IMG/VR virus record: IMGVR_UViG_2711768022_000007
DNA from: a virus
Taxonomy: Duplodnaviria > Heunggongvirae > Uroviricota > Caudoviricetes
DNA length: 4,583 bases
Strand: one strand, 5' to 3'
In this document: positions 1 through 4,583 of the stretch, in pieces
Layout: each line of letters opens with the position of its first letter
Position numbering within the stretch: the first letter of the stretch is position 1
The notes under the pieces: model-generated
Told to the model about the DNA's origin: nothing
The model's database searches: none
The model's input: the letters and a program-made list of their open reading frames with translations, nothing else
Made by a program: the position numbers and the translations under genes

Positions 1-79
1 GCTTTGAACTCTTTAGAGTAACGTTGGGTTTTTCTGCTCATTATTAGCTCCTTCTGATGCCATTCTATTTCAGGAAGGA

Positions 80-343
80 GTGTCCGTTAAACTCAGGCTA
101 CCTCAGGTTATTCGCTTCTGGGCATGGGCGGATCAACAAATGATAGACGGTAATGCAGATTGTAACGCTCGCGGCGTTACAAAAAGTGCAATAGATCGCA
201 TCACTTTTATGTCTGGTTTTGCTGATGCGTTAATTCAGGTTGGATGGCTGGTCGAAAATGACGGAGGGCTTTCTCTACCTAACTTTGAACGTCATAACGG
301 AAAAAGCTCTAAAAAAAACGGGCGGTTACAAACGAGCGAGTAA
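80..343 (+). CDS. Phage replication protein, YdaU-like (DUF1376-type), N-terminal fragment; frame is interrupted
   Basis: ORF from GTG at 80 (the only canonical start after the in-frame TAG at 14-16), preceded by AGGAAGGA at 72-79 with short spacing. It ends at TAA 341-343, but a protein-like reading continues in the -1 frame from the A8 run at 311-318. It sits directly upstream of the DnaC-like gene, the position of the initiator in Rac and lambda. The family name is from recalled synteny, not from a search. Confidence 0.55.
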   Translation: MSVKLRLPQVIRFWAWADQQMIDGNADCNARGVTKSAIDRITFMSGFADALIQVGWLVENDGGLSLPNFERHNGKSSKKNGRLQTSE

Positions 344-512
344 CAAAAATACGCGAACTGAAACGAAAAGGTAACGCTGCCAGCGTTACACAAACGGATC
401 AAAAAGCGTTACCAGAGGAAGAGGAAGAGGAAGATCTAAATACTGATCTCCCCCTCGCCAAAAACGAGCGTCTAAAAAATTCGAGCCGGAGGCTATTGAG
501 CTGCCCGATTGG

Positions 513-782
513 TTGCCGGAAACACTCTGGCATGAGTGGGTCCGGTTCAGACAGGCATTGCGAAAACCGATTCGAACGGAGCAGGGCGCTAACGGGGCGA
601 TACGGGAACTGGAAAAATTCCGTCAGCAGGGTTTTACACCTGAGCAGGTGATTCGACACAGCATCGCCAATGAATACCAGGGCCTGTTCGCGCCGAAAGG
701 TGTTCGGCCTGAGACGTTGCTCCGACAGGTTAACACCGTCTCGTTGCCGGACAGTGCGATCCCGCCAGGCTTCAGGGGGTAA
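513..782 (+). CDS. Phage replication protein, YdaU-like, C-terminal fragment of the same disrupted gene
   Basis: The frame is open from 447 to TAA 780-782, but its first canonical start is the TTG at 513 and there is no Shine-Dalgarno in front of it. The stop lies 6 nt before the ATG of the DnaC-like gene. The Trp-rich sequence (LPDWLPETLWHEWVRF...) looks like real protein. Best read as the C-terminal part of the upstream gene after a second frame change in 450-479. Confidence 0.55.
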   Translation: MPETLWHEWVRFRQALRKPIRTEQGANGAIRELEKFRQQGFTPEQVIRHSIANEYQGLFAPKGVRPETLLRQVNTVSLPDSAIPPGFRG

Positions 783-788
783 CGGACC

Positions 789-1221
789 ATGAAAAATATT
801 GCGACAGGCGGCGTTCTGGAACGCATCCGCCGACTGACCCCGCCACATGTAACCGCCCCATTCAGAACGGTAGCGGAGTGGCGCGAGTGGCAACTTGCTG
901 AAGGCCAGAAACGTAGCGAGGAGATCAACCGCCTGAATCGCCAGTTGCGGGTGGAAAAAATTCTGAATCGCTCAGGCATCCAGCCGTTGCACCGTAAATG
1001 CTCGTTTGCGAATTACCAGGTGCAGAACGACGGCCAGCGATACGCGTTAAGCCAGGCGAAATCCATCGCCGATGAACTGATGACCGGGTGTACAAATTTT
1101 GCGTTCAGCGGAAAACCTGGTACCGGGAAGAATCACTTAGCGGCAGCTATCGGGAATCGCCTGCTGAAAGACGGTCAGACAGTGATTGTGGTTACCGTGG
1201 CTGATGTTATGAGCGCCCTGC
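789..1221 (+). CDS. DnaC-like replicative helicase loader (AAA+ ATPase), 3' end lost in assembly gap
   Basis: ATG at 789 with GGGGG 9 nt upstream. The translation aligns closely with my recollection of E. coli DnaC (from memory: NRSGI.PLH..CSF.NY, then the Walker A box FSGKPGTGKNHLAAAI). About 144 codons are present before the N run; a full DnaC-like protein is about 245 aa. The 382-aa ORF in the track is an artefact of reading through the Ns. Confidence 0.9.
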
Positions 1222-1498
1222 NNNNNNNNNNNNNNNNNNNNNNNNNNNNNNNNNNNNNNNNNNNNNNNNNNNNNNNNNNNNNNNNNNNNNNNNNNNNNNN
1301 NNNNNNNNNNNNNNNNNNNNNNNNNNNNNNNNNNNNNNNNNNNNNNNNNNNNNNNNNNNNNNNNNNNNNNNNNNNNNNNNNNNNNNNNNNNNNNNNNNNN
1401 NNNNNNNNNNNNNNNNNNNNNNNNNNNNNNNNNNNNNNNNNNNNNNNNNNNNNNNNNNNNNNNNNNNNNNNNNNNNNNNNNNNNNNNNNNNNNNNNNN
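1222..1498. other. Assembly/scaffold gap (277 N)
   Basis: Uninterrupted run of n. The true length and content are unknown, so any reading frame across it is meaningless. Confidence 0.99.
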
Positions 1499-1514
1499 AG
1501 TTTCAGGAGGATTT

Positions 1515-1937
1515 ATGGCGAAACCTTTTACTCCCGAACAGCGGGAAGAACTGAAGACGCGAATTGTGGAACTCGTGCATCAGGACGGTCGGGTCACGAT
1601 TCGGCAGTTGTCAGATGAAACAGGTATCAGTCGTGCGTCTGTCGGTCGCTTATGCATAGAACTGGTCGCAAGTGGTGATGTATATAATTCTGGCTACGGC
1701 TTATTCCCGTCTGAACAGGCTCGCAAGGACTGGCAAAGCGCCCGCAAAAAACTCTCGAGAGTAAAGGTGAGGAAACCGGTTGTTGTTGATCCGGACCTTA
1801 TCTGGTCATTACCTGACGGAGAAATACGCCGCTACGACAGGCGCCTGAATATAATCTGTCGCGAGTGCCGGAAGAGCGAAGCTATGCAGCGTGTACTGGC
1901 TTTCTATCAGGGTAATTTTCAGGAGGCGATACTGTGA
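1515..1937 (+). CDS. ren: Ren-like protein (lambda ren family, Rex-exclusion resistance), 141 aa
   Basis: ATG at 1515 with a perfect AGGAGG at 1505-1510. The C-terminus (NIICRECRKSEAMQRVLAFYQG) matches the lambda Ren C-terminus as I recall it (NLVFKECRQSAAMKRVLAVYG). The N-terminal part has a helix-turn-helix-like stretch (RVTIRQLSDETGISRASVGRL). It lies immediately downstream of the P/DnaC-like gene, as ren does in lambda. It is longer than lambda Ren (96 aa) because of a central insertion of roughly 45 aa. The frame is open back into the gap, so an upstream start cannot be excluded. Confidence 0.6.
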   Translation: MAKPFTPEQREELKTRIVELVHQDGRVTIRQLSDETGISRASVGRLCIELVASGDVYNSGYGLFPSEQARKDWQSARKKLSRVKVRKPVVVDPDLIWSLPDGEIRRYDRRLNIICRECRKSEAMQRVLAFYQGNFQEAIL

Positions 1938-1994
1938 ATGAAATTAGCTATCAGGCTTCAATTACCGCTGGCATTCGCATCAAAGGAGAGGAGC

Positions 1995-2351
1995 ATGGAA
2001 ATAAAACCAGAAGATGAGTTAAGCAATATCGTTTTATTTCCGGTAAAAGAGGATGACCCTCGTAATCAGGTTAATTTTCTTTATGAGCCATCGGAAAGAC
2101 CATATTGCCATCACGCCTCTGTACGGGTTGACGAAAAAGAGCGTCAGGTCCGCTGTAAAATCTGCGGTGCGGTTGTGGAGCCGTTTGACTGGATGCTCTC
2201 TGTGGCAAAAAGAGAAACCAGACTGGCAGATGATGTAAGGCTATTGCGCCAGGAGGAACAGGAAAGGCGGAGAAATATAGAAAAGCTGATACAGATTGAG
2301 CGTAACGCGAAAGCGCGGATACGCAGGGCGACAAAATCCAGAACTGAATAA
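1995..2351 (+). CDS. Hypothetical small protein with Zn-ribbon-like motif and C-terminal basic coiled-coil region
   Basis: ATG at 1995 with AAGGAG/GGAG at 1984-1993. An alternative start is the ATG at 1938, which directly abuts the ren stop (TGAATG) and has AGGAGG 11 nt upstream. The motif C-H-H, then 18 residues, then C-x-x-C (PYCHHASVRV...RCKICG) is followed by a charged heptad-like tail (RLLRQEEQERRRNIEKLIQIERNAKARIRRA). Codon periodicity looks good. I do not recognise the family. Confidence 0.6.
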   Translation: MEIKPEDELSNIVLFPVKEDDPRNQVNFLYEPSERPYCHHASVRVDEKERQVRCKICGAVVEPFDWMLSVAKRETRLADDVRLLRQEEQERRRNIEKLIQIERNAKARIRRATKSRTE

Positions 2352-2456
2352 TTAAATTTAGCACTGTTAAAAATTTAATCCTTAACCGGAGGGATTTCTG
2401 CACCCTCAAATCATCAGGAGACCACCCGAAAGGGCGGGGAGCAGTCACACATCTGT

Positions 2457-2485
2457 TTCCGATAGCCCCGTTCTAATGCTACACT
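2457..2485 (+). promoter_or_regulatory. Weak candidate sigma70 promoter upstream of the QueH-like gene
   Basis: TTCCGA (2457-2462), 17 nt spacer, TACACT (2480-2485). The -35 is poor. An alternative -35-like TTGATA sits at 2488-2493. Confidence 0.2.
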
Positions 2486-2498
2486 CTTTGATATTTTT

Positions 2499-3185
2499 AT
2501 GACCCCAATAAACATATTTATGACAGTTGCTGATTTCAAACGGCCCAAATTGGAGCTCCCAAACGGGGCAAACAAACTACTACTGCACTCTTGCTGTGCT
2601 CCATGTTCCGGTGAGGTGATGGAGGCGCTTCAGGCCTCGGGAATCGACTACACCATCTTTTTCTACAACCCGAACATTCATCCTCAGAAAGAGTATTTAA
2701 TTCGTAAGGATGAGAATATTCGCTTTGCTGAACAACACGGCGTGCCGTTTATTGATGCTGATTACGACACAGACAACTGGTTTGAACGAGCCAAAGGAAT
2801 GGAATGGGAGCCCGAACGAGGGATCCGTTGCACCATGTGTTTTGACATGCGTTTTGAGCGGACAGCGCTGTACGCCGCTGAAAATGGTTTCAGTGTGATC
2901 AGCAGTTCACTGGGCATTTCACGCTGGAAAAATATGCAGCAGGTTAACGACTGTGGGCGGCGAGCCGTCGCGCATTATCCGGGCATGGTGTACTGGGATT
3001 ATAACTGGCGCAAGCAGGGCGGCTCGTCCCGTATGATTGAAATCAGCAAGCGCGAAAAATTCTATCAGCAGGAATATTGTGGCTGTGTGTATTCTCTGCG
3101 CGATACCAATCTACACCGCAAATCTCAGGGACGCCCTCTTATCAAAATTGGTCAACTCCACTACGGTAAAGAAGAGAAGGAGTGA
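2499..3185 (+). CDS. queH: QueH-like epoxyqueuosine reductase (DUF208 family, Fe-S, cobalamin-independent)
   Basis: 228-aa ORF carrying the motifs I associate with DUF208/QueH: [25 protein letters not shown] and YCGCVYS. The alternative start at 2520 is in frame; neither ATG has a clear Shine-Dalgarno. Assignment is by motif recognition only. Confidence 0.75.
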
Positions 3186-3206
3186 TTTTATGGGGCACCT
3201 TTCTGA

Positions 3207-3236
3207 TTGATTTCATATTGGCGAGGTAAGTAGAAT
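3207..3236 (+). promoter_or_regulatory. Candidate promoter of the hok/mok mRNA
   Basis: TTGATT (3207-3212), 18 nt spacer, TAGAAT (3231-3236). The predicted start near 3243 gives a 5' end GGGUGCUUGAGGCU..., which resembles the 5' end of plasmid R1 hok mRNA as I recall it. Confidence 0.45.
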
Positions 3237-3297
3237 GACTGCGGGTGCTTGAGGCTATCTGCTTCAGGCATGAACACCAAAAGGCAGATAGAGAAAA

Positions 3298-3364
3298 GCC
3301 CCAGTTAACATTACGCGTCCGGCAAGACGCTTAACATTAATCTGAGGCCAATTTCATGCTTTGC
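3298..3364 (-). ncRNA. sok: Sok-like antisense RNA (antitoxin of the hok/sok type I system); approximate extent
   Basis: Minus-strand promoter-like elements: -35 TTGCCT (complement of 3394-3399), 17 nt spacer, -10 TAACCT (complement of 3371-3376). The transcript would start near 3364 and be antisense to the mok translation-initiation region (mok ATG at 3356), as in known hok/sok loci. The 3' end is not defined; I found no clean terminator. Confidence 0.35.
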
Positions 3365-3568
3365 ACATGTAGGTTAGCCTCTTACATGCCGAAAGGCAAG
3401 GAGAAGCAGGCTATGAAGCAGCAAAAGGCGATGTTAATCGCCCTGATCGTCATCTGTTTAACCGTCATAGTGACGGCACTGGTAACGAGGAAAGACCTCT
3501 GTGAGGTACGAATCCGAACCGGCCAGACGGAGGTCGCTGTCTTCGTAGACTACGAATCCAGGAAGTAA
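3356..3568 (+). CDS. mok: Mok-like regulatory reading frame (in-frame N-terminal extension of Hok)
   Basis: ATG at 3356 with GAGG at 3344-3347. The N-terminal extension MLCTCRLASYMPKGKEKQA-MKQ... parallels chromosomal MokC (recalled as MLNTCRVPLTDRKVKEKRA-MKQ...). Same frame and same stop as hok. Confidence 0.5.
   Translation: MLCTCRLASYMPKGKEKQAMKQQKAMLIALIVICLTVIVTALVTRKDLCEVRIRTGQTEVAVFVDYESRK
3413..3568 (+). CDS. hok: Hok-family type I toxin (HokD/Gef-like, 51 aa, membrane-active)
   Basis: MKQQKAMLIALIVICLTVIVTALVTRKDLCEVRIRTGQTEVAVF... is near-identical to chromosomal HokD/HokC as I recall them until the last seven or so residues. AAGGAG at 3398-3403 lies 9 nt before the ATG. Single transmembrane helix plus the conserved C-terminal Cys region. 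Confidence 0.85.
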   Translation: MKQQKAMLIALIVICLTVIVTALVTRKDLCEVRIRTGQTEVAVFVDYESRK

Positions 3569-3576
3569 GAGTGACC

Positions 3577-3604
3577 GGGCGGGGAGCTGATCCCATCCCC
3601 GCCC
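3577..3604 (+). promoter_or_regulatory. Stable stem-loop in the hok mRNA 3' UTR
   Basis: Perfect 9-bp inverted repeat GGGCGGGGA (3577-3585) and TCCCCGCCC (3596-3604) with a 10-nt loop, just after the hok stop. It is not followed by a U-run, so it is structural or regulatory rather than a terminator. Confidence 0.5.
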
Positions 3605-3644
3605 ACCTCTGATGTGTCAGGCATCCTCAACGCACCCGCACTTA

Positions 3645-3688
3645 ACCCGCCCATCGCTGTGATCTCTCAGCGTTTCGGCGGGTTTTTT
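3645..3688 (+). terminator. Rho-independent terminator of the hok mRNA
   Basis: Outer stem ACCCGCC (3645-3651) pairs with GGCGGGT (3677-3683); inner stem CGCTG (3655-3659) pairs with CAGCG (3668-3672); a T6 run follows at 3683-3688. Confidence 0.6.
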
Positions 3689-3708
3689 GTTGTTTATTTC
3701 CGGTGAAT

Positions 3709-3736
3709 TTGATTCGCGCACCTTCGCAGATAGAAT
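3709..3736 (+). promoter_or_regulatory. Candidate sigma70 promoter for the downstream ORFs
   Basis: TTGATT (3709-3714), 16 nt spacer, TAGAAT (3731-3736), located just after the hok terminator and about 80 nt before the 3818 ORF. Confidence 0.35.
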
Positions 3737-3817
3737 CGACTCACTTAAGTAGCGCGCAGGGAGAAGAGGGATGGACCCCGAACAGGGGAGAGCTATTTAT
3801 CTGGAAGGATTCTGAAG

Positions 3818-4105
3818 ATGAAAATCGAAGAATTGCGTGAAATTTTTAGTGAAAATGGCCTCTATGCTGTGCGCGTTGAGAATGGAGCGATTGTCAGCCA
3901 TTGCCGCATTAGATGTTTGCAATCTCAACAAAGGAAGAGCGGTGCTGTGTTATTTTATTTTTGTAATGGACTTCTGACGGACGGTTTTATTTTGCGTGAG
4001 GACGAATTTGTCACATCATTACGGGTTTTGAAAGAGATTGGTTTTAAGGCTGGTTTTCTGCTTTTGCTGAAGAATAAACTCATCTACAATCTTGAGCAGG
4101 ATTGA
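3818..4105 (+). CDS. Hypothetical protein, 95 aa, AT-rich orphan ORF
   Basis: ATG at 3818 with AAGGA at 3805-3809 and an 8-nt spacer. Codon periodicity looks coding. It is visibly more AT-rich than its neighbours (about 38% GC in the first 60 nt by hand count). The stop TGA 4103-4105 overlaps a TTG at 4102. I do not recognise the family. Confidence 0.5.
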   Translation: MKIEELREIFSENGLYAVRVENGAIVSHCRIRCLQSQQRKSGAVLFYFCNGLLTDGFILREDEFVTSLRVLKEIGFKAGFLLLLKNKLIYNLEQD

Positions 4106-4143
4106 ACTCCTGCTGTGTAACACCGTGCCACCGGAGAAAGCCG

Positions 4144-4497
4144 ATGGCACATATACAACTGGTCAAACAAACCTCTTCCGGATTACTTCTCCCGGCGACG
4201 CCGGAGAGTTGCGATTTTCTGCATCAAATCAAAATAGGTGAGTGGATACACGCAGACTTTAAGCGTGTGTGTAACTACGCATTCCACAAGCGTTTTTTCA
4301 AACTCCTGCAACTGGGTTTCGATTACTGGACTCCGGTCGGTGGGGCGATCACGCCTCGCGAACGAAAACTGGTGTCCGGTTTCGTTGATTACCTGTGTGA
4401 ATCAGTAGGCCGGGAACATACGCCAGCTCTGAGCGAAGCCGCAGAGCAATTGAGGTGTACTGGCAATAGCGGACACTACCATTTGTTCTTTTTTTAA
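4144..4497 (+). CDS. Conserved lambdoid nin-region hypothetical protein, possibly DUF1367-like and shorter than expected
   Basis: ATG at 4144 with GGAG at 4133-4136 and a 7-nt spacer. The track start is the TTG at 4102, which overlaps the upstream stop. The N-terminus MAHIQLVKQTSSGLLLPATPE...ADFKR...AFHKRFF resembles my memory of a prophage family common in E. coli nin regions (DUF1367); this is tentative. It ends at TAA 4495-4497 and no other frame continues it. Confidence 0.5.
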   Translation: MAHIQLVKQTSSGLLLPATPESCDFLHQIKIGEWIHADFKRVCNYAFHKRFFKLLQLGFDYWTPVGGAITPRERKLVSGFVDYLCESVGREHTPALSEAAEQLRCTGNSGHYHLFFF

Positions 4498-4508
4498 GCA
4501 GCCATCTG

Positions 4509-4583
4509 ATGATATTTTTCCCTGAAGGCTGCCGGGGAGATATTCCCCAGACGAGAGTGACGACGCTGACGATTGTAGAAAAT
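4509..4583 (+). CDS. 5' end of an ORF running off the window (MIFFPEGCRGDIPQTRVTTLTIVEN...), unknown product
   Basis: ATG at 4509, 11 nt after the upstream stop and in the same orientation. There is no clear Shine-Dalgarno and only 25 codons are visible. Confidence 0.25.
   Translation, partial: MIFFPEGCRGDIPQTRVTTLTIVEN

Follow-up and report, generated by a model that had tools for sequence, protein, structure and literature searches.

The window analysed here (the whole stretch of DNA, 4,583 nucleotides) is an IS-flanked prophage remnant and not a whole prophage, with 4.35 kb lying between two IS copies. At its left edge, positions 1..95 on the minus strand are the end of an IS3-family insertion sequence (the start of orfA, minus-strand translation MSRKTQRYSKEFK), which truncates a ydaU-like replication gene, and at its right edge positions 4450..4583, also on the minus strand, encode the C-terminus of an IS3-family orfB (minus-strand translation IFYNRQRRHSRLGNISPAAFREKYHQMAA, ending at the stop). 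Homology with the intact prophage L001 begins at window position 105, and what is left of ydaU is frameshifted by a +2 insertion plus a 10-nt deletion. From 1500 to 4450 the window is 99.9% identical to an intact prophage adjoining ybhA/modC in E. coli FDAARGOS_944, and the cargo of the interval studied here (1995-4105) is 100% identical to that of the intact prophage. The phage is dead in its source genome; all four cargo genes are intact. The prophage would be of the type that combines DicA/DicC-like immunity with YdaU/YdaV replication genes, the immunity region being outside the window because the remnant begins inside ydaU.

The left flank of the interval (1515..1937, plus strand) encodes a winged-helix protein, DUF977, LygF or phrog_142 'Ren-like' (PF06163, E = 1e-33; phrog_142, E = 3e-44), present in 81 of the 82 compared loci. 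The right flank (4144..4450, plus strand) is DUF1367 (IrsA, phrog_319), which the IS cuts at residue ~103: only profile positions 1-102 of 198 of PF07105 are matched, and homology with the intact 199-aa gene in L001 stops at 4450. The original prediction had called these two genes Ren-like and nin-like. The PHROG names (phrog_142 and phrog_319) agree with these labels, but Pfam says DUF977 and DUF1367, direct comparison of DUF977 with lambda Ren finds a 20-residue C-terminal motif only (60% identity), and pairwise comparison of DUF1367 with lambda NinB finds no similarity (E = 7). Across loci the right flank alternates between DUF1367-DUF1364-DUF1133(Q) and DUF968-RusA-Q, and the region would have the replication module on one side and the Q antiterminator module on the other, at the position of the lambda nin region.

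Four modules had been predicted between the Ren-like gene and the gene at 4144, and Pfam, PHROG and Rfam matches find all of them in place: a zinc-ribbon gene, queH, hok/mok/sok and rem, which would be the four cassettes of the window copy. The zinc-ribbon gene, QueH, hok and rem all have the same orientation as the early operon. The spacers, in order along the interval, measure 57, 168, 57 (ending where the hok mRNA begins), 249 and 38 nt, whereas the replication genes are separated by gaps of 6 and 14 nt only, so that the predicted contrast between spaced cargo and tightly coupled replication genes is confirmed.

The first gene (1995..2351, plus strand) encodes a protein with a zinc ribbon and a long basic helix (phrog_1621, E = 3e-56). 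The Pfam match to Zn_Ribbon_TF is weak and below cut-off; the AF2 model has a small ribbon and a single helix (residues 63-117, pLDDT 76), and fold searches gave no informative match. C38, H40, C54 and C57 are invariant in its homologues, the C-terminal helix is largely so (LR.EE..RR..I.KLI.IE.NAK.RIR), and dN/dS is 0.02-0.09. These homologues are found in Enterobacterales only and are named, if at all, hypothetical or 'bacteriophage protein'. The gene comes after DUF977 in about half of the loci and is probably co-transcribed with it, in which case both would be read through from the early operon.

The QueH cassette (2449..3191, plus strand) consists of one gene (PF02677; CDS 2520-3185) with its own predicted extended -10 promoter and no terminator of its own. 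An earlier reader's longer queH ORF begins at 2499. The PF02677 (DUF208) domain is full length (profile 1-174 of 175, 220.6 bits against a cut-off of 23.5), and the protein aligns with T. maritima QueH 7LC5 (E = 5e-22), keeping the CCAP, CxxC and YCGC motifs, whose cysteines we take to be the Fe-S/iron site of the QueH structure. It is 92% identical to the chromosomal, non-phage QueH of Scandinavium, and the DNA homology with that chromosomal gene is confined to 2472-3189. The extended -10 TGCTACACT (2477-2485, plus strand) is invariant in phage cassettes and in the regions upstream of chromosomal queH in three other genera (TGCTACA(C/A)T stands 5' of queH in phage and chromosomal copies alike). 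The gene has a G+C content of 49% and evolves under strong purifying selection (dN/dS 0.02-0.05), it is carried by the isolated phage HannyBb, and in all sampled contexts it lies directly after DUF977. These alignments identify queH as a captured chromosomal enterobacterial gene that appears to have retained its native extended -10 promoter. It would be expressed in the lysogen and supply a second epoxyqueuosine reductase, without need of cobalamin, beside the B12-dependent QueG.

The full-length hok mRNA is predicted at 3243..3690 (plus strand) from RF01794, PF01848, its fold and a terminator at 3644-3690. The Rfam match (RF01794, 117 bits against a gathering score of 59, positions 3243-3418, model 1-157 of 157) is the hok-strand leader containing the Sok target. 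The mok frame (70 aa, 3356-3568, plus strand) is in phase with hok (3413-3568, plus strand), which is matched by PF01848 (E = 1e-22, 79.9 bits against a cut-off of 22) and phrog_251 (E = 1e-32). In the minimum-free-energy fold of 3243-3692 (-191.5 kcal/mol, z -8.07), the tac element at the 5' end of the mRNA (3243-3254, plus strand) pairs with the fbi element in its 3' part (3625-3637, plus strand), the long-range contact by which full-length hok mRNAs are kept inert in this family. The putative Sok antisense RNA (3288..3364, minus strand, ends approximate) and its promoter (TTGCCT-17-TAACCT at 3399-3371, minus strand) are placed by presumed analogy with Sok of plasmid R1, and we similarly liken the mok start, which overlaps the Sok target, to that of K-12 mokC/hokC. 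Judged by Hok, mok, the leader and the tac/fbi pairing, this is to all appearances an intact type I toxin-antitoxin locus, and the only addiction or exclusion module in the window. A stable folded hok mRNA would be restrained by an unstable Sok antisense RNA, and, from what the Hok/Sok family does, loss of the element or a shut-off of host transcription should kill the cell. Hok, the in-frame upstream mok, the Sok-target leader, the tac/fbi pairing and the terminal hairpin are all shared with plasmid R1 hok/sok and with E. coli chromosomal hok/mok; unlike these, the locus of the window is prophage-borne. Compared with the hok of sibling loci, its promoter has a 10-nt deletion and its terminator loop a ~23-nt insertion.

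The 95-aa ORF (3818..4105, plus strand; G+C 39.6% against ~49% for the remnant) encodes a homologue of the Rem antirepressor family (phrog_340); over 80 residues it is 68% identical to Rem of K-12 (E = 2e-34). In the Rem alignment 36 columns are invariant in six sequences, and the protein of the window has a divergent 15-residue C-terminal tail. K-12 Rem is an antirepressor of DicA and derepresses dicBp 165-fold (PMC10448788); DicA and the repressor encoded by the intact sibling prophage are 62% identical, and the rem of the window may, from its own conserved promoter, provide an antirepressor of the phage's DicA-like repressor. On this homology we class the ORF as a phage regulatory gene of the Rem family and not as cargo. 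This modifies the original prediction of four unrelated cargo modules, two of them without assignable function: the 95-aa ORF now has a family and belongs to phage regulation, and the zinc-ribbon gene is a frequent companion of DUF977 that lacks signals of its own.

In the relB-relE-hokD-rem segment of K-12 Qin, hokD likewise precedes rem and the Q module comes next; the similarity extends beyond Rem to the hok-rem spacer, the terminator and the rem leader. The segment differs in what stands upstream of hokD, relBE instead of the QueH of the window, and in its right anchor, DUF968 instead of DUF1367. The insertion of relBE shortened the K-12 hokD ORF from ~70 to 51 codons (PMC6379469), whereas the window keeps the full hok mRNA leader.

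The intergenic spacers had also been said to carry promoter-like or terminator-like signals. A raw consensus scan finds no more than chance would give (for promoter-like sites 4, with 4.3 expected; for terminator-like sites 3, with 4.9 expected), but conservation supports the presence of candidate signals in each of the three spacers between the four modules. Besides the extended -10 of queH, the scan gives a hok mRNA promoter (TTGATT, 18 nt, TAGAAT; 3207..3236, plus strand, -10 at 3231-3236) whose -10 is conserved in relatives, the hok terminator (3644-3690, plus strand) has a fold of -22.8 kcal/mol (z -4.9), and a promoter-like site precedes rem (TTGATT, 16 nt, TAGAAT; 3709..3736, plus strand, hexamer 3731-3736). 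The rem -10 ATAGAATC (3730-3737) and the ~80-nt leader after it are invariant in seven loci, including K-12 Qin. The claim holds, then, for the spacers between the modules and not for every gene, since no own promoter was found for the zinc-ribbon gene and no own terminator for QueH. No LexA box (CTGT-N8-ACAG), the control element of Gifsy antirepressor promoters, was found near 3700-3817, and matches elsewhere were at chance level.

Variability was measured among related prophages. The 80 IMG/VR loci are the best matches to one DUF977 protein, so that the counts describe that sample only, and the ORF calls behind the cargo counts are crude. With these limits, the 65 related loci that have both DUF977 and a right anchor show intervals of 1.7-5.8 kb, with 61 clusters of plus-strand cargo proteins in 43 distinct architectures. 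In 82 other loci, QueH is covered in 5, the zinc-ribbon gene in ~47, hok in ~64 and rem in ~10. Phages that share the neighbouring genes may or may not have a given cargo gene between them, as expected of morons, and presence or absence differs even among close relatives. Homology breaks recur at window positions ~1926-1966, 2395/2437, 2449, 3191, 3220-3239, 3636-3650, 3671-3745 and 4127/4144. One recurrent junction is a 'linker' (2373..2437, plus strand) that is retained whether or not a locus has the zinc-ribbon gene; in other phages it lies upstream of a DUF7167 gene, and here it abuts the QueH cassette. The alignment proposed in the original prediction thus came out as foreseen, with flanks kept, content far from invariant and exchanged at recurrent junctions, and genes that are not core nin functions.

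We conclude, with a probability of roughly 0.8, that 1995-4105 is the accessory-gene region of a lambdoid E. coli/Shigella prophage of the Rac/Qin type, in which cassettes are exchanged at a few recurrent junctions. This is a known kind of region rather than a new one, namely a swappable accessory-gene slot in a lambda-like prophage; mosaic accessory regions and morons of lambdoid phages are indeed a textbook phenomenon. The lambda nin region itself (ren to Q) is dispensable and mosaic among lambdoid phages, lies in the same position between the replication genes and Q and in the same orientation, and DUF977, the left neighbour of our interval, has a C-terminal motif in common with Ren. The interval contains no lambda nin gene, however, DUF1367 being without pairwise similarity to NinB, and the nin genes are tightly packed whereas here spacers of 57-249 nt carry conserved candidate promoters.

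It could be objected that the four genes are ordinary delayed-early lytic genes, transcribed from the early rightward promoter and without a role in the lysogen, the spacers being recombination scars. Their common orientation with the early operon, the lack of a promoter for the zinc-ribbon gene and of a terminator for QueH, and the chance-level result of the consensus scan would all fit such a view. We nevertheless think it unlikely: across genera the queH -10 has been kept although the sequence around it has diverged, the -10 elements of hok and rem and the hok terminator are also conserved, a hok/sok system cannot work without constitutive promoters of its own, and gene content differs among close relatives.

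The original prediction further saw in this pattern a moron or defence hotspot, and here the siblings are more telling than the window, whose own cargo matched no defence model in PADLOC. At the QueH|hok and hok|rem junctions, sibling loci hold Rosmer RmrT/RmrA (L006, L030), a Dcm methylase with an NgoMIV restriction enzyme (L171), a KwaB-like pair (L174), Doc/Fic (L002, L056) and, in K-12 Qin, relBE. Since these sibling junctions hold known anti-phage systems, the slot is a moron/defence cargo site for the phage lineage. PADLOC models matched only a minority of the 63 cargo proteins that were scanned, and the cargo families of the slot are for the most part small unknowns and not recognised defence genes. 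The hotspots described in PMC9122126 and by Vassallo et al. 2022 (PMC9519451) similarly have conserved phage flanks around a short stretch of cargo, highly variable and with known defence systems among it; they belong to another phage family and another site, and differ from our slot, where a metabolic gene, a toxin-antitoxin, a regulator and numerous small unknowns make up a mixed cargo and defence models match only a minority of families.

As for morons, the concept of Juhala and Hendrix reportedly rests on lambdoid phages such as HK97 and HK022. An extra gene with its own promoter between fixed neighbours, as in these phages, fits queH, hok and rem. Here, in contrast, only hok has both a candidate promoter and a candidate terminator, and queH, with a G+C content of 49%, is unremarkable in composition. 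Because QueH has no terminator and the zinc-ribbon gene no promoter, these two are not morons in the strict sense.

One might go further and suppose that QueH, the zinc-ribbon protein, or both, are unrecognised anti-phage or counter-defence factors, for example by a queuosine status of tRNA that biases translation against or for an infecting phage. The Rosmer, restriction-modification, KwaB-like and toxin-antitoxin systems in the siblings' slot speak for this, as does the strong conservation of the zinc-ribbon protein within Enterobacterales only, and a 2026 preprint is reported to link queuosine with phage resistance in Shewanella. The lack of a PADLOC match, the 92% identity of QueH to a non-phage chromosomal protein with all catalytic motifs kept, and the absence of a partner gene accompanying QueH or the zinc-ribbon gene make this improbable.

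A less likely view is that the cargo is decaying junk in a dead remnant, its ORFs intact only through the recency of the decay. The window is indeed bounded by two IS ends, ydaU has suffered its insertion and deletion, and DUF1367 is halved, but an intact prophage has the very same cargo (100% identity), purifying selection acts across lineages on both QueH (0.02-0.05) and the zinc-ribbon gene (0.02-0.09), and an isolated viable phage has QueH, hok and rem. Least credible of all is a use of QueH in phage DNA modification by 7-deazaguanine chemistry instead of tRNA modification: phages reportedly carry queuosine-pathway genes for this purpose (PMC6884629), but the annotated 27-kb stretch of a sibling prophage has no DpdA, QueC, QueD or QueE, QueH works at the last, tRNA-bound step (PMC9508795), and the gene is nearly identical to chromosomal queH.

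The accessory-slot interpretation maps, with junction coordinates, the cargo slot of a type of prophage, Rac/Qin, that is very common in E. coli and Shigella. Known defence systems share this slot with small unknown genes by the dozen, which makes it a convenient place for seeking new genes of phage-host interaction. For queH we tentatively propose a more specific role, as a lysogenic-conversion gene for the tRNA epitranscriptome, self-promoted and cobalamin-independent, carried on a Rac-like prophage or remnant in about one fifth of sequenced E. coli. E. coli does not synthesise B12 de novo, and its own QueG requires B12. With QueH, lysogens could finish queuosine when B12 is scarce or its uptake lost, with altered decoding of NAU/NAC codons and effects on gut fitness. 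An extension of this idea to the zinc-ribbon protein adjoining QueH, with an undescribed host-directed function, is less likely. In the literature searched we found no paper describing a prophage-borne, B12-independent QueH in E. coli. Prophages bring such an enzyme, captured with what looks like its own promoter and maintained by purifying selection, to genomes that all have queG: among 5,426 complete E. coli genomes, QueH is found in 995 (~18%) and queG in all 5,426.

The interval between DUF977 and DUF1367 is a mosaic accessory slot of a kind that is already well known, and the four genes that the original prediction had named within it (a zinc-ribbon gene, queH, hok/mok/sok and a 95-aa ORF, 1995-4105, plus strand) are all present at the places given to them, as judged from profile matches and coordinates. 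That the flanks would be constant and the content would vary across related prophages is likewise what we observe in a comparison of 80 viral contigs, retrieved via the DUF977 protein, and several annotated E. coli prophages. Where DUF977 and an anchor on the right are both present (65 loci), the interval spans 1.7-5.8 kb, and its plus-strand proteins form 61 clusters in 43 distinct architectures. Of these loci, 30 have DUF1367-DUF1364-DUF1133 (the antiterminator Q) as the anchor, three of them with a DUF1367 truncated by an IS, and the other 35 have DUF968-RusA-Q. DNA homology to the window ends repeatedly at the same positions across loci, namely at 1926-1955 for the end of DUF977, 1914/1965 to 2395/2437 for the zinc-ribbon module, 2449 to 3191 for the QueH cassette, 3220-3239 to 3636-3650 for the hok module, 3671/3745 to 4150 for the rem module (the 95-aa ORF) and from 4127/4144 for DUF1367. 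Counted in 82 loci from lineages other than that of the window, DUF977 is present in at least 81, hok (which varies least within the interval) in at least ~64, the zinc-ribbon gene in at least ~47, DUF1367 in at least 26, rem in at least ~10 and QueH in at least 5; these are minimum figures, since many contigs stop short.

The slot is a mixed accessory site with defence systems among its cargo, because sibling prophages hold such systems at the same junctions while most cargo families are small proteins without known function. Rosmer RmrT/RmrA lies directly past hok in two loci (L006, 5185-6919; L030, 12351-14107), a Dcm methylase with an NgoMIV restriction enzyme directly past QueH in another (L171, 4351-6361), and in a fourth (L174, 4375-6014) the stretch between QueH and hok holds a hypothetical protein and a KwaB-like one; Doc/Fic with a small upstream gene, and orphan methyltransferases, occur at the same junctions in siblings, and relBE at the same junction in K-12. 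The idea of a defence hotspot is thus supported by the sibling prophages but not by the cargo of the window, where PADLOC, run on the six window proteins, gave weak helix-turn-helix noise for DUF977 only and no match among the cargo. NCBIfam gave a far-below-cut-off helix-turn-helix for DUF977, below-cut-off Hok-family matches and nothing else in the cargo, and the sole addiction/exclusion module of the window is hok/sok. Among 63 cargo representatives (container alignment), PADLOC returned mostly RmrA and methyltransferase models, with no clean count. A 192-aa slot cargo protein of three loci (L058, 10284-10862; also L061 and L075) hits PDLC02989 'cll' in PADLOC (E 2e-28) and nothing in Pfam.

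The nin region of lambda occupies the same position and has no gene in common with the interval. For the flanks labelled "Ren-like" and "nin-like", direct comparison gave little: a 20-residue motif is all that DUF977 shares with lambda Ren, and DUF1367 has no pairwise similarity to lambda NinB. The interval behaves like the lambdoid moron sites and the P2/P4 defence hotspots (PMC9122126, PMC9519451), and among described regions it comes closest to the relBE-hokD-rem segment of the K-12 cryptic prophage Qin (PMC6379469). The observation behind the original prediction is confirmed, and its interpretation is supported once three points are adjusted: the window is only a remnant, the 95-aa ORF is by homology a regulator, and the zinc-ribbon gene is better seen as a semi-constant partner of DUF977.

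The window begins and ends in IS3-family sequence, with an orfA start (MSRKTQRYSKEFK) at 1-95 and an orfB C-terminus (ending REKYHQMAA and the stop) at 4450-4583, both ends in one orientation, and because IS ends lie at both termini we regard the phage DNA, 4.35 kb long, as a remnant enclosed by two IS copies. Its genes, all on the plus strand, are in order a ydaU-like replication gene (105-782, a pseudogene cut by the IS at its 5' end), ydaV (DnaC/IstB-like, with a run of N at 1222-1498 inside it), DUF977, the four interval genes and the first half only of DUF1367, ending at 4450. Compared with L001, the intact sibling prophage of E. coli FDAARGOS_944, the pseudogene has gained 2 nt in an A-run (~320-327) and lost 10 nt (~452). 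The run of N is 277 long, and the coordinates of the intact copy imply that ~312 nt are absent or masked (an offset shift of 35). From 1500 to 4450 the window is 99.9% identical to this complete prophage, which is integrated beside ybhA/modC and has, in its left part, an integrase, a RecE-family pseudogene, Gam, a DicA-like repressor (62% identity to K-12 DicA), Cro/YdaT and YdaU/YdaV, then the same block, followed by DUF1367-DUF1364-DUF1133 (Q), tRNAs, lysis genes and head genes. This layout, together with the DicA-like repressor, identifies the window as a Rac/Qin-type lambdoid phage. The four tRNA genes directly past the Q gene of L001 (16275-16585; Ile, Arg, Thr, Gly) include none of the queuosine-modified species (0/4). 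Near-identical protein fragments carry a Shigella sonnei label, which hints at Shigella as the source without proving it.

The QueH cassette consists of a single gene (2520-3185, plus strand; PF02677, 220 bits) whose product retains the CCAP, CxxC and YCGC motifs when aligned to 7LC5, the structure of QueH from T. maritima; in all sampled contexts queH lies directly past DUF977. Outside Escherichia it is closest to the queH genes on the chromosomes of Scandinavium (92% identity), Kluyvera and Enterobacter; the Scandinavium gene has ordinary chromosomal neighbours, and its DNA homology to the window is confined to 2472-3189. The upstream motif TGCTACA(C/A)T does not vary among the phage cassettes or the chromosomal copies from three genera, although the bases around it do, and it would be an extended -10 promoter acquired along with queH; the same alignment places the conserved start codon at 2520, not 2499. 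Within prophages queH has a dN/dS of 0.02-0.05, and the gene is also carried by the isolated phage HannyBb. In queuosine synthesis the final two steps take place on tRNA and are performed by QueA and then by QueG or QueH (PMC9508795). All 5,426 complete E. coli genomes have queG, and 995 of them have queH. It is established that QueG depends on cobalamin and QueH does not, and that E. coli lacks de novo B12 synthesis. Because QueG and QueH carry out the last tRNA step and only QueG needs cobalamin, the prophage QueH is most likely a second, B12-free epoxyqueuosine (oQ) reductase expressed in the lysogen. A role in DNA modification was rejected, DpdA and QueCDE being absent from the fetched annotated 27-kb stretch of a sibling prophage. 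We found no relevant description of QueH/DUF208 in prophages in the literature searched, and this widespread, self-promoted, B12-independent QueH of E. coli prophages is in our opinion the best lead of the analysis.

The interval genes had been set apart from the tightly coupled replication genes by their spacers, and these are indeed 57-249 nt long, whereas the replication genes lie 6 and 14 nt apart. The signals proposed for the spacers survive in part. Since a plain consensus scan found promoter- and terminator-like sites in the window to be no more numerous than in shuffled sequence, we relied on conservation, which supports the queH -10, the hok -10, the hok terminator and the rem -10 as candidate signals; the zinc-ribbon gene has no promoter, and terminators after the zinc-ribbon gene and QueH were not borne out. 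Folding against shuffles gave no excess structure in the zinc-ribbon-to-QueH spacer, the QueH-to-hok spacer or the rem leader, and we have for this reason abandoned both terminators and a structured rem leader. A "linker" at 2373-2437 is common to loci with and without the zinc-ribbon gene and in other phages sits 5' of a 60-aa acidic DUF7167 gene; because the QueH cassette starts ~11 nt past it in the window, the DUF7167 gene set appears to have been replaced by QueH.

Two of the four genes had been left without an assignable function, and for one of them, the 95-aa ORF (39.6% G+C, against ~49% for the remnant), this no longer holds: its product is 68% identical to Rem of K-12 (E 2e-34), the antirepressor of DicA, and the order hokD-rem-Q module of Qin is the same as in the window. 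According to Ragunathan et al. (2023; PMC10448788), Rem lifts the repression of dicBp by DicA 165-fold and brings about filamentation that depends on DicB/DicF. Taken with this derepression, the homology argues for a gene of the phage induction circuit and not for cargo. Because the DicA-like partner is absent from the remnant, one may speculate that any Rem activity would act in trans on other resident prophages. The rem -10 (ATAGAATC) is near-invariant in seven loci, K-12 included, as is the ~80-nt leader (3737-3817, CTTAAGTAGCGCGCAGGGA..AAGAGGGATGG...) in seven loci including K-12 Qin; no stable RNA fold is predicted for this leader, which may serve as an operator or in translational control. 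No LexA box was found upstream of rem, and Rem had no match in the PDB. Only the first ~68 nt of rem survive 3' of cargo inserted past hok in two loci, with the promoter in L006 (7077-7151) and from the -10 onwards in L004 (7457-7534), so the 5' part of rem is a recombination junction. The window Rem ends in a 15-residue C-terminal tail (4058-4105, LLLLKNKLIYNLEQD), unlike those of K-12 and Rac 442/2, which end in a 6-residue tail after KAGF.

For the zinc-ribbon gene (1995-2351, plus strand; phrog_1621, with a sub-threshold TFIIB-type ribbon match), sequence and fold searches with the product gave no usable match. The gene usually stands 60 nt past DUF977, with a good ribosome-binding site and without a promoter, and its dN/dS of 0.02-0.09 indicates strong purifying selection. 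In 30 homologues C38, H40, C54, C57 and much of the C-terminal helix (LR.EE..RR..I.KLI.IE.NAK.RIR) are invariant, and the AlphaFold model (pLDDT 76) has a small ribbon and a single 55-residue helix. All that we can say of the product is that it is small, conserved and zinc-binding, with a long basic helix; it probably dimerizes and binds either a host protein or nucleic acid. Homologues are confined to Enterobacterales, the few named ones being "hypothetical" or "bacteriophage protein"; the gene occurs at other places in phage genomes too, with matches in Stx phages that lie on the opposite strand where the annotation is ead/Ea22-like, and the same annotation on some homologues is consistent with fusion to an Ea22-like domain.

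The hok/sok locus (Rfam RF01794, 117 bits; PF01848) has the full anatomy of its family in sequence and predicted fold. A conserved -10 lies at 3231-3236 (plus strand), the mRNA would start at ~3243, coinciding with position 1 of the Rfam model, and mok lies upstream of hok, in frame. In the predicted fold the 5' end of the mRNA pairs with 3625-3637 (the tac/fbi lock, z -8.07), and a terminal hairpin is followed by a U-run (z -4.9). Since the Rfam match lies on the hok strand, it represents the leader containing the Sok target, and the antisense RNA itself is a candidate, running from ~3364 to 3288 on the minus strand behind a putative promoter TTGCCT-17-TAACCT. hok/sok is reported to exclude T4. 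Relative to sibling loci, the hok promoter spacer of the window (3207-3236) has a 10-nt deletion that brings a different -35 into register, and the terminator loop (3644-3690) has ~23 extra nt that form a second small hairpin.

What the first reader, a model, noticed from the sequence alone, without database searches (positions are those of the whole stretch)
2499..3185. Prophage-borne QueH-like (cobalamin-independent) epoxyqueuosine reductase as cargo between ren and the nin-like genes
The ORF carries the DUF208/QueH hallmark motifs (HSCCAPC, YNPNIHP, RCTMC, YCGC). Established knowledge: enterobacteria finish queuosine synthesis in tRNA (Asp, Asn, His, Tyr) with QueG, which needs cobalamin, and E. 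coli cannot make cobalamin de novo; QueH is the Fe-S alternative. Inference: a phage-supplied QueH would let the lysogen or the infecting phage complete queuosine without B12. That could tune decoding of NAU/NAC codons, or change how tRNAs are seen by anticodon nucleases that recognise Q34 (colicin E5-type). A DNA 7-deazaguanine role is less likely because no DpdA, QueC, QueD or QueE is nearby.
Basis: partly seen in the sequence, partly recalled or inferred. Interest (0 to 1): 0.75.

Follow-up and report, generated by a model that had tools for sequence, protein, structure and literature searches.

The report
Prophage-carried QueH tRNA queuosine reductase
A lambda-like prophage of E. coli carries an intact, strongly conserved copy of QueH, the vitamin-B12-independent enzyme for the last step of queuosine tRNA modification; this gives about one E. 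coli strain in five a second route alongside its own B12-dependent QueG, and databases already name the gene although its phage and plasmid location seems undiscussed.

Summary
The ORF 2499..3185 is a full-length QueH: Pfam PF02677 at 220.6 bits, T. maritima QueH as the best sequence and fold match, and all six invariant Cys ligand columns present. The true start is the ATG at 2520 (221 aa).

The gene sits in the early-right accessory region of lambdoid, Rac-like and Qin-like prophages. A Ren-like DUF977 gene lies upstream, and hok/sok or an R-M pair lies downstream.

- 995 of 5426 complete E. coli genomes carry it, and all 5426 also have queG.
- 188 IMG/VR viral contigs carry it, as do one isolated phage (HannyBb) and about 300 plasmids, including IncF.
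- All 83 copies examined are intact, with dN/dS of 0.02-0.08.
- The ~740-bp cassette (2449..3191) carries a conserved TGCTACACT extended -10-like element. The same element lies upstream of chromosomal queH in Scandinavium, Kluyvera, Enterobacter and Erwinia (85-92% protein identity), which resemble the donors.

Best reading: a captured housekeeping queH, probably expressed from its own promoter as a lysogenic-conversion gene, makes oQ-to-Q maturation independent of B12. Enzyme activity, expression and fitness benefit are untested. PGAP already names it QueH, so this is a new context for a known enzyme and is moderately interesting.

The parts
2520..3185 (+). queH coding sequence (221 aa), the Fe-S, cobalamin-independent epoxyqueuosine reductase family
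   Evidence: Pfam PF02677 at 220.6 bits. PDB T. maritima QueH E=5e-22. Foldseek top 5 hits are all QueH structures. Six invariant Cys columns present. The PGAP start and the conserved ATG agree. dN/dS 0.02-0.08.
2499..2519 (+).
   Evidence: 0-1 synonymous against 4-5 nonsynonymous changes, and the ATG is ATT in the plasmid copies. Protein variants among prophage alleles cluster here.
2477..2485 (+). TGCTACACT, an extended -10-like promoter element (TGn + TACACT) 43 nt upstream of the ATG at 2520; predicted transcription start near 2492
   Evidence: Identical in all mobile copies, including plasmid copies only 83% identical overall. TGCTACACT or TGCTACAAT lies at about -40 to -44 upstream of chromosomal queH in Erwinia, Scandinavium, Kluyvera, Enterobacter and Symbiopectobacterium. 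Sequence evidence only; the simple promoter scan did not call it because the -35 is poor.
2449..3191 (+). The ~740-bp queH cassette, the unit of homology shared between different prophages and IncF plasmids
   Evidence: Left homology break at 2449 in 63 of 83 loci; right breaks at 3191, 3348, 3650 or 4450. Plasmid copies match 2449/2456 to 3189/3192. Chromosomal orthologues match only about 2472/2508 to 3172/3189.
3243..3418 (+). hok/sok regulatory RNA region, a frequent but separable downstream partner of the cassette
   Evidence: Rfam RF01794 sok, 117 bits against a gathering score of 59. hok follows queH in about 67 of 84 phage loci.
3413..3568 (+). hokD-like type I toxin gene
   Evidence: Pfam HOK_GEF E=9.8e-23. 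PGAP names it hokD at the corresponding position in L001.
1515..1937 (+). DUF977 / Ren-like exclusion protein gene, the usual upstream neighbour
   Evidence: phrog_142 'Ren-like exclusion protein' E=3e-44. PGAP DUF977 in L001. Present upstream in 79 of 84 loci.
1995..2351 (+). Small Zn-ribbon hypothetical gene lying between the Ren-like gene and queH in this prophage type only
   Evidence: phrog_1621, unknown function. Weak Zn_Ribbon_TF hit. PGAP hypothetical gene in L001. Absent from most other queH prophages.
4144..4450 (+). 5' part of a DUF1367/NinB-like gene, truncated by IS600
   Evidence: Pfam DUF1367 E=1.5e-46 covering profile positions 1-102 of 198. phrog_319 NinB/Orf. Homology to L001 ends at 4450. 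Bases 4451-4583 are an IS600 end.

Best explanation
The gene encodes a genuine QueH, an Fe-S enzyme with an adenine-nucleotide-alpha-hydrolase-like fold. QueH reduces epoxyqueuosine (oQ) to queuosine (Q) at position 34 of tRNA-Asp, -Asn, -His and -Tyr without cobalamin. A ~740-bp piece of an Enterobacteriaceae chromosome, comprising queH and its native promoter, was captured into the variable accessory slot of lambdoid prophages. This slot lies just downstream of the Ren-like gene and elsewhere holds relBE or an R-M system. The same cassette also entered IncF plasmids. It is probably transcribed from its own extended -10 promoter in the lysogen, and by read-through of the early-right operon after induction. 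It would give hosts that rely on the B12-dependent QueG and cannot make B12 aerobically or at all (E. coli, Salmonella, Klebsiella) a B12-independent way to finish Q. Shown here: family membership, ligand conservation, fold, orthology to chromosomal queH, mobile-element location, co-occurrence with queG, intactness and strong purifying selection. Inferred: promoter activity, expression in lysogens, enzyme activity in E. coli, and that B12 independence is the selected benefit.
For: - Family: Pfam QueH 220.6 bits, full profile. The only significant PDB sequence hits are T. maritima QueH. AF2 model pTM 0.76, with the top 5 Foldseek PDB hits all QueH at TM 0.75-0.79.
- Active site: C25, C26, C104, C107, C187 and C189 are invariant, and C29 is at least 90% conserved, in 32 sequences at 33-72% identity.
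- Orthology: 80-92% identity to queH genes in ordinary chromosomal neighbourhoods of Erwinia, Providencia, Photorhabdus, Enterobacter and Scandinavium.
- Mobile context: prophage in L001, L003 and L095, and isolated phage HannyBb; 188 IMG/VR contigs; 302 plasmid records, with the three contexts inspected all IncF conjugative plasmids.
- Frequency: 995 of 5426 E. coli genomes carry it, while queG is in 5426 of 5426.
- Selection: 83 of 83 copies intact; dN/dS 0.02-0.08; the Cys-motif N-terminus (codons 8-40) shows 4 synonymous/0 nonsynonymous and 13/3 changes against the two plasmid copies.
- Promoter: a conserved promoter-like element travels with the gene.
- Background: the cobamide dependence of oQ reduction in E. 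coli and Salmonella is established (Frey et al. 1988, as cited in PMC5175355). QueH is described as the non-orthologous replacement for QueG (PMC5372724).
Against: - No experiment shows activity or expression of this copy.
- No intrinsic terminator and no canonical Shine-Dalgarno sequence were found (and direct reading), so the translation level is unknown.
- The -35 region is poor, and the promoter is inferred from conservation only.
- The physiological difference between oQ-tRNA and Q-tRNA in E. coli is unknown.
- The gut usually contains corrinoids, so the size of any benefit is uncertain.
- No NCBIfam HMM matched, although PGAP still names the protein QueH.
- T. maritima QueH has Asp where this protein has Cys29. 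That Cys is the family norm, but its role has not been checked structurally here.
Confidence: 0.72

Rival explanations
1. QueH serves the phage during lytic growth. It would be expressed mainly by read-through from pR after induction and would raise Q in tRNA quickly, to improve decoding of NAU/NAC codons in late phage genes or to manipulate the host response to infection. On this view it is not a lysogen fitness gene.
For: The gene lies in the same orientation as the early-right operon, between the replication and nin/Q genes, with no terminator detected on either side. In Shewanella, phage infection induces queG and shifts the oQ/Q ratio, so the oQ-to-Q step is a responsive node during infection (preprint 10.64898/2026.03.05.709803).
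Against: The same cassette with the same upstream element is kept on IncF plasmids and in defective prophages such as Qin of E. coli B. In this window it lies in an IS600-bracketed prophage fragment. No lytic cycle exists in those places, yet the gene stays intact under strong purifying selection. Only one of 50,697 deposited phage genomes carries it.
Confidence: 0.12
2. QueH is kept for a role in conflict between mobile elements or bacteria. One version: it removes the cell's need for B12 in tRNA maturation, so that BtuB (the receptor for E colicins and some phages) can be lost or repressed at lower cost. Another version: it changes the susceptibility of Q34 tRNAs to anticodon nucleases.
For: The slot it occupies is a defence and addiction hotspot: hok/sok here, relBE in K-12 Qin, and a C5-methyltransferase with an NgoMIV-like endonuclease in O157:H7. 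On one Klebsiella IncF plasmid it lies near TonB/TolA fragments and entry-exclusion genes.
Against: There is no PADLOC match. The neighbourhood evidence is by association only, and neighbours differ between elements. From my own knowledge (not tested here), colicin E5 does not need Q for cleavage. Nothing here links queH presence to btuB status.
Confidence: 0.1
3. The gene is a passenger with no selected function. It would hitch-hike with the hok/sok addiction module or persist simply because the prophages are recent.
For: It is linked to hok/sok in about 67 of 84 loci, and it is redundant with queG in every genome.
Against: Synonymous divergence of up to about 0.17 is accompanied by almost no amino-acid change (dN/dS 0.02-0.08), and 83 of 83 copies are intact. 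The cassette also occurs without hok, next to R-M genes and on plasmids.
Confidence: 0.04
4. The protein acts on a substrate other than tRNA, for example a 7-deazaguanine base in phage DNA.
For: Phages are known to use 7-deazaguanine chemistry for DNA modification (PMC6884629).
Against: No DpdA, TGT or QueC/D/E gene is annotated in the parts read of L001 or of phage HannyBb, bases 1-40252 of 45272. The 2019 survey found no QueA, QueG or QueH in deazaguanine-modifying viruses. The protein is 85-92% identical to chromosomal housekeeping queH genes.
Confidence: 0.02

Closest known systems
QueH (DUF208, PF02677), e.g. Thermotoga maritima QueH, PDB 7LC5/7LC7/9DEU
   Same: Full-length domain match, the same predicted fold, and the same six invariant Cys columns plus N52, E58, R62, E99, R103, K137 and Q184.
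   Different: Only about 30-33% identical to the crystallised enzyme. It has Cys (C29) where T. maritima has Asp13, a residue that depositors mutated (9DCO is D13N); Cys is the majority state in the family. It has short N- and C-terminal extensions. It is encoded on a prophage or plasmid rather than as the sole chromosomal oQ reductase.
Chromosomal queH of Enterobacterales (Scandinavium, Kluyvera, Enterobacter 89-92%; Erwinia, Providencia, Photorhabdus 80-86%)
   Same: Near-identical protein, the same length, and the same TGCTACA(C/A)T element about 43 nt upstream of the start in several species.
   Different: Those copies lie among housekeeping genes (purL, tmcA, icd region). This one lies in a phage accessory slot flanked by phage genes and hok/sok.
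QueG (E. coli yjeS), the cobalamin/[4Fe-4S] epoxyqueuosine reductase
   Same: It catalyses the same reaction on the same tRNAs according to the literature (PMC5372724), and it is present in every E. coli genome that carries this queH.
   Different: The protein family is unrelated and QueG requires cobalamin. QueG and QueH co-occur in some Firmicutes (S. aureus, S. pyogenes; PMC13443448 and PMC12632869), but there both are chromosomal.
Lambdoid 'morons' / lysogenic-conversion genes in the ren-nin region (e.g. relBE-hokD of Qin, prophage R-M systems)
   Same: A discrete cassette with sharp mosaic boundaries, present in some related prophages and absent from others, at a slot that holds other accessory genes, with a promoter-like element of its own.
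   Different: The cargo is a tRNA-modification enzyme rather than a toxin, defence or virulence gene. No terminator was detected, and expression in the lysogen is unproven.

Membership tests
QueH (PF02677 / IPR003828) epoxyqueuosine reductase | Significant full-length match to the family HMM above the curated threshold | tested here: met
   220.6 bits against a cut-off of 23.5, E=1.9e-65, profile positions 1-174 of 175.
QueH (PF02677 / IPR003828) epoxyqueuosine reductase | Conserved cysteines (CC..., CxxC, CGC) that bind the [4Fe-4S] cluster and the adjacent iron; the ligand roles are recalled from Li et al. 2021, which was not readable here | tested here: met
   C25, C26, C104, C107, C187 and C189 are invariant in 32 diverse members including T. 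maritima QueH. C29 is at least 90% conserved (T. maritima has Asp13). All are invariant in 25 enterobacterial-type sequences.
QueH (PF02677 / IPR003828) epoxyqueuosine reductase | QueH three-dimensional fold | tested here: met
   AF2 model pLDDT 74.9, pTM 0.76. Foldseek top five PDB hits are 7lc7, 7lc5, 9d86, 9deu and 9dco (all QueH), E 8e-10 to 3e-8, TM 0.75-0.79 on the target; the next hits (TtuA, LarE) have E above 6e-5.
QueH (PF02677 / IPR003828) epoxyqueuosine reductase | Orthology to queH genes in genomes where it is a chromosomal Q-pathway gene | tested here: met
   80-92% identity to chromosomal queH of many Enterobacterales in non-mobile contexts. Whether those genomes lack queG was not tested.
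QueH (PF02677 / IPR003828) epoxyqueuosine reductase | Catalyses oQ-tRNA to Q-tRNA (complements a queG deletion) | not testable with these tools
   Needs LC-MS of tRNA nucleosides from queG-deleted strains with and without the cassette.
QueH (PF02677 / IPR003828) epoxyqueuosine reductase | Match to a curated NCBIfam model | tested here: not met
   No NCBIfam HMM hit at E<=0.01. PGAP nevertheless names the protein 'epoxyqueuosine reductase QueH', presumably by another rule, so this is not informative against membership.
Prophage moron / lysogenic-conversion cassette | Discrete insertion, present or absent among otherwise related phages, at a module boundary | tested here: met
   Sharp homology breaks at 2449 and at 3191/3348/3650. 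Most Stx and lambdoid phages match only the hok/sok flank. The same slot holds relBE in K-12 Qin and is followed by an R-M pair in O157.
Prophage moron / lysogenic-conversion cassette | Own promoter | tested here: inconclusive
   Conserved TGCTACACT extended -10-like element at -43. The -35 is weak, the consensus scan did not call it, and there are no transcript data.
Prophage moron / lysogenic-conversion cassette | Own terminator | tested here: not met
   No intrinsic-terminator-like site in 1900-3900.
Prophage moron / lysogenic-conversion cassette | Expressed in the lysogen and changes the host phenotype | not testable with these tools
   Needs RNA-seq or 5'-RACE and tRNA LC-MS on lysogens.
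Phage 7-deazaguanine DNA-modification systems (DpdA with preQ0 genes) | A DpdA/TGT-like transglycosylase and QueC/D/E genes in the same element | tested here: not met
   None is annotated in the 24.7 kb of the prophage or in bases 1-40252 of the 45,272-base phage HannyBb. This check used annotation only, not HMMs on every ORF.
Known anti-phage defence systems (PADLOC) | Match to any PADLOC model | tested here: not met
   No hit for QueH or for the two flanking hypothetical proteins.

The most novel reading that the evidence does not exclude
Mobile elements of B12-dependent Enterobacteriaceae (lambdoid prophages and IncF plasmids) may spread queH as a 'cofactor-uncoupling' gene. By making the oQ-to-Q step independent of cobalamin and constitutive, it would fix the Q status of four tRNAs. 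That would let the host lose or repress the BtuB receptor used by E colicins and phages, or blunt an infection-responsive oQ/Q switch, without a translational cost. On this reading a tRNA-modification enzyme acts as a conflict-related lysogenic-conversion factor.
Probability: 0.1. Interest if true: 0.75.

Novelty: new member of a known kind. Interest (0 to 1): 0.45.

Why it matters
If the enzyme is active, about 18% of sequenced E. coli should finish queuosine without vitamin B12, while K-12 cannot. The carriers seen include an O157:H7 strain and E. coli B. This would be a strain difference in the tRNA epitranscriptome caused by a prophage, and it bears on tRNA and protein work done in B strains. 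It would also be a rare case of a phage- and plasmid-borne tRNA-modification gene: a 2019 survey found no QueA, QueG or QueH in viruses (PMC6884629). The question is directly testable with a simple knockout and LC-MS experiment. PHROGs still lists the family (phrog_3217) as 'unknown function', and HannyBb annotates the gene as hypothetical, so phage annotation could be improved at once.

Tried and rejected
- Literature: searches for QueH or DUF208 with phage or prophage, and for queuosine with prophage, found no paper describing a prophage or plasmid queH in E. coli. The two key QueH papers (Zallot 2017, PMC5495094; Li 2021, PMC8884141) and Frey 1988 are not held. Ligand roles therefore rest on my memory plus the conservation analysis.
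- NCBIfam gave no hit, and PADLOC gave none.
- The consensus promoter and terminator scan found nothing useful upstream or downstream of queH. The promoter-like element was found only by comparing copies.
- Rfam found no riboswitch or other RNA upstream of queH, only sok downstream. There are no tRNA genes in the window.
- The idea that the ~105-kb Klebsiella plasmids were phage-plasmids was checked and rejected. They are IncF conjugative plasmids.
- The 'Acinetobacter phage MD-2021a' hits looked like a second phage lineage with QueH, but the record is a 328-kb bacterial contig with housekeeping and T6SS genes. The roughly 20 'Bacteriophage sp.' faecal scaffolds at 31-51% identity are unverified and unannotated, so they were not counted.
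- A site-specific cassette mechanism (integron-like or repeat-bounded) was considered. The junctions show three different upstream joins and no obvious terminal repeats, so ordinary phage mosaicism is the simpler reading.
- One of my offsets for L003 was off by one because of an indel. That row was discarded; L003 was handled correctly.

Full report
**Observation**

The ORF listing returns an ORF at 2499..3185 on the + strand (228 codons). Against Pfam it matches PF02677 (QueH) at 220.6 bits (cut-off 23.5, E=1.9e-65) over positions 1-174 of the 175-position profile. No other Pfam family matches. NCBIfam has no matching model, and PADLOC has none.

**Identity of the protein**

- Sequence: the only significant PDB sequence matches are the Thermotoga maritima QueH entries 7LC5/7LC7/9DEU, plus the mutants 9DCO (D13N) and 9D86 (C9S), at E about 5e-22 over residues 20-196 of the 221-aa protein.
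- Fold: an AlphaFold2 model built on 25 close homologues has pTM 0.76 and mean pLDDT 74.9. Its five best Foldseek hits in the PDB are all QueH structures, with TM 0.75-0.79 normalised to the target. The next hits are other alpha-hydrolase-fold Fe-S or sulfur-transfer enzymes (TtuA, LarE) at E-values about four orders of magnitude higher.
- Family size: a search of 1.84 billion cluster representatives gave 2516 family members at E<=1e-10.
- Active site: I aligned the query with 30 of those representatives (36-72% identical to it) and T. maritima QueH (33% identical). The six cysteines C25, C26, C104, C107, C187 and C189 (221-aa numbering) are invariant, as are N52, E58, R62, E99, R103, K137 and Q184. 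C29 is at least 90% conserved, and T. maritima is the exception with Asp13.

The protein therefore has the majority active-site make-up of the family. The assignment of these residues to the [4Fe-4S] cluster and the adjacent iron comes from my memory of Li et al. 2021, which the library does not hold.

**Start codon**

- Among 83 copies the few amino-acid differences cluster in the first ten codons.
- In the two plasmid alleles the ATG at 2499 reads ATT. 'Codons' 1-7 there show 0-1 synonymous against 4-5 nonsynonymous differences.
- Codons 8-40, which carry the CCAPC motif, show 4 synonymous/0 nonsynonymous and 13/3 differences against the two plasmid copies.
- The ATG at 2520 is conserved in phage, plasmid and chromosomal copies and is PGAP's start.

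The gene is therefore 2520..3185, 221 aa. PHROGs has a family for this protein (phrog_3217, 459.7 bits) labelled 'unknown function'. Its profile begins at residue 34, so many phage annotations evidently start the gene at an internal Met and cut off the CCAPC motif.

**Genomic context**

The window is 100% identical over queH to a prophage next to ybhA in E. coli FDAARGOS_944. The gene order there is:

1. integrase, excisionase, RecE/Gam and repressor/Cro-like genes
2. YdaT, an O-like gene, a DnaC-like gene (ydaV) and DUF977
3. a 118-aa hypothetical gene, QueH, hokD and another hypothetical gene
4. DUF1367, DUF1364 and DUF1133
5. four tRNA genes (Ile, Arg, Thr, Gly), then lysis and head genes

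PHROGs calls the DUF977 protein 'Ren-like exclusion protein' and the DUF1367 protein 'NinB/Orf'. Rfam finds the hok/sok RNA at 3243..3418.

The same gene is in the Qin-like prophage of E. coli B, in a prophage of an O157:H7 strain and in the isolated lambda-like phage HannyBb, where it is annotated 'hypothetical protein'.

**Frequency**

| Collection | Result |
|---|---|
| Complete E. coli genomes | queH in 995 of 5426, named 'epoxyqueuosine reductase QueH' by PGAP |
| Complete E. coli genomes | queG in 5426 of 5426 |
| IMG/VR viral contigs | 188 contigs carry queH |
| Deposited phage genomes (50,697) | only HannyBb is a credible carrier |
| Plasmids (tblastn) | 302 records: 99 Klebsiella, 67 Escherichia and others |

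- In E. coli this queH is therefore always a second oQ reductase alongside queG.
- An 'Acinetobacter phage' record with a hit is a mislabelled bacterial contig.
- The three plasmid contexts I inspected are IncF conjugative plasmids of Klebsiella and Salmonella.

**Selection**

All 83 copies recovered from phage loci have an open 228-codon frame. There are 21 nucleotide alleles but only 8 protein variants. Nei-Gojobori estimates against the window allele give dS up to 0.18 with dN of 0.002-0.012, so dN/dS is 0.02-0.08. The plasmid alleles show the same pattern (32 synonymous/4 nonsynonymous and 48/7 in the core). The gene is kept as a working protein on mobile elements.

**The cassette and its origin**

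Homology between the window and other queH prophages breaks sharply at 2449 on the left in 63 of 83 loci. On the right it breaks at 3191, 3348, 3650 or 4450. Plasmid copies match 2449/2456 to 3189/3192. The closest chromosomal genes match from 2472 (Scandinavium) or 2508 (Erwinia) to about 3172-3189.

Within the roughly 70 nt carried upstream of the start lies TGCTACACT (2477-2485), which is an extended -10 motif (TGn plus TACACT).

- It is identical at -43 in every mobile copy, including plasmid alleles only 83% identical overall.
- TGCTACACT or TGCTACAAT lies at -40 to -44 upstream of the chromosomal queH of Erwinia, Scandinavium, Kluyvera, Enterobacter quasihormaechei and Symbiopectobacterium.

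The nearest chromosomal proteins are 92% (Scandinavium), 91% (Kluyvera) and 89-90% (Enterobacter) identical. They lie among ordinary chromosomal genes, for example next to mnmA-nudJ-rluE-icd. Erwinia, Providencia and Photorhabdus copies (80-86%) lie next to purL, tmcA and other housekeeping genes.

The simplest history is capture of an Enterobacteriaceae queH together with its promoter, followed by spread among phages and plasmids through ordinary mosaic recombination. I saw no terminal repeats or other sign of a site-specific mechanism.

**The slot**

In 84 phage loci a DUF977 Ren-like gene lies within 1.5 kb upstream in 79. Downstream is hok in about 67 and a C5 methyltransferase with an NgoMIV-like endonuclease in 14. 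In K-12 Qin the position just upstream of hokD holds relBE instead. This is a typical accessory or 'moron' hotspot.

**Mechanism**

Established knowledge:
- oQ-to-Q reduction in E. coli and Salmonella needs a cobamide (Frey et al. 1988, cited in PMC5175355).
- QueG is the cobalamin enzyme responsible.
- QueH is its non-orthologous, iron-dependent replacement (PMC5372724; PMC9508795).
- Some Firmicutes keep both enzymes and express them differently (PMC13443448; PMC12632869).

The most likely function of the phage copy is therefore the family function: reduction of oQ34 to Q34 in tRNA-Asp, -Asn, -His and -Tyr without B12. It is probably expressed from its own promoter in the lysogen and by read-through after induction. 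This is inference. No terminator or Shine-Dalgarno sequence was found, and no expression or activity data exist for this copy.

**Rivals**

- A lytic-cycle role is made less likely by retention on plasmids and in defective prophages.
- A passenger role is contradicted by the purifying selection and by occurrence of the cassette without hok.
- A DNA-modification role lacks the required DpdA and preQ0 genes and does not fit the 2019 virus survey.
- A conflict-related role rests only on the neighbourhood and on a Shewanella preprint. That preprint shows that oQ-to-Q conversion responds to phage infection. This role could involve BtuB-loss compensation, an oQ/Q switch during infection, or anticodon nucleases.

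**Novelty**

The enzyme family is known, and RefSeq already labels this gene QueH. Two things appear not to have been described in the searchable literature:
- The gene is phage and plasmid cargo in species that already have QueG.
- It brings its own promoter and is under strong constraint there.

Hutinet et al. 2019 state that no QueA, QueG or QueH homologue was found in the viruses they analysed. I could not read Zallot et al. 2017 to check whether E. coli prophage copies were mentioned there. I rate it a new member (new context) of a known kind, with moderate interest. Its value lies in a cheap, decisive experiment and in the implied K-12 against B/O157 difference in tRNA modification.

Noticed in passing
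window 1-104 and 4451-4583; L012 2308-3573 and 7952-9217: Both ends of the window are IS600 (IS3 family) termini. In the 100%-matching contig L012, directly oriented IS600 copies bracket the 4.4-kb prophage fragment that carries queH and hok/sok, and a third partial copy lies further left. The insertions truncate the O-like gene and the NinB-like DUF1367 gene at 4450, so this prophage copy is degraded and the segment looks like a composite transposon.
   Followed up: partly
window 3192-3650; L091 (K-12 Qin) 5120-5873; L095 9872-11882: The slot next to queH is an accessory hotspot. It holds hok/sok here, relBE-hokD in K-12 Qin (no queH), and a C5 DNA methyltransferase with an NgoMIV-family endonuclease directly after queH in O157:H7 and 13 other loci.
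   Followed up: partly
window 2520-3185 against PHROGs phrog_3217: The PHROG family for this protein is labelled 'unknown function', and its profile starts at residue 34 of 221. Many phage annotations therefore appear to begin the gene at an internal Met (preceded by GGTGAGGTG) and lose the CCAPC ligand motif. HannyBb annotates the gene as hypothetical.
   Followed up: partly
L092, L093, L094 (IncF plasmids of Klebsiella and Salmonella): The same queH cassette sits on conjugative IncF plasmids near repA(FII). In different plasmids it lies next to fecC/fecE, TonB and TolA fragments and entry-exclusion genes. 302 plasmid records have a QueH by tblastn, including Bacillus, Ligilactobacillus and Acinetobacter plasmids at lower identity.
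   Followed up: partly
L138-L176 (genome-contig hits): QueH proteins 76-80% identical to this one occur in Sphingomonas, Stenotrophomonas, Pseudomonas, Lysobacter, Rhizobium, Paracoccus and Acetobacter. That is unusually high identity across proteobacterial classes and suggests either extreme constraint or wide horizontal spread of this QueH clade.
   Followed up: no
L096 (CAKLQH020000001.1, 'Acinetobacter phage MD-2021a'): This 328-kb 'phage' record carries dadA, soxR, tadA, T6SS genes and a chromosomal queH. It is a bacterial contig mislabelled as a phage in the phage collection.
   Followed up: yes
window 1222-1498: A run of 277 N masks the 3' part of the DnaC-like ydaV gene. The matching contig L012 has ordinary sequence there, so this is masking and not a gap in the genome.
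   Followed up: yes
window 2422-2441: A GC-rich hairpin (CCACCC-GAAA-GGGCGG, perfect as CCGCCC-GAAA-GGGCGG in L017 and L026) lies just upstream of the cassette's left boundary without a T-run. In L013, L015 and L022 the homology break falls inside it (2425). Its role is unknown; it could be the end of the upstream module's transcript or a recombination joint.
   Followed up: no
L002 (phage HannyBb) against L003 (E. coli B Qin-like prophage): The isolated phage HannyBb and the Qin-like prophage of E. coli B share the same queH region, with the same homology extents and percent identities to the window and the same junctions, including a methyltransferase fragment upstream. They appear to be close relatives.
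   Followed up: no
L001 15276-15586: The intact version of this prophage carries four tRNA genes (Ile, Arg, Thr, Gly) downstream of the Q-like region. None is a queuosine-modified tRNA species.
   Followed up: no

Follow-up and report, generated by a model that had tools for sequence, protein, structure and literature searches.

An apparently intact hok/mok/sok type I toxin-antitoxin locus in a Rac-like lambdoid prophage remnant

We analysed a stretch of 4,583 nucleotides of viral DNA (IMG/VR record IMGVR_UViG_2711768022_000007), which we call the window, and find that positions 3207-3690 very probably represent an apparently intact hok/mok/sok type I toxin-antitoxin locus in a Rac-like lambdoid prophage remnant. 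Hok/sok systems are RNA-controlled toxin-antitoxin modules of lambdoid prophages in E. coli and Shigella, and the family has been studied for decades. The locus at 3207-3690 is a known hok/sok system in a known setting and is in this sense already known. An initial annotation had proposed that the hok/mok/sok locus is complete and has a fold-back (fbi) architecture. Our analysis agrees with this proposal: the Rfam family RF01794 is matched at 117 bits and the Pfam family PF01848 at 81 bits, existing annotation concurs, and the tac/fbi pairing covaries. On the level of the sequence, the locus contains a Hok/Gef reading frame, a match to RF01794, mok with its Shine-Dalgarno sequence and an antisense RNA with its promoter; on the level of RNA structure, it contains a tac/fbi pairing with covariation, a stem of tac with ucb and a metastable 5' hairpin (Table 1). 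No IS element, frameshift or stop codon interrupts 3207-3690. The family membership, all sequence elements and the conservation and covariation of the helices were observed directly for this locus.

Table 1. Features of the hok/mok/sok locus. Positions refer to the window.
Feature	Position	Strand	Remarks
hok mRNA promoter-like site	3207-3236	+	TTGATT, 18-nt spacer, TAGAAT; 9/12 consensus matches
tac	3243-3254	+	GGGUGCUUGAGG; 5' end of hok mRNA; three alternative partners; Rfam model position 1 at 3243
Metastable hairpin, 3' arm	3261-3271	+	partner is 3245-3255 when the RNA is nascent or truncated
Sok antisense RNA	3294-3364	-	about 71 nt; annotated sokW misc_RNA of VT2-Sakai maps exactly here
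ucb	3296-3302	+	AAGCCCC, mok anti-Shine-Dalgarno; pairs with mok Shine-Dalgarno (closed form) or tac (open form)
mok Shine-Dalgarno	3343-3346	+	GAGG, 9 nt upstream of mok ATG (3356-3358)
mok ORF	3356-3568	+	70 codons, in frame with hok; maps onto annotated mokW
Sok promoter	3371-3399	-	-35 TTGCCT (3399-3394), 17-nt spacer, -10 TAACCT (3376-3371)
dcb homologue	3375-3385	+	UAGCCUCUUAC; contains TAGCCTC (3375-3381)
hok Shine-Dalgarno	3400-3405	+	GGAGAA within AAGGAGAAG; CAAGGAG almost invariant in alignment
hok toxin ORF	3413-3568	+	51 aa; PF01848; identical to WP_014532198.1 (HokD)
GC-rich hairpin	3578-3605	+	just past hok stop; in MFE structure; inner stem 96% paired in homologues
fbi, fold-back inhibitory element	3625-3637	+	CCUCAACGCACCC; pairs with 3243-3254 in MFE structure
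Terminator-like hairpin	3644-3690	+	AACCCGCC...GGCGGGUU then U run; in MFE structure

To assign the locus to a family, we scanned the entire window against Rfam at a permissive threshold, and RF01794 ("sok") was the sole match. The mRNA leader (3243-3418, plus strand) covers the model from position 1 to 157 of 157 with 117 bits (E = 4e-27). This is above the gathering score of 59, and the covariance-model check that had been suggested for hok/sok is thereby answered positively. As RF01794 models the strand of the hok mRNA leader, the Sok antisense RNA is the complement of the match. Compared to the Rfam consensus, the Sok hairpin carries a 16-nt insertion. Furthermore, the 51-aa product matches the Pfam family Hok/Gef (PF01848) over the full 42-position profile with 81.1 bits (cutoff 22, E = 4e-23). 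Two narrower models gave scores under their cutoffs, namely NCBIfam NF007279 (PRK09738; 55 bits, curated cutoff 73) and the HokA equivalog model (38.9 bits, cutoff 89). The protein is thus outside these two models, and its membership in the Hok/Gef family is unaffected.

The nested arrangement of the reading frames is as originally described: the 70-aa frame contains the 51-aa hok frame in the same frame at an offset of 57 nt, i.e. 19 codons. Among 38 homologous loci (see below), the mok start codon and GAGG are kept in all 38, and GAGG lies invariantly 9-12 nt upstream of the ATG. In the MFE structure, this Shine-Dalgarno sequence is sequestered by ucb. The frame of mok relative to hok is more variable. 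It is in frame in 24 of the 38 loci, including the window locus and hokW, and out of frame (offset 1) in seven, including the R1-type plasmid loci; in the remaining seven, mok is a 19-codon reading frame that ends before the hok start. This variability fits the view that the translation of mok matters and not the Mok protein (PMC9841398).

On the minus strand, a promoter had been recognised at a place from which an antisense RNA would run over the mok start. This observation holds, as both hexamers are present, their position is conserved and the annotated sokW coincides with the predicted RNA. The site coincides with the promoter sites of R1 Sok and Sp5 sokW and is positionally conserved across the 38 loci, nearly all of which keep the TTG and TA...T of the hexamers. 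With 7 of 12 consensus matches the promoter is weak, which is why a generic promoter scan gave no call at this site. Because the generic scan missed both the Sok promoter and the terminator, we relied on positional homology. An antisense transcript that starts near 3364 would cover the mok AUG together with the GAGG of its Shine-Dalgarno sequence. Judged by its sequence, the locus has a putative cis-encoded antisense RNA with its own promoter, which would cover the translation start of mok. In the predicted Sok RNA, a short unpaired 5' end precedes a long hairpin, which is followed by a U-rich tail (GGGGCUUUUCUC); the fold energy of this RNA is -31.9 kcal/mol (z = -4.7). We also observed that the region of the hok Shine-Dalgarno sequence overlaps the Sok -35 hexamer on the opposite strand.

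The -10 hexamer of the hok promoter-like site (TAGAAT, 3231-3236) is conserved in Sp5 hokW and precedes Rfam model position 1 by 6-7 nt. At the other end of the mRNA, the GC-rich hairpin just past hok has an equivalent in R1 that ends shortly before nt 361, where the truncated mRNA ends. The hairpin at 3578-3605 may thus be the stop point for 3' exonucleolytic trimming. The terminator-like hairpin was missed by the generic scan because its loop is 25 nt long. Two homologues (L006 and L014) have the same terminator stem with a short loop, and the terminator loop in the window has about 29 extra nucleotides compared to close relatives.

The central structural feature of hok mRNAs is the pairing between their two ends, which the initial annotation had proposed for this locus based on complementarity. 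We observed that GCGGGTGCTTGAGG (3241-3254) is complementary to CCTCAACGCACCCGC (3625-3639) over 14 bp with one bulged base (3631). Promoter spacing and the alignment to Rfam and R1 put the start of the RNA near 3243-3244, so that probably 11-12 of the 14 pairs are within the transcript. The MFE structure of 3243-3690 (-191.2 kcal/mol, z = -8 compared to shuffles) includes 12 pairs between 3243-3254 and 3625-3637. The 5' element has three alternative partners in total: 3625-3637 in the MFE structure of the full-length RNA, 3261-3271 in that of the truncated RNA and 3296-3302 in the Rfam consensus structure. When the 3' region was shuffled with preserved dinucleotides, 43 of 2000 shuffles gave a duplex that was equally or more stable (p about 0.02). 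As this test is only weakly significant, we collected homologous loci, comprising 47 loci from one-genome-per-species contigs and six plasmid loci. Their mRNA 5' ends were located independently with Rfam, and for the first 14 nt of each we searched the 200 nt downstream of the hok stop codon for the partner that pairs best. Of 39 loci tested, 34 have a duplex of 10 bp or more at 45-56 nt past the stop codon. These loci span Escherichia, Kluyvera, Photorhabdus, Pantoea, Erwinia and related genera, Citrobacter and plasmids.

The two partners change together among the loci, with combinations such as GGGUGC/GCACCC, GGGCGC/GCGCCC and GAGA/UCUC. In a MAFFT alignment of 38 distinct loci, the column pair 4/432 is UA in 20, CG in 14 and UG in three loci and unpaired in one; the pairing thus shows U-A to C-G covariation in 14 sequences and passes the covariation check in homologues that had been proposed for it. 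When the 5' and 3' ends were re-paired at random among the loci, the summed energy of the own pairings was better than in 5000 of 5000 re-pairings. The distal half of the helix has 15-16 unpaired cells per column when counted column-wise. These poor counts arise because the position of the bulge differs between clades and MAFFT loses register, whereas finding the duplex in each locus separately recovers the distal helix. Imposing the full-length fold of the window locus on the alignment resulted in 77% paired cells, compared to about 41% when the partners were slid, and 59 pairs of this fold have changed on both sides across the homologues. We thus conclude that the match between the 5' and 3' ends alone is modestly above chance, and that its conservation and covariation in homologues make it convincing.

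We then compared the folds of 3243-3690 with and without the 3' end, a check that had been proposed earlier, and obtained the tac/fbi pairing in the full-length RNA and a local 5' hairpin in the truncated RNA. This hairpin between 3245-3255 and 3261-3271 corresponds to the metastable 5' structure known from R1 hok mRNA (PMC9841398). Across the homologues, 92.8% of its cells are paired, and four pairs have two-sided changes, including U-A to C-G and G-C to A-U. The changes affect tac positions that also covary with fbi (C for U at position 4 and A for G at position 12).

The third partner of tac is ucb. In R1, ucb is the mok anti-Shine-Dalgarno sequence near nt 70-72 and has tac nt 4-6 as its partner (Le Rhun et al. 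2022, PMC9841398); in the truncated R1 RNA, the tac stem has A70 opposite U6, and the mok Shine-Dalgarno sequence then pairs with dcb (PMC9841398). The Rfam consensus structure contains this tac/ucb stem between model positions 1-8 and 52-58, which correspond to 3243-3250 and 3296-3302. The stem is 97.4% paired but invariant, so its comparative support consists of conservation only. For the helix of the closed form, in which ucb pairs with the mok Shine-Dalgarno sequence, 93.9% of cells are paired and A-U to G-C changes occur at its base. The helix of the open form, between the mok Shine-Dalgarno region (3344-3348) and dcb (3377-3381), is paired in 100% of homologue cells. In the full-length MFE structure, the dcb element is instead paired with 3565-3576, across the hok stop codon.

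An unconstrained fold of the truncated RNA does not contain the tac/ucb stem. The same is the case for R1; the unconstrained MFE structure is thus an unfair test, and we compared constrained energies instead. The energetic cost of enforcing the stem is 13.2 kcal/mol for the full-length RNA and falls to 1.6-1.9 kcal/mol when the 3' end is at 3606-3624. For R1, the same calculation resulted in 12.2 kcal/mol for the full-length and 0.2 kcal/mol for the truncated RNA. When the stem is enforced in an RNA that ends at 3606, 3377-3381 takes over from ucb as the partner of the mok Shine-Dalgarno sequence. After truncation, the open form remains 1.6-1.9 kcal/mol above the MFE structure in the nearest-neighbour energy model used here. 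Going by these modelled energies, the tac/ucb stem is switched by the 3' end, as in R1.

Based on these elements, we infer that the locus at 3207-3690 would be expressed, processed at the 3' end and toxic in the following way, where the steps follow those of plasmid R1 and the window locus has the sequence elements needed for each of them. A stable mRNA would start near 3243, from the promoter at 3207-3236, and its nascent 5' end would fold into the metastable hairpin (3245-3255 with 3261-3271). The finished RNA would be locked by the pairing of tac (3243-3254) with fbi (3625-3637), and in this closed form the mok ribosome-binding site (3343-3346) would be held by ucb (3298-3304). Slow trimming of the 3' end, probably to the GC hairpin at 3578-3605, would remove fbi. 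In the trimmed RNA, the 5' end would pair with ucb (3243-3250 with 3296-3302) and free the mok ribosome-binding site, which would then pair with dcb (3377-3381). The short-lived Sok RNA (about 3364 to 3294, minus strand) would bind this open form across the mok start, and RNase III would destroy the duplex. Once Sok is gone, mok would be translated and, coupled to it, hok; the 51-aa Hok peptide would then damage the inner membrane.

The closest characterised relative is the hokW-mokW-sokW locus of Sp5 (VT2-Sakai, also 933W), an Stx2 phage of E. coli O157:H7, which has 91% DNA identity to the window locus. Its annotated mokW, hokW and sokW map exactly onto 3356-3568, 3413-3568 and 3294-3364 (minus strand), respectively. 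Both loci have mok in frame with hok, an identical fbi sequence and a location in a lambdoid prophage. HokW and the window Hok are identical in 50 of 51 residues and differ in one C-terminal residue. Between 3243 and 3640 there are 35 differences, and the seven differences between SokW and the window Sok are all in its first 16 nt (3349-3363). Sp5 furthermore differs upstream of the -10 hexamer and downstream of fbi, does not have the terminator found in the window, and is flanked by different genes. For Sp5, it has been found that HokW arrests growth (Takada et al. 2021, PMC8621323) and that the SokW RNA, with 71 nt of complementarity, counteracts HokW in a partly RNase III- and Hfq-dependent manner (PMC8621323). 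Both the hokW and the SokW RNA were detected by northern blot, and SokW vanishes after mitomycin C treatment (PMC8621323). hokW-sokW is thus an experimentally established type I toxin-antitoxin system, which speeds lysis and doubles the release of Sp5 after induction (PMC8621323).

The hok/sok locus of plasmid R1 (parB) has the elements in the same order as the window, namely tac, metastable hairpin, ucb, Sok target, mok Shine-Dalgarno and dcb, followed by the hok Shine-Dalgarno, hok, the GC hairpin and fbi. An R1-type sequence in our set (L051) aligns with the window locus throughout, and R1 shares the energy switch at the 3' end. The toxins are more distant: HokW is 44% identical to R1 Hok (PMC8621323), and the window Hok has 42-44% identity to the Hok of R1-type plasmid loci (tblastn). 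R1 also differs in that mok is out of frame with hok, in a C in tac where the window has U and a G in fbi where the window has A, and in being located on a plasmid instead of a prophage. The chromosomal hokD (relF) type of E. coli is closer in its toxin, as the Hok protein is 90% identical and the NCBI pipeline names the identical protein HokD. However, the leader of one locus, L007, is degenerate: it scores 48 bits against RF01794, which is below the gathering score, compared to 117 bits for the window leader, and its 5' end is not GGGUGCUUGAGG. L007 encodes a Hok that ends in TAYEPEE, and we take it to be K-12 HokD/RelF. K-12 hokD is not known to have a working mok/sok region.

The locus also occurs outside the window. 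A region of 494 nt is 100% identical in the chromosomes of two E. coli strains, FDAARGOS_943 and FDAARGOS_944, where the identical reading frame is annotated as "type I toxin-antitoxin system toxin HokD" (hokD). In FDAARGOS_944, this copy is located in a Rac-like lambdoid prophage between the QueH gene and genes for DUF1367, DUF1364 and DUF1133, and the prophage around it contains integrase, Cro/CI, lysis and head genes. At the megablast level, 4713 of 5426 complete E. coli genomes carry related copies, the median number being two per genome, and the best matches among phage records are Stx-converting phages. In the window, the locus has QueH upstream and a 95-aa reading frame downstream. Both window edges are IS600 ends, and the right-hand IS600 copy truncates the DUF1367 gene. 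Furthermore, compared to FDAARGOS_944, a +2 frameshift in a run of A and the deletion of 10 bp affect the replication-region gene. The prophage surrounding the locus is thus decayed.

This decay raises the question of whether the locus itself is a silent relic, which would belong to the hok/sok family by descent and have lost its expression or toxicity, as have several hok copies of K-12. Several hok loci of E. coli K-12 are indeed inactivated, and besides the degraded, IS600-bracketed prophage, the decayed leader of L007 (48 bits against RF01794), whose Hok is 90% identical, points in the same direction. Nevertheless, we consider a relic unlikely. The stretch 3207-3690 is uninterrupted, all regulatory elements are present and base-pair as in functional relatives, the DNA is identical to the copy in the far more complete prophage, and the toxin is a single C-terminal residue away from HokW, whose toxicity is experimental. 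It is even harder to believe that the complementarity of the mRNA ends is a chance match in GC-rich sequence with no structural role, and we assign almost no weight to this explanation. Apart from the 43 of 2000 shuffled 3' regions that do equally well or better, -22.6 kcal/mol is also obtained with an unrelated stretch of 200 nt from the window; yet chance does not explain why the duplex recurs at the same distance past the stop codon in 34 of 39 loci, why UA (20) and CG (14) replace each other, why own pairings beat all 5000 permutations, and why the pairing is in the MFE structure.

Besides these alternatives to an intact locus with fold-back pairing, a different refolding step had been proposed, in which GAGGCUA (3251-3257) pairs with UAGCCUC (3375-3381) as a tac/ucb-like element. 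The 7-nt match itself exists and is an exact 7-bp complement, with 90.7% of cells paired in the homologues. However, the downstream segment is dcb and the match is not the tac/ucb refolding element; it exists because GAGGC occurs in both tac and the mok Shine-Dalgarno sequence. In 11 of 38 homologues, tac position 12 has changed from G to A without compensation, resulting in an A-C mismatch in this pairing, whereas the same change is compensated in fbi (TCTC) and in the metastable partner (AU in 11). Enforcing the pairing costs 6-10 kcal/mol even in the truncated RNA, compared to 1.6-1.9 kcal/mol for the stem of tac with AAGCCCC. In addition, UAGCCUC pairs with the mok Shine-Dalgarno sequence in 100% of cells, and R1 genetics place ucb at nt 70-72, opposite tac nt 4-6 (PMC9841398). 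We thus reject 3251-3257 with 3375-3381 as the refolding step, which is highly unlikely on this evidence, and retain the tac/ucb stem between 3243-3250 and 3296-3302.

Beyond the correct annotation, the significance of the locus is small, and the hokW clade already has an experimental paper (PMC8621323). Genome pipelines annotate the toxin reading frame only; positions for mok, Sok and the RNA elements are supplied in Table 1. The window copy keeps an intact regulatory leader, unlike its decayed relative L007, and our fresh set of 38 loci reproduces the coupled covariation that has been published for the 5' end of hok mRNAs.

Lastly, we consider what the locus might do. In R1, the 5' end of Sok starts target recognition. 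One speculative idea, to which we give only a small chance, is that the differences at the 5' end of Sok are a specificity code against cross-protection among hok/sok copies, which would make the locus a private addiction or exclusion module. If this were true, the locus could serve the small IS600-bracketed prophage remnant privately. More generally, a putative role as a stabilising or abortive-infection module, as proposed earlier, is plausible. For the hokW clade, the sole direct evidence on the role is that hokW-sokW aids lysis and phage release after induction (PMC8621323).

Both edges of the window (1-93 and 4451-4583) match the ends of IS600 (IS3 family). The hok/sok locus, a type I toxin-antitoxin locus at 3207-3690, is therefore situated within a prophage remnant of ~4.4 kb that is flanked by two IS600 copies. 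The right-hand copy cuts the DUF1367 gene (start 4144) short after ~103 residues. At the other end, the replication-region gene (80-782) is broken in the window, whereas it is intact (WP_038340159) in FDAARGOS_944, an E. coli chromosome with identical hok/sok DNA in a more complete Rac-like prophage. Compared to this chromosome, the gene has two additional A in the A run at ~311-318 and a 10-bp deletion near 449 that removes a single repeat unit of the TCCCCCTAAA type. Furthermore, the central part of the ydaV/DnaC-like ATPase gene is hidden by 276 consecutive N (1223-1498). The density of IS600 raises the suspicion of a Shigella-like genome; an identical Hok, the 51-aa toxin, is encoded by the Shigella flexneri locus L004.

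Genes and a promoter-like site around the hok/sok locus
Feature	Position	Basis or remark
ydaV/DnaC-like ATPase gene	start 789	IstB-like and DnaA ATPase matches
DUF977 gene	start 1515	after the ydaV/DnaC-like ATPase gene
QueH, epoxyqueuosine reductase, prophage-borne	2499-3185	PF02677, 220 bits
Second promoter-like site	3709-3736	TTGATT / TAGAAT, 16-nt spacer
95-aa ORF	3818-4105	downstream of the promoter-like site; hypothetical in E. coli annotation

The QueH gene is located immediately upstream of the hok promoter, and both hexamers of the second promoter-like site are identical to those of the hok promoter. For the 95-aa ORF, no match was found among the Pfam and NCBIfam profiles. At 3652-3676, the loop of the terminator hairpin of hok/sok contains an additional insert of ~29 nt with a small stem of its own. 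Two homologous loci, L006 and L014, share the terminator stem with the window; however, their stem is closed by a short TTCG loop.

Further hok/sok copies were observed among the homologues. The second hok copy of E. coli ECMA0423 (L007 556-703), whose Hok ends in TAYEPEE, has a degenerate leader that scores 48 bits against the Rfam model of the hok mRNA leader (RF01794), which is below the gathering score of 59 bits, and its 5' end lacks GGGUGCUUGAGG. As a decayed copy, it provides a contrast to the window, where the locus is intact. Tandem or multiple copies are present on Photorhabdus contigs (L030, L041), with several loci per genome; for instance, L030 contains two Rfam matches (556-703 and 1185-1333) that are 630 nt apart. 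In Erwinia sp. CGal63 and Kalamiella (L043 250-397, L046 362-389), repeats of the CRISPR-DR4 type occur ~100 nt upstream of hok/sok.

The antisense RNA Sok (3294-3364, minus strand) differs from SokW, its counterpart in the Stx2 phage Sp5 (VT2-Sakai), at seven positions. All of them fall within the first 16 nt of Sok (3349-3363), and the other 55 nt contain none. Judging from this sequence comparison, such differences at the 5' end could limit cross-talk among the hok/sok copies of one genome.

Follow-up and report, generated by a model that had tools for sequence, protein, structure and literature searches.

A Rem-family gene with a frameshifted C-terminus in a Shigella-type Rac/Qin-like prophage and its probable role as an antirepressor

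The small open reading frame (ORF) behind the hok/sok locus of the window (the whole 4,583-nucleotide stretch of DNA that was analyzed) almost certainly belongs to the Rem family (PF27490 / phrog_340), and by analogy to Rem of the Escherichia coli K-12 prophage Qin its product probably works as an antirepressor of a DicA-type repressor. This kind of gene has already been described, and the allele is set apart by a frameshift at its C-terminus. The main yield of the analysis is a correction of annotation, by which a protein named "hypothetical" in RefSeq is moved to a family for which a part in prophage derepression has been demonstrated. The host element is a Shigella-type prophage, similar to Rac and Qin, into which IS copies have inserted. 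Coordinates of the features discussed are collected in Table 1.

Table 1. Coordinates and supporting evidence for rem and adjacent features of the window
Feature	Position	Strand	Evidence
sok	3243-3418		RF01794, E=4e-27
hok	3413-3568		PF01848
hok mRNA 3' terminator hairpin, AACCCGCC ... GGCGGGTT then T-run	3644-3690	+	inverted repeat I2; fold z = -3.9
Sigma-70-like promoter of rem, TTGATT-N16-TAGAAT	3709-3736	+	score 9/12; -10 invariant in all loci
Conserved leader (putative 5' UTR) of rem, 75 nt	3743-3817	+	mean pairwise identity 0.88
14-codon upstream ORF (MDPEQGRAIYLEGF, then stop), GGGAG 5' of it	3771-3815	+	sequence
Shine-Dalgarno GGAAGGA of rem	3803-3809	+	8 nt 5' of ATG; kept in every locus type but Rac 442/2
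rem coding sequence, frameshifted 95-aa allele	3818-4105	+	phrog_340, PF27490, K-12 Rem match, dN/dS
Conserved rem core, codons 1-80	3818-4057	+	
T4 run, site of 1-nt deletion	4054-4057	+	alignment A1 column 529; census of 24 loci; P0003
Hairpin GCAGGA-TTGAAC-TCCTGC between rem and next gene	4096-4113	+	alignment

Results

Assignment of the ORF to the Rem family

The ORF starts with ATG and encodes a protein of 95 aa that was found to match the phrog_340 profile (E=6e-20) and Rem of the K-12 Qin prophage (b1561; 68% identity over 80 aa, BLASTP 2e-34). A large protein search returned 77 homologs, all of which (77/77) carried the precomputed Pfam label PF27490. The same precomputed label is attached to the exact window protein, PF27490 is named "Rem" in the contig look-up, and the orthologous gene is labelled rem in phage GenBank records. 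Scans of the ORF against local Pfam-A and NCBIfam gave nothing usable, with a sub-threshold Hfq match (E=0.12) as the sole return; the Pfam-A result was empty (0 usable matches) because the PF27490 model is absent from the copy that was scanned. In a preliminary description of this DNA, the gene had been called an orphan, and remote homology search and structure prediction had been advised. The family was recovered by homology searches, no structural homolog was found, and the orphan status no longer stands, with the rem locus detected by blastn in 3,042 of 5,426 complete E. coli genomes.

The exact window protein occurs in Shigella sonnei, S. flexneri and E. coli and is indexed in 4,517 blocks of an assembly collection, corresponding to thousands of Shigella assemblies. 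The family is small and centered on Escherichia and Shigella, with 8 loci identified by contig scan and 55 representatives by profile search of 1.84 billion proteins. A K-12-type rem locus was also observed in L019, a 22.9-kb contig assigned to a Veillonella parvula MAG that is most likely mis-binned Escherichia DNA. The compositional distinctness noted previously was borne out as far as AT-richness is concerned, since the GC content of the ORF is 39.6% compared to 49% for the whole window and 46-55% for the neighboring genes. It is not a local peculiarity of the window copy, as low GC (0.37-0.42) is common to every rem allele.

At the level of residues, every invariant column of the family core GF-LR-(D/E)EFVTSL ... 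KAG(F/L) is intact in the window protein (G56, F57, E63, F64, V65, T66, S67, L68, A78 and G79). Distant relatives of 56-99 aa have only the C-terminal core GF-L-EFVTSL ... AG in common, and the window protein matches there too. Purifying selection acts at the protein level on codons 1-80: dN/dS values were 0.13-0.37 at dS of 0.45-1.0, and variable columns were distributed 30/19/45 over codon positions 1/2/3.

A one-base deletion replaces the C-terminal tail

The length of 95 aa results from the loss of one T in the T-run immediately behind the core. In an eight-locus DNA alignment, one base of GGTTTT(T)CTG was missing from the window alone (column 529); the other seven loci (7/7) had one base more and encoded products of 83-86 aa. 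By census of the T-run at 24 loci, T4 was found in all loci of window type, and T5 or CT4 in the other readable rem loci. The family-typical C-terminus consists of SAF followed by acidic residues, for a total of 83-87 aa, and such an end is missing from the window protein. The usual ...KAGF-SAFxxE, then stop, has become ...KAGF-LLLLKNKLIYNLEQD, then stop, such that the six-residue tail SAFxxE is exchanged for 15 unrelated residues right after the conserved core. One family member (P0003) is the window protein as far as KAGF and ends thereafter in SAFAEE and a stop codon; the ancestral stop would be the TAA at 4075-4077.

The frameshift is likely tolerated, as judged from its place in the sequence, because the change begins exactly where conservation in the wider family stops. 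Residues past AG[FL] vary freely among distant relatives. Since the tail is unconserved in distant relatives, its non-native form was counted as a difference between alleles and not as exclusion from the family. The frameshift could still harm folding or binding, and the new tail has a pLDDT below 50 in the structure model. The allele is a naturally occurring test of the importance of the acidic tail. Decayed rem copies of 42 aa (L022, a second copy in E. coli ECMA0423) and 69 aa (P0030, Shigella dysenteriae) were observed elsewhere, and these truncated copies show repeated decay of rem in some lineages.

Promoter, leader and upstream ORF

The sigma-70-like element and the good Shine-Dalgarno that had been pointed out behind the hok terminator are both present. 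Taken alone, TTGATT-N16-TAGAAT is no better than chance (2 seen vs 1.3 expected per 1.1 kb), and the promoter is better supported by comparison between loci than by its score. The -10 TAGAAT is unchanged in every locus, with the orthologous sites reading TTGAAG-N18-TAGAAT in K-12 Qin and TTGAGG-N16-TAGAAT in Rac 442/2. The DNA 5' of the -10 falls into three unrelated types (identity to the window 0.14-0.33), each with its own TTGnnn at 16-18 nt 5' of the -10. Together with the dN/dS values, the invariant -10 and the TTG -35-like element in three unrelated upstream contexts uphold the earlier view of a real, separately promoted small prophage gene. BLAST homology between loci begins at 3743, the same position at which a transcript start had been proposed; this boundary fits a start there, and we infer that the rem transcript begins near 3743. 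A promoter-like site with the same hexamers, TTGATT and TAGAAT, and an 18-nt spacer was also observed 5' of hok/sok (3207-3236).

No LexA box was found at the rem promoter by search for CTG-N10-CAG with at most one mismatch (23 matches vs 18 expected); the sole LexA-like match near the promoter (CTTAAGTAGCGCGCAG, 3744-3759) has a broken CTG core and a GC-rich spacer. Comparison with the immunity region for common operator-like sequence returned no k-mer of at least 9 nt save T-runs.

The leader is more similar between loci than the coding sequence, at a mean pairwise identity of 0.88 compared to 0.80, and than the -35/spacer region (0.51); between the two most divergent loci, the margin over the coding sequence shrinks to 0.77 compared to 0.73. 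The 14-codon upstream ORF had been suggested to be regulatory. The ORF is present and its ATG conserved (GTG in L010), but elsewhere the peptide has 3, 8, 14 or 15 codons or is fused in frame to rem. Since the length varies among loci, the peptide is not conserved and the suggestion is weakened. By consensus folding, the leader was found to contain a small CCC(C)/GGGG hairpin with one compensatory pair, a covariation term of -0.65 kcal/mol and length differences that fall in the loop. GGA-rich stretches occur at the start of the upstream ORF and at the rem Shine-Dalgarno. As a lead to CsrA binding, the leader count of 6 GGA was not significantly enriched over dinucleotide shuffles (4.2 +/- 1.25; 276 of 2,000 shuffles reached 6), and a literature search returned no paper tying CsrA to rem. 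An Rfam scan of the window matched sok alone, with no match in the leader.

The rem leader was also observed in front of a second small-protein family (P0067, P0072 and P0075; 57 aa; at least 1,000 contigs; loci L009 1577-1750 and L023 1958-2130). In this family the first 23 residues (MKIEELREIFSENGLYAVRVENG) are as in Rem, and the C-terminal half is unrelated and devoid of the EFVTSL core. A mosaic joint is one possible account of the second family, an alternative effector module another.

Discussion

Probable antirepressor function and cognate repressor

When expressed ectopically, K-12 Rem raises dicBp-lacZ expression 165-fold and induces a filamentation that needs the Qin prophage and dicB or dicF, from which the authors concluded that DicA is the target of antirepression by K-12 Rem (Ragunathan et al., J Bacteriol 2023, PMC10448788). 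In that study, no phenotype was seen on deletion of K-12 rem under the conditions used, and the inducing signal was stated by its authors to be unknown (PMC10448788). Antirepressor activity has been demonstrated for K-12 Rem alone and the window allele is known from sequence; the same activity is probable for the latter by homology.

A DicA-type repressor of 135 aa was found in all four types of rem-bearing prophage that were examined (window type, PPompW, Rac 442/2 and K-12). Both dicA and dicC are annotated in PPompW and Rac 442/2, and dicA in K-12. The two loci L001 and L014, which carry the exact window allele, encode a 135-aa HTH protein that is 62% identical to DicA. In L014 (CP102341.1), which is identical to window positions 1499-4583, the repressor gene lies about 5.9 kb 5' of rem, past an IS insertion and outside the window. 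With a cognate repressor 62% identical to DicA, specificity may differ from that of K-12 Rem.

In the proposed mechanism, rem would be transcribed, most likely, from its own sigma-70 promoter (3709-3736), with a start near 3743 and through the conserved 75-nt leader. Rem would then bind the immunity repressor of its own prophage, a short DicA-type protein that is not cleavable, and remove it from its operators, and the early operons would be derepressed. The loss of one T at 4054-4057, which replaces the tail past the core, would presumably be tolerated in this scheme. The Shigella copy may still relieve repression by the DicA-type repressor of the IS-damaged prophage that carries it, or by those of other resident prophages.

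Comparison with known antirepressors

The window gene is like K-12 Qin rem in its 80-residue core (68% identity), in its place after a hok gene (hokD in K-12) and its terminator, in the invariant -10 and conserved leader, and in its residence in a prophage with a 135-aa DicA-type repressor. By contrast to K-12 Rem, the window protein has a four-residue insertion (SQQR, 36-39) and 15 residues in place of the last six owing to the frameshift, and the 3' neighbor of the gene is DUF1367/irsA-like instead of ydfU.

The Gifsy antirepressors of Salmonella act by binding repressors that are short and non-cleavable, which are thereby freed from DNA, and DicA and RacR have been grouped with the Gifsy-type repressors (Lemire et al., PLoS Genet 2011, PMC3121763). 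Rem was itself reached by iterated searches that started at the Gifsy antirepressor GfoA, the link being made only through an intermediate PSI-BLAST match (PMC10448788). Like rem, the genes for GfoA, GftA and GfhA are small and map away from the immunity region, between a terminator-like palindrome and irsA (DUF1367), which follows directly, and their products target short non-cleavable DicA/RacR-like repressors. In Gifsy-2 the order is dinI, gftA (11464-11685, 73 aa) and irsA, with an irsA 54% identical to the DUF1367 gene of the window (4144-4450). The Gifsy genes are under LexA control behind a dinI homolog, whereas rem has neither a LexA box nor dinI. No significant sequence homology to Gifsy-2 GftA was obtained with the Rem profile (hhalign probability 1.1%). 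Direct binding of a repressor has been demonstrated for the Gifsy antirepressors only, and direct binding by Rem is presumed. Tum of phage 186 and Ant of P22 are also small proteins that inactivate an immunity repressor by binding and not by cleavage; Tum is under LexA, and Ant under Arc/Mnt and sar RNA. These proteins share the logic of Rem but are unrelated to it in sequence and size and differ in regulation.

Alternative explanations

It is unlikely that the window gene is an inactive relic, i.e., a Rem homolog by descent that is now devoid of activity. Its one-base deletion relative to all other locus types is consistent with such a fate, as are the truncated rem copies of other lineages and the IS copies that flank the segment, truncating the ydaU-like and DUF1367 genes, where selection may be relaxed. 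However, the change is confined to the variable tail past the conserved core, the promoter, Shine-Dalgarno and start codon are all intact, and the allele is carried stably in thousands of Shigella assemblies (the 4,517 index blocks). The same allele also resides in an apparently complete prophage (L001, L011) with repressor, replication, lysis and packaging genes. A function as antirepressor, as demonstrated for the characterized homolog (PMC10448788), argues against the superinfection-exclusion, anti-defence or toxin-immunity factor that had been guessed at in the preliminary description and that we consider highly improbable. All that speaks for such a factor is the position of the gene, which is small, AT-rich, separately promoted and beside a toxin-antitoxin locus in a prophage. 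Yet PADLOC matched 0 families at E <= 1 with both the 95-aa and 86-aa forms of the protein, its conserved part has no signal peptide or membrane segment, and the rem-type leader and N-terminus also occur without an adjoining hok (L009).

There is hardly any likelihood that the leader (as an RNA element, upstream ORF or regulator binding site) is the main functional element and the ORF secondary. The excess of leader over coding-sequence identity, the compensatory pair, and the sharing of the leader with a gene family of different C-terminal half would agree with this. By contrast, the coding sequence is under clear purifying selection at the protein level, the leader has no Rfam match, its covariation is limited to the single pair and small term given above, and its advantage in identity nearly vanishes in the most divergent pair; recent recombination could also produce the pattern. 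Rem as an antirepressor is retained as the preferred reading of the gene. Within it, the leader, with its preserved uORF start, the GGGAG, the small hairpin and the GGA-rich stretches, is a doubtful candidate for a cis-regulatory element that gates antirepressor synthesis, a role that might be exerted by uORF-coupled translation or a global RNA-binding regulator. If true, the gating leader would provide the signal that is still lacking for derepression of prophages through Rem. The conserved leader is a concrete place to seek the Rem-inducing signal.

Neighborhood of rem and other features of the window

In the annotated contexts of eight loci, rem is placed in the nin region, between the hok terminator and Q; in the window, the gene that follows it is the DUF1367 (irsA-like) gene. 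Membership of rem in the hok mRNA or the sok unit was considered and rejected, based on the terminator between them and on the presence of the rem-type leader without hok in L009. Compact orthologous terminators are found in K-12 and Rac 442/2. The loop of the window terminator was observed to have an insertion of about 23 nt (3652-3676) with its own small GCTG/CAGC stem, which is absent from the other aligned loci (7/7); because of this loop insertion, the hairpin is missed by a simple terminator scan. On the 3' side of rem, the hairpin before the next gene is conserved across the locus types regardless of what that next gene is. Of its six pairs, three are changed on both sides with pairing kept, no T-run comes after it, and the stop codon of the frameshifted rem ORF lies within its loop.

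The ends of the window (1-105 and 4451-4583) are copies of one IS3-family element in the same orientation, presumably IS600-like, with terminal repeats beginning TGAGGT. A ydaU-like replication gene is interrupted by the left copy, and the DUF1367/irsA-like gene is cut short by the right one after approximately residue 103 of about 199. A run of 277 N (1222-1498) masks the 3' part of a DnaC/YdaV-like gene and creates a false 382-aa ORF (789-1937); the mask is not length-preserving, as 312 real bases are found at this site in L013 and L014. A gene for the epoxyqueuosine reductase QueH (2499-3185; PF02677, E=2e-65; phrog_3217), located between the replication genes and hok, is carried as prophage cargo. 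A 118-aa protein encoded between the DUF977 gene and queH (1995-2351) matches phrog_1621 (E=3e-56) and has a zinc-ribbon-like motif, with a sub-threshold match to the TFIIB zinc ribbon.
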